DNA from: a virus
Lineage: Duplodnaviria; Heunggongvirae; Uroviricota; Caudoviricetes
IMG/VR virus record: IMGVR_UViG_2877958089_000002
DNA: 31,395 nucleotides
Reading direction: 5' to 3' (one strand)
Shown here: in pieces, positions 1 through 31,395 of the stretch
Position numbering within the stretch: position 1 is the stretch's first letter
Layout of the letters: each line of letters opens with the position of its first letter
Notes under the pieces: model-generated
Told to the model about the DNA's origin: nothing
Seen by the model: the letters and a program-made list of their open reading frames with translations, nothing else
Database searches by the model: none
Made by a program: the position numbers and the translations under genes

Positions 1-246
1 ATGACTTTTGATGAAAAAGAACTTGATAATGCAATTAATAAAATCATCGTAACGTCGCTCTTTTCCTGTCTCAGCGACACTCAGCAGAAACAGTTCTACG
101 AATCGGCTTTCAACATGATCGAGCGTTGTTGTTTCTGCGATGCCGACGAGTTACCTGAAAAAATCAGGAAACAGTTGGCTGATGCTCTTCGAGTGCGACT
201 TTCTGACCAATTTTCTGAAATGTGCTCTCCGAATTTGGACAAATAG
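1..246 (+). CDS. Hypothetical protein (81 aa), AT-rich cargo downstream of the repressor gene
   Basis: ORF begins with ATG at window position 1 and ends at TAG 244-246. No recognisable motif. Overlaps a 105-aa minus-strand ORF (164..481), so which strand is coding is unresolved. Confidence 0.35.
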   Translation: MTFDEKELDNAINKIIVTSLFSCLSDTQQKQFYESAFNMIERCCFCDADELPEKIRKQLADALRVRLSDQFSEMCSPNLDK

Positions 247-590
247 AAAAAGGCCATTTCCATTCAGGGTCTGATGGAAATACTTCAGCCTGTTCCAAAG
301 CACGGCGTAAAGAGAACACAACTCCAGCCATAATCTGATGTTTCCCATTGGTCCAGCTATCGCCGCTCTGATCTACAGGGGCGGCTATGTCGTATGACCA
401 AACGACTTCACAGTTATTGTTTAAAATCTGGACTTTCATTTCATACACCTGCTTTAACATGAGTGCCTGGTGGCACAACATGACTCAACGAATCATCCTG
501 GACGTCATATGCCCCAGGCGGCTACTTCGTGGGCGTCCTGCCTGTTCGTTATCTTTGATATAAAATCTAACTTAACTTAGTTATTATGGC

Positions 591-623
591 AAGAGAAAAC
601 ACCAAACTTTTCTTAGTTCGGTG
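591..623 (-). terminator. Putative intrinsic terminator of the repressor transcript
   Basis: On the minus strand, about 25 nt after the repressor stop (646-648): 8-bp stem CACCGAAC/GTTTGGTG (one G-U pair), 8-nt loop, then UUUUCUCUU. Read by eye; coordinates approximate. Confidence 0.45.
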
Positions 624-645
624 CCTTAGTTAGAGAAGAGAGGTC

Positions 646-1272
646 TTAGAGTTCGTATTGAACTCCTTTGACTACACCAATGATAAGGCAATTACCATTG
701 ATAGGGATGTTGGGATACCGAGGATTTAATGGCACTAAAAACTTTTGAGGGCCATCGATGACTAATTTTTTTACTGTAGCTTCGTTTGTTCCATCAAGTC
801 GAGCGATGACTATTTTTCCATGACGAGGTTCTGCATCTGGATCTACAATCACTGTTGCGCCTTCTGGTATTGTTGGGAGGCCATTAGGGTTAGTCATGGA
901 GTCACCTTTAACCTCTAATGCAAATGAGTTATCACCAATCTTTAATGATGTATCTACCCACTTGTCCACTTCACTAAACACTTCTGCTGCCCTGCACTCA
1001 GTAAACTGCCCAGCCTGAACCCACGATATTACAGGAACTCTGCGCATGTTTGTGACGAGTTTGCCTTCAAACTCAGCACCATAAAGAATGTAATCTATTG
1101 ACGTATTGAAGAACTTCGCTAATTTCGAAAGTGCCTCCCCACCAGGGGTATTGATGTCTTTCTCCCAGTACCCCACAGCAACGTCGCTTACTCCACAAAA
1201 TTTACCCAATTCTTTCTGGGACGTTCCGGTAACTCTTCTCAGAGCTTTTATACGCTGACCAACCGTTTCCAT
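646..1272 (-). CDS. CI-like prophage repressor (N-terminal HTH, C-terminal LexA/S24 self-cleaving peptidase domain)
   Basis: 208-aa product. N-terminal HTH (QKELGKFCGVSDVAVGYWE). C-terminal S24 signature (LEVKGDSM...TVIVDPDAEPRHGKIVIARL...VKKL) with Ser/Lys dyad. Divergent from a Cro-like gene. Confidence 0.9.
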   Translation of the reverse strand: METVGQRIKALRRVTGTSQKELGKFCGVSDVAVGYWEKDINTPGGEALSKLAKFFNTSIDYILYGAEFEGKLVTNMRRVPVISWVQAGQFTECRAAEVFSEVDKWVDTSLKIGDNSFALEVKGDSMTNPNGLPTIPEGATVIVDPDAEPRHGKIVIARLDGTNEATVKKLVIDGPQKFLVPLNPRYPNIPINGNCLIIGVVKGVQYEL

Positions 1273-1294
1273 AGGAGCACCATTTCTTGAATTG

Positions 1295-1357
1295 CTAAGT
1301 AATCTTAGTTTTTATTGACCAAAGATAGATTTGTAATTAGCATCTAATAAAACTTAG
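1295..1357. promoter_or_regulatory. Immunity-region operator/promoter cluster between the repressor and cro-like genes
   Basis: Three palindromes in the 97-bp divergent intergenic region: CTAAGTAATCTTAG (~1295-1308), ATTAGCATCTAAT (~1336-1348) and CTAATAAAACTTAG (~1344-1357). Candidate rightward promoter TTGACC (~1315-1320), 17-bp spacer, TAGCAT, overlapping the last two sites. Confidence 0.45.
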
Positions 1358-1369
1358 TTTGGAGGGCGT

Positions 1370-1570
1370 ATGACAACTGACGATATCGAAAGCTACTTCG
1401 GCAGTATTGAGAAAGTTGCTGCTTTTTTCGGCATAACAACTGAAGCCGTTTATCAGTGGCGAAACCGTCCGGGCCAGTTAATTCCAAAAGGACGTGCAGC
1501 AGAAGCTGCATATAGAACTTGCGGACGGTTGCCATTTAAACCTGAGCTTTATGAAAAATCTAATGGATAA
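1370..1570 (+). CDS. Cro-like HTH regulator
   Basis: 66-aa product with HTH (IEKVAAFFGITTEAVYQWRN). GGAGG Shine-Dalgarno 4-5 nt upstream. Divergent from the repressor as in lambdoid and e14-type immunity regions. Confidence 0.75.
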   Translation: MTTDDIESYFGSIEKVAAFFGITTEAVYQWRNRPGQLIPKGRAAEAAYRTCGRLPFKPELYEKSNG

Positions 1571-2159
1571 ATCGATTAACAGAAACCACAGAACGATGAG
1601 GCTAACCGTGGGTAAGCATCACTGGAAAGTAGAAAAACAGCCTGAGTGGTACGTGAAAGCTGTCAGAAAAACTATCGCAGCGTTGCCGGGTGGTTACGCT
1701 GAAGCAGCTGACTGGCTGGATGTAACAGAAAACGCATTATTTAACCGCCTTCGTGCCGATGGCGATCAGATTTTCCCGCTGGGATGGGCAATGATTTTGC
1801 AACGTGCTGGTGGAACTCACTTCATTGCTGACGCTGTGGCGCAGTCTGCAAATGGCGTCTTTGTGTCTCTTCCTGACGTCGAGGATGTGGACAACGCCGA
1901 TATTAACCAGCGCCTGCTGGAAGTCATTGAACAGATTGGCAGTTATTCCAGACAGATTCGTTCGGCAATCGAAGACGGTGTGGTGGAACCGCATGAGAAG
2001 ACAGCAATTAACGACGAGCTGTATCTCTCAATTTCGAAGCTGCAGGAGCATGCAGCACTGGTCTACAAAATCTTTTGCATTTCAGAAAGTAATGACGCCC
2101 GCGAGTGTGCAGCTCCGGGCGCCGTGGCGTGTCGTGACTGTGGAGAAACTAACGCATGA
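1551..2159 (+). CDS. CII-like / YmfL-like early regulatory protein
   Basis: Frame open from ATG 1494, but that start overlaps cro by 77 nt. ATG at 1551 (MKNLMDKS...) or 1563 is more plausible. Position directly after cro. Family assignment is from memory of e14/lambdoid gene order, not from a search. Confidence 0.5.
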
Positions 2160-2494
2160 ACAGTTTAACAACACACTACCGTCGCTCGCAACTGATTGCG
2201 CTTCCTGTACCGGGTGGAAAAGCGAAGGTGGAGTATTGCTATGCAGTTAATGTACCAGGTGACAGGGAAATTGTAACCCACAGCTTTGCTGAGTGGGCTG
2301 TGGGTGATTTCAACCGGCAGAAGGAGACAGTCCTTTGCGACAAGTTAACCGCTGGTTCAAAGATCACTACGGAGTGCCCGTCAGAGTCATTCGTTGGGAG
2401 CCGGAAACACAACGAGTTATCTACCTCCGCGAAGGCTATGAGCATGAGTGCTTCAGCCCGCTCGAACAGTTTCGTCGTAAATTCAGGGAAATAG
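2156..2494 (+). CDS. Hypothetical early protein (112 aa), YmfM-like by position and size
   Basis: ATGA start/stop overlap with the upstream gene suggests translational coupling. C-terminal 50 aa are Ser-rich low complexity while the overlapping frame looks more protein-like (see findings). Confidence 0.4.
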
Positions 2495-2503
2495 AGGTCG
2501 GTC

Positions 2504-3445
2504 ATGAGCACTAAATTAACCGGCTATGTATGGGATGGTTGCGCTGCATCAGGCATGAAATTATCCAGCGTGGCAATTATGGCCCGCCTGGCTGATTTCA
2601 GTAATGACGAAGGTGTGTGCTGGCCATCAATTGAAACTATTGCCCGTCAGATTGGCGCGGGGATGAGTACCGTCAGGACGGCTATCGCACGGCTGGAAGC
2701 AGAAGGCTGGTTAACGCGTAAGGCGCGTCGCCAGGGTAACCGCAATGCGTCGAATGTTTATCAGCTTAACGTTGCGAAGCTTCAGGCAGCGGCATTTTCT
2801 CAACTGTCAGATTCTGACCCGTCAAAATCTGACGCATCAAAATCTGACCCGTCAAAATTTGATGCGTCGAAATCTGGCAAAAAAGCGGGTTTTCACCCGT
2901 CAGAATCTGGCGGGGATCCGTCAGTAAAATCAAAACATGATCCGTCAGATAAAAAACCTTCTCGTCCGGACGCTTCGCAACCGGACACGCAGACGGATGA
3001 ACAGGATTTTTTAACTCGCCATCCTGATGCGGTTGTATTCAGCCCTAAAAAGCGCCAGTGGGGAACGCAGGATGATTTGACCTGCGCACAGTGGCTCTGG
3101 AAAAAAATCATCGCCCTGTACGAGCAAGCCGCCGAATGTGACGGCGAGGTGGTTCGTCCCAAAGAACCGAACTGGACAGCCTGGGCAAACGAAATTCGCC
3201 TGATGTGTGTGCAGGATGGTCGTACTCACAAACAAATCTGCGAGATGTACAGCCGCGTCAGCCGCGATCCGTTCTGGTGCCGTAACGTGCTCAGCCCGTC
3301 GAAGTTGCGGGAAAAATGGGATGAGCTTTCCCTGCGCTTATCACCGTCCGTCAGCACGTACACCGAAAAACGCGAAGACCCGTACTTCAAATCCAGTTAC
3401 GACAACGTGGACTACAGCCAGATCCCGGCAGGATTCAGGGGGTGA
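2504..3445 (+). CDS. Phage replication initiation protein (N-terminal winged-helix DNA-binding domain, C-terminal replisome-organizer/DnaT-like region)
   Basis: 313-aa product. N-terminus (IARQIGAGMSTVRTAIARLEAEGWL) is a typical replication-initiator wHTH. Central region is encoded by tandem 15-bp repeats. Sits at the lambda O position. Confidence 0.65.
   Translation: MSTKLTGYVWDGCAASGMKLSSVAIMARLADFSNDEGVCWPSIETIARQIGAGMSTVRTAIARLEAEGWLTRKARRQGNRNASNVYQLNVAKLQAAAFSQLSDSDPSKSDASKSDPSKFDASKSGKKAGFHPSESGGDPSVKSKHDPSDKKPSRPDASQPDTQTDEQDFLTRHPDAVVFSPKKRQWGTQDDLTCAQWLWKKIIALYEQAAECDGEVVRPKEPNWTAWANEIRLMCVQDGRTHKQICEMYSRVSRDPFWCRNVLSPSKLREKWDELSLRLSPSVSTYTEKREDPYFKSSYDNVDYSQIPAGFRG
2807..2950 (+). 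repeat. Tandem ~15-bp direct repeats (iteron-like) inside the replication gene; candidate ori
   Basis: Repeats of CCGTCAAAATCTGAC / GCATCAAAATCTGAC / CCGTCAAAATTTGAT / GCGTCGAAATCTGGC with degenerate copies further on (CCGTCAGAATCTGG, CCGTCAGTAAAATC, CCGTCAGATAAAAAAC). They encode the DPSKSD/ASKSD peptide repeats. Confidence 0.6.
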
Positions 3446-3447
3446 TC

Positions 3448-3936
3448 ATGAGTCTGTTAAATGACGTTCAGAAATTCATTGAAGCCCATCCGGGGTGTAC
3501 TTCCGGAGACATTGCGGATGCTTTTGCAGGTTACTCACGGCAGCGCGTTCTGCAGTCTGCAAGCAAGTTACGTCAGAGTGGGCGTGTGGCTCACCGTTGT
3601 GAAGGAGATACACGCAGACATTTCCCGCGCCTGACTGAGAGAGCGCAGGAGCCGGAACCACAACCAGTTCGTGAAACCAGACCTGTGCGCAATTTCTATG
3701 TCGGCACTAACGATCCCCGGGTGATTTTGTGCCTGACCCGCCAGGCGGAAGAACTGGAGTCCAGGGGCTTATACCGTCGTGCTGCAACGGTGTGGATGGC
3801 GGCATTCTGTGAAAGCCACTCCCAGCCAGAACGAAACAATTTTCTGGCGCGTCGTGAGCAGTGTTTACGGAAAAGCAGCAAGCGCGCTGTATCGGGTGAT
3901 GAGTGGTATCTGTCAGGGAATTACGTGGGGGCTTAA
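3448..3936 (+). CDS. Putative transcriptional regulator (winged-helix N-terminus; PerC/ANR-like C-terminal region)
   Basis: Frame opens with GTG at 3442; ATG at 3448 has a GGGGG Shine-Dalgarno about 6 nt upstream. C-terminal segment AEELESRGLYRRAATVWMAAF resembles PerC-family regulators. From memory only. Confidence 0.4.
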   Translation: MSLLNDVQKFIEAHPGCTSGDIADAFAGYSRQRVLQSASKLRQSGRVAHRCEGDTRRHFPRLTERAQEPEPQPVRETRPVRNFYVGTNDPRVILCLTRQAEELESRGLYRRAATVWMAAFCESHSQPERNNFLARREQCLRKSSKRAVSGDEWYLSGNYVGA

Positions 3937-4589
3937 TGAGTAATAAATATTGCCAGGCGCTGGTGGAACTACGGAACAAACCAGCCCATGAACTGAAGGA
4001 AGTGGGCGATCAGTGGCGCACGCCGGATAACATTTTCTGGGGAATTAACACTCTGTTTGGCCCGTTTGTTCTGGATCTTTTTACTGACGGTGATAACGCC
4101 AAATGTGCCGCGTATTACACGGCGGAAGACAACGCGCTGGCGCATGACTGGTCAGAACGTCTTGCGGAGCTTAAAGGTGCTGCCTTTGGTAATCCCCCGT
4201 ACAGCCGCGCCAGTCAGCATGAGGGGCAATACATCACCGGCATGCGTTACATCATGAAGCATGCCAGTGCCATGCGTGATAAAGGCGGGCGCTATGTTTT
4301 CCTGATCAAAGCTGCCACCAGCGAAGTGTGGTGGCCGGAAGATGCAGATCATATTGCTTTTATTCGCGGGCGTATTGGTTTTGAACTGCCTGTCTGGTTT
4401 ATCCCGAAAGACGAGAAGCAGGTGCCGACAGGCGCTTTCTTCGCTGGTGCTATTGCTGTTTTCGATAAGACCTGGAAGGGATCGGCAATCAGCTACATCG
4501 GGCGCGATGAACTTGAGGCATGTGGTGAGGCGTTTCTGGCGCAGGTTCGCCAGCAGGCGGAAAAACTGGTCAGGGAGATGGCGGCATGA
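3936..4589 (+). CDS. Phage DNA N6-adenine methyltransferase (Dam-like phage family)
   Basis: NPPY catalytic motif (AAFGNPPYS). TAATG overlap with the upstream gene. ATG at 3936 is residue 12 of the track ORF. Confidence 0.8.
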   Translation: MSNKYCQALVELRNKPAHELKEVGDQWRTPDNIFWGINTLFGPFVLDLFTDGDNAKCAAYYTAEDNALAHDWSERLAELKGAAFGNPPYSRASQHEGQYITGMRYIMKHASAMRDKGGRYVFLIKAATSEVWWPEDADHIAFIRGRIGFELPVWFIPKDEKQVPTGAFFAGAIAVFDKTWKGSAISYIGRDELEACGEAFLAQVRQQAEKLVREMAA

Positions 4590-4912
4590 CGACGTTAACT
4601 CAATGCCAGCAGCAGGTGCTGGATATGCTGATTTCTTATCAGAAAGAACGTGGTTTCCCGCCAACCAATCAGGAGGTGGCAACCATGCTGGGATACCGTT
4701 CAGTGAATGCAGCGGTGGAGCATCTTCGCGCACTGGAGAAAAAAGGCGTCATCACGATAAAGCGTGGCGTGGCCCGGGGGATCACGCTTCATACCGCAGT
4801 GAAGGACGACGACAGCGAAGCGGTCGGTATCATCCGCGCACTGCTTGCCGGTGAGGAGAACGCCAGGTTGCGTGCAGCCCACTGGTTACATGAGAGGGGC
4901 TTGAAAGTATGA
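4586..4912 (+). CDS. LexA N-terminal DNA-binding-domain protein (no peptidase domain)
   Basis: 108-aa product. First ~70 aa align by eye to the LexA winged-helix domain (QQQVLDMLISYQKERGFPPTNQEVATMLGYRSVNAAVEHLRALEKKGVI). No S24 Ser/Lys domain follows. Confidence 0.7.
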   Translation: MTTLTQCQQQVLDMLISYQKERGFPPTNQEVATMLGYRSVNAAVEHLRALEKKGVITIKRGVARGITLHTAVKDDDSEAVGIIRALLAGEENARLRAAHWLHERGLKV

Positions 4913-5298
4913 AGTTGATCCTTCCTTTCCCGCCCAGTGTGAACACGTACTGGCGACACCCCAACAAAGGGGCGTTTGCTGGTAAGAGCCTGATAAGCGC
5001 GGCGGGGCGAAAATTCCAGAGCGCGGCGTGTGCCGCAATAGTTGAGCAGTTACGTCGTCTGCCAAAACCAACGTCGGCACCTGCTTCAGTGGAGATCGTG
5101 TTGTTTCCTCCGGATAACCGGATCCGCGATCTGGACAACTATAACAAGGCGCTGTTTGACGCCCTGACCCACGCGGGTGTGTGGGAAGACGACAGTCAGG
5201 TGAAAAGAATGCTGGTTGAGTGGGGACCGGTTATCCCGAAAGGGAAGGTCGAGATCACTATCAGTAAGTTCGAGAAAACGGCGGGTGCAGCCGCCTGA
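4909..5298 (+). CDS. rusA: RusA-family Holliday junction resolvase
   Basis: 129-aa product with the RusA signature (LPFPPSVNTYWRH...DLDNYNKALFDALTHAGVWEDDSQV). ATGA overlap with the upstream gene. Confidence 0.8.
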   Translation: MKLILPFPPSVNTYWRHPNKGAFAGKSLISAAGRKFQSAACAAIVEQLRRLPKPTSAPASVEIVLFPPDNRIRDLDNYNKALFDALTHAGVWEDDSQVKRMLVEWGPVIPKGKVEITISKFEKTAGAAA

Positions 5299-5317
5299 TT
5301 AAGAGGAGAAACGAAGT

Positions 5318-6127
5318 ATGAATAATCTGATGGTCATTGATGGTATTGAAGTTCGTCGTGATGCTTATGGGCGTTACAGTCTGAACGATCTGCATCGCGC
5401 AGCAGTAGCATCTGGTGCAAATGCCAGAACCAAGGAGCCAGGAAAGTTTCTTTCCAGCCAACAAACTGTTGAGCTTGTTCATGAATTGACCAACACCCAG
5501 AATTTGGGTGTTGACCCGGTGAGTGTGATTCATGGGGGAAATGAACGGGGAACGTATGTCTGCAAGGAACTGGTGTATGCCTATGCAATGTGGATCAGCC
5601 CGTCATTCCATCTGAAGGTGATCCGTACTTTCGACATGGTAACCAGCGCACCGGAAAAATTATCCGGACAGGCTGCTGACAAGATGCAGGCTGGTGTGAT
5701 TCTGCTGGACTTTATGCGCCGGGAATTAAACCTGTCTAACTCTTCAGTGCTTGGTGCCTGTCAGAAACTCCAGGAGGCTGTTGGCTTACCGAATCTGGCA
5801 CCGCGCTATGCCATTGATGCTCCTGCTGATGCACACGATGGCTCAAGTCGCCCGACACTGTCACTGAGTGCACTGCTGAAACAGTATGGTATCCGCCTGA
5901 CGGCTAATCAGGCATATCACCAGATGGTGAAACTGGGGATCGTCGAGCAGCGCGAACGATACAGCCGTACCGCGATTAACAACATCAAAAAATTCTGGTC
6001 GCTGACAGCGAAAGGCTGCATGTTCGGCAAGAACATCACCAGTCCCGCAAATCCGCGCGAGACGCAGCCGCATTTCTTCGAATCCCGATTCCCTGAGCTG
6101 TTAAAGCTGCTCGATACCGTTCATTGA
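5318..6127 (+). CDS. KilA-N domain protein
   Basis: N-terminal KilA-N-like sequence (YSLNDLHRAA...KELVYAYAMWISPSFHLKVIRTF). C-terminal half unassigned. Confidence 0.65.
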   Translation: MNNLMVIDGIEVRRDAYGRYSLNDLHRAAVASGANARTKEPGKFLSSQQTVELVHELTNTQNLGVDPVSVIHGGNERGTYVCKELVYAYAMWISPSFHLKVIRTFDMVTSAPEKLSGQAADKMQAGVILLDFMRRELNLSNSSVLGACQKLQEAVGLPNLAPRYAIDAPADAHDGSSRPTLSLSALLKQYGIRLTANQAYHQMVKLGIVEQRERYSRTAINNIKKFWSLTAKGCMFGKNITSPANPRETQPHFFESRFPELLKLLDTVH

Positions 6128-6128
6128 G

Positions 6129-7124
6129 GTGACCGTGAGAGCACTACTGACCCCTGAAATAGCCCCGCGTATGGGGATCGTATTGTTCAGACCAGGTTCA
6201 GAGCTGATGCCCCTGTTTATGCAGGGGCGTGTACTGCTGGAGCCTGAGCCGGAACGTTATTCATCTTTCGCCAGTGGTGCCGTTCCCGCGGCATCACAAC
6301 CGCTGGCGGATGATCCTGCTGTTCGGGCCGTGTTCCGCAATGAGGCAGTGATCCGTCGTGCTGGTGGCGTGGAATGTCTTGAAAGCTGGTTACTTCGTGA
6401 AAAAGGCTGCCAGTGGCCTCATTCCGACTGGCACAGCGAGAACATGACCACAATGCGACACGCTCCGGGCGCAATCCGTCTGTGCTGGCACTGTGATAAC
6501 CAGCTGCGCGATCAGTTCACGGAACGGCTGGAATCAATGGCAACGGATAACTGTGCCCGCTGGGTGTTGTCTGTTGTGCGTCGGGATCTCGGTTTTGATG
6601 ATAGTCACGTTGTGACAATGCCGGAACTGTGCTGGTGGCTGGTTCGTAATGACCTGGCGGATGCCTTACCGGAAAGTGCAGCCCGTAAGGCACTGAGATT
6701 ACCGAAGCCTGTTGTGTCGTCTGTCACCCGGGAAAGTGACCTTGTGCCTTCGGTTCCTGCCACCAGCATCATCCAGGATAAAGCGAAAAATGTGCTGGCG
6801 CTGAAAGTGGATCCTGAGTCGCCGGAGTCTTTTATGTTACGCCCAAAACGTCGCCGCTGGGTCAATGAAAAGTACACGCGCTGGGTTAAGACACTGCCGT
6901 GTGCATGTTGTGGAAAGCCTGCTGATGATCCCCACCACCTGATAGGCCACGGTCAGGGGGGAATGGGTACAAAAGCGCATGACCTCTTTGTGTTGCCTTT
7001 GTGCAGAAAGCATCACGACGAGCTGCATGCGGATACCGTGGCATTTGAAGATAAGTATGGCTCCCAGCTGGAGCTGATATTTCGTTTTATCGATCGTGCG
7101 CTGGCAACTGGCGTGCTGGCCTGA
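6129..7124 (+). CDS. Prophage protein, DUF968-like, with C-terminal Cys/His (HNH-like) motif
   Basis: GTG start. C-terminal CACCGKP...PHHLIGHG...CRKHHDELH metal-binding motif. Family name recalled from E. coli prophage annotations, not verified. Confidence 0.4.
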   Translation: MTVRALLTPEIAPRMGIVLFRPGSELMPLFMQGRVLLEPEPERYSSFASGAVPAASQPLADDPAVRAVFRNEAVIRRAGGVECLESWLLREKGCQWPHSDWHSENMTTMRHAPGAIRLCWHCDNQLRDQFTERLESMATDNCARWVLSVVRRDLGFDDSHVVTMPELCWWLVRNDLADALPESAARKALRLPKPVVSSVTRESDLVPSVPATSIIQDKAKNVLALKVDPESPESFMLRPKRRRWVNEKYTRWVKTLPCACCGKPADDPHHLIGHGQGGMGTKAHDLFVLPLCRKHHDELHADTVAFEDKYGSQLELIFRFIDRALATGVLA

Positions 7125-7141
7125 TTTTGTGGAGAAAGTTG

Positions 7142-7507
7142 ATGCGTGATATTCAGATGGTTCTTGAGCGTTGGGGGGCATGGGCGGCGAGTGACAGTTC
7201 AGGAGTAGACTATTCGCCTATAGCTGCTGGGTTTAAGGGACTTCTTCCCTATACAAGCAAAACACGTCAGGCTTGTTCAGATAGTGATGCATTAATTATT
7301 GAAGGTTGTCTTGCTCGTCTAAAGCAAAAAAGGCCAGACGAACATTCGCTTCTTGTTGCCCATTACCTATACGGTATCTCTAAAAGAAAGCTCGCCAAAG
7401 CTCGTAAAAAGGATGAGAAACTAATACGCATTGAGATACAGATGGCTGAGGGGTTTATTGAAGGCTGTCTCTCAATGCTTGATCTTTGTTTGGAAATGGA
7501 CCAATAG
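7142..7507 (+). CDS. Late-gene antiterminator Q (small Q type, as in DLP12-type prophages)
   Basis: MRDIQMVLERWGAWAA... N-terminus and AEGFIEGCLSMLDLCLEMD C-terminus are typical of small Q antiterminators. Frame opens at TTG 7127; ATG 7142 has a GGAGA Shine-Dalgarno 6 nt upstream. Confidence 0.75.
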   Translation: MRDIQMVLERWGAWAASDSSGVDYSPIAAGFKGLLPYTSKTRQACSDSDALIIEGCLARLKQKRPDEHSLLVAHYLYGISKRKLAKARKKDEKLIRIEIQMAEGFIEGCLSMLDLCLEMDQ

Positions 7508-7518
7508 ACTACTAGAAT
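7490..7518 (+). promoter_or_regulatory. Candidate late promoter (pR'-like) overlapping the 3' end of Q
   Basis: TTGGAA (7490-7495), 17-bp spacer, TAGAAT (7513-7518), followed by a hairpin (AACTGCCG...CGGCAGTT, ~7522-7552). Placement mimics lambda pR'. Hexamers read by eye. Confidence 0.3.
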
Positions 7519-7530
7519 AGCAACTGCCGC

Positions 7531-7953
7531 TCAGCTTTGCGGATCGGCAGTTTCTGATGGTGTAATGTTACGCGCAGATGTTTCAAGTATAGATTCCCTT
7601 CCGATTGATACCAAAATTTCGATTGTTCTTGCTTTAGCCTGCATCAATGTTGATTTTATTTCAGGACTTAAGTGGTCAGATCGTAACTGCTTCTCAATCT
7701 CAGCCAAATCACGCTTGCATTTTGCTCTTTTGGCTGCGTCTTCTGGAGATTCGAAACCATGCCTCGAAATGAACCAATTCATGACGTAAGTTAAAGTTGC
7801 CGCAACACCCGGTACTAATGCGTAGGCTACAGTTCGCCACACGCTATTAGGGTCGGTTAAAATCGCGCTAACAAGAACACTTAAAATTGCTCCCCAACCA
7901 CCAGTTGAAAGGGTAGCTTTTCCTGTGCTTAGACCTTTAGTTTGAGAATTCAT
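7531..7953 (-). CDS. Small membrane protein (two predicted TM helices plus charged helical C-terminal tail); third gene of the antisense cassette
   Basis: 140-aa product. Hydrophobic segments GGWGAILSVLVSAIL and WRTVAYALVPGVAATLTYVMNWFI, then a K/R/E-rich helical tail. Start overlaps the upstream gene's stop. AT-rich. Confidence 0.6.
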   Translation of the reverse strand: MNSQTKGLSTGKATLSTGGWGAILSVLVSAILTDPNSVWRTVAYALVPGVAATLTYVMNWFISRHGFESPEDAAKRAKCKRDLAEIEKQLRSDHLSPEIKSTLMQAKARTIEILVSIGRESILETSARNITPSETADPQS

Positions 7954-8219
7954 TTTCGTTTTGAATTCTCCGCAATTGCCTCATCAATGAGGGTTGTTAG
8001 CATTTTTCCCTTTTTACTTGGAACTTTTATTACTAGCGTTTTGGTCACTCCGGAATCTTCATCGTGATATCGGAATTCGAAGACTTTTGTAGGGAATAGT
8101 CGACGCCAAAGCAAGGCTGACGCTGAATAGCAAAAACGACTAAAGGCAGGGATGATCATTATCACCCCTATCCAGAAGATCAGTTGTGCTATCTGCATGT
8201 TTAGTGTCACTTTTGTCAA
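7950..8219 (-). CDS. Small membrane protein (one N-terminal TM helix); second gene of the antisense cassette
   Basis: 89-aa product. TM segment IAQLIFWIGVIMIIPAF. Overlapping stop/start with both neighbours indicates an operon. Confidence 0.55.
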   Translation of the reverse strand: MTKVTLNMQIAQLIFWIGVIMIIPAFSRFCYSASALLWRRLFPTKVFEFRYHDEDSGVTKTLVIKVPSKKGKMLTTLIDEAIAENSKRK

Positions 8220-9085
8220 GCCTCAGCAGGGCGTTTTCGTTTTACTTTGGTTATAGCATACTTGGTTGTGGCATTTCGCGCAGTGAAAGTTTTTATAGTT
8301 TTTAGCTCAACAACAAACAAATCTTCTTTTGTAAAACTGATGATTCCGTTTTGAACTTGGTGTATAAACAACTGATCTTCAAAGGTAACAGCATGCTCTT
8401 CGCCTAAATAATCGATTCTCCAACCCTTTGTACCCTCGAAGTTGATCTGTACGAATCTAACATTGACTTCTTCTACAGACTCTTCTTTTTCAAGTAGTGT
8501 GCCTCTAGGCAGCGGTTTGATCTCTTCGGTTTCACTTCCTTCAAGACGAACGACTTCTTCGCCTTCATCATTCAGCACCTTAAATACTGCTCCTTGTTTG
8601 CCGTCTAATGGTGCACGAACTACATTCACAAGGGCATCACGGACTTCTGGATCTGTTACTAACTTAGCCACTGAGTCATGGCAAACAATTTCTTCCCCTT
8701 CAAGCTCAAGAACAGATTCTTCTGTTCCTGCCCGTTTTGTTACCGAAATTACTTTCTTGCTGCCCAGTTGGCGGATTAGTGATAATGCTGGAGCTCCAAT
8801 AGTAGCCCCGGCTATCCCTGTTAGGCCAATCACTTTTGCTACGTCGACGGCATGAGGAACAAGCTCCATCATCGTATAGGATACGCCGAGTGATCCCGCT
8901 TCAGCTGGATTAGTAACCATTAACTTAACGGTTTGTTGGCCGTCATTAAGTCTTTTATCAGCTGCTGATATTAAATCTGCCATCGAACCTATGGAAATGC
9001 TTAATGTTTTGGCATCAATTTTATGCTGTGCTAATTCATTATCCTCTGCATCGTAGAAGATCTGAAAAGAAGTTGTTTTAGTCAC
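8216..9085 (-). CDS. Hypothetical protein (289 aa), first gene of the antisense cassette; no recognisable family
   Basis: GTG start, with an in-frame stop 60 nt upstream and no ATG between. Gly-rich hydrophobic segment (GLTGIAGATIGAPALSL) and acidic C-terminal half. AT-rich relative to flanks. Confidence 0.55.
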   Translation of the reverse strand: MTKTTSFQIFYDAEDNELAQHKIDAKTLSISIGSMADLISAADKRLNDGQQTVKLMVTNPAEAGSLGVSYTMMELVPHAVDVAKVIGLTGIAGATIGAPALSLIRQLGSKKVISVTKRAGTEESVLELEGEEIVCHDSVAKLVTDPEVRDALVNVVRAPLDGKQGAVFKVLNDEGEEVVRLEGSETEEIKPLPRGTLLEKEESVEEVNVRFVQINFEGTKGWRIDYLGEEHAVTFEDQLFIHQVQNGIISFTKEDLFVVELKTIKTFTARNATTKYAITKVKRKRPAEA

Positions 9086-9206
9086 TCTTTGCTCGCTATG
9101 TCTTGATTTTTTTCCACAAAATACCTTTTTTTGGTGTAAAAAACATTATCGCGGTCCGCAAAAATTGCGTTACTGTGTTAAGAGTGATTACTTCGTCACA
9201 CAGCTT

Positions 9207-9233
9207 AAACCCGCCGTCGAGCGGGTTTTTTTA
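9207..9233 (+). terminator. Intrinsic terminator, plus strand
   Basis: AAACCCGC-cgtcga-GCGGGTTT stem-loop followed by a 7-T run. Lies between the antisense cassette and the small wHTH gene. Confidence 0.6.
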
Positions 9234-9355
9234 TACCTGTAAACCTGGTGCAGTACGGTAAACACGCTGGTGGTCGTGAATACTGACTTTTTATCTTGCT
9301 GGCTTTTTAGACAAGAGTTATTGGTATGTCATGTTAACCATGAAGGTAAAAAGAC

Positions 9356-9550
9356 ATGCTAAAACAGCAAGATATGACAGAAACGGCGAAAGTTGTTTTT
9401 AATGAATTAAACGGCAAACCGGCAACAGTCGGGGAGATAGCACAAAACACATACCTTTCACGCGAACGCTGTCAGTTAATACTGACCCAGCTGGTTATGG
9501 CGGGGCTGGCAGATTACCAGTTCGGCTGTTACAGACGCCTTCAGCAATGA
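9356..9550 (+). CDS. Small putative DNA-binding protein (64 aa) upstream of the methyltransferase
   Basis: ATG with AAGG about 9 nt upstream. Sequence ATVGEIAQNTYLSRERCQLILTQLVMAGLA suggests a helix-turn-helix. Confidence 0.4.
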   Translation: MLKQQDMTETAKVVFNELNGKPATVGEIAQNTYLSRERCQLILTQLVMAGLADYQFGCYRRLQQ

Positions 9551-9699
9551 AGGGCTTTTAATTTGTGAAAATGGGCGGCTGGTGGGTGTTGGTAGCACCT
9601 GCCAGCCATTCGCTCATGCTTACTGGTCACAAGCGAACCATGGCCCACTGCTTTAGCGCAAAAGCAGAGTGAGCCTACCAGAGTTACGCTTACTGATCC

Positions 9700-10752
9700 A
9701 TGAAAAATACTGTAAAAATAAACAGTGTTGATTTAATCAACGCTGATTGCCTGCATTTTATTCAGTCCCTGCCTGATGACTCCATTGATCTGATTGTTAC
9801 CGATCCGCCGTACTTCAAAGTGAAGCCCAACGGCTGGGACAATCAGTGGAAAGGGGACGAAGATTACCTGAAGTGGCTGGACCACTGTCTGGCCCAGTTC
9901 TGGCGGGTACTGAAACCAGCCGGAAGCCTTTACCTGTTCTGTGGACATCGCCTGGCATCTGATATCGAGATCATGATGCGTGAACGTTTCAACGTTCTTA
10001 ACCATATCATCTGGGCGAAGCCGTCCGGACGATGGAACGGGTGTAATAAAGAAAGCCTGCGGGCATATTTCCCCGCTACAGAGCGCGTTCTGTTTGCTGA
10101 ACATTACCAGGGGCCATATCGCGGCAAAAGTGACGATTATGCGGCAAAAGAAAGGGAACTCAAACAGCACATAATGGCACCGCTGATTTCGTATTTCAGG
10201 GATGCTCGTGCCGAACTGGGTATAACGGCAAAACAGATTGCCGAAGCCACTGGTAAGAAAAATATGGTTTCCCACTGGTTTGGTGCCAGTCAGTGGCAGT
10301 TGCCGAATGAGGCTGACTACCGGAAGTTGCAGGCACTGTTTTCCCGTATAGCGGCAGAGAAATTTCAGGAACAACAACTGGAACAACCACACCACCAGCT
10401 GGTGGCATCTTATGATTCACTGAATCGCAAATATTCTGAATTGCTGGATGAGTTTAAAACTCTCCGGCGCTATTTCTCCGTATCAGTTTCCGTGCCTTAT
10501 ACCGACGTCTGGACGTATAAACCCGTTCAGTTCTACCCGGGTAAACATCCGTGTGAGAAGCCTGCGGATATGCTCCGGCAAATAATCAGTGCCAGTAGTC
10601 GACAAGGCGATCTGGTTGCTGATTTCTTTATGGGATCCGGTTCCACAATAAAAGCGGCAATGGCGCTGGGGCGTCGGGCGTTAGGTGTTGAACTTGAGTC
10701 AGAGCGGTTTAATCAGACGGTGAAAGAGGTAAGTGAACTGGTGGGGAAATAA
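9700..10752 (+). CDS. Orphan DNA methyltransferase (N6-adenine/N4-cytosine MTase family, beta class)
   Basis: DPPY motif (LIVTDPPYF) near the N-terminus and AdoMet-binding motif (FFMGSGST) near the C-terminus. No adjacent restriction endonuclease. Confidence 0.85.
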   Translation: MKNTVKINSVDLINADCLHFIQSLPDDSIDLIVTDPPYFKVKPNGWDNQWKGDEDYLKWLDHCLAQFWRVLKPAGSLYLFCGHRLASDIEIMMRERFNVLNHIIWAKPSGRWNGCNKESLRAYFPATERVLFAEHYQGPYRGKSDDYAAKERELKQHIMAPLISYFRDARAELGITAKQIAEATGKKNMVSHWFGASQWQLPNEADYRKLQALFSRIAAEKFQEQQLEQPHHQLVASYDSLNRKYSELLDEFKTLRRYFSVSVSVPYTDVWTYKPVQFYPGKHPCEKPADMLRQIISASSRQGDLVADFFMGSGSTIKAAMALGRRALGVELESERFNQTVKEVSELVGK

Positions 10753-10759
10753 TTCTGGT

Positions 10760-10782
10760 GGCCACGTTGCGTGGCCTTTTTA
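10760..10782 (+). terminator. Intrinsic terminator between the methyltransferase and the holin
   Basis: GGCCAC-gttgc-GTGGCC hairpin followed by TTTTTATTT, 8 nt after the methyltransferase stop. Coordinates anchored on ORF-track codons. Confidence 0.55.
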
Positions 10783-10828
10783 TTTCCAACACAGCACCCG
10801 CAAATATCGCGAGGTGAGAGATGACGAA

Positions 10829-11164
10829 ATGCCTCATAACCCAAATACCTGGCTGGACTGGCTGGAGTTGTTTCAGAGCTGGTGGCGTGGAGATACGCCG
10901 CTGGGCGCAGTGATTATGTCGATTGTTATGGCTGGTTTGCGTATTGCCTATTTTGGTGGTGGTGGCGGCTGGAAACGAAAAACACTCGAAATTTTGCTCT
11001 GTGGCGCTCTGACGCTGACCTTTGCATCCGCTCTTGAGTATGTCGGATGGCCTAAATCGCTTTCTGTTGCCATTGGTGGTGGGGTGGGGCTGATCGGGGT
11101 CGATGCAATTCGTGGGGCTGCAATGCGAGTAATCGGTAATAAGTTTGGTAGTTCTAAGGAGTAA
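10829..11164 (+). CDS. Holin
   Basis: Directly precedes the R-type endolysin. About 111 aa with hydrophobic segments (LGAVIMSIVMAGLRIAYF, LLCGALTLTFASAL, VAIGGGVGLIGV). ATG at 10829 preceded by GAGGTGAGAG; track ORF starts earlier at GTG 10733 inside the methyltransferase 3' end. Confidence 0.6.
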   Translation: MPHNPNTWLDWLELFQSWWRGDTPLGAVIMSIVMAGLRIAYFGGGGGWKRKTLEILLCGALTLTFASALEYVGWPKSLSVAIGGGVGLIGVDAIRGAAMRVIGNKFGSSKE

Positions 11165-11167
11165 TTT

Positions 11168-11644
11168 ATGCAGGTACTAAATTCCCAGCGTAAAGCTTTC
11201 CTTGATATGGTGGCTTGGTCAGAAGGAACGGATAACGGACGACAACCGACACGTAACCACGGTTATGACGTTATTGTCGGTGGTGAACTCTTCACTGATT
11301 ACTCCGATCACCCTCGCAAACTTGTCACGCTAAACCCGAAACTCAAGTCAACAGCCGCCGGACGTTACCAGCTTCTTTCACGCTGGTGGGATGCTTACCG
11401 TAAACAGCTTGGCCTGAAAGATTTTTCTCCAGAAAGCCAGGACGCTGTAGCTCTGCAGCAGATTAAAGAGCGTGGCGCTTTACCGATGATTGACCGTGGC
11501 AATATTCGTCAGGCAATCGACCGTTGCAGCAATATCTGGGCGTCGTTACCTGGTGCAGGTTATGGTCAGTATGAACATAAAATCAGTGACCTGATTGCAC
11601 GGTTTGAAGAGGCTGGTGGGGTGGTAAATGAAGTTGAGCTATAA
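11168..11644 (+). CDS. R: Endolysin, lambda R-type lytic transglycosylase
   Basis: 158-aa product close to lambda R as I recall it (QRKAFLDMVAWSEGTDNGRQPTRNHGYDVIVGGELFTDYSDHPRKLVTLNPKLKST...). Confidence 0.9.
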   Translation: MQVLNSQRKAFLDMVAWSEGTDNGRQPTRNHGYDVIVGGELFTDYSDHPRKLVTLNPKLKSTAAGRYQLLSRWWDAYRKQLGLKDFSPESQDAVALQQIKERGALPMIDRGNIRQAIDRCSNIWASLPGAGYGQYEHKISDLIARFEEAGGVVNEVEL

Positions 11645-12020
11645 GCTGGTTATCGCTGCATTCTTCTTTACTGTCATCGGTTCTTTCATCTGGTCTGCCA
11701 ACCACTACTACAGCAAATATCAGCACGAAAAGAAACGTGCTGATGAGGCTGTACAAAATGCCAAATCGGCAACTGTCATTACCAATAACGTCCTGCAATC
11801 ACTGCAAATCGTCAATACAGTTCTGGAGGCTAACCAGCATGCAAAACAGCAGATCACACTGGAGTCACAGAGAACCCAGGAAGATATCAAAGTGGCTGTT
11901 GCGGATGATGATTGTGCTTCACGTCCTGTGCCTGCTGCCGCTGCTGACCGGTTGCGGAAGTACGCGAACAGTTTACGTGCCTATTCCGGCGGTACCGTTG
12001 CCAGCAAGCCTGACTACTGA
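11628..12020 (+). CDS. Rz-like inner-membrane spanin
   Basis: Follows the endolysin with overlap. N-terminal signal-anchor (LVIAAFFFTVIGSFIW) then a helical periplasmic domain. Confidence 0.65.
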   Translation: MKLSYKLVIAAFFFTVIGSFIWSANHYYSKYQHEKKRADEAVQNAKSATVITNNVLQSLQIVNTVLEANQHAKQQITLESQRTQEDIKVAVADDDCASRPVPAAAADRLRKYANSLRAYSGGTVASKPDY

Positions 12021-12177
12021 AACTCCCCAGCCAGTTATTCCCGATCCTCTGACCTATGGGGCCAGCCTGGATCTGAATGTGAGCCTGCTTTCGGCGTTGG
12101 GACAATGCAATATTGACAAAGCGGGGATTAGAAGTATCGAGATGCGCCGTAACGTTTTGCTGGCAGCAGGCAAATAG
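11905..12177 (+). CDS. Rz1-like outer-membrane lipoprotein spanin
   Basis: In the +1 frame inside Rz. Lipobox LLTGC after a hydrophobic leader, then a Pro-rich segment (PIPAVPLPASLTTETPQPVIPDP). Extends past the Rz stop. Confidence 0.55.
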   Translation: MMIVLHVLCLLPLLTGCGSTRTVYVPIPAVPLPASLTTETPQPVIPDPLTYGASLDLNVSLLSALGQCNIDKAGIRSIEMRRNVLLAAGK

Positions 12178-12203
12178 TCTGGACAAAGAACAGGAATATA
12201 TTT

Positions 12204-12554
12204 ATGCCTCCTCGAACCCCAAAAGCCTGCCGCGTTCGCGGCTGCCCCCATACCACCACTGACTCGTCAGGCTATTGCGAAAGGCACAAAAGCGAAGGCT
12301 GGAAGCAATACAAGCCAGGCCAGTCCCGTCATCAGCGCGGTTATGGTTCGAAGTGGGACAGTATCCGCGCGCGCGTCCTGAAGCGTGACAAAGGTTTATG
12401 TCAGTTATGTCTGCGTGCCGGTGTGGTGCGTGAAGCGAAAACCGTTGACCACATCATCCCTAAAGCACATGGCGGCACTGATGTCGACAGTAATCTGCAG
12501 AGTTTGTGCTGGCCGTGTCATAAGGCGAAGACGGCCCGTGAACGGCTGAAGTAA
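12204..12554 (+). CDS. HNH endonuclease (terminase-associated)
   Basis: Cys-rich N-terminus plus HNH core (VDHIIPKAHGGTDVDSNLQSLCWPCHKAKT). Immediately upstream of the terminase genes. Confidence 0.8.
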   Translation: MPPRTPKACRVRGCPHTTTDSSGYCERHKSEGWKQYKPGQSRHQRGYGSKWDSIRARVLKRDKGLCQLCLRAGVVREAKTVDHIIPKAHGGTDVDSNLQSLCWPCHKAKTARERLK

Positions 12555-12580
12555 GAACCAGTTCCCACTGCCAGAGGGGA

Positions 12581-12640
12581 GGGGCGGGTCAAATCCCTGT
12601 GACCTGACGTCTTCCGGACTGCCCGCCCCATCGTTTTTTT
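12581..12640 (+). other. GC-rich inverted repeat with T-run between HNH and terminase genes (candidate cos region or terminator)
   Basis: GGGGCGGG (12581-12588) pairs with CCCGCCCC (12622-12629). Loop contains palindromes GACGTC and TCCGGA. Followed by ATCG plus a 7-T run. Confidence 0.35.
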
Positions 12641-12679
12641 ATACCCGCGAAAAATGAAATTTAACCAGGAGTGCCGCAT

Positions 12680-13174
12680 ATGGCTGGAACGGTGGGGCGT
12701 TCCGGGCGTCGCCCTAAGCCAACGGCGCGCAAGGCGCTGGCCGGAAACCCCGGCAAGCGAGCCCTGAACAAAGATGAACCTGTTTTTACGCCCATCAAAG
12801 GTGTTGAGCCACCGGAGTGGTTCGCTGAAGAAGAGCTTCCTCTCGCCACGATCATGTGGCAACTGACAACCAAAGAACTCTGCGGTCAGGGCCTGCTGTG
12901 CGTGACTGACCTCGCAGTGCTTGAGCGGTGGTGCGTGGCCTATGAGTTCTGGCGACGTGCCGTGAAAAATATTGCCAGACAGGGCAACACCATCACCGGT
13001 GCAATGGGCGGCAGGGTCAAAAATCCGGAGCTGACCGCCAAAAAAGAACAGGAGTCCGAGATGAGCAGTACGGGGGCAATGCTCGGACTCGACCCCAGCA
13101 GCCGCCAGCGTCTGATTGGCCTGGCGGGGAAGAAGAAAGCCACTAACCCGTTTCTGAAAATTATCGAGTCATGA
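12680..13174 (+). CDS. Terminase small subunit (P27-family type)
   Basis: N-terminal basic segment ([22 protein letters not shown]). AGGAG Shine-Dalgarno 8 nt before ATG 12680; track start 12671 is a GTG inside the Shine-Dalgarno. ATGA overlap with the large subunit. Confidence 0.7.
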
Positions 13175-14904
13175 GCCGGAAATCTTACCCCAACGTAAAT
13201 GCTGCCAATCAGTATGCCCGGGATGTCGTGCGCGGAAAGATTGTGGCCTGCCAGTTTGTGATTCAGGCCTGCCAGCGCCATCTTGATGACCTGATGGCGG
13301 AAAAAAGTAAGTCGTTTCGTTACCGCTTCGACAAGGATCTGGCTGAACGGGCCGCCAAATTTATTCAGCTGTTGCCGCACACCAAGGGTGAGTGGGCATT
13401 TAAACGGATGCCCATCACGCTGGAGCCGTGGCAGCTCTTTGTGATCTGCTGCGCGTTTGGCTGGGTCAATAAAGGCTCCCGGCTGCGCCGCTTCCGGGAG
13501 GTGTATACCGAAATCCCCCGTAAGAACGGCAAATCGGCAATCTCTGCCGGTGTTGCCCTGTATTGTTTTGCCTGTGATAACGAGTTCGGCGCGGAAGTGT
13601 ATTCCGGTGCCACGACAGAGAAACAGGCGTGGGAAGTCTTTCGCCCGGCGCGACTGATGTGTAAACGCACACCCATGCTGACGGAAGCGTTCGGGATTGA
13701 GGTTAACGCCTCAAACATGAACCGTCCGGAGGATGGGGCGCGGTTTGAACCGCTGATTGGTAACCCCGGTGATGGTTCATCACCCCACTGTGCGGTGGTG
13801 GATGAATATCACGAGCACGCCACAGATGCGCTTTACACCACGATGCTTACCGGGATGGGGGCGCGACGTCAGCCACTGATGTGGGCTATCACTACCGCCG
13901 GGTACAACATTGAGGGGCCGTGCTACGACAAACGGCGGGAAGTCATCGAGATGCTCAACGGTTCGGTACCCAACGATGAACTGTTCGGGATCATCTATAC
14001 CGTTGATGAAGGTGACGACTGGACCGACCCGCAGGTGCTGGAAAAAGCCAATCCAAATATTGGCGTGTCGGTTTATCGCGAATTTTTGTTAAGTCAGCAG
14101 CAGCGTGCGAAAAATAACGCCCGTCTGGCAAACGTCTTTAAAACAAAACACCTCAATATCTGGGTGTCGGCGCGTTCGGCGTATTTCAACCTGGTGAGCT
14201 GGCAGATCTGCGAGGATAAATCACTGACCCTTGAGCAGTTCGAGGGGCAGCCGTGCATTCTGGCCTTTGACCTGGCGCGTAAGCTGGATATGAACAGCAT
14301 GGCGCGACTTTATACCCGCGAGATTGACGGTAAAACGCATTACTACAGTGTGGCCCCGCGTTTCTGGGTACCATATGACACGGTGTACAGCGTCGAGAAA
14401 AATGAAGATCGACGGACAGCCGAACGCTTTCAGAAATGGGTGGAAATGGGCGTTCTGACCGTTACCGATGGTGCGGAGGTGGATTATCGCTACATCCTCG
14501 AGGAGGCCAAAGCGGCGAACAAAATCAGCCCGGTCAGTGAGTCACCCATCGACCCCTTCGGGGCGACCGGGTTGTCACATGACCTTGCTGATGAAGACCT
14601 GAACCCCATCACTATCATTCAGAACTACACCAACATGTCCGACCCGATGAAAGAGCTGGAAGCGGCAATTGAATCGGGGCGCTTTCATCATGACGGCAAT
14701 CCCATCATGACCTGGTGTATCGGCAACGTGGTCGGCAAAACCATTCCGGGTAACGATGACGTGGTGAAACCCGTCAAAGAGCAGGCGGAAAACAAAATCG
14801 ATGGTGCAGTTACGCTGATTATGGCGGTTGGCAGAGCCATGCTGTACGAGAAAGAAGACACGCTGTCTGACCACATTGAGTCCTACGGGATCCGCTCGCT
14901 TTAA
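13171..14904 (+). CDS. Terminase large subunit
   Basis: 577-aa product. ATPase region with Walker A-like GKS ([14 protein letters not shown]) and C-terminal nuclease region. Follows the small subunit. Confidence 0.9.
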
Positions 14905-14915
14905 CTGAGGTAATT

Positions 14916-15098
14916 ATGATCATGCTGATTCTCGCGCCTCTGGTGGGCGTGCTGGGTGCGCTTTTGCTGGCATATGGTGCCTGGCTGATTTATCCCCCGG
15001 CGGGTTTTGTTGTTGCCGGGGCGCTGTGCCTGTTCTGGTCGTGGCTAGTGGCGCGATATCTCGATCGTACACAGCTGTCTGTCGGCGGAGGTAAATAG
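14916..15098 (+). CDS. Small membrane protein (60 aa), YmfR-like by position
   Basis: Two hydrophobic segments. Sits between terminase and portal; stop overlaps the portal GTG start (TAGTG). Confidence 0.4.
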
Positions 15099-16339
15099 TG
15101 TTCTTTTCGGGATTATTTCAACGAAAAAGTGACGCACCGGTGACCACGCCAGCAGAGCTGGCGGATGCTATCGGGTTGTCCTACGACACCTATACCGGAA
15201 AGCAGATCAGCAGCCAGCGGGCCATGCGACTGACGGCGGTTTTTTCCTGTGTCAGGGTGCTGGCGGAGTCGGTCGGGATGTTGCCCTGCAACCTGTATCA
15301 CCTGAACGGCAGCCTGAAGCAGAGAGCCACTGGCGAACGTCTGCATAAGCTGATCTCCACGCATCCCAATGGCTATATGACGCCGCAGGAGTTCTGGGAG
15401 CTGGTGGTCACCTGTCTGTGCCTGCGGGGAAACTTTTACGCCTACAAAGTGAAAGCATTTGGCGAAGTGGCTGAACTGCTGCCCGTCGATCCCGGCAGTG
15501 TGGTACCGAAGCTTAACAGTAGCTGGGAGCCGGTCTATCAGGTCACATTCCCGGATGGCTCCACGGATGTACTGAGCCAGGAGGATATCTGGCATGTGCG
15601 CACGCTGACGCTGGACGGACTGGTGGGGCTGAATCCCATCGCCTATGCCCGCGAGGCAATATCGCTGGCGGCAGCGACCGAAGAGCACGGGGCCAGACTG
15701 TTCAGCAATGGCGCGGTGACGTCGGGTGTGTTGCGTACAGAGCAGACGCTGTCAGATCAGGCTTATGAGCGCCTGAAGAAAGATTTTGAGGAGCGTCACA
15801 CCGGGCTTGGCAATGCTCACCGCCCGATGATCCTTGAGATGGGGCTGGACTGGAAGTCGATGGCGCTGAACGCCGAGGACAGCCAGTTCCTGGAAACCCG
15901 CAAGTTTCAGCTTGAAGAAATCTGTCGTCTGTTCCGGGTGCCGTTGCACATGGTGCAGAACACCGATCGCGCCACCTTCAACAATATCGAAGAGCTGGGG
16001 CTGGGATTTATCAACTATTCACTGGTGCCGTATCTGACCCGCATCGAACAGCGGATCAACACCGGACTGGTACGAAAAAGTAAGCAGGGCGTTTATTACG
16101 CCAAATTTAACGCCGGGGCGTTACTGCGCGGGGATATGAAGTCCCGTTTTGAAGCCTACGCCACCGGGATCAACTGGGGAATTTACTCTCCCAATGACTG
16201 CCGCGACCTGGAAGATATGAATCCGCGTCCCGGTGGTGATGTCTATCTCACACCGATGAACATGACCACGAAACCCTCCGATGGCAGTAAAGCCGGTAAG
16301 CAGAAGGATAACGCCAATGCAGACGAAACAACGTCTTGA
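15098..16339 (+). CDS. Portal protein (HK97 family)
   Basis: 413-aa product directly after the terminase. GTG start overlapping the upstream stop. Confidence 0.85.
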   Translation: MFFSGLFQRKSDAPVTTPAELADAIGLSYDTYTGKQISSQRAMRLTAVFSCVRVLAESVGMLPCNLYHLNGSLKQRATGERLHKLISTHPNGYMTPQEFWELVVTCLCLRGNFYAYKVKAFGEVAELLPVDPGSVVPKLNSSWEPVYQVTFPDGSTDVLSQEDIWHVRTLTLDGLVGLNPIAYAREAISLAAATEEHGARLFSNGAVTSGVLRTEQTLSDQAYERLKKDFEERHTGLGNAHRPMILEMGLDWKSMALNAEDSQFLETRKFQLEEICRLFRVPLHMVQNTDRATFNNIEELGLGFINYSLVPYLTRIEQRINTGLVRKSKQGVYYAKFNAGALLRGDMKSRFEAYATGINWGIYSPNDCRDLEDMNPRPGGDVYLTPMNMTTKPSDGSKAGKQKDNANADETTS

Positions 16340-16967
16340 TGTACCGCTGAGTCTGAAATCTGTCAGTGACTCCGGTGAGTTTGAAGGGTATGGCTCCGTC
16401 TTTGGTGTAAAGGACAGCCACGATGATGTGGTGATGTCCGGGGCATTTGCTGCTTCCCTGCGGGCGTGGAGTGACAGAAAAGCGTTACCTGCGCTGCTCT
16501 GGCAGCACCGCATGGATGAACCCATCGGTGTTTACACCGAAATGAAGGAAGACGATGTCGGGCTTTACGTCAGGGGACGGTTGCTTATTGATGATGATCC
16601 CCTCGCAAAACGCGCACATGCACACATGAAGGCCGGTTCGTTAACCGGTCTTTCTATTGGGTACGTCCTGAAAGACTGGGAATACGACCGGAGCAAAGAA
16701 GCCTTTCTGCTGAAAGAAATCGACCTCTGGGAAGTCAGCCTGGTGACGTTCCCGTCTAACGACGAGGCGCGGATCAGCGACGTCAAGAACGCACTGGCCC
16801 GCGGGGAAATCCCCGAACAGAAAAAAATCGAAAGAGTCCTGCGTGATGTCGGACTCTCCCGTACCCAGGCCAAAGCATTCATGGCCGGGGGCTATGGCGC
16901 ACTGTCCCTGCGCGACGCTGAGGATGTGGGCTCTGCACTGAATGCACTGAAAAATCTGAACTTCTAA
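16317..16967 (+). CDS. Prohead protease (HK97 family)
   Basis: Frame opens at 16281; ATG 16317 (MQTKQRL...) has AAGGA 9 nt upstream. Sits between portal and major capsid genes. Confidence 0.75.
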   Translation: MQTKQRLDVPLSLKSVSDSGEFEGYGSVFGVKDSHDDVVMSGAFAASLRAWSDRKALPALLWQHRMDEPIGVYTEMKEDDVGLYVRGRLLIDDDPLAKRAHAHMKAGSLTGLSIGYVLKDWEYDRSKEAFLLKEIDLWEVSLVTFPSNDEARISDVKNALARGEIPEQKKIERVLRDVGLSRTQAKAFMAGGYGALSLRDAEDVGSALNALKNLNF

Positions 16968-16981
16968 TCAGGAGAAATACG

Positions 16982-27012: not shown

Positions 27013-27560
27013 TGAGGACGATTGAAGCCATGCAGCGACAACTTCTCGGCCTGATTGGGCGGGCAGTGGTGAAAAGTATCAGCGCCGCCACGAAATGTCA
27101 GACCGTGGATGTGTCCCTGATTGCCGGTGAACCCAAAGCCGGGGTTGAACATCTTGAACCCTACGGTTTTACCGCAAGGGCAAACAGCGGTGCGGAAGCG
27201 GTGGTGTTGTTTCCGGATGGCGACCGTTCTCATGCGGTGGTTGTTACGGTGTCGGACCGGCGCTACCGCCTGAAAGGGCTGCAGACGGGTGAGGTGGCTG
27301 TCTATGACGATCAGGGGCAGTCTGTGACGCTGACCCGGGCGGGTATCGTGGTGGACGGTGCAGGTAAAACGATCACGTTTCGCAATGCGCCCAGAGCACG
27401 TTTTGAAATGGACCTTGAAGTGACCGGACAGGTGAAAGACCTGTGCGACTCCGGCGGCACTACCATGTCAGCGATGCGGCTTGCCTATAACGGGCATCGT
27501 CACAGAGAGAACGGTCAGGGCAGTAACACCGACAAACCTGATAAAGCGATGGAGGCATGA
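27012..27560 (+). CDS. Baseplate assembly protein V / central spike
   Basis: 182-aa product in the baseplate cluster. Confidence 0.65.
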   Translation: MRTIEAMQRQLLGLIGRAVVKSISAATKCQTVDVSLIAGEPKAGVEHLEPYGFTARANSGAEAVVLFPDGDRSHAVVVTVSDRRYRLKGLQTGEVAVYDDQGQSVTLTRAGIVVDGAGKTITFRNAPRARFEMDLEVTGQVKDLCDSGGTTMSAMRLAYNGHRHRENGQGSNTDKPDKAMEA

Positions 27561-27985
27561 TGGAACTGTGGCTGACGGTGAACGGTAAACGCACCTGCGC
27601 CAGCGCACCGCTGGATCCGCTGACCCGCGCCGTGGTGATTTCCCTGTTTACCTGGCGGCGGGCGGAGCCTGATGACAACGCCGACGTCCCGATGGGATGG
27701 TGGGGGGATACCTGGCCTGCGGTACAGAATGACCGTTACGGCTCCCGACTGTGGCTGCTTCAGCGCAGCAAACTGACCAATCAGCTGGTGCAGACGGTAA
27801 GGGGGTATATCCGCGAATGCCTGCAATGGATGATTGATGACGGCGTGGTGTCCCGTATTGATCTGGATATCCGCCGCACCGGGATTAATGAGCTGGGTAA
27901 CAGTATCACCCTCTGGCGTCGTGACGGACCGGTAATGATTTCTTTTGATGATCTGTGGAGTGCGATAACGCATGGCGGACAGTGA
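27557..27985 (+). CDS. Mu gp46-like baseplate protein
   Basis: 142-aa product, co-linear with the Mu baseplate order. Overlapping start/stop. Confidence 0.65.
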   Translation: MMELWLTVNGKRTCASAPLDPLTRAVVISLFTWRRAEPDDNADVPMGWWGDTWPAVQNDRYGSRLWLLQRSKLTNQLVQTVRGYIRECLQWMIDDGVVSRIDLDIRRTGINELGNSITLWRRDGPVMISFDDLWSAITHGGQ

Positions 27986-29030
27986 ATTTCAGCGCCCGAC
28001 GCTGGCAGAAAATATCAGTATGCTCCGTAACGATTTATTCGCCAGGCTGGACGTCAGCGACACGCTCCGGCGCATGGATGAAGACGTGCGGGCAAAGGTG
28101 TATGCGGCGGCGCTGCATACGGTTTACGGTTACATCGATTATCTGGCAATGAACATGCTGCCTGACCTGTGCGATGAGTCCTGGCTGGCGCGACATGCTG
28201 CGATGAAACGGTGTCCGCGCAAGGGGGCCACGGCTGCCAGCGGGTATATGCGCTGGGAAGGTGTCAGCGATGGCCTGAAGGTGACCGCCGGGAGCGTGAT
28301 TCAGCGCGCTGACCTGGTTCAGTACACGGCAACTGCTGATGCAACCAGCTCCGGTGGTGTCCTGCGCGTGCCGATCACTTGCTCAAGTGCAGGCGCGGTC
28401 GGTAACGCTGACGACGGTACGGCATTAATCCTGGTCACGCCGGTGAATGGTCTGCCGTCTTCCGGTGTTGCAGATACCCTGACTGGCGGATTCGATACTG
28501 AAGATCTGGAAACGTGGCGCGCCCGCGTCATTGAGCGGTATTACTGGACGCCTCAGGGCGGGGCTGACGGGGACTATGTCGTCTGGGCTAAAGAAGTGCC
28601 CGGCATTACCCGCGCATGGACATACCGTCACTGGATGGGAACGGGAACTGTCGGTGTGATGATTGCCAGCAGTGACCTGATTAATCCCATTCCGGAAGAA
28701 TCAACGGAAACGGCGGCAAGACAACATATCGGGCCACTGGCCCCGGTGGCAGGCTCTGATTTGTATGTGTTCAGGCCGGTGGCACATACGGTGGATTTTC
28801 ATATCCGCGTGACGCCGGACACACCGGAAATACGGGCTGCCATCACCGCGGAGTTGCGTTCGTTCCTGCTGCGTGATGGTTATCCGCAGGGAGAACTGAA
28901 GGTATCGCGTATCAGTGAGGCGATTTCCGGTGCGAACGGGGAATACAGCCATCAGTTGCTTGCACCGGCAGACAATATCTCCATTGCAAAAAATGAACTG
29001 GCGGTTCTGGGGACGATTTCATGGACGTGA
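27972..29030 (+). CDS. Baseplate J-like protein
   Basis: 352-aa product in the expected position. Confidence 0.75.
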
Positions 29031-29605
29031 CAAACGATGATTACATCCGTCTGTTGTCGGCACTGTTGCCCCCCGGTCCGGCGTGGTCAGCCAGCGATCC
29101 GGCGATTGCCGGTGCGGCACCGTCATTAACCCGTGTTCATCAGCGTGCGGATGCCCTGATGCGGGAGCTGGATCCGCGCACAACCACCGAACTGATAAAC
29201 CGCTGGGAGCGTCTGTGCGGCCTGCCGGATGAATGTATTCCGGCAGGGACGCAGACCCTTCGCCAGCGTCAGCAACGGCTGGATGCGAAGGTTAATCTGG
29301 CGGGCGGCATCAATGAGGATTTTTACCTTGCACAGCTTGCTGCCCTGGGCAGACCAGACGCCACCATCACGCGATACGACAAAAGCACGTTCACCTGCTC
29401 ATCTGCCTGTACTGACGCGGTGAATGCGCCGGAATGGCGGTATTACTGGCAGGTCAACATGCCAGCCGCCACCAACACCACCTGGATGACATGTGGCGAT
29501 CCCTGTGATTCCGCACTGCGTATCTGGGGCGACACCGTAGTCGAGTGTGTGCTTAACAAACTCTGCCCGTCGCATACCTACGTAATTTTTAAATATCCGG
29601 AGTAA
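29021..29605 (+). CDS. YmfQ-like tail protein (Mu gp48-like)
   Basis: 194-aa product between baseplate J and tail-fibre genes, same size as e14 YmfQ as I recall it. Confidence 0.65.
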
Positions 29606-29608
29606 TCC

Positions 29609-30256
29609 ATGCATCGTATAGACACGAAAACCGCGCAGAAGGATAAGTTCGGCGCGGGTAAGAACGGTTTTACCCGTGGTAACCCCCAGACCGGCACACC
29701 TGCCACCGATCTGGATGATGACTACTTTGACATGTTGCAGGAGGAGCTTTGCAGCGTGGTGGAGGCATCCGGTACCAGCCTGGAGAAGGGGAGGCATGAC
29801 CAGTTGCTTACCGCACTTCGCGCGCTGCTGTTAAGCCGCAAGAATCCGTTTGGCGATATCAAATCGGACGGCACGGTGAAAACGGCTCTCGAAAACCTTG
29901 GTTTAGGAGAAGCGGCGAAAAGGGATGTGGGCACAGGAGATAATCAGATACCGGATATGGGAGCATTCGCTTCTGGTTCGGGATGGTTCAGGCTACCAGG
30001 TGGATATATTGTTCAGTTTGGCACTTTTTCAGGAAACACGACCCGCTTTATCAGTGGACACTTCCCTATACCATTCCCTAATCAGCCGATGGTTTCAGTC
30101 AGTGTTATGTCTGATGCCGTTCAGTCAGACCCGTCGAATCCTGCCCCGCAGGTTTTGTCTGTAAATTTTGAACATATCAGTAATTCAGCGTGGCGTGTGG
30201 CAACCAGTGATATCTCACAGCAATACAGATTCAGTTATGTTTCGATAGGACGGTAG
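29609..30256 (+). CDS. Tail fibre protein (short, StfP-like)
   Basis: 215-aa product immediately followed by a tail-fibre-assembly gene. Confidence 0.55.
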
Positions 30257-30258
30257 AA

Positions 30259-30565
30259 ATGCAGAAATATATTTTCAGTGCCGATAAAAATGCGTTTTTC
30301 CCTGTGGAGCTTAAAATCGCTTATCAGGAATCCGGCGAATGGCCCGGTGATGGAATCGAAATTGACGACACTGTTGCCGCCGAATTTATGAAGGAAGCAC
30401 CAGAAGGAAAATACAGAGGTGTCATCGACGGAATGCCTGCATGGATTGATATTCCACCGCCAACTCATGAGGAACAAATTGCCGCAGCCGAACTGGAAAA
30501 GCAGCAATTGATTAATCAGGTCAACGAATACATAAACAGTAAGCAATGGCCTGGTAAAGCGGCGA
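30259..30565 (+). CDS. Tail fibre assembly protein, 3' end truncated by the assembly gap
   Basis: N-terminus MQKYIFSADKNAFFPVELKIAY is typical of Tfa chaperones. ORF runs into the N-run at 30566. Confidence 0.55.
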
Positions 30566-30665
30566 NNNNNNNNNNNNNNNNNNNNNNNNNNNNNNNNNNN
30601 NNNNNNNNNNNNNNNNNNNNNNNNNNNNNNNNNNNNNNNNNNNNNNNNNNNNNNNNNNNNNNNNN
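30566..30665. other. Assembly gap (100 N)
   Basis: Run of n characters. Not biological sequence. Confidence 0.98.
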
Positions 30666-30936
30666 ATTTTACTTCATCTAATTCATAGTTAGCCGGGCGG
30701 GATGCGTCAATGTCTTTATTTCTATTAATATGATAAATATCAAACAATGTTTAATGTCATTATGGCGAATGCTTCTATTCTATTTTTTTGCCGGGTGATA
30801 TTTTTCATTTCTGCTGGATGAGCGTCGTCGCCAGAAGGCCACGTGAGCACAGGATAAGAGAACGAAAAATCAGCAGTCTATGCAGCGACAAATATTGATA
30901 GCCTGAATCAGTATTGATCTGCTGGCAAGAACAGAC

Positions 30937-30956
30937 TACTGTATATAAAAACAGTA
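30937..30956 (+). promoter_or_regulatory. LexA operator (SOS box) of the umuDC promoter
   Basis: TACTGTATATAAAAACAGTA, a perfect CTGT-N8-ACAG palindrome, 19 nt upstream of the umuD ATG. Confidence 0.85.
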
Positions 30957-30975
30957 TAACTTCAGGCAGATTATT

Positions 30976-31395
30976 ATGTTGTTTATCAAGCCTGCGGATC
31001 TCCGCGAAATTGTGACTTTTCCGCTATTTAGCGATCTTGTTCAGTGTGGCTTTCCTTCACCGGCAGCAGATTACGTTGAACAGCGCATCGATCTGAATCA
31101 ACTGTTGATCCAGCATCCCAGCGCGACTTACTTCGTCAAAGCAAGTGGTGATTCTATGATTGATGGTGGAATTAGTGACGGTGATTTACTGATTGTCGAT
31201 AGCGCTATTACCGCCAGCCATGGTGATATTGTCATCGCTGCTGTTGACGGCGAGTTTACGGTGAAAAAATTGCAACTACGCCCGACGGTACAGCTTATTC
31301 CCATGAACAGTGCGTACTCGCCCATTACCATCAGTAGCGAAGATACGCTGGATGTCTTTGGTGTGGTGATCCACGTCGTTAAGGCGATGCGCTGA
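30976..31395 (+). CDS. umuD: UmuD, SOS mutagenesis protein (S24 LexA-like self-cleaving subunit of DNA polymerase V)
   Basis: 139-aa product matches E. coli UmuD as I recall it ([44 protein letters not shown]...). Stop codon is the last 3 nt of the window. Confidence 0.95.

Follow-up and report, generated by a model that had tools for sequence, protein, structure and literature searches.

The window, i.e. the whole stretch of 31,395 nucleotides of tailed-phage DNA that was analysed, carries in its first 12 kb the early-right region of a lambdoid prophage of the SfII/SfIV/CPS-53 type. The genes and domains that are relevant to the present analysis are the following:

646-1272, minus strand: S24/LexA-type cI repressor
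1370-1570: Cro
within 1494-2159: CII/CP76-type regulator
2156-2494 and 2335-2514: two small overlapping open reading frames
2504-3445, plus strand: open reading frame of 313 amino acids, O-like initiator gene (phrog_391)
2504-2790, plus strand: N-terminal winged-helix domain of the initiator (amino acids 1-95; HTH_36 match), proposed to bind the iterons
3029-3334, plus strand: C-terminal domain of the initiator (amino acids 176-277), homologue of the lambda O C-domain by BLASTP
3442-3936: PerC/YfdN-like protein, directly after the initiator gene
3903-4589: Dam methylase, two genes downstream of the initiator gene
between the Dam methylase gene and Q: LexA-DBD-like, RusA, KilA-N-like and HNH/DUF968-like proteins
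7127-7507: Q, with the lysis genes after it

Among the open reading frames between 3442 and 7507, that is from the end of the initiator gene to Q, no gene for a helicase or helicase loader of the P, DnaC or DnaB type was found, so that the helicase-loading step of lambda is left without an identified counterpart in this region.

The region is widespread. A 1.3-kb segment around the repeats described below is 100% identical to the corresponding segment of E. coli 13C1079T and 98.4-98.5% identical to those of the Shigella phages SfII and SfIV. Of 5426 complete E. coli genomes, 2726 contained some match to this segment and 1572 of these covered 80% of it or more; relatives also occur across the Enterobacterales. 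In the cryptic prophage CPS-53 of strain K-12, the 3' two-thirds of the initiator gene survive as the yfdO pseudogene. CPS-53 furthermore encodes YfdR, a protein that is reported to bind DnaA (PMC4776307); any tie between this binding and the firing of an origin in the present prophage would be speculation.

The first-pass annotation had called the gene at 2504-3445 O-like, and this assignment is well founded. The protein matches the profile phrog_391 ('replication initiation O-like') with an E-value of 1.2e-135, it is 100% identical to its counterpart in E. coli 13C1079T, and it is 98.5% identical to that in phage SfII, where the database record names it 'O protein family protein'. A direct BLASTP comparison with lambda O (NC_001416) gave an E-value of 7e-26 at 31% identity overall, in which amino acids 176-277 correspond to lambda residues 180-270. 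The blocks WGTxxDLTxAxW, PNxxxWANxIRLM and FWxxNVLSPxKLRxKW are kept in both C-domains. Searches of PDB and NCBIfam with the C-domain of the window protein yielded no match. In lambda, the C-terminal domain of O recruits the P-DnaB complex. The N-terminal part is of another kind. Residues 23-70 match Pfam HTH_36 (PF13730) with 42.9 bits against a gathering score of 25 (E 4.3e-11), and the Pfam scan returned HTH_36, GntR, HTH_29 and PaaX matches over residues 23-82. The match of this domain in PDB was a winged helix of the MarR type, and the PDB and NCBIfam searches together gave generic winged-helix matches alone. No Pfam match to Phage_rep_O, the N-terminal domain of lambda O, or to Rep_3 was detected in the initiator, nor did BLASTP align its N-terminus significantly with that of lambda O.

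Between these two domains, in the linker-coding part of the gene, lies an array of short palindromes. Five 13-bp palindromes (GTCARAWTYTGAC) occupy positions 2806-2878 at an exact spacing of 15 bp, and a sixth is found at 2899-2911. In each unit, which starts at 2806, 2821, 2836, 2851 or 2866, a 13-bp palindrome with the pattern GTCA(R)A(W)T(Y)TGAC is joined to a 2-bp spacer. The array is followed by two copies of another motif, here called the box, and by the most A+T-rich stretch of the gene:

2806-2818: iteron 1, GTCAGATTCTGAC, a perfect 6+1+6 palindrome
2821-2833: iteron 2, GTCAAAATCTGAC, identical to the family consensus
2836-2848: iteron 3, ATCAAAATCTGAC
2851-2863: iteron 4, GTCAAAATTTGAT
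2866-2878: iteron 5, GTCGAAATCTGGC, weaker (11 of 13 positions as in the consensus), with the 15-bp register kept
2899-2911: iteron 6, GTCAGAATCTGGC, isolated and out of register, 33 bp from unit 5
2915-2924, plus strand: box 1, GATCCGTCAG, a family-wide GAWCC(N)GTCA box with a Dam site (GATC) inside
2921-2958: most A+T-rich stretch of the gene, flanked by the boxes, a candidate DNA unwinding element
2939-2948, plus strand: box 2, GATCCGTCAG, followed by ATAAAAAAC

At least four tandem 15-bp copies within the O-like gene had been noticed beforehand, and the five in-register units agree with this. Tandem Repeats Finder, which had been named as a check, indeed reported an array at 2813-2876 with a period of 15, 4.3 copies and 81% matches (88% at period 30), and it detected no other repeat cluster in the 31-kb window. 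The array is in frame within the open reading frame 2504-3445 and encodes SDSD-PSKSD-ASKSD-PSKFD-ASKSG, so that the DPSKSD/ASKSD linker ascribed to the repeats is present as in-frame PSKSD and ASKSD units. Of the three degenerate copies that had been proposed in addition, the one at 2897-2911 is a repeat unit, whereas those at 2915-2929 and 2939-2953 belong to the other motif, GATCCGTCAG. When the window was searched with the pattern GTCARAWTYTGAY at a maximum of one mismatch, five sites were obtained, all within 2806-2911, and there was no site outside this segment in the 31 kb. These five sites amount to 10 strand-hits, as compared with 0.56 expected by chance, and none of 100 shuffles reached 10. 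The exact box sequence GATCCGTCAG likewise occurs in the window at 2915 and 2939 only, the two copies being 24 bp apart. In a profile over 2300-3600, the GC fraction of 0.325 at 2920-2959 was the lowest 40-nt value inside the gene. This A+T-rich stretch lies directly downstream of the iterons; it is short (about 40 bp) and moderately A+T-rich.

A repeat that is in frame within a gene could be maintained for the sake of the peptide or for the sake of the DNA. One genome per species was therefore scanned, which yielded 80 related loci. The N-domains encoded by 32 of these loci share 72-86 of 93 residues with that of the window; these loci, which we refer to as group A, represent about 15 genera of enterobacteria, among them Pantoea, Citrobacter, Providencia, Enterobacter, Kosakonia, Buttiauxella, Yersinia, Tatumella, Rosenbergiella and Erwinia. 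Each of these loci has 4-8 units, strictly spaced at 15 bp, at the same position in the gene, and near-consensus 13-mers numbered 173 in 6.7 kb of linker versus 12 in 165 kb of flanking DNA. Iteron 6 and its flanks are nearly invariant across genera.

Units were defined at the protein level before codons were counted, in order to avoid circularity. Lysine within the units was encoded by AAA in 109 of 109 cases, as compared with 284 AAA and 179 AAG codons in the rest of the same genes, and glutamate by GAA in 43 of 43 cases, as compared with 252 GAA and 195 GAG codons. The first serine of the units was TCA in 162 of 220 cases (104 of 589 serine codons elsewhere in the same genes), and the second was TCT in 117 of 144 cases (81%, versus 59 of 589 or 10% elsewhere). 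Fisher p-values for these biases range from 1e-11 to 1e-63. In the adjoining N-domain, the codon was identical at 28-49% of the identical amino acids, and synonymous sites there are close to saturation. Across 24 non-redundant loci, the major-base frequency at third positions was 0.53 in the N-domain, where 3% of third positions reached 0.9 or more, versus 0.83-0.89 in the region of iteron 6 and the boxes. At the same time, the first codon of the unit, which forms the spacer between palindromes, is free to change the amino acid (P, A, T, G, V or L). Fixed synonymous sites beside a spacer that varies non-synonymously are a signature of selection on DNA. By this measure the palindromes are under purifying selection as DNA and not as protein. 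It should be noted that such conservation is proof of a function in cis, and not proof of initiation.

The repeats also follow the DNA-binding domain. In five loci of Erwinia, Edwardsiella and Mixta the N-domain is about 60% identical to that of the window, with a recognition helix reading SKTTVSAAIDELE versus GMSTVRTAIARLE in the window group. The units at these loci are of the form (Y)CAA-N3-TTGA and retain the 15-bp register, while the peptide that they encode is quite different (PSNID/PPTVE/GLTVD). A Serratia locus with an N-domain of 37% identity has 15-bp units of the form CTCAC-N3-GTGAC, and SfV orf39, with another HTH_36 N-domain, has GTGCA-N5-TKCAC repeats. Phage mEp460_4F5 combines a C-domain of the window type, joined at the same junction, with an unrelated N-domain, and carries GGTCAAARTGMC repeats. 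Conversely, repeats of group A are found together with either of two unrelated C-domains, i.e. the lambda-O type and Pfam Phg_2220_C. Where the N-domain of a relative differs, the palindromes at this position thus differ as well, irrespective of the type of C-domain; the repeats go together with the N-terminal winged helix and are independent of the C-domain. The selection at the DNA level tracks the DNA-binding domain, as is expected of iterons, and repeats that follow the N-domain are classical for lambdoid iterons and the N-domains of their O proteins (PMC8022706).

The segment downstream of the iterons behaves differently. In 38 enterobacterial loci with three iteron types, box 1 is conserved to 90% or more at each of the three codon positions. 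In the longer element TTTT(C/G)ACCCGTCAGAATCTGG-N-GGGGATCCGTCAGTAA, conservation among these loci is 80-100% at nearly all positions, regardless of codon position and even where the iterons differ. The enterobacterial form of the box is GATCCGTCA, present in two copies 18-24 bp apart. Distant HTH_36 initiators with the motif NDEGVCWPS, which are 28-39% identical to that of the window, were found in Pseudomonas, Pigmentiphaga, Achromobacter, Psychrobacter, Thorsellia and several metagenome bins. Their genes contain palindromic repeats right after the winged helix, with periods of 17 and 22 bp, and in nearly all of them the repeats are followed by 2-4 copies of GAACC(G/A)TCA at a spacing of 11-12 bp. 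In the Pseudomonas genes the first copy of the box is in another reading frame than the other two. Given these periods and the use of two frames, the repeats of the distant relatives are not peptide repeats. When 67 loci were counted, 121 boxes lay in the 351-nt linker zones (5.1 per kb), every one of them on the coding strand, versus 18 boxes outside these zones with both strands counted (0.027 per kb). The range of the boxes extends from E. coli to Pseudomonas and Burkholderiales.

Lineage-specific iterons followed by a family-wide box and A+T-rich segment make the element bipartite and oriented. It is conceivable, though we regard it as rather doubtful at present, that the GAWCC(N)GTCA boxes represent a core element of the origin, not described before, that is common to a very large family of phage initiators of the HTH_36 type. 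The boxes might form an unwinding element, which a conserved surface of the initiator would recognize once it is single-stranded, or they might serve as an entry site for the host helicase. If the boxes are such a core element, they could explain how replication proceeds without a P-, DnaC- or DnaB-like gene, and the GATC version would add control by Dam and SeqA, maybe tied to the Dam gene of the phage itself.

The arrangement was compared with that of known origins. In lambda, the origin lies within gene O, and in the Shiga-toxin phages 933W and P27, which have six iterons, it likewise lies in the middle of the initiator gene, where the linker is encoded, as it would here. The lambda record places four iterons at nucleotides 349-433 of O, at the same linker position, with an A+T-rich tract behind them, so that the lambdoid design with iterons inside the gene, to which the first-pass annotation had appealed, has its annotated equivalent at this place. 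The order of dyad-symmetric iterons and A+T-rich stretch along the direction of transcription is shared (PMC7466680), the same layout is described in the literature on lambdoid origins (PMC7466680, PMC8022706), the C-domains are homologous as judged from the BLASTP E-value of 7e-26, and in both cases the number of iterons differs among relatives. The right-hand, A+T-rich segment of the lambda origin could even be aligned with window positions 2922-2951 at 23 of 30 positions, with CGTCAGA in the same frame and with none of 500 shuffles matching the score, although the shuffles did not preserve the A-run structure, which makes this alignment a lead and not proof of homology.

There are also clear differences from lambda. 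The N-domain is of the HTH_36 and not of the Phage_rep_O type; the iterons, unrelated in sequence to those of lambda, are 13 bp long in a 15-bp register with 5+1 copies, whereas lambda has four copies of 18-19 bp at a spacing of 20-24 bp. The centre-to-centre distance of 15 bp is far tighter than in lambda and brings adjacent sites to almost opposite sides of the helix, so that perhaps not all of them would be occupied simultaneously. The GATC boxes that flank the A+T-rich stretch have no lambda counterpart, and where P follows O in lambda, a PerC-like gene is found here.

Other systems share part of this arrangement. The putative origins of the Salmonella phages P22 and L, in gene 18, resemble the present one in that distantly related O-like genes carry distinct sets of iterons, and the origin of phage L was likewise inferred from sequence (PMC8022706). 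The repeat units of P22 (about 20 bp) and L (11 bp) have other sequences than those of the window, and unlike the present prophage these phages have a DnaB-type helicase of their own, gp12. SfV orf39 and other initiators with the HTH_36 motif 'NDEGxCWPS' belong to the same N-domain family as the protein of the window, and their genes show the same internal order of winged helix, lineage-specific palindromes and 2-4 GAWCC(N)GTCA boxes. This set includes the HTH proteins of the Shiga-toxin phage types Eru5, 6, 8, 11 and 13, which are listed in PMC8951638, as well as proteins of Pseudomonas and Burkholderiales prophages. Their repeat periods (17, 22 and 21-24 bp), repeat sequences and C-domains differ from those of the window, and outside the enterobacteria the box has GAACC instead of GATCC. 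Lastly, theta plasmids of the Rep_3 type (F, R6K, pPS10 and RK2) also combine a winged-helix initiator with an array of direct repeats that it binds and an A+T-rich unwinding element, in which short motifs recur. However, their iterons are 17-22 bp long, lie in helical-repeat register and are located outside the rep gene, and they have a Rep_3 domain and a nearby DnaA box, both of which are absent here. No DnaA box was found near the repeats, the sole TTWTNCACA match in the window being at 9110.

Taken as far as sequence analysis can reach, the O-like gene, the conservation at the DNA level and the co-variation with the N-domain support the 'probable ori' reading of the first-pass annotation. 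Its view of the repeats as iterons, i.e. DNA elements, agrees with the fixed synonymous sites and the spacer codons that change the amino acid, and its pairing of iterons with the N-terminal domain agrees with repeats that change with the winged helix independently of the C-domain. We therefore regard it as likely that the repeats form the lambda-type replication origin of the prophage, which would thus be embedded in its own initiator gene where the linker is encoded; that the initiator binds, that the DNA is melted and that replication starts at this site is what we infer from the arrangement. In the mechanism that we propose, induction would lead to rightward early transcription and hence to synthesis of the O-like initiator. 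Dimers of its N-terminal HTH_36 domain would bind the five packed palindromes (2806-2878) and the sixth one (2899-2911), and the resulting O-some-like nucleoprotein complex would distort the DNA and open the box-flanked A+T-rich segment (2915-2958). The lambda-O-type C-domain would then bring in the host helicase. Transcription through the origin assists the replication of lambda, and rightward transcription through the initiator gene may assist here in the same way.

The best-surviving alternative, which we nevertheless consider unlikely, is that the palindromes are initiator sites for autoregulation or copy control (by titration, handcuffing or a transcription roadblock), with the origin lying elsewhere in the prophage. 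Conservation as DNA and co-variation with the N-domain demonstrate the behaviour of a binding site and not initiation, the A+T-rich stretch is short, and no helicase loader is encoded nearby, all of which would be compatible with a purely regulatory role. On the other hand, the succession of iterons, A+T-rich segment and lambda-O-type C-domain matches that of ori-lambda, where initiation has been mapped (PMC7466680). Moreover, a second conserved and oriented element is always found just downstream of the repeats throughout the family, as a composite origin predicts, and no further repeat cluster was detected in the 31-kb window.

It is much less probable that the array is simply a peptide repeat (xSKSD)n, created by slippage, that forms a disordered acidic linker and has no function as DNA. 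In favour of this view, the period is a multiple of three, the segment is of low complexity and rich in Ser, Asp, Lys and Pro, and the copy number varies (4-8), with E. coli DEC9B having one unit fewer. This explanation is refuted by the codon analysis, in which the synonymous positions of the palindromes are nearly fixed while the spacer codon alters the amino acid. In addition, relatives keep the 15-bp palindrome architecture yet encode unrelated peptides, and the distant relatives have periods of 17 and 22 bp with boxes in two frames.

Least probable of all is a role of the palindromes in the mRNA, as hairpins by which the translation or the stability of the initiator message would be controlled: the region does fold far better than shuffles (z = -5.2 for the single-stranded DNA fold) and is covered by a sub-threshold Rfam hairpin match, but what is conserved are the half-sites (TCA...TGA) and not pairing through compensatory changes, centres and spacers vary, each unit is a self-contained dyad of the size bound by a protein, the repeat type follows the DNA-binding domain, and the Rfam match reaches 30.7 bits, whereas the gathering score is 97. 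This match on the palindromes, to the microRNA model mir-5880, was the sole one in Rfam and was rejected as an artefact. With respect to other signals, no sigma-70-like site that could serve as an internal promoter was detected in 2300-3600, and weak terminator-like hairpins on the minus strand were not clearly enriched (4 versus 1.7 +/- 1.5 in shuffles).

In the literature searched, we found no description of the candidate origin or of its repeat and box sequences, no mapping of the origins of SfII, SfIV, SfV or CPS-53 (the SfV genome paper, Allison 2002, was outside the search), and no experimentally mapped origin for any initiator of the HTH_36 group. The database records inspected carried no rep_origin annotation. 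A plasmid collection contained no minimal replicon with this initiator as its only Rep protein; the matches to the initiator in this collection were phage-like elements, or parts of large replicons that resemble prophages.

Iterons in an O-like gene are textbook knowledge, and to infer an origin from them is routine annotation, as in the case of phage L (PMC8022706). The present finding alone thus leaves the picture of lambdoid replication unchanged. The parts that could prove to be more than ordinary are the family-wide box and the absent helicase loader. The module of initiator and origin is very common in E. coli and is also present in the serotype-converting Shigella phages SfII and SfIV. 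Some Shiga-toxin phages encode HTH_36 proteins with the same type of N-domain, and their replication affects the output of toxin (PMC8951638). The candidate origin, with sites that can be recoded, would offer a simple test system for a P-independent origin of the lambda type, and it may provide a handle on incompatibility and exclusion between co-resident prophages. Finally, the combination of a winged helix, palindromic repeats and GAWCCGTCA boxes could serve as a rule for the annotation of origins in thousands of prophages.

Nearly all of the HTH_36 initiator genes of the 'NDEGVCWPS' type, from E. coli to Pseudomonas, were found to carry a GAWCC(N)GTCA box after their lineage-specific repeats. 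Downstream of the repeats this box occurs on the coding strand only, with an enrichment of approximately 190-fold. Two reading frames are used across the Pseudomonas copies; the enterobacterial copies contain GATC, and the other copies have GAACC. The positions of the box are as follows.

Window 2915-2924 and 2939-2948, coding strand: the two copies in the window
Gene nt about 343-378, coding strand: copies in the initiator genes of loci L063-L080
SfV orf39 (L084), coding strand: the box is also present

The initiator gene of phage mEp460_4F5 (L083, locus nt 417-1397) is a natural hybrid, the C-terminal domain of which is nearly identical to that encoded in the window from '...SSRPDASQPDTQ' onwards. 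Its N-terminal domain is unrelated to that of the window and is accompanied by six copies of its own repeat, GGTCAAARTGMC, and by ACAGAGAWTA, a different triple motif. Recombination has joined the two parts directly downstream of the A+T-rich tract. The gene of E. coli DEC9B (L082, locus nt 405-1331) is otherwise nearly identical to that of the window and has one 15-bp unit fewer (four in register versus five). Across genera, the number of 15-bp units ranges from 4 to 8. A match of the palindromes to the Rfam microRNA family mir-5880 (window 2805-2879) was rejected as an artefact of the palindromic repeats, its 30.7 bits being below the gathering score of 97.

In CPS-53, a cryptic prophage of the K-12 lineage (L086, L002 and L003), the yfdO pseudogene is an N-terminally truncated initiator gene. 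Its iteron array, boxes and C-terminal domain are retained, whereas the winged-helix domain, which is the proposed binder of these sites, is missing. The pseudogene is therefore an orphan origin-like site. The first 79 codons were found elsewhere in the same genomes (L049, L053).

The genes around the initiator gene and further downstream include the following.

Window 2156-2494: ORF matching phrog_1170 (3.8e-70), annotated in the SfII record
Window 2335-2514: ORF matching Pfam DUF4222 (8.6e-19), annotated by RefSeq
Window 7531-9085, minus strand: two ORFs of 140 and 289 aa, between Q and the lysis genes
Window 9700-10752, plus strand: second DNA methyltransferase gene, after the two minus-strand ORFs

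The first two ORFs overlap in different frames, each with family support. The 289-aa minus-strand product matches phrog_3243 (unknown function) and the 140-aa product has no PHROG match; together with the methyltransferase gene, the two ORFs resemble an insertion of the moron or defence type in their arrangement.

In lambda, the C-terminal domain of O binds P. The window initiator has the same domain type, yet no P-, DnaC- or DnaB-like gene was found between the O-like gene and Q (window 3442-7507). The place of P is occupied by a PerC/YfdN-like gene, the start of which overlaps the initiator stop codon (GTGATCATGA). The A+T-rich/right segment of the lambda ori (L081, nt 541-570; AGAAAAAAGAAAAGATTATTCGTCAGAGAA) matches window 2922-2951 at 23 of 30 positions. 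The aligned part of the window comprises the A+T-rich stretch and the second box, and CGTCAGA is read in the same frame there as in lambda. Judged from this alignment, the two origins may preserve a trace of common ancestry in their right halves.

Follow-up and report, generated by a model that had tools for sequence, protein, structure and literature searches.

A LexA-like protein without the protease domain, carrying a conserved predicted helical hairpin, from the nin region of enterobacterial lambdoid prophages

Introduction

What use does a temperate phage make of a LexA DNA-binding domain from which the autoprotease is missing? The question is raised by a 108-residue protein encoded in a 31,395-nt stretch of caudoviral DNA (IMG/VR record IMGVR_UViG_2877958089_000002), the whole of which is called the window here. 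An initial annotation, made from the letters of the window and its open reading frames, described the product as a LexA N-terminal winged helix without the S24 domain, pointed to a cleavable CI-like repressor in the same prophage and to an abutting umuDC operon, and proposed that such a protein could occupy SOS boxes and modulate host SOS genes or phage induction.

Protease-less phage proteins with a LexA domain are already a known kind. Many are predicted to consist of this domain only (65–150 aa, listed in BFVD as 'LexA repressor DNA-binding domain-containing protein'), and one truncated LexA homologue, gp6 of the Bacillus thuringiensis tectivirus GIL01, serves as the activator of a late promoter (Fornelos et al. 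2018, PMC6182141). Experiments established both this activator role and the site of gp6, GaCACA..TGTGaC, which lies at the −35 of the late promoter P3; the palindrome that gp6 binds is distinct from LexA boxes, to which it shows no binding, and repression in GIL01 is exerted by host LexA together with gp7 (PMC6182141). Among phage catalogues, pham 237, 'LexA family transcriptional regulator, pfam01726', is recorded in 15 Stx phages (PMC8136144). Full-text literature searches found catalogue mentions only and no functional study of the enterobacterial family, and they found no functionally characterised LexA homologue of the DNA-binding-domain-only kind represented in BFVD and in PHROG 24920 and 3502.

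Results

The N-terminal part of the protein belongs to LexA. Residues 1–65 match the whole 65-position Pfam model LexA_DNA_bind (PF01726; E 2.9e-19, 69 bits, gathering cut-off 23.7), and BLASTP aligns residues 1–90 with E. coli LexA at 43% identity (E 1e-21). The full-length LexA model TIGR00498 is matched only at positions 1–91 of 203, and the score of 70.5 bits lies below the cut-off of 110.95. The profile of PHROG 362, annotated as a phage 'transcriptional repressor', covers the protein from end to end (E 1.6e-59; residues 1–108 against profile positions 1–106 of 106). A Pfam search of the 108-aa protein gave no match to Peptidase_S24 (PF00717) with its Ser/Lys dyad, and the same Pfam library detects S24 in both the CI-like protein and the UmuD of the window. 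The chain stops 19 residues beyond the residue aligned with the cleavage site of LexA. Set against a LexA repressor in the sense of TIGR00498, the protein lacks the full-length score, the S24 dyad, the exposed Ala-Gly loop and the complete set of five contact residues; like gp6, it is a phage-encoded truncated LexA homologue without a protease. Pfam, TIGR00498, BLASTP and the structure prediction described below all agree with the initial annotation on a LexA winged helix without S24. With the protease domain absent, RecA*-stimulated self-cleavage is impossible, so that the proposal of a protein uncleavable by RecA* holds as well. A PADLOC match to CARF3 (E 3.6e-4) was set aside as a generic winged-helix resemblance.

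Among solved structures, the protein matches the LexA DNA-binding domain (1lea) and the LexA–DNA complex (3jso) best. An AlphaFold2 model was obtained from a 36-sequence family alignment (mean pLDDT 84). The predicted winged helix-turn-helix, residues 1–68, superposes on DNA-bound E. coli LexA in 3jso with an rmsd of 1.0 Å over 68 residues at 50% identity (Foldseek), and the protein almost certainly binds DNA. A linker of low confidence, approximately residues 69–74, connects this domain to a C-terminal helical hairpin (Table 1), and the Foldseek superposition shows no LexA counterpart of the tail beyond residue ~69. The hairpin is conserved in relatives of about 40–50% identity from Cronobacter, Atlantibacter, Salmonella, Klebsiella and Enterobacter. 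Its pattern in the family alignment is EAxxhhRxLhxxxxxARxRAxxxL, in which A97 never varies and A93 and L101 rarely do. Such conservation at no more than 40–50% overall identity means that the tail is no decaying remnant of the LexA hinge; the conserved hairpin is a new element that this family adds, as is the lambdoid nin-region setting. A winged helix that reads a palindrome needs a dimerisation module, and the dimer interface of LexA sits in the domain that is absent here; for this reason we infer from the model that residues 75–103 probably form the dimerisation module, where LexA has its hinge and S24 domain.

LexA contacts DNA through S39, N41, A42, E44 and E45 (PMC3091678). At these positions the phage protein has S39, N41, A42, V44 and E45, so that the alignment with LexA bears out four of the five contacts and fails at E44. 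Across the 36-sequence family, S39, N41 and the wing residues R64, G65 and I66 are invariant. None of the 36 members has Glu at position 44, which is occupied by V, A, T, N, L or F; position 45 is E/D in most groups and L, I or G in others. The resulting 44/45 pairs (VE, AE, TD, ND and LL) follow subfamilies and differ between genera. The importance of Glu44 rests on the published contacts (PMC3091678) and on conservation: the residue is present in nine of the ten S24-bearing LexAs in the retrieved match set. With four of the five contact residues kept, SOS-box binding by this protein is plausible, and the evidence on it is mixed. Enterobacteriaceae have one SOS-box consensus in common. Since E44 is lost throughout the family and the residues at 44/45 are genus-specific in hosts that share this box, the alignment argues that the family is no simple copy of LexA specificity, though its members may still bind half-sites of the CTGT type. 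The pattern at 44/45 would fit phage-specific, co-evolving sites.

The gene is tied to both of its neighbours by stop–start overlaps (Table 1). In a set of 81 copies from related loci, 54 distinct DNA alleles encode only 10 protein variants, with a pS of 0.10, a pN of 0.005 and a pN/pS of 0.048. The gene is under strong purifying selection, and this ratio over 54 alleles supports the assigned reading frame.

Table 1. Features of the window, with positions counted from its first letter
Feature	Position	Strand	Remarks
CI-like repressor	646–1272	−	HTH_3 + Peptidase_S24; QAG, GDSM and Lys motifs
Small Cro-like ORF	between 1272 and 1494	+	
CII-like	1494–2159	+	
Co-inherited early-right block	1600–7100	+	cII-like to DUF968; no intergenic gap > ~20 bp
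O-like initiator with iterons	2504–3445	+	
Replication iterons GTCAAAATCTGAC	2792–2953		15-bp period, in O-like gene
PerC/YfdN	3442–3936	+	
Phage Dam N6-adenine methyltransferase	3903–4589	+	PF05869; upstream neighbour
Shine-Dalgarno-like GGGAG	4573–4577	+	8 nt 5' of ATG, within Dam gene end; read from sequence
ATGA overlap, Dam stop / LexA-like start	4586–4589	+	translational coupling
LexA-like gene	4586–4912	+	108 aa, ATG start; PHROG 362; NCBI 'LexA family transcriptional regulator'
LexA-type winged helix-turn-helix	4586–4789	+	residues 1–68; predicted helices 6–22, 28–35 and 40–52 (recognition), strands 56–58 and 66–68
Helical hairpin	4808–4894	+	residues 75–103; predicted helices 75–88 and 93–103; pLDDT about 87–89
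ATGA overlap, LexA-like stop / rusA start	4909–4912	+	translational coupling
RusA Holliday-junction resolvase	4909–5298	+	PF05866; downstream neighbour
KilA-N	5318–6127	+	
DUF968	6129–7124	+	
Q	7127–7507	+	
Late-region N6/N4 DNA methylase gene	9700–10752		
Methylase-gene SOS box TACTGTAAAAATAAACAGTG	9708–9727		16/20 consensus positions; covers codons 3–9
umuD operator, canonical SOS box TACTGTATATAAAAACAGTA	30937–30956		18/20 consensus positions
umuD ORF	30976–31395		

Of the 5426 complete E. coli genomes, 2233 (~41%) contain a near-identical gene, which is annotated as 'LexA family transcriptional regulator' or 'LexA family protein'. At least 50 phage records carry it, among them SfV (orf42), SfII, SfIV, mEp460, cdtI, Ayreon and Stx2a, Stx2c and Stx2k phages, and relatives 105–135 aa long are found in prophages from Salmonella, Citrobacter, Cronobacter, Atlantibacter, Klebsiella, Raoultella and Enterobacter. 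The gene order is the same in every genus examined (replication gene, PerC, DNA methylase, LexA-like gene, RusA, antirepressor-type gene, DUF968, Q), with minor changes in Klebsiella and Enterobacter, and six genera share the placement of the gene between the replication genes and Q. The cleavable CI-like repressor reported by the initial annotation is confirmed by its domains and motifs (Table 1). No promoter-like site was found before the LexA-like gene. Because the gene is embedded in the early-right block without such a site or intergenic DNA, it would be transcribed with the early-right ("nin") operon, after infection or derepression and not in the quiescent lysogen; this timing is drawn by analogy with lambdoid nin regions.

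The comparison of carriers covered 45 IMG/VR loci with complete 7-kb flanks, all of them encoding a 99–100% identical protein. The block from 1600 to 7100 is common to them, with 40–85% of 13-mers present in other loci for most 100-bp bins. The immunity region of the window (600–1500) is found in only 13% of the 45 loci, and its Q gene and the region that follows in 0–5%. The LexA-like protein stays invariant while the repressor/operator and late-control modules around it are swapped, and this exchange therefore disfavours the prophage operators, and any one late promoter, as obligatory targets. The operators beside the CI-like repressor are palindromes of the CTAAG-N4-CTTAG type and not CTGT boxes. 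Together with the free exchange of the immunity region, their sequence makes binding of the LexA-like protein to the prophage operators, as the initial annotation had envisaged, unlikely, and they were rejected as a target. The replication iterons were likewise rejected, as the same repeats occur in Cronobacter and Atlantibacter phages despite different recognition helices. No candidate for a co-inherited operator was found. As the block from ~1600 to 7100 has no intergenic DNA and its flanks are swapped, a phage-borne target would be intragenic or common to many modules.

The proximity of the LexA-regulated umuDC operon had been taken as a further clue to function. The supposed junction crosses a run of exactly 100 N (30566–30665), which lies between a truncated tail-fibre-assembly gene, the last gene of the prophage, and the region upstream of umuD; runs of this kind usually mark the joining of scaffolds. 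The prophage–umuD junction occurs in none of the complete E. coli genomes, and other carriers lie at other sites, for example beside a dusA fragment in strain G5. The claim that the prophage abuts umuDC is therefore unsupported, and adjacency to this operon, which is no property of the family, was discarded as a clue.

Two perfect CTGT-N8-ACAG sites occur in the window, one in the umuD operator and one in the late-region methylase gene. The LexA-like gene is found in 27 of the 28 phage records that have the 5' end of this methylase gene. The methylase box is identical in the Citrobacter phage phiNP, which is without the LexA-like gene and rusA, and it is present in only 18 of 80 IMG/VR carrier loci, many of which have limited downstream flank. 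It was rejected as a dedicated partner of the protein, since its presence in the gene-less phiNP and in few carriers points to linkage and not dependence. In related phages, an SOS box (TTACTGTTTTTATATACAGTA) lies inside a CI-like repressor gene, another (GATACTGTATTTATGAACAGTG) between rusA and a KilA-N gene (loci L041 and L076), and others upstream of minus-strand moron genes (L014, L071 and L003). SOS-like sites with at most one mismatch number 19 against 11.3 ± 2.8 in dinucleotide shuffles, which leave codon usage unpreserved, and CTG and CAG are common codons.

In the Klebsiella/Enterobacter subfamily, SOS boxes matching 18/20 or 16/20 consensus positions stand before same-strand runs of genes that include the LexA-like gene, with dinI in Klebsiella. 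In L084–L086 a box at 6385–6404 (18/20) is followed by dinI, an ORF and the LexA-like gene, and in L095–L096 a box (5564–5583 in L095) is followed by an ORF and the LexA-like gene. This arrangement is a real link between SOS control and the family in Klebsiella and Enterobacter, which leaves life in the initial proposal, but it says nothing of what the protein itself binds.

Discussion

The explanation that we tentatively prefer is a dimeric, RecA-insensitive, phage-dedicated regulator with its own site, related to the LexA box. It builds on the domains, the fold, the conservation, the selection and the position of the gene as shown above; dimerisation, timing, DNA specificity and regulatory output are what it would add to them. 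The protein would be a small LexA-derived DNA-binding regulator that RecA* is unable to inactivate, built from the winged helix (1–68), a short linker and the two-helix hairpin (75–103) in place of hinge, cleavage loop and S24, with the hairpin most likely supplying dimerisation. As a delayed-early nin-region gene it would be expressed after infection or after inactivation of the CI-like repressor, through translational coupling to Dam and RusA. The dimer would bind a palindrome of its own, related to the half-site CTGT and altered where Glu44 of LexA reads DNA, and would act as a transcription regulator dedicated to the lytic programme, similar to gp6 of GIL01, rather than substituting for host LexA in general. 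This explanation is supported by the LexA-domain match, the 1.0 Å superposition, the conserved tail, the low pN/pS, the gene position and the ATGA coupling, and also by the loss of Glu44 in all 36 members, the variation of positions 44/45 by subfamily and the gp6 precedent. Against a regulator with its own site, sequence comparison offered no candidate operator, and the iterons do not co-vary with the recognition helix.

The fold of residues 1–68 is shared with E. coli LexA (1lea, 3jso) at ~50% identity, as are S39, N41, A42, E45 and the wing R64-G65-I66. Unlike host LexA, the phage protein has no hinge, cleavage loop or S24 domain, carries Val in place of E44 and stays below the TIGR00498 cut-off, and its dimerisation would need another element. 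[quoted passage not shown] The two differ in their tails, a 14-residue extension in gp6 and a conserved 30-residue helical hairpin here, and in their setting: GIL01 is a linear tectivirus of a Gram-positive host with no phage repressor, whereas the LexA-like gene belongs to a lambdoid nin region with a cleavable CI-like repressor and a Q antiterminator. Other phage homologues limited to the DNA-binding domain (BFVD entries, for example from Mycobacterium phage Wildcat and uncultured Caudovirales; PHROG 362, 24920 and 3502) share the winged helix without protease, but the majority are 65–90 aa long and lack the hairpin.

A possible but somewhat unlikely alternative is that the protein is a RecA-proof re-repressor of SOS genes, which would dimerise through its tail, bind canonical SOS boxes and, after cleavage of LexA, repress anew the SOS genes of the host and the SOS-box-controlled genes of this and rival prophages. 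The four retained contact residues and the closeness in sequence and structure to the LexA DNA-binding domain fit this alternative, and a host-borne or generic target would suit a protein that is invariant amid exchanged immunity and late-control modules. Carrier phages have many good SOS boxes (in the methylase gene, in CI-like genes, between rusA and KilA-N and before morons), and the Klebsiella/Enterobacter gene itself lies downstream of one, with dinI in Klebsiella. The free N-terminal fragment of LexA, which ClpXP is said to clear, reportedly keeps some repressor activity. However, Glu44 is never kept, positions 44/45 vary among genera that have one SOS box, and a different dimerisation module need not set the half-sites apart by N8; phiNP, without the gene, has the identical methylase box, which only about a third of carriers possess, and gp6, the sole characterised analogue, binds no LexA boxes. 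In its full form this reading makes the protein a RecA-proof LexA replacement that re-occupies SOS boxes and turns off the host regulon and the SOS-controlled genes of competing prophages during lytic growth, which we consider unlikely; it would be produced from the early operon or, for the relatives in Klebsiella and Enterobacter, from a promoter with an SOS box that also serves dinI.

It is less probable again that the protein is a non-transcriptional, DNA-binding accessory of RusA, of the HNH-like DUF968 protein or of the O-like initiator, for example one that targets or tethers them to DNA. The tight translational coupling to rusA would suit such a role, as would the presence of DUF968 one to four genes downstream in every genus examined and of RusA in all except the Klebsiella type; DUF968 weakly resembles HNH and RecA-dependent nucleases, and the winged helix is weakly similar to DnaD/O-like initiator domains. 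However, in the gene-dense cassettes of nin regions, adjacent genes need not have a function in common, identical iterons occur in phages with differing recognition helices, and the initiator-like matches reach only E 0.01–0.1 against 1e-19 for LexA. Very improbable is a pseudo-substrate or decoy whose A88-G89 bond is cut in trans by an S24 protease of the LexA, UmuD or CI type, or which competes for RecA*. The LexA alignment does extend to residue 86 (VAAGE against LLAGE), which puts A88-G89 near Ala84-Gly85 of LexA, but relatives near and far have Asn or some other residue in place of G89 (LLANE, MVEGE, LLNGD, MIAEE), and the segment is predicted to be helical and not a LexA cleavage loop; A88-G89 was rejected as a cleavage site on both grounds. 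The truncated-LexA appearance and the partial TIGR00498 match might suggest a decaying, non-functional remnant of a captured lexA. That reading is effectively refuted by selection and conservation: the pN/pS over 54 alleles, a tail conserved at 40% identity, synteny kept in six genera and a gene carried by 41% of complete E. coli genomes. Of the interpretation from which we started, the LexA winged helix without a protease remains; the arguments from umuDC and from the prophage operators do not, and expression is probably lytic and not lysogenic.

The gene is strongly constrained, and its reach, from ~41% of complete E. coli genomes to Shiga-toxin, SfV/SfII serotype-converting and cdtI phages, gives either outcome some weight. 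Should the protein bind SOS boxes, it would let phages override the host response to DNA damage, which would bear on mutagenesis, on antibiotic-induced induction of prophages and toxins and on competition between prophages; were it a true replacement of LexA, a phage-borne factor that shuts off SOS would be present in ~40% of sequenced E. coli. [quoted passage not shown]

SOS-like sites and gene neighbours in the window

Allowing up to one mismatch, the whole window contains 19 CTGT-N8-ACAG sites. Dinucleotide shuffles, which do not control for codon usage, give 11.3 ± 2.8, and none of 100 shuffles attained 19. A near-consensus SOS box, TACTGTAAAAATAAACAGTG, spans codons 3–9 of an N6/N4 DNA methylase gene in the late region. 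Identical copies are present in E. coli strain G5, which carries the LexA-like gene, and in Citrobacter phage phiNP (85% identical), and the methylase box was found in 18 of the 80 IMG/VR loci that carry the LexA-like gene.

The gene slot that immediately precedes the LexA-like gene encodes a DNA methyltransferase, whose Pfam family differs by genus (PF05869 Dam, PF02086 MethyltransfD12 or a PF00145+PF02086 fusion). These enzymes are not orthologous across genera, although their position is conserved. On the other side, a DUF968 protein lies one to four genes downstream in every family member examined, and its C terminus weakly resembles HNHc_6 (E 7e-6) and the RecA-dependent nuclease family PF16786 (E 0.007). 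The palindromic iterons GTCAAAATCTGAC within the O-like replication gene presumably mark the phage origin; they are also present in Cronobacter and Atlantibacter prophages, and the repeats of the Salmonella and mEp390 relatives are different. Between Q and the late region is a minus-strand cassette whose 289-aa product has a match (E 8.9e-33) to PDC-S42, a candidate defence family in PADLOC. This cassette was found in none (0/45) of the related IMG/VR loci with full 7-kb flanks and a 99–100% identical LexA-like protein.

The initial annotation had the prophage abutting the umuDC operon. A run of exactly 100 N separates a truncated tail-fibre-assembly ORF from the umuD upstream region, and the prophage/umuD junction is present in none of the complete E. 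coli genomes searched. The run is most likely a scaffold join, and the juxtaposition is therefore unverified.

Coordinates of features in the window and in related IMG/VR loci (L-numbers; positions within each locus)
Feature	Locus	Position	Strand	Context
Five to six palindromic 13-bp iterons, 15-bp spacing	Window	2792-2953		Inside O-like replication gene
Upstream DNA methyltransferase	Window	3903-4589
	L087	5829-7004
	L091	5110-5991
	L092	934-3243
	L093	5167-5991
DUF968 gene	Window	6129-7124
Three-gene cassette (289, 89, 140 aa)	Window	7531-9085	-	Between Q and late region
Near-consensus SOS box	Window	9708-9727		Inside ORF 9700-10752
100-N run	Window	30566-30665
CI-like-gene SOS box	L005	~4098
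	L024	~3447
	L031	~2543
	15 further loci
SOS box GATACTGTATTTATGAACAGTG	L041	~7768		rusA/KilA-N gap
	L076			rusA/KilA-N gap
Strong SOS box upstream of LexA-like gene run	L084-L086	6385-6404		Klebsiella prophages
	L095	5564-5583		Enterobacter prophages
	L096	1607-1626		Enterobacter prophages
CTGTAGGAGATGACAG core	L091	5986-6001		Salmonella relatives
	L092	3238-3253

Possible tandem-domain relatives, and SOS boxes in related phages

Among the proteins retrieved by a representative search are some of 140–350 aa in which two distinct segments each match the LexA DNA-binding domain (P0133, P0134, P0148, P0151, P0152 and others). These are putative tandem-domain relatives that may be able to read a whole operator as monomers.

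In related phages, the gene for a 230-aa CI-like repressor contains an excellent SOS box within its coding sequence, either TTACTGTTTTTATATACAGTATTAC or the ...TTTTTACATACAG variant.

The 160-bp gap from rusA to the KilA-N gene contains the SOS box GATACTGTATTTATGAACAGTG in two loci, which suggests that some relatives have a LexA-controlled antirepressor-type gene directly downstream of the LexA-like/rusA pair; the corresponding gap in the window measures just 19 bp and lacks an SOS box. At the LexA-like gene of the Salmonella relatives, the CTGT-N8-ACAG core CTGTAGGAGATGACAG overlaps the gene's own Shine-Dalgarno sequence and start codon, an overlap that may be due to chance because the spacer is GC-rich. 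Klebsiella prophages have a strong SOS box followed on the same strand by dinI, an ORF and then the LexA-like gene, and in Enterobacter prophages such a box is followed by one same-strand ORF and then the LexA-like gene. In the prophages of these two genera, the LexA-like gene may be directly SOS-induced.

Follow-up and report, generated by a model that had tools for sequence, protein, structure and literature searches.

Organization of the Locus

The 31,395-nt stretch of DNA analyzed here (the window) is an E. coli prophage of the e14/SfV-like type, with complete gene sets for lysis, packaging, head, and tail. Its late antiterminator gene, Q, encodes a member of the phage-82 family (PF06530, E 3.8e-53, full-length match; phrog_79) that is 53% identical to QuuD of prophage DLP12 and 49% identical to the Q protein of VT1-Sakai, and that is annotated in E. 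coli W12-1 as an antiterminator Q family protein; the lambda-family Q profile (PF03589) gave no match to this protein, and by that measure the window does not carry a lambda-type Q module. A gap of 3.3 kb separates the end of Q at 7507 from the start of the holin gene at 10829, and the physical layout described in the initial annotation, with two intrinsic terminators and an antisense cassette between Q and the lysis genes, is borne out (table 1).

Table 1. Features between Q and the endolysin gene (positions in the window)
Feature	Position	Strand	Remarks
Q, late antiterminator gene, phage-82 family	7139-7507	+	ATG at 7142; PGAP start is TTG 7139
Hexamers TTGGAA-17-TAGAAT	7490-7518	+	9/12 promoter match; judged a chance match, not pR'
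Hairpin at Q/cassette junction	7522-7552		Straddles stop codon of 140-aa ORF
Three-gene antisense cargo cassette	7531-9085	-	Adjacent ORFs overlap by 4 nt
Cassette ORF, 140-aa membrane protein	7531-7953	-	
Cassette ORF, 89-aa protein	7950-8219	-	Predicted membrane helix
Cassette ORF, 289-aa protein	8216-9085	-	PADLOC PDC-S42 profile match
A/T-rich, cassette-specific leader	9086-9138		Sequence read directly
A tract, UP-element-like, just upstream of -35 position	9139-9144	+	A-rich here in most of 118 aligned late promoters
-35 position TCGCGG (weak), overlapping dyad GCGGTCCGC	9149-9159	+	Dyad at 9151-9159, predicted Q-binding element
pR' -10 hexamer TACTGT	9171-9176	+	Aligns with VT1-Sakai TATCAT (annotated late promoter) and DLP12 TATGCT
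Predicted late transcription start	9181-9183	+	Transferred by alignment
Predicted sigma70-dependent pause element TGATTACTTCGTC	9185-9197	+	Homologous position; predicted pause at 9205-9206
tR', promoter-proximal intrinsic terminator	9207-9232	+	Stem AAACCCGC/GCGGGTTT, 6-nt loop, 7 T
First late-operon ORF, 64 aa, SfV orf47-like	9356-9550	+	phrog_331, 5.8e-35
N6/N4 DNA methyltransferase	9700-10752	+	PF01555, 5.5e-42; PADLOC MTase_II, 1.9e-151
Second intrinsic terminator, methylase/holin gap	10760-10781	+	7-bp stem, 6 GC pairs, T run
Lambda-family holin S	10829-11164	+	PF05106, 5.3e-27; phrog_126/phrog_90 (S/R pair); PGAP
Endolysin R	11168-11644	+	phrog_126/phrog_90 (S/R pair); PGAP

The largest protein of the cassette matches the PDC-S42 profile PDLC05015 (E 8.2e-33) over residues 4-287 of 289, which makes it a candidate, and only a candidate, member of a defence family; all of its 86 homologues are annotated as hypothetical proteins, and a fold search with it returned no informative match. 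The leader that precedes the cassette presumably holds the cassette promoter, divergent from pR'. On the opposite side, the 64-aa ORF has a weak match to PF01978 (TrmB-like winged helix) and adjoins the methylase in SfV, cdtI, phiP27, and Ayreon as well. Both terminators are recognizable by comparison with related phages. The first consists of a hairpin at 9207-9228 followed by 7 T (-16.8 kcal/mol for the hairpin region, z -2.8) and is annotated at the homologous position in SfV (as putative), Ayreon, and VT1-Sakai; the second, a hairpin at 10760-10776 with a T run (-19.4 kcal/mol, z -3.95), was the best match of the terminator scan and is annotated in SfV (again as putative) and Ayreon.

The Promoter-Like Site at the End of Q Is Very Unlikely to Be the Late Promoter

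The initial annotation had favored a pR' overlapping the end of Q, from which a Q-modified transcript would run antisense through the cassette and across both terminators, silencing the cassette. The two hexamers are present with 17-bp spacing, and there are 82-family phages, VT1-Sakai among them, in which pR' and the end of Q do overlap; nevertheless, we find this assignment scarcely credible and rejected the site on grounds of frequency, coding overlap, and lost conservation. Eight 9/12 matches of this kind occur in 5.5 kb compared with 7.0 +/- 2.4 in shuffled sequence, the -35-like TTGGAA is Q coding sequence conserved for the terminal LEMD, and the -10-like TAGAAT is unconserved, reading CAGAAT in a 98%-identical relative (L013), with homology among related phages ending at the Q stop codon. 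Moreover, no Q-binding dyad, pause element, or nearby terminator was found at 7490-7518, each of these being unique to 9151-9232.

A Phage-82-Type Late-Control Module Displaced from Q

The alternative raised in the initial annotation, namely that pR' lies within 9090-9200 and that the terminator at 9207-9233 is the equivalent of tR', is strongly supported by homology to late promoters of the 82/H-19B type that have been annotated and studied experimentally, and by the co-variation of Q clade with the Q-binding element (QBE). We conclude that the segment at about 9139-9232 is very likely a complete phage-82-type late-control module, split from Q by a 1.64-kb antisense cargo cassette; its position and identity are established by sequence comparison. 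The late promoter lies 1.6 kb downstream of Q, immediately ahead of the first terminator, rather than adjoining Q, because cargo in reverse orientation occupies the space between the two.

The alignment with the DLP12 late region that was proposed alongside that alternative extends over the 9139-9232 block, as do those with VT1-Sakai, 434, and PA-2. TAnnnT is invariant in the late-promoter alignment (A3), and in all 82-family phages compared (cdtI, PhiR40_1, mEp460_4F5, phiP27, DLP12/434/PA-2, and VT1-Sakai) the arrangement TAnnnT-GTTAAGAGTGGTTACTTCGCCACACAGCTTAA-hairpin-T run stands directly before the terminator, whatever separates Q from the block. The -35 hexamer matches consensus at only 2/6 positions, and the strength of the promoter would thus rest on the UP-like A tract, which may compensate for it. 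The exact dyad GCGGTCCGC occurs once in the window. The QBE of phage 82 occupies the stretch separating -35 from -10, where its Q protein is believed to bind as a dimer (PMC4914094); we predict that the dyad is the corresponding QBE, matched to the Q allele of the window.

The predicted start was placed by combining the numbering of 82 pR' (PMC5001585) with the 258-nt length obtained by dRNA-seq/Term-seq in Sakai (PMC7547250), and tR' follows it by about 27 nt. Phage 82 pR' carries GCC at +15-17, pauses at U +25/26, and has an extended -10-like pause element (PMC5001585); TGATTACTTCGTC likewise consists of a TG as in an extended -10, a hexamer resembling a -10, and GTC as the GCC equivalent. 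The pause block TAAGAGTGRTTACTTCG is unique in the window, where 0.06 occurrences are expected by chance, and varies little or not at all among 82-family loci. Relative to the consensus, the element in the window has two changes, at 9187 (G to A, about +7) and at 9196 (C to T, +16), the latter common to DLP12/434; A substitutions within the 82 GCC triplet (+15-17) approximately halve the pause half-life (PMC5001585).

The weak -35 and the two pause-element substitutions could be read as decay, in which case 9139-9232 would be an inactive relic and the lysis and structural genes would be driven from elsewhere (for example, a promoter within 9233-10829) or not at all in a defective prophage; DLP12, which shares the layout, is indeed defective. 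This seems highly unlikely to us, given that every element of the module is intact and the module is near-identical in about 30 E. coli genomes, that the same displaced layout occurs in the isolated phages cdtI, PhiR40_1, mEp460_4F5, and 434B, and that the gene sets for lysis and morphogenesis are complete. A plus-strand scan of 9233-10829, including the interval between tR' and the methyltransferase, also detected no consensus-like promoter.

Q Clades and Promoter-Spacer Dyads Co-vary across the 82 Family

A profile of the block matched 148 of 172 sequences (171 loci and the window). The distance from the Q stop codon to the block is bimodal, falling either between about -21 and +50 bp or between 0.6 and 2.9 kb, and the late promoter is displaced by the latter distance in roughly two thirds of the sampled loci. 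The spacer dyads of 118 non-redundant loci of the 82 family sort into six classes that pair 1:1 with Q clades without exception, and the pairing holds whether pR' abuts Q or is displaced; the class of the window, GCGGTCCGC, abuts Q in 11 loci and is displaced in 46. Correlation with Q is strongest for the dyad segment (Mantel r 0.79) and lower for the pause (0.39) and terminator (0.29) segments. Physical linkage rather than function could account for part of this co-variation, an explanation that is disfavored because the adjacent segments correlate more weakly and the intervening cargo is variable. A perfect-stem terminator ending at +45 to +114 is present in 99 of the 118 loci, built from more than 35 different hairpin sequences. 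Upstream of the pR' start, conservation between loci with differing cargo extends for about 45-50 nt.

Comparison with Known Late-Control Regions

A late promoter displaced from Q by antisense cargo is a common layout already known from the K-12 prophage DLP12, where the order is Q, antisense nmpC, the same block, and essD. The DLP12 lysis operon is reported to be under the control of a Q-type antiterminator in work cited in PMC7918800. Phage 82, DLP12, 434B, and PA-2 share with the window the Q family (PF06530) and the promoter/pause/terminator block, and DLP12, 434B, and PA-2 have an antisense nmpC or lc porin between Q and pR', which places pR' 2.86 kb from Q. The window differs from this group in its Q protein (only 53% identical), in its promoter-spacer dyad (GCGGTCCGC rather than TTTACGTACGTAAA, with a much weaker -35), in its cargo (a three-gene cassette rather than a porin), and in the interval from tR' to the holin gene, which contains the 64-aa ORF, the methylase, and a second terminator.

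The Stx phages H-19B, 933W, and VT1-Sakai encode a Q of the same family (49% identical), have a homologous promoter, pause-element sequence, and first hairpin, and, like the window, keep cargo genes in the late operon behind terminators; unlike in the window, no cargo separates Q from pR', which overlaps the end of the gene. The VT1-Sakai annotation assigns to the block a late promoter (-35 TTTACG, -10 TATCAT), a Q-utilisation site, and a pR' terminator. In the Sakai Stx phages, dRNA-seq puts the PR' start close to Q, and the transcript, which gives rise to the StxS sRNA by processing, maps to a terminator at +258 instead of the counterpart of tR' (PMC7547250); counting 258 nt back from the second terminator in the Sakai sequence falls inside the homologous block. 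By analogy, the first hairpin of the window may be leaky in vivo. The alignment of the Sakai transcript to the window is limited to nt 1-81, the approximately 74-nt 3' part corresponding to StxS being absent, and an Rfam search of the region gave no match.

SfV and Ayreon are prophages of the same type as the window. Over the stretch that begins at the first terminator and includes orf47, the methylase, the second terminator, S, R, and Rz, the DNA of SfV is near-identical to the window (95.5% identity). Upstream of that stretch SfV has no cassette; its Q is of the lambda type (PF03589), and a lambda-like pR' lies against the terminator, about 107 bp after Q. Ayreon, too, has a lambda-type Q (the PF03589 match being that of SfV), and what precedes the shared terminator again differs from the window. 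The homology between SfV and the window begins exactly at 9208, and on alignment the module-swap junction is the terminator itself. The lambda module comes no more than about 300 bp after Q, compared with 1.64 kb here, and the logic is the same (a constitutive promoter, a sigma70-dependent proximal pause, loading of DNA-bound Q, and read-through of downstream terminators), although the Q family is unrelated and the QBE and pause sequences differ.

A Model for Late Transcription and the Fate of the Cassette

We propose that Q, made from the early rightward operon, would act in trans on the dyad at 9151-9159, which lies in the spacer of a sigma70 promoter that is proposed to be constitutive and is made up of the -10 TACTGT, the weak -35, and the upstream A tract. 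RNA polymerase initiating at approximately 9181-9183 would be held by sigma70 at the 9185-9197 element, pausing near +25 (9205/9206). Without Q, it is predicted to terminate at the hairpin and T7 tract of tR', releasing an RNA of about 50 nt; with Q, it would read through tR', the 64-aa ORF, the methyltransferase, and the second terminator, and the Q-loaded polymerase would then enter S, R, Rz, and the structural genes. The expectation of the initial annotation that late transcripts must pass both terminators is therefore retained, with their origin moved away from the end of Q. Since the cassette lies upstream of the predicted start, the late transcript would not cross it, contrary to the antisense route first suggested, and silencing of the cassette by convergent transcription from pR' is not supported.

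Convergent transcription over the cassette could arise only from the early operon reading past Q. The junction hairpin at 7522-7552 (-17.6 to -19.7 kcal/mol, z about -2.3) has no T run on either strand, was not called by the terminator scans, and could act as no more than a weak terminator. Given the lack of a good terminator after Q, the early transcript may extend past 7507, antisense into the cassette, and damp its expression after induction; this addition is compatible with the displaced-module reading, and we regard it as possible but rather doubtful. The absence of a plus-strand terminator after Q in 24 of 55 related displaced loci and the prevailing antisense orientation of the cargo are consistent with it. 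However, in the other 31 a plus-strand hairpin resembling a terminator immediately follows Q, and read-in is thus not a general design feature; strong bidirectional terminators occupy the junction position in many relatives.

A Cargo Hotspot between Q and pR'

Across the family, the gap between Q and pR' holds cargo of at least 25 unrelated types, nearly always antisense, and several of these types match PADLOC defence candidates; by this comparison, the gap is a cargo hotspot. A more speculative proposal, which we consider unlikely as a whole, is that the Q/pR' junction is a dedicated, orientation-constrained landing site for defence cargo expressed in the lysogen, in which antisense placement insulates the cargo from early and late transcription, the cargo promoter abuts or overlaps pR' and the QBE such that binding of Q, or read-in from the early operon, would turn the cargo off at lytic commitment, and the three-gene PDC-S42 cassette would represent a defence system not yet recognised as such, its shut-off tied to the late switch.

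For annotation, these results indicate that a late promoter directly after Q is not a safe assumption in 82-family lambdoid prophages, and that pR' can be located reliably from a short conserved block together with a Q-clade-specific dyad. The comparison further yields six naturally occurring Q/QBE specificity pairs that can be used as they stand, and a natural swap of lambda-type and 82-type modules at a single terminator. Finally, because several cargo types match candidate anti-phage systems, the insertion hotspot, with its mostly uncharacterised antisense cargo, is a useful place in which to seek new defence genes.

Gene Order and Terminators of the Late Region

The window is a prophage of E. 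coli belonging to the e14/SfV type; over the 4.1 kb surrounding its late region it shares 99.9% identity with E. coli W12-1, and at least 80% of that region is covered in ~30 complete E. coli genomes. By PF06530 its late antiterminator Q belongs to the phage 82 family; identity is 53% with DLP12 QuuD and 49% with VT1-Sakai Q. The long Q-to-lysis distance remarked on in the initial annotation is real, as are the antisense cassette and the two intrinsic terminators that lie between Q and the lysis genes. These terminators are the top two plus-strand matches of a terminator scan, both fold as a GC-rich hairpin with a T run (first −16.8 kcal/mol, z −2.8; second −19.4 kcal/mol, z −3.95), and the SfV and Ayreon records annotate terminators at the homologous sites of both. 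An Rfam search of the late region gave no match at the gathering score; Trp-leader and fstAT matches were weak (E 0.24–0.65) and were taken as chance. Past the tail-fibre genes, close to the window's right end, the Rfam model of the sRNA C0299 matches over its full length at 112.5 bits (gathering score 40).

Features of the late region and of the predicted late-control module (window coordinates)
Feature	Position	Strand	Remark
KilA-N protein	5318-6127
DUF968/YdfU protein	6129-7124
Q	7139/7142-7507		PF06530
Three cassette ORFs	7531-9085	−
89-aa ORF of the cassette	7950-8219	−
Dyad GCGGTCCGC	9151-9159		Predicted Q-binding element, in promoter spacer
−10 TACTGT	9171-9176	+	Transferred from related pR' blocks
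Predicted transcription start	~9181-9183	+	Alignment transfer
Pause element TGATTACTTCGTC	9185-9197	+	Alignment transfer
Predicted pause	~9205/9206	+	Alignment transfer
Terminator tR'	9207-9232	+
64-aa ORF	9356-9550		Small, winged-helix-like
N6/N4 DNA methyltransferase	9700-10752
Holin	10829-11164		Lambda family
Endolysin	from 11168		Followed by Rz/Rz1-like lysis genes, HNH endonuclease, terminase genes
C0299 match	30838-30916	+	Rfam, full length

The Predicted Late Promoter Lies Just before the First Terminator

The initial annotation favored a late promoter (pR') overlapping the end of Q (TTGGAA-17-TAGAAT), with a late transcript running antisense through the cassette. A scan of 5.5 kb gives eight 9/12 matches, this string among them, against 7.0 ± 2.4 in shuffled sequences; its TTGGAA encodes the LEMD end of Q, and its TAGAAT is not kept among relatives. 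An alignment of the DNA just 3' of Q, first for six phages of the 82 family and later for ten nearer relatives, lost homology at the stop codon; no conserved DNA was found downstream of Q across these relatives, and 7490-7518 was rejected as pR' on this ground.

The alternative that pR' lies in 9090-9200, with the hairpin at 9207-9233 as tR', is strongly supported by a block conserved directly upstream of the first terminator in all 82-family phages examined, whatever separates it from Q. The VT1-Sakai record annotates this block as a late promoter (−35 TTTACG, 16 bp, −10 TATCAT) with a Q-utilisation site and pR' terminator, and the 434B block is 100% identical to that of DLP12. In strain Sakai, dRNA-seq mapped the PR' start and a 258-nt transcript whose 3' end is the second terminator (PMC7547250); 258 nt counted back on the Sakai sequence places the start at AAGAG of the block. 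Published work on phage 82 describes a pR' with GCC at +15–17, a pause at U +25/+26 and an extended −10-like pause element (PMC5001585), and a Q-binding element (QBE) between −35 and −10 that 82 Q is believed to bind as a dimer (PMC4914094). With +1 at the second A of TTAAGAG, these published features match the block base for base.

Both the dyad and the pause block are unique within the 31-kb window. The −35 is weak, and the pause element departs from the family consensus at 9187 and 9196 (TGATTACTTCGTC versus TGGTTACTTCGCC), these variants being +7 A and +16 T, the latter common to DLP12/434B. In phage 82, changes to A inside the GCC triplet (+15–17) reportedly cut the pause half-life by about half (PMC5001585). 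Judged by its sequence, the module is assigned to the 82-type late-control family, every testable feature agreeing.

The displaced layout is already known: DLP12, 434B and PA-2 are direct precedents, with antisense nmpC or lc between Q and pR', and the dyad reads GCGGTCCGC in the window versus TTTACGTACGTAAA for QuuD of DLP12. The DLP12 lysis operon is reportedly controlled by a Q-type antiterminator (work cited in PMC7918800). In the 1980s PA-2 record (J02580), the antisense lc porin gene has an annotated CRP-binding site at 1569-1589, inside a stretch (1501-1629) matching the DLP12 late-promoter region, so cargo regulatory DNA and pR' may overlap.

SfV and Ayreon are 95.5% identical to the window from 9208 onward, but carry a different sequence before the same terminator and a Q of 250 aa, which in SfV is lambda-type (PF03589), unlike the 82-type Q of the window. 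Their sequence before the terminator contains AACGATGGG, presumably with the spacing of the lambda pause element; SfV pairs a lambda-type Q with a lambda-like late promoter (SfV locus 3394-3536 versus window 9100-9232). Because homology starts exactly at the terminator, the hairpin is taken as the recombination junction between Q/pR' modules and the orf47-methylase-lysis module, and this natural control implies that in this phage group the slot just upstream of it holds a pR'/qut matching the resident Q.

Proposed Working of the Late Switch

For the window prophage, we infer from homology that Q made from the early operon would act in trans at the dyad, which lies 1.64 kb downstream, and load onto RNA polymerase during its pause near +25; so modified, the polymerase would then pass tR', the 64-aa ORF, the methylase and the second terminator into the lysis and structural genes. 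A promoter scan found no consensus-like promoter between tR' and the methylase, which is therefore probably late and Q-dependent. The methyltransferase and 64-aa ORF, which lie within the late operon between both terminators and lack a consensus-like promoter, suggest Q-dependent methylation of progeny DNA; in phiP27 the same pair precedes stx2e. The second terminator could either add a barrier ahead of the holin or mark the 3' end of an inserted orf47-methylase module.

Comparing 744-1003 of the Sakai Sp5 locus with window 9181-9261, the Sakai homologue of tR' is a good-looking hairpin with T7 at ~+27 to +52, yet the mapped end of the Sakai PR' transcript is a terminator at +258. That hairpin may be leaky, or a short product may have gone undetected; since the 258-nt RNA passes it, termination at 9207-9232 may be partial. 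In a comparison for StxS homology, only nt 1-81 of the Sakai transcript align to the window, which lacks the StxS part.

With its predicted start downstream of the cassette, the late transcript would not cross it, contrary to the antisense route first proposed, and the sole route to convergent transcription there would be an early transcript running past Q. In the window such read-in is plausible, as the hairpin at 7522-7552 lacks a T run; 31 of 55 relatives have a plus-strand terminator-like hairpin after Q, so it is not a general feature.

An Insertion Hotspot between Q and pR'

From viral and genome collections we gathered 160 loci whose Q protein is of the 82 family; the block profile matches 148 of 172 sequences, the window included. 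Distances between the Q stop codon and the block are bimodal: in ~50 loci they range from −21 to +50 bp, which is the classical arrangement of the Stx phages, and in ~100 from 0.6 to 2.9 kb, including the window (1642 bp) and DLP12/434B (2855 bp). The interval (window 7508-9148) is a hotspot for insertion, where cargo of at least 25 unrelated types is found (loci L003-L166). Among 64 selected loci with a displaced pR', the intervening ORFs are minus-strand in all but a few, the plus-strand exceptions being phiP27 (GIY-YIG protein) and two loci whose ORFs were judged Bro/KilA-like by eye; one more plus-strand ORF looks spurious. By distinct type, ~25 are antisense and 3 sense (p ~1e-5, a binomial estimate on the count of types).

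Cargo matches in PADLOC and Pfam include the PADLOC candidates PDC-S20 KAP NTPase, TIR-TM and PDC-M53A, as well as an NYN domain, the nucleoid-associated protein family NA37 and an SDH-type protease; the DLP12 cargo is the nmpC porin. A ~300-aa protein followed by a small multi-pass membrane protein is a recurring pattern. The three ORFs of the window cassette are translationally coupled. Their 289-aa product matches the PADLOC candidate PDC-S42 (E 8e-33); its relatives are all unnamed and from Enterobacterales, neither Pfam nor PDB holds a relative of it, and a fold search with its confident AF2 model returned no informative match. The 89-aa ORF, with an N-terminal hydrophobic helix and 4-nt overlaps with both neighbours, lacks PGAP annotation in the near-identical W12-1 and is conserved in two surveyed loci (L036 and L070), so that it probably represents a genuine gene overlooked by annotation. 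Two possible minus-strand promoters for the cassette within 9086-9175, GATAAT (9150-9145, weak −35) and TATTTT (9123-9118), are unconserved and unconvincing. Our most likely guess is that the cassette may serve in lysogen-expressed defence or exclusion; our literature search found no description of a Q–pR' defence hotspot.

Dyad Classes Follow Q Clades

Across 118 non-redundant loci (L003-L171 and the window), the promoter spacer holds a dyad-symmetric motif in six classes: GCGGTCCGC (that of the window), TTTACGwwCGTAAA, GCGTACGC, TGkrAATTmCA, TTCGTwACGAA and TGCGTTACGCA. With Q clades defined by single linkage at 70% identity, each clade has one dyad class without exception, and the class of the window abuts Q in 11 loci and is displaced in 46. 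Against Q distance, the dyad segment shows a Mantel correlation of 0.79, compared with 0.39 for the pause segment and 0.29 for the terminator segment. Such a pattern would be expected if the dyad is the cognate QBE, matched to Q across the intervening cargo; physical linkage by itself would not single out the dyad segment. Of the 118 loci, 99 have an intrinsic terminator close to the promoter (hairpin end +45 to +114, median +57), with more than 35 different hairpin sequences.

The frequency of the displaced layout, the antisense bias and diversity of its cargo, and the one-to-one relation of Q clades and dyad classes were not found in the literature searched, and we regard them as modestly interesting. 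The six dyad classes with their Q clades constitute a natural set of Q/QBE specificity pairs.

Follow-up and report, generated by a model that had tools for sequence, protein, structure and literature searches.

Among described systems, lambda RexA/RexB, the morons of lambdoid phages and a catalogue entry named PDC-S42 come closest to the locus discussed here. RexB is a single protein with four transmembrane (TM) helices. Lambda bor is an AT-rich, horizontally acquired and antisense moron, and the standard lambdoid layout is Q-pR'-tR'. PDC-S42 is a 'guilt-by-embedding' candidate that was catalogued as a single gene ('S' class) and belongs to 145 PDCs which the source paper calls untested candidates (Payne et al., bioRxiv 10.1101/2024.01.29.577857). 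A literature search on PDC-S42, 'LAPAL motif', DUF7946, the WP accessions, phrog_3243 and NF053583 found no paper.

Our locus lies in 31,395 nucleotides of DNA from a virus of the Caudoviricetes (IMG/VR record IMGVR_UViG_2877958089_000002), the whole of which we call the window. It comprises three genes, here named A, B and C. Like RexA/RexB, they combine a soluble protein of ~280-290 aa with small, presumably inner-membrane proteins in a temperate phage, and in P2-like and Mu-like prophages the trio is found directly downstream of the repressor, the position of rexAB in lambda. Unlike RexAB, the cassette has three genes instead of two, distributes one plus two hydrophobic helices over B and C, and in the window adjoins Q, not cI. 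Homology to RexAB was considered and rejected: hhalign gave a probability of 0.3% for both pairs, including the C family against RexB, and there was no fold match. The RexAB-like logic which a first-pass annotation had seen here holds for the combination of a soluble with small membrane proteins; it does not extend to homology of A or C to RexA/RexB.

The cassette and its site next to Q

The features of the locus are the following.

7127..7507, plus strand: antiterminator Q gene, convergent with the cassette (Pfam Phage_antitermQ, 3.8e-53)
7508..9135, no strand assigned: full cargo cassette, inserted after the Q stop codon and ahead of the conserved, putative late-promoter block
7522..7552, minus strand: hairpin over the C stop codon, a weak candidate terminator
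7531..7953, minus strand: gene C, 140 aa, ATG start; two hydrophobic helices plus a charged two-helix C-terminal tail
7950..8219, minus strand: gene B, longest ORF 89 aa with TTG start; predicted small single-pass membrane protein
8216..9085, minus strand: gene A, ORF of 289 aa with GTG start; predicted soluble multi-domain protein
9086..9135, minus strand: leader upstream of A, cassette-specific and AT-rich
9136..9238, plus strand: conserved downstream block with GCGGTCCGC palindrome, GTGTTAAGAGTGRT and intrinsic terminator 9207-9228 plus T-run

The ORF scan found three minus-strand ORFs (8216-9085, 7950-8219 and 7531-7953), as had been claimed for 7531-9085. The flanking genes, which code for KilA-N, DUF968/HNH, Q, a 64-aa ORF, a DNA methylase, holin (10733-11164, by Pfam) and lysozyme, are all on the plus strand; the claimed opposite orientation is therefore correct. 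The genes had also been described as overlapping. This is true of B and C, which share 4 nt (ATGA), the start of C lying on the stop codon of B. The overlap of A with B is real only if B starts at the TTG, and comparison with homologues, together with a GAGG 10 nt upstream, favours a later start, GTG 8210 (86 aa) or ATG 8198 (82 aa). The GC content of the cassette is 0.42, that of the left flank 0.516, of the right flank 0.486 and of the window 0.524, which bears out the reported AT-richness; GC3 of the cassette genes is 0.32-0.40. Rfam and tRNA scans yielded no match in or near the cassette.

Homology to phage 1720a-02, cdtI and PhiR40_1 ends at ~7480-7500 and resumes at 9136-9176. In phage 1720a-02 the slot is empty; in cdtI and PhiR40_1 it holds different antisense cargo. 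The cassette exactly fills the gap from the Q stop codon to the putative late-promoter/terminator block. Presence or absence among related phages and deviant base composition are features of a moron, and the empty or swapped site in relatives, together with the AT-richness, agrees with the accessory, acquired status that had been proposed. The usual moron site, by contrast, was a misplacement: the cassette lies where the Q stop codon meets the putative late-promoter/terminator block, and not at the classical co-directional site downstream of tR'.

The block at 9136..9238 is conserved in all Q-linked loci, whatever their cargo. Its terminator (9207-9228) was found by a terminator scan and is annotated as 'terminator' in the SfV and Ayreon records. 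From the standard lambdoid layout we infer that the block is probably the Q-dependent late promoter/qut/tR' region. A convergent Q is found ~700 bp beyond the A stop at every enterobacterial trio locus. The lambdoid cassette runs antisense to the early and late operons, as would be expected for genes that are not used in lytic growth; it is antisense to the late operon in the window and at every Klebsiella and E. coli locus. The cassette thus resembles the lambdoid morons (lambda bor/lom, HK97 gp15, stx downstream of Q) in being accessory cargo of deviant GC content and variable presence, apparently oriented for expression independent of the lytic operons. It differs from them in its site, which is the Q stop, ahead of the presumed late promoter instead of downstream of tR', and in being a three-gene operon, not a single gene.

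The cassette promoter presumably lies in 9086..9135 or overlaps the next block. A promoter scan and cross-locus comparison revealed no convincing sigma-70 consensus upstream of A; only a weakly conserved TAnnnT element recurs there across loci. The hairpin at 7522..7552 (MFE -19.3 kcal/mol for a 71-nt stretch, z = -2.5) has no classic T-run and was not flagged by the consensus terminator scan.

Protein A and its two small partners

The first-pass annotation had recognised no family for any of the three proteins. For the 289-aa protein this is wrong. A matches the PADLOC model PDC-S42 (PDLC05015, E 8.2e-33, residues 4-287 on profile positions 3-292 of 302), NCBIfam NF053583, the LAPAL family (1e-59, scoring 202 bits where the cutoff is 60, residues 7-286 on 1-292 of 292), and phrog_3243 in PHROG (3e-60). 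The three entries stand for one protein family, of which A is a full-length member. All three are uncharacterised. The proposed HMM and structure searches gave A known families of uncharacterised function and, as far as the PDB is concerned, were negative for A, B and C alike. NF053583 bears the name 'LAPAL motif-containing putative phage structural protein', which newer RefSeq records give to the identical protein. Taken together, the genomic contexts do not support this label, although the place of the trio in head or tail clusters of some prophages would suit it; the label appears doubtful.

A profile search collected 1884 cluster representatives of the A family at 50% identity, nearly all of uniform length. 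They range over Enterobacterales, Pseudomonas and marine Gammaproteobacteria and over three unrelated temperate-phage backbones. The cassette is carried by 31 of 5426 complete E. coli genomes, in identical form for example by strain 120899 (NZ_CP025916), and a scan of genome contigs with narrow search patterns found 5 loci. A tblastn search with A in 50,697 sequenced phage records found no homologue.

The AF2 model of A (pLDDT 84, pTM 0.75) predicts that the N-terminus forms an alpha/beta domain; to this are added a hydrophobic, Gly-rich linker (residues 86-104) and a pair of alpha+beta domains. In the alignment A2 of the family G64/S65, G87, R149, W222 and D237 vary little or not at all. There is no recognisable catalytic motif, and PDB searches found no solved structural relative. 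That A might be an integral membrane protein was considered and rejected: the Gly-rich segment (Kyte-Doolittle 1.64) contains charged residues in distant homologues. A of the window has no Pfam match itself; its distant homologues show sub-threshold matches to DUF7946 over their N-terminal ~100-130 residues (15.4 and 19.8 bits in the scores inspected singly, gathering cutoff 27). Foldseek with the model of A retrieved a viral DUF6575 protein and a protein of Mycobacterium phage Pipsqueaks, E about 1e-8. DUF7946 and DUF6575 are both without known function.

B has one clear TM segment (residues 8-26, 19-residue Kyte-Doolittle mean 2.01), and beyond this N-terminal TM helix lies a small predicted beta-hairpin/helix domain. 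In C two helices are moderately hydrophobic (1.59 and 1.31 on the same scale), and two charged ones follow them; AF2 places the helices of C at 18-31, 38-65, 70-90 and 97-129. The hydropathy check upholds the single TM helix that had been claimed for B. The two claimed for C are of borderline hydrophobicity; they are plausible and moderately supported, since the hydropathy is moderate and the AF2 pLDDT only 58. By hydropathy and charge, the basic residues of B and C are on the cytoplasmic side. Homologues of B have ~80 aa, those of C, aligned as family A3, ~111-157 aa, with a hydrophobic hairpin and charged helices, and in the sampled loci C is always downstream of B. Neither protein matches a PADLOC model at E <= 1 or a lysis family (holin, antiholin, spanin) in Pfam, PHROG or NCBIfam. 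PDB profile searches gave nothing significant, the best match of B being Sac7d-like with E 0.03. In none of the cassette proteins was a signal peptide, a lipobox or a known toxin family detected.

Conservation and contexts of the trio

The order A-B-C is kept in 83 of 84 loci of a first count, the exception being a frameshifted A, and when A is grouped into lineages at 50% identity, 10 of 11 retain it; this is the co-occurrence which the first-pass annotation had suggested to look for. Overall the order is retained across about 90 loci. The linkage spans 100% down to ~20-27% identity and lambdoid, P2-like and Mu-like prophages; one distant homologue of A is solitary, without B or C. The translation of B is conserved at every trio locus, including those without a called gene. 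The dN/dS values of A (0.02-0.11), B (0.07-0.18) and C (about 0.28), at saturated dS, place all three genes under purifying selection.

Of course, three ORFs on the antisense strand could be chance products or decaying remnants without a common function. B lacks a PGAP annotation in the RefSeq record examined, and no promoter was found. Such an explanation is nevertheless refuted by the conservation and its probability is practically nil: dN/dS is far below 1 in all three genes at saturated synonymous sites, the arrangement of the genes persists through 11 lineages and three types of phage, and the A family alone has its 1884 representatives. By these sequence comparisons A, B and C are genuine genes that form a real, accessory cassette, and this cassette moves horizontally. 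New here is the fixed three-gene unit A-B-C: as far as the catalogues searched go, B and C are in none of them, and PDC-S42 is filed as one gene.

The neighbourhoods of the trio vary. In P2-like Pseudomonas contigs (7 loci) it follows a CI-type repressor (Pfam 9e-16), and in Mu-like elements it comes directly after the repressor on the same strand. Elsewhere its direct neighbours include a PADLOC TIR-TM gene (6e-63), a Tad2-like gene and a gene whose product is 2TM_IV-like (1.7e-8). In some Mu-like prophages it is co-directional within the head cluster, between Mu F/G and protease; in Providencia it is co-directional after the tail tube gene; and at several loci holin or endolysin genes come directly after it.

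The latter contexts bring up a role in the phage's own life cycle, be it as a virion or morphogenesis component or as a membrane-level regulator of lysis timing. The trio inside the Mu-like head cluster or behind the Providencia tail tube gene would suit this, as would its position directly before holin/endolysin genes at several loci, its proximity to the lysis cassette in the window and the name of NF053583. Against it, the position of the trio differs between phage types, and close relatives have nothing or a different cargo at the site, so that the cassette is dispensable. That it runs against the late operon in the window and at every Klebsiella and E. coli locus, that tblastn found no A homologue in the 50,697 phage records and that Pfam gave no holin, spanin or structural match likewise argues against such a role, which we regard as quite improbable. 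As to the co-directional placement in the head and tail clusters of the Mu-like and Providencia prophages, it would also suit late expression and counts against expression in the lysogen for phage exclusion.

The moron might also serve the host or the maintenance of the prophage, either as a membrane toxin/antitoxin-like addiction module or as an envelope or stress modifier like lambda bor/lom. Small membrane proteins and a soluble partner could form a set of toxin and neutraliser, and the cassette shares with lambda bor that it is AT-rich, horizontally acquired and antisense. Weak counterarguments are its confinement to temperate-phage contexts across very different hosts, its defence and anti-defence neighbours and the absence of a signal peptide, lipobox or known toxin family. 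We consider a role of this kind improbable.

A candidate phage-exclusion module

With about an even chance, the cassette is a lysogen-expressed, membrane-associated phage-exclusion module carried as a moron. In the window this moron occupies an exchangeable slot of an E. coli lambdoid prophage. A defence or exclusion role, as the first-pass annotation had proposed, appears to be the best available guess, and the match to PDC-S42 suggests it independently. It also fits the placement of the trio after prophage repressors in P2-like and Mu-like prophages and near TIR-TM and 2TM_IV-like genes. What the proposal lacks is a match to validated defence: A, B and C show no sequence or fold likeness to validated defence proteins in PADLOC-DB v2 (including Kiwa, Zorya, CBASS/Pycsar effectors and PD-T4/T7/lambda) or the PDB. 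In the comparison with defence catalogues A matched PDC-S42 candidate models only, and B and C matched nothing. HepS (Nature 2026) was also compared and is unrelated. The borderline TM helices and poor model of C, the solitary distant homologue of A and the negative promoter scan upstream of A speak against the exclusion module as well.

If the cassette is an exclusion module, A would be a cytoplasmic sensor or regulator, B a single-pass inner-membrane protein and C a hairpin in the membrane whose charged tail is cytoplasmic. A would dock onto the B/C membrane assembly, perhaps via its Gly-rich hydrophobic linker. Upon infection the B/C assembly would compromise the membrane, i.e., cause abortive infection, which we prefer, or block the entry of incoming DNA. 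Expression in the lysogen, the assembly of the three proteins, the anti-phage effect and the mechanism of the effector we can here only infer.

The entry block also belongs under the defence reading but would work by another mechanism. HK97 gp15, T4 Imm/Sp and P22 SieA follow its logic, and the infected cell survives. Here B and C, together with cytoplasmic A, would block DNA translocation across the inner membrane. Two small inner-membrane proteins with basic residues at the cytoplasmic side would be suited to this task; the moron status of the trio and its vicinity to repressors in P2-like and Mu-like prophages are in line with it, and many prophage morons with small membrane proteins do act at DNA entry. 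Known entry blockers, however, are usually single small membrane proteins, and a strictly co-conserved 290-aa, three-domain A (dN/dS 0.02-0.1) better suits a sensor or regulator. Nor is there homology to any known Sie protein in Pfam, PADLOC, PHROG and NCBIfam or, for B and C, in the PDB. Superinfection exclusion at the level of entry is unlikely.

Going back to the membrane-associated exclusion module, we tentatively suggest, at somewhat less than even probability, that A-B-C is a previously unrecognised three-component anti-phage system, unrelated in sequence and fold to the validated ones and shuttled as interchangeable cargo among lambdoid, P2-like and Mu-like phages, in which soluble A may sense infection and gate an effector made up of two membrane proteins.

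Whatever the cassette does, PGAP and tools that look for defence systems will probably under-call the locus, because B has no annotation in the RefSeq record that was examined, while A bears its doubtful 'structural protein' name. If exclusion proves true, the untested one-gene entry PDC-S42 would become a defined three-gene system with two small membrane partners. The place where Q stop codon and late promoter meet in this lambdoid group would then be an exchange site for antisense cargo that is worth mining.

Gene content and predicted proteins

The cassette consists of three minus-strand genes, A, B and C, whose coordinates in the ORF listing agree exactly with those of the first-pass annotation (7531-9085).

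Features of the cassette region
7127-7507, plus strand: antiterminator Q (Pfam Phage_antitermQ, 4e-53)
7531-7953, minus strand: C, 140 aa
7950-8219, minus strand: B, 89 aa as longest ORF
8216-9085, minus strand: A, 289 aa
from 9136: conserved block, consisting of the palindrome GCGGTCCGC, then GTGTTAAGAGTGRT, then a strong intrinsic terminator

All listed neighbours (KilA-N, DUF968/HNH, Q, a 64-aa ORF, a DNA methylase, holin and lysozyme) are encoded on the plus strand, opposite to the cassette. Equally correct was the description of the block as AT-rich: its GC content is 42%, versus 51.6% in the left flank, 48.6% in the right flank and 52.4% in the whole window; GC3 of its genes is 0.32-0.40. 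The genes had also been called overlapping. This is true of B and C, which share an ATGA, but the start of B is uncertain: TTG yields the longest ORF, while GTG 8210 or ATG 8198 agrees better with homologues and with a GAGG upstream. The longest ORF of the holin (10733-11164, plus strand, 143 aa, GTG start) is probably over-extended, with an internal real start, since the Pfam holin match covers residues 35-137 only and the ORF begins before the methylase gene has ended.

The single transmembrane helix assigned to B is well supported by one strong hydrophobic helix (Kyte-Doolittle 2.01). C was said to have two transmembrane helices and a charged tail. Two hydrophobic helices followed by two charged ones are indeed predicted, and the AF2 model is consistent with them in secondary structure; the hydrophobicity, however, is moderate (1.59 and 1.31) and the confidence of the model low (pLDDT 58).

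The model of A is confident (pLDDT 84, pTM 0.75). It comprises an N-terminal beta-alpha-beta-beta domain, a poorly ordered, hydrophobic, Gly-rich linker (residues 86-104) and two alpha+beta domains. As the linker is not uniformly hydrophobic among distant homologues, A is probably cytoplasmic or peripheral rather than integral to the membrane. The structural checks proposed for A gave no significant match in the PDB, neither by sequence profile nor by Foldseek (E <= 1e-3). Against BFVD only two matches near E 1e-8 were obtained, a viral DUF6575 protein and a 184-aa protein of Mycobacterium phage Pipsqueaks, which aligns to the N-terminal domain. Distant members show sub-threshold matches to Pfam DUF7946 over the N-terminal ~100-130 residues. 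Apart from the initiator Met, the only invariant positions in a diverse alignment are G64, R149, W222 and D237; no catalytic motif stands out.

The insertion site behind Q

In phage 1720a-02 the stop codon of Q is directly followed by the conserved block, with no cargo between. Homology of the window to this phage ends near 7480-7500 and resumes at 9136. The same gap holds an antisense DUF6731 protein and a 147-aa protein in phage cdtI (L002 1929-3317), and an antisense 148-aa protein in PhiR40_1 (L021 1693-2139); none of the three has a PADLOC match. The block is kept in every Q-linked locus regardless of cargo, and the Q-stop/late-promoter junction seems to serve quite generally as a place where antisense accessory genes are exchanged.

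In the SfV and Ayreon records, too, the terminator of the block (9207-9228) bears this label. Since the standard lambdoid layout is Q, pR', qut, tR', the block most likely represents the Q-dependent late promoter region, which would place the cassette (about 7508-9135) upstream of the late promoter and converging on Q. The classical moron site, where the stx genes lie, is downstream of tR' and co-directional. The assignment of the cassette to that slot thus had to be abandoned.

A search upstream of A revealed no convincing cassette promoter. A hairpin (z = -2.5) without a classic T-run spans the stop codon of C. At the extreme end of Q a promoter-like TTGGAA, 17-nt spacer, TAGAAT (7490-7518, plus strand) points antisense into the cassette; it is absent from the empty-site phage and within chance level (6 such sites in the region versus 4.3 expected). 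Just downstream of the putative tR', the 64-aa ORF (9356-9550, plus strand) matches phrog_331 (6e-35) and, weakly and below cutoff, winged-helix families (TrmB/MarR). It is kept in many lambdoid phages between terminator and DNA methylase; the phiP27 record labels its counterpart a TrmB-family regulator.

Linkage, selection and distribution

The window is an E. coli lambdoid prophage, and several complete E. coli chromosomes match its stretch 7100-9700 at 100% identity. At least 80% of this stretch is carried by only 31 of 5426 complete genomes and by none of 50,697 GenBank phage records, in which tblastn with A found no homologue either. Remote from the cassette, in the prophage's distal part, lies a full-length match to the Rfam sRNA family C0299 (30838-30916, plus strand; 112.5 bits, gathering score 40).

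Homologues of A were gathered by a word-indexed search and by searching 1.84 billion representatives with a profile. The latter search yielded 1884 hits at E <= 1e-3, of which 702 reached E <= 1e-10; of the best 150 listed, almost all measure 280-310 aa. Gene contexts were read for about 90 loci, and HMMs made from B and C served to test for downstream partners. Both follow A directly and in the same orientation at 83 of 84 loci. In the remaining one, from Providencia, B and C are intact and A is frameshifted; this copy (L018 7962-8847, P. stuartii NCTC11800), split into 183 aa and 128 aa, is possibly pseudogenised. After removal of redundancy the loci represent 11 lineages of A (50% identity), and the trio is present in ten. 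In one of the ten, B is beyond the reach of the HMM, and a gene of 80 aa (as called) to 95 aa (longest ORF) with an N-terminal TM helix takes its place. Only one lineage truly departs from this pattern: a distant, GC-rich "solo" A (P0234, L096 1263-2162). Its short, GC-rich metagenome contig encodes a short-chain dehydrogenase on one side of it and an MFS-type transporter on the other. Among the most distant members of the family, therefore, the trio does not occur without exception.

With synonymous sites saturated, the dN/dS values are approximate: 0.02-0.11 for A, 0.07-0.18 for B and about 0.28 for C. By this measure all three genes are under purifying selection, and chance ORFs are excluded. 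B accordingly is a real gene overlooked by this RefSeq annotation: in the record examined, of an identical locus, PGAP calls A and C and leaves a gap between them. Gene calling likewise missed B in several loci from metagenomes and genomes, despite its conserved translation under purifying selection. Judged from sequence, the functional unit is three genes, not one.

Enterobacterial relatives of at least 53% identity (Klebsiella, Citrobacter, Enterobacter, Tatumella and others) all carry the cassette next to Q, as in the window. On P2-like contigs of Pseudomonas the trio is convergent on tail gene D and, in seven loci, preceded by a CI-type repressor gene (Pfam, 9e-16). Mu-like prophages of marine Gammaproteobacteria, where A is about 20-25% identical, have it after the repressor on the same strand, before holin or endolysin, or within the head cluster between Mu F/G and protease. 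It further occurs after the tail-tube gene in Providencia and between primase and methylase in Xenorhabdus. Distant copies adjoin a TIR-TM gene (PADLOC, 6e-63; L098 7088-7927), a 2TM_IV-like gene (PADLOC 2TM_IV, 1.7e-8; L012 5122-5988) and a Tad2-like anti-defence gene (Pfam, 2.7e-14; L017 5904-6653), which means that these slots gather defence and anti-defence cargo. The trio often adjoins an immunity gene or other defence-type cargo. The picture is that of a mobile accessory module of variable slots in several temperate-phage types.

Candidate function

The first-pass annotation recognised no family for any of the three proteins. For B and C this stands, in that Pfam, PADLOC, PHROGs and NCBIfam gave no match. 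A, however, matches the PADLOC candidate PDC-S42 over its full length (8e-33), phrog_3243 (3e-60), which has no assigned function, and NCBIfam NF053583, "LAPAL motif-containing putative phage structural protein" (202 bits, cutoff 60). PDC systems were nominated by "guilt-by-embedding", as genes that lie nested inside BREX, DISARM and type I RM loci, and all 145 are described as untested by their authors (bioRxiv 10.1101/2024.01.29.577857). The A family has therefore already been catalogued and proposed for defence, as a candidate only; our literature search found no paper mentioning PDC-S42, the LAPAL motif, DUF7946 or the protein accessions.

That the cassette is a lysogen-expressed, membrane-associated phage-exclusion module is a reading to which we give an even chance. 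It is suggested by the strict three-gene linkage under strong constraint, the accessory and swappable nature of the cassette, its orientation opposite to the lytic operons, the repressor and defence-type genes next to the trio and the independent nomination by PADLOC. A would act in the cytoplasm as sensor or regulator, attached to a B/C assembly in the inner membrane, and the favoured outcome would be abortive infection via membrane damage; expression in the lysogen, assembly and outcome are here inferred from context. A block of phage entry instead is rather unlikely. That the trio serves morphogenesis or lysis of the phage itself would agree with some placements among head or tail genes or next to lysis genes, yet we regard this as quite improbable; the head and tail placements probably also explain the "structural protein" label at NCBI. 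Hardly more credit is given to a moron for addiction or for fitness other than defence. The resemblance to lambda RexAB does not extend to homology: profile comparison of A with RexA and of C with RexB gave a probability of 0.3% for each pair, and such kinship is rejected.

We thus rate the cassette as a putative prophage-borne exclusion module of the soluble-plus-membrane kind. While the PDC-S42 entry is A alone, the present loci show a new architecture of three genes, which is obligate and includes two membrane partners absent from the catalogues. New are also the lack of a solved structural relative of A in PDB searches, the exact cargo site at the Q-stop/late-promoter junction and the distribution across lambdoid, P2-like and Mu-like phages.

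Follow-up and report, generated by a model that had tools for sequence, protein, structure and literature searches.

M.EcoGII is a sequence-non-specific adenine methyltransferase that acts in any DNA context (PMC5778455). Both M.EcoGII and M.EcoGI are prophage-borne and not expressed in the lysogen; when made constitutively they yield slow-growing, unstable clones, and their homologs in STEC lysogens give no methylation signal. At the mom position, Mu-like prophages encode other non-specific adenine methylases, Hia5 and Hin1523, which protect DNA against many restriction enzymes (PMC3299994). RNA methylation by M.EcoGII, Anc291, and SUPREM likewise follows no discernible motif (PMC11551740). 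The deeper reconstructed ancestor Anc284 is also motif-free, REBASE-based annotation calls homologs at ~93% similarity 'nonspecific', and the authors who described M.EcoGII named phage 1720a-02 as the carrier of a very similar enzyme. Small genes placed upstream of a modification gene are familiar from two other settings: the toxic mom gene of phage Mu is under tight, multi-layer control by a small upstream protein, the zinc finger Com, which activates mom translation, and by a stem-loop in the mRNA, while the controller (C) proteins of restriction-modification systems are XRE-type helix-turn-helix regulators with C-box operators and a paired endonuclease.

The DNA analyzed here, hereafter the window, is the 31,395-nucleotide Caudoviricetes record IMGVR_UViG_2877958089_000002. 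A first-pass annotation had noted a 64-aa and a 350-aa reading frame between Q and the lysis genes, and both appear in the ORF list (Table 1). The larger product had been called a beta-class methyltransferase, and the domain content agrees: PF01555 (N6_N4_Mtase) spans residues 29-341, and a DPPY motif IV at residue 35, the TRD, and an FMGSG (FxGxG) motif I at residue 310 follow one another in the beta-class order. As also proposed, the window encodes two unrelated methyltransferases, the PF01555 enzyme and a Dam-like one in the early region, whose scores lie above the curated cut-offs (153.7 against 28.1 bits for PF05869; 255.5 against 97.05 bits for TIGR01712); the same pairing of a Dam-like with an M.EcoGII-like gene is found in phage 1720a-02 and in one further locus, L012. 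The neighbors of the PF01555 gene are Q, the small winged-helix gene, holin, and lysozyme, and the ORF list and Pfam profiles revealed no adjoining restriction endonuclease gene in the window, in keeping with the suggested lack of a restriction partner. An HNH gene (12204..12554) adjoins the terminase genes, and the same gene (orf53) has the same place in phage SfV. Placement of the module between Q and the lysis cassette holds as well; three minus-strand ORFs (7531..9085) intervene, so the module is not immediately beside Q in the window. Holin and lysozyme share 99% and 96% identity with their SfV counterparts, S and R, and the order Q, terminator, winged-helix gene, methyltransferase gene, terminator, holin is common to SfV, 1720a-02, a Morganella phage, and N15. 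Among 5426 complete E. coli genomes, 4181 carry the module.

Table 1. Features of the methyltransferase locus and associated genes in the window.
Feature	Coordinates	Strand	Supporting detail
Early Dam-like phage N6-adenine methyltransferase	3936..4589	+	PF05869 E=4.8e-45; TIGR01712 phage_N6A_met E=1.6e-76
Late antiterminator Q	7127..7507	+	PF06530 Phage_antitermQ E=3.8e-53
Conserved block GCGGTCCGC...TGnTAAGAGTGATTACTTCG travelling with this Q type	9150..9206	+	Putative late promoter and Q-loading region
First intrinsic terminator, tR'-like	9207..9235	+	8-bp G+C-rich stem, then T7 run
64-aa winged-helix ORF (phrog_331)	9356..9550	+	phrog_331 E=5.8e-35
Hairpin P0 across the 64-aa ORF stop codon, with T-rich tract	9538..9563	+	CCTTCAGCAATGAAGG + GCTTTTAATT
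Structured methyltransferase leader RNA	9566..9702	+	Covariance model, covariation, fold z-score
350-aa beta-class N6-adenine DNA methyltransferase, M.EcoGII family	9700..10752	+	PF01555 E=5.5e-42
Intrinsic terminator between methyltransferase and lysis genes	10760..10786	+	7-bp stem, 6 G-C pairs, T-run
Holin S and lysozyme R, start of lysis cassette	10829..11644	+	PF05106 E=5.3e-27

Over its full length, with 2 gaps, the methyltransferase is identical to M.EcoGII at 282 of 349 residues (81%), a figure not materially altered by the few evident reading errors in the machine-read PDF table from which the M.EcoGII sequence was taken. Identity reaches 89% in the catalytic N-terminal part, 77% in the TRD, and 79% in the catalytic C-terminal part. 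The protein is 97.7% identical to SfV orf48, ~89% to Anc291, 70% to Anc284/SUPREM, and 81% to the 1720a-02 enzyme, which is itself 93% identical to M.EcoGII. Judged by sequence, it is an orphan beta-class N6-adenine methyltransferase of the M.EcoGII family, and because it is bracketed by M.EcoGII and by Anc291 and Anc284, which have no discernible motif, it is predicted to methylate adenines in essentially any sequence context. The earlier statement that its specificity is unknown is thus superseded by the overall and TRD identities to M.EcoGII and by the closeness to motif-free Anc291, though a change of specificity is conceivable in a protein that differs from M.EcoGII by 19%. A first viral scan with the methyltransferase alignment returned relatives at least 96% identical only and did not widen the diversity. 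Given this proximity to M.EcoGII the find is an ordinary one, the leader RNA excepted: the methyltransferase is already known, and the leader is the one part that may be new.

The T-run hairpins at 9207-9228 and 10760-10776 were correctly recognized at the outset as terminators bracketing the module. Both are annotated in SfV, the first as a rho-independent terminator; the first is conserved across loci, and the second is annotated at the same position in N15. Immediately 5' of the leader RNA, the P0 hairpin (9538-9553) forms a weak terminator-like element. Its stem shows compensatory changes among loci, and its equivalent is a strong terminator in the L170 group of loci and an annotated terminator in N15. 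An isrK-like match at 9158-9231 is weak (17 bits vs a gathering score of 50) and consists mostly of the first terminator.

In 1720a-02 and L012 the block at 9150..9206 lies directly after Q; three further loci (L009, L021, and L178) also conserve it. SfV, which has a different Q family, differs over this block and is ~96% identical to the window from the terminator onward only. This distribution suggests that the block holds the late promoter and the Q-loading region. A consensus promoter scan found no promoter at 9150-9206, and the case for Q-dependence is therefore built on gene order and block homology; nor did that scan find any plus-strand promoter-like site at 8412-11300. A promoter-like site at the Q stop codon (7490-7518) was considered as pR', but it is not conserved in 1720a-02, L008, L011, or L012 and probably arose by chance.

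Most of the 149-nt spacer between the 64-aa ORF and the methyltransferase gene is filled by a structured leader RNA. Helices P1 (9572-9576/9643-9647), P2 (9577-9588/9596-9607), and P3 (9609-9617/9629-9637) form a three-way junction that P1 closes; after P4 (9648-9654/9661-9667) and P5 (9669-9674/9688-9693) come UGAUCC and the AUG at 9700. The junction nucleotides AAUGGGCG, CAU, UCAC...AAC, and GCCCAC are near-invariant, and the spacer upstream of the gene measures 142-153 nt in 21 species. The covariance model R1 scores 138 bits in the window, with a single match in each locus that always ends at the ATG. In the alignment 80.6% of cells are paired, vs 37-44% in slid controls, and 27 of the 39 pairs show both-sided changes; the covariation score of 0.244, vs 0.128 for shuffles, was reached by none of 500 shuffles. 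The single-sequence fold has z=-4.0, and the counts of G.U vs A.C that bear on strand assignment are 118 vs 136 cells. The RNA ranges from E. coli to Proteus and recurs in phage N15 with rewritten stems. It occurs only before the methyltransferase gene (116 of 118 loci with room), the two exceptions (L019 and L200) being methyltransferase deletion remnants. In one group of loci (L146-L169) a terminator hairpin alone stands in its place and the 64-aa protein is kept, which shows that the enzyme can do without the RNA.

A Shine-Dalgarno core is present in none of the 58 distinct regions upstream of the methyltransferase gene, where the anti-Shine-Dalgarno duplex has a median of -2.7 kcal/mol; in the window, holin, lysozyme, and portal genes have values of -7 to -11. 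Position, conservation, and the missing Shine-Dalgarno sequence together suggest that the leader sets or gates translation of the methyltransferase. Rfam gave no match in 9551-9699 of the window at the gathering threshold or at E<=10, and none at E<=1 in the leader regions of L170, L171, and L023; ARAGORN found no tRNA in the spacer, and a DNA-methyltransferase-associated prophage motif is absent from the main texts of two Breaker-lab catalogues of candidate structured RNAs (PMC5737381, PMC11109978). Several other identities were considered and set aside. A 33-codon ORF that starts at the ATG at 9571 ends after 7 codons in Kluyvera because of loop indels; the anti-sRNAs AsxR and AgvB are 51-60 nt RNAs downstream of the moron CDS; and StxS is a pR'-tR' transcript. 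A pseudoknot between G(G/A)UCA in the P3 loop and the UGAUC that precedes the AUG is unsupported: N15 has neither sequence, and covariation cannot test the pairing because both sides are nearly invariant. We tentatively suggest that the leader belongs to a hitherto undescribed class of cis-acting structured RNAs specific to M.EcoGII-type methyltransferase genes. It would be a sensor that gates translation of a toxic enzyme and might be either (i) a riboswitch for a methylation-related metabolite (e.g., SAM or SAH) or (ii) an autoregulatory operator that the methyltransferase binds or methylates. In a weaker version of this proposal, the leader would be simply a structured, low-efficiency initiation site.

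The 64-aa ORF had been taken for a genuine gene, and its phrog_331 match, its 320 homologs in Enterobacterales, and a winged-helix AF2 model of helix-helix-helix plus beta-wing topology (pLDDT 86) bear this out. Its product is 95% identical to SfV orf47. Among the best Foldseek matches of the model are IclR/MarR DNA-binding domains (2g7u, TMq 0.84, rmsd 1.2), winged-helix dimerisation domains of O-methyltransferases, and SelB RNA-binding winged-helix domains. RefSeq names the protein 'TrmB family transcriptional regulator'; the Pfam TrmB match lies below threshold (16.6 vs 25.6 bits). Two cysteines are invariant; as read from the sequence, the putative recognition helix, LILTQLVMAGL, is largely hydrophobic, and the protein as a whole has a net charge near +1. 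The gene lies directly upstream of the methyltransferase gene in 19 of 21 genome loci and 109 of 120 viral loci; in the L171 clade (about 20 loci), however, there is no phrog_331 ORF within 10 kb on either side, and L130 likewise is without the protein. The 64-aa protein is a conserved and frequent accessory of the methyltransferase that is dispensable in some lineages. Apart from an imperfect 19-nt inverted repeat (arms 9284-9302 and 9338-9356, 79% complementary), no convincing operator-like palindrome for it was found.

These features bear on two proposals for the small protein. The first-pass annotation had thought of a controller-like regulator. Such a factor, resembling the C proteins, would control when or how strongly the methyltransferase gene is transcribed, and at most loci the protein is indeed encoded directly upstream in the same orientation, with a fold common to IclR and MarR DNA-binding domains and a RefSeq label to match. 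We nevertheless consider this role unlikely: the fold is a winged helix and not XRE-type, no endonuclease is there to be controlled, and there is neither a convincing operator-like palindrome nor a promoter-like site between the 64-aa ORF and the methyltransferase gene. The hydrophobic recognition helix and low net charge, the lack of the protein in the L171 clade and L130, and the position of the N15 homolog upstream of an annotated promoter all argue in the same direction. A circuit like that of com and mom, in which the protein would bind the leader and thereby activate or repress translation of the toxic methyltransferase, is also quite unlikely. That idea has the parallel of a small protein gene, a structured leader with no accessible ribosome-binding site, and a toxic late modification gene; Mu-like prophages carry non-specific adenine methylases in place of mom, the 64-aa protein has its two invariant cysteines, and winged-helix domains can bind RNA hairpins, the SelB-SECIS structures 2uwm and 2pjp being among the Foldseek matches. 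The protein has no sequence or fold relation to Com, however, and an obligate partnership is rejected by the L171 clade, in which about 20 loci have the RNA without the protein, and by the L146-L169 group, which has the protein without the RNA.

Two further alternatives concern the target of the enzyme. Most PF01555 enzymes are site-specific, among them M.PflMI (CCANNNNNTGG), which of the site-specific enzymes comes nearest to the M.EcoGII family (~27% identity to M.EcoGII), and a site-specific orphan would give protection from one or a few restriction systems in particular. We nevertheless regard a site-specific enzyme as very unlikely in view of the identities to M.EcoGII (including the TRD) and to Anc291, both non-specific, the motif-free behavior of Anc284, and the 'nonspecific' label of homologs in REBASE-based tables. 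The enzyme might instead modify RNA or host nucleic acid, in host shut-off or in modification of phage transcripts, rather than phage DNA. M.EcoGII methylates RNA, ssDNA, and DNA:RNA hybrids in vitro, and RNA activity is higher in ancestral forms; the DNA activity of M.EcoGII is nonetheless ~90-fold above its RNA activity (V0 11.12 vs 0.12, Table S3), and the location of the gene, immediately ahead of those for lysis and packaging, is in keeping with an enzyme that modifies DNA due for packaging. We hold this to be the most improbable of the explanations considered.

We think it probable, with good confidence, that the locus encodes a tightly silenced, non-specific anti-restriction methylase that is Q-dependent and expressed late, with its translation set by the leader. 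The gene would lie within the Q-dependent late unit, behind the terminator at 9207 and the hairpin at 9538 and ahead of the terminator at 10760. With terminators ahead of the gene, transcription in the lysogen should stop short of it, and during lytic growth only Q-modified RNA polymerase would read through. The enzyme, made late, would heavily methylate progeny phage DNA before packaging, and in the next host the methylated DNA would withstand many restriction systems that are sensitive to adenine methylation. As constitutive expression harms the cell, output would be limited further after transcription, by the missing Shine-Dalgarno sequence and the ~135-nt structured leader. Non-specificity, silence in the lysogen, and harm when constitutive are here literature properties of M.EcoGII itself rather than of the window protein; the architecture of the locus, which has three terminator-like hairpins but neither a promoter-like site nor a Shine-Dalgarno sequence, is consistent with such silence. 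An anti-restriction role, which the first-pass annotation had thought likely, is the accepted reading for the M.EcoGII family (PMC5778455) and probably extends to the window enzyme; late expression and translational control by the leader are likewise probable here.

M.EcoGII is sold as a reagent and used to footprint chromatin and to map proximity, and about three quarters of complete E. coli genomes contain homologs of it. In annotation, 'M.EcoGII-family, predicted non-specific adenine methyltransferase' would be a better label for genes of this type than either 'site-specific' or 'specificity unknown', and the small upstream gene should receive no TrmB-family regulator or controller name unless evidence supports it. 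A conserved RNA that ends at a start codon with no Shine-Dalgarno sequence offers a testable handle on how phages hold a genome-wide adenine methylase in check until late in lytic growth, and it may explain why expression in native context differs from that of plasmid constructs without the leader.

Among the systems with which the locus can be compared, the C proteins share with it a small gene upstream of, and in the same orientation as, a methyltransferase gene; the XRE-type helix-turn-helix, the C-box operator, and the linked endonuclease are all missing here. The com-mom system differs in that Com is a zinc finger, whereas the small protein here is a winged helix, that protein and RNA are separable here, and that Mom makes another adenine modification. 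Similar to the predicted action of the window enzyme is that of Hia5, Hin1523, and Nma1821 (PMC3299994), non-specific late phage gene products that modify most adenines. Phage N15 (NC_001901) encodes a full-length relative, gp52, which is 55% identical to M.EcoGII, and a phrog_331 protein, gp51; it has the order terminator, RNA, methyltransferase gene, terminator, holin, lysozyme, with a diverged copy of the leader. It differs from the window in an annotated promoter and terminator between gp51 and the RNA, and in entirely different helix sequences. The annotated start of the N15 gp52 CDS lies 234 nt downstream of where homology begins. The serotype-converting phage SfV of Shigella flexneri (NC_003444/U82619) matches the window at 95.9% nucleotide identity over the segment terminator-orf47-orf48-terminator-S, with both orf47 and orf48 labelled 'unknown' in the original record; it differs in having another Q family directly upstream and no three-gene minus-strand insertion. 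M.EcoGII itself (PMC5778455) resembles the window enzyme in length (349 vs 350 aa), beta-class motif order, prophage origin, orphan status, and location in a lambdoid late region, although the window protein stands nearer to Anc291 than to M.EcoGII (~89% vs 81% identity).

Both ORFs of the module are present where the first-pass annotation had placed them, and its call of a beta-class methyltransferase (MTase) was borne out: the 350-aa product matches Pfam PF01555 (N6_N4_Mtase, E=5.5e-42), and DPPY at residue 35 is followed by FxGxG at residue 310, the beta-class motif order. The Dam-like gene also proposed there matches PF05869 and TIGR01712, both far over their cut-offs. The window is a prophage with a lambdoid early region and a Mu-like tail, closely akin to Shigella phage SfV; positions 9100-10900 share 95.9% identity with SfV orf47-orf48-S, and their identity to an E. 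coli W12-1 prophage reaches 99.8%. The module was matched in 4181 of 5426 complete E. coli genomes, at up to eight places per genome. An HNH-type ORF of 116 aa immediately precedes the two terminase genes (small and large), where SfV has orf53, annotated as an HNH endonuclease; it goes with the packaging genes and is no restriction partner of either MTase. Near the window's right end, amid ORFs of the tail-fibre region, the sRNA C0299 (RF00119) gives a full-length Rfam match (112.5 bits).

Coordinates of features of the module and its surroundings in the window
Feature	Coordinates	Remark
Dam-like gene	3936..4589	
Q	7127..7507	PF06530
Minus-strand cassette	7531..9085	three ORFs
Conserved block	9150..9206	
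First terminator	9207-9228	hairpin and T-run
Small ORF	9356..9550	plus strand, 64 aa
Second hairpin	9538-9553	spans small-ORF stop codon
Leader RNA	9566-9702	138 bits with covariance model
P1	9572-9576/9643-9647	
P2	9577-9588/9596-9607	
P3	9609-9617/9629-9637	
P3 loop motif	9626..9630	G(G/A)UCAC
P4	9648-9654/9661-9667	
P5	9669-9674/9688-9693	
GATC	9695..9698	Dam site
MTase	9700..10752	plus strand, 350 aa
Third hairpin	10760-10776	hairpin and T-run
Holin	10829..11164	
Lysozyme	11168..11644	
HNH-type ORF	12204..12554	
C0299	30838..30916	

M.EcoGII is a prophage-borne, beta-class enzyme of 349 aa that is non-specific on DNA and is not expressed in the lysogen, and clones expressing it constitutively are slow growing and unstable (PMC5778455). 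A very similar enzyme was named in phage 1720a-02 (PMC5778455), which is among the window's own sequence matches (H14). Compared with the M.EcoGII sequence (GenBank EGT69837.1), taken from a machine-read PDF of Table S1 of Ochiai et al. (PMC11551740) with a few obvious reading errors, the window's MTase is 81% identical over its full length (282/349 residues) and 77% identical in the predicted target-recognition domain alone. It is also 81% identical to the 1720a-02 enzyme (itself 93% identical to M.EcoGII), 97.7% identical to SfV orf48, and about 89% and 70% identical, respectively, to Anc291 and Anc284 (SUPREM), reconstructed ancestors in the M.EcoGII family. No discernible motif was reported on RNA for M.EcoGII, Anc291 or SUPREM (PMC11551740), and REBASE-based tables label homologs at about 93% similarity 'nonspecific'; these homologs gave no methylation signal in STEC lysogens. 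Because of these identities and labels, it is out of date to call the specificity unknown, as the first-pass annotation did, and context-independent adenine methylation is the best prediction from the enzyme's relatives. Neither the MTase nor its gene neighbourhood is new (SfV 2002; M.EcoGII 2018), and both are very common, so the finding as first stated is ordinary.

The proposed placement between Q and the lysis genes holds, except that three ORFs, all on the minus strand (140, 89 and 289 aa), intervene after Q. The two flanking terminators of the first-pass annotation are there, and the SfV record annotates rho-independent terminators at the counterparts of both; an additional hairpin spans the small-ORF stop codon. 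SfV, 1720a-02 and Morganella phage IME1369_02 share the order antiterminator, terminator, small ORF, MTase, followed by stx in 1720a-02 and by lysis genes in the other two. Directly 5' of the first terminator lies a conserved block, GCGGTCCGC...TGnTAAGAGTGGTTAC (written also GCGGTCCGC...TGnTAAGAGTG(A/G)TTACTTCG), which immediately follows Q in 1720a-02 and in the comparison locus L012 and is common to loci with related Q alleles. In contrast, SfV has a different Q family and other sequence at the block, its near-identity to the window starting at the terminator. A consensus promoter scan of the block returned no site, and a weak, sub-threshold isrK-like Rfam match was seen at 9158-9231. The block is probably a Q-type-specific late promoter and Q-loading region, which by analogy with lambda 6S or StxS would probably yield a short terminated transcript. 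On this reading, the minus-strand cassette is an insertion separating the block from Q, and the late transcript is left uninterrupted. SfV, 1720a-02 and the cdtI phage all lack the cassette at this site, and it resembles a moron or a candidate defence unit: its 289-aa protein has matches in NCBIfam (LAPAL_fam, E=1.3e-59) and in PADLOC (PDC-S42, a candidate defence family, E=8.2e-33) as well as to phrog_3243, which lacks functional annotation, and no family match was found for the 140- and 89-aa proteins. The promoter-like site that lies at the stop codon of Q in the window is not conserved and was rejected. The consensus scan found no promoter-like site on the plus strand from 8412 to 11300, and thus the MTase sits behind two terminator-like hairpins and ahead of a third. 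This promoterless, terminator-flanked layout would fit both the silence of M.EcoGII in the lysogen and expression only with Q antitermination.

The gap between the small ORF and the MTase is 142-153 nt across 21 loci from Escherichia to Proteus and is better conserved than the flanking coding sequence. It is non-coding, since the window's 33-codon ORF, a possible peptide gene, is not intact in other species. Five helices were drawn on a 23-sequence alignment, with P1 closing a three-way junction with P2 and P3, followed by P4 and P5. A covariance model from this alignment matched 64 of 100 sources (59-140 bits), once per locus, on the coding strand, with its 3' end at the MTase ATG. Across 47 distinct but phylogenetically related sequences, in an alignment fitted to the model and so favouring the structure, 80.6% of cells were paired (37-44% in slid controls), both sides had changed in 27 of 39 pairs (shuffle mean 17.6; 27 reached in 0/500 shuffles), and the covariation score was 0.244 (0.128 in shuffles, 0.04-0.10 in slid controls); P2 carries compensatory changes in 10 of its 12 pairs. 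The unfitted, raw MAFFT alignment points in the same direction, with 78% paired cells against 32-47% for slid partners and the observed covariation reached in 0/500 shuffles. By this covariation evidence, the leader RNA is real. A GATC just 5' of the MTase start codon is nearly invariant in the family, with rare variants such as UAAUC in one locus (L021), and the P3 loop carries a G(G/A)UCAC motif. The pair of sequences might reflect base pairing within the RNA, control of the DNA by Dam, or neither.

In a pattern scan of viral contigs, the RNA core directly preceded the MTase in 116 of the 118 loci with room for it. Two exceptions are deletion remnants that keep the leader next to a degraded MTase: L019 (leader 4173..4302) has an unrelated 62-aa ORF in the MTase's place, and in L200 (leader 2141..2272) an internal deletion has fused only the C-terminal ~65 MTase residues after the leader. 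In L133, L135-L139 and L177 the spacer is shortened to the 5' third of the RNA. The divergent viral contigs L146 and L151-L169 have the small ORF and then a plain terminator hairpin and T-run abutting the MTase start, and the three-way-junction RNA is absent there; both groups could act as natural controls for leader function. The leader had no match in Rfam 15, and no description of it was found in the M.EcoGII papers, EHEC sRNA papers or two structured-RNA candidate catalogues (main text), an incomplete coverage of the literature. It thus appears to be undescribed and is the sole element here with some novelty potential.

AGGA, GGAG and GAGG were absent from positions -16 to -4 in all 58 distinct 30-nt upstream regions (344 loci), and a GAG in the P5 5' strand is the only purine-rich element before the MTase start. 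The median anti-SD duplex energy at MTase starts is -2.7 kcal/mol, compared with -7 to -11 kcal/mol for the window's holin, lysozyme and portal genes; the start of the MTase coding sequence is A-rich and unstructured. From the SD-less start and the reported harm of constitutive expression, we infer that the leader deliberately limits or gates MTase translation.

The 64-aa protein belongs to phrog_331, a family without functional annotation, of which 320 homologs were detectable, all in Enterobacterales and most of them more than 77% identical. Two of its cysteines are invariant, and in divergent phages homologs persist at identities as low as about 35%. Its AlphaFold model (three helices and a wing) is confident (pLDDT 86), and Foldseek matched generic winged-helix domains, including the DNA-binding domains of IclR and MarR, the N-terminal winged-helix dimerisation domain of O-methyltransferases, and the winged helices with which SelB binds RNA. 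The suggestion that it is a controller-like transcription factor is unlikely to be right: the protein is not XRE-type, and both an endonuclease and a convincing operator are absent. A phrog_331 ORF lies directly upstream of the MTase in 19 of 21 genome loci found via phrog_331 and in 109 of 120 viral loci found via the leader RNA, and one clade of about 20 loci has MTase and RNA with no phrog_331 ORF within 10 kb on each side; from this distribution, the protein is a frequent but dispensable accessory of the MTase. A com-mom-like pairing of small protein and leader RNA is weakened because the two are separable, and we consider it quite improbable. A site-specific MTase has still less to recommend it, and an RNA-directed role of the MTase is very improbable.

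We consider it probable that the module's MTase is a non-specific adenine methylase, tightly silenced until Q permits its late expression. With the leader setting its translation, the enzyme would methylate progeny DNA ahead of packaging and so would shield it broadly from restriction. In the examined stretch of phage N15 (L304, NC_001901), the order likewise ends with terminator, MTase, terminator, holin and lysozyme. This stretch carries no annotated antiterminator, however, and the small ORF, which encodes the phrog_331 member gp51, precedes an annotated promoter. Its enzyme, gp52, is only 55% identical to M.EcoGII; homology to the M.EcoGII family starts at record position 41387 (locus 2501), whereas the CDS is annotated from 41621, 234 nt further downstream (interval 2501..2735 of L304). 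The RefSeq CDS therefore appears truncated at the N-terminus. An N15 copy of the leader occupies the same place (34 bits, E=1e-7), with neither the GATC before the start nor the P3-loop G(G/A)UCAC; its stems are wholly rewritten and the junction GGGCG...AACC-N-A-R-GCCCAC is kept. A functional precedent is provided by Hia5 and Hin1523, which stand at the mom position of Mu-like prophages (PMC3299994).
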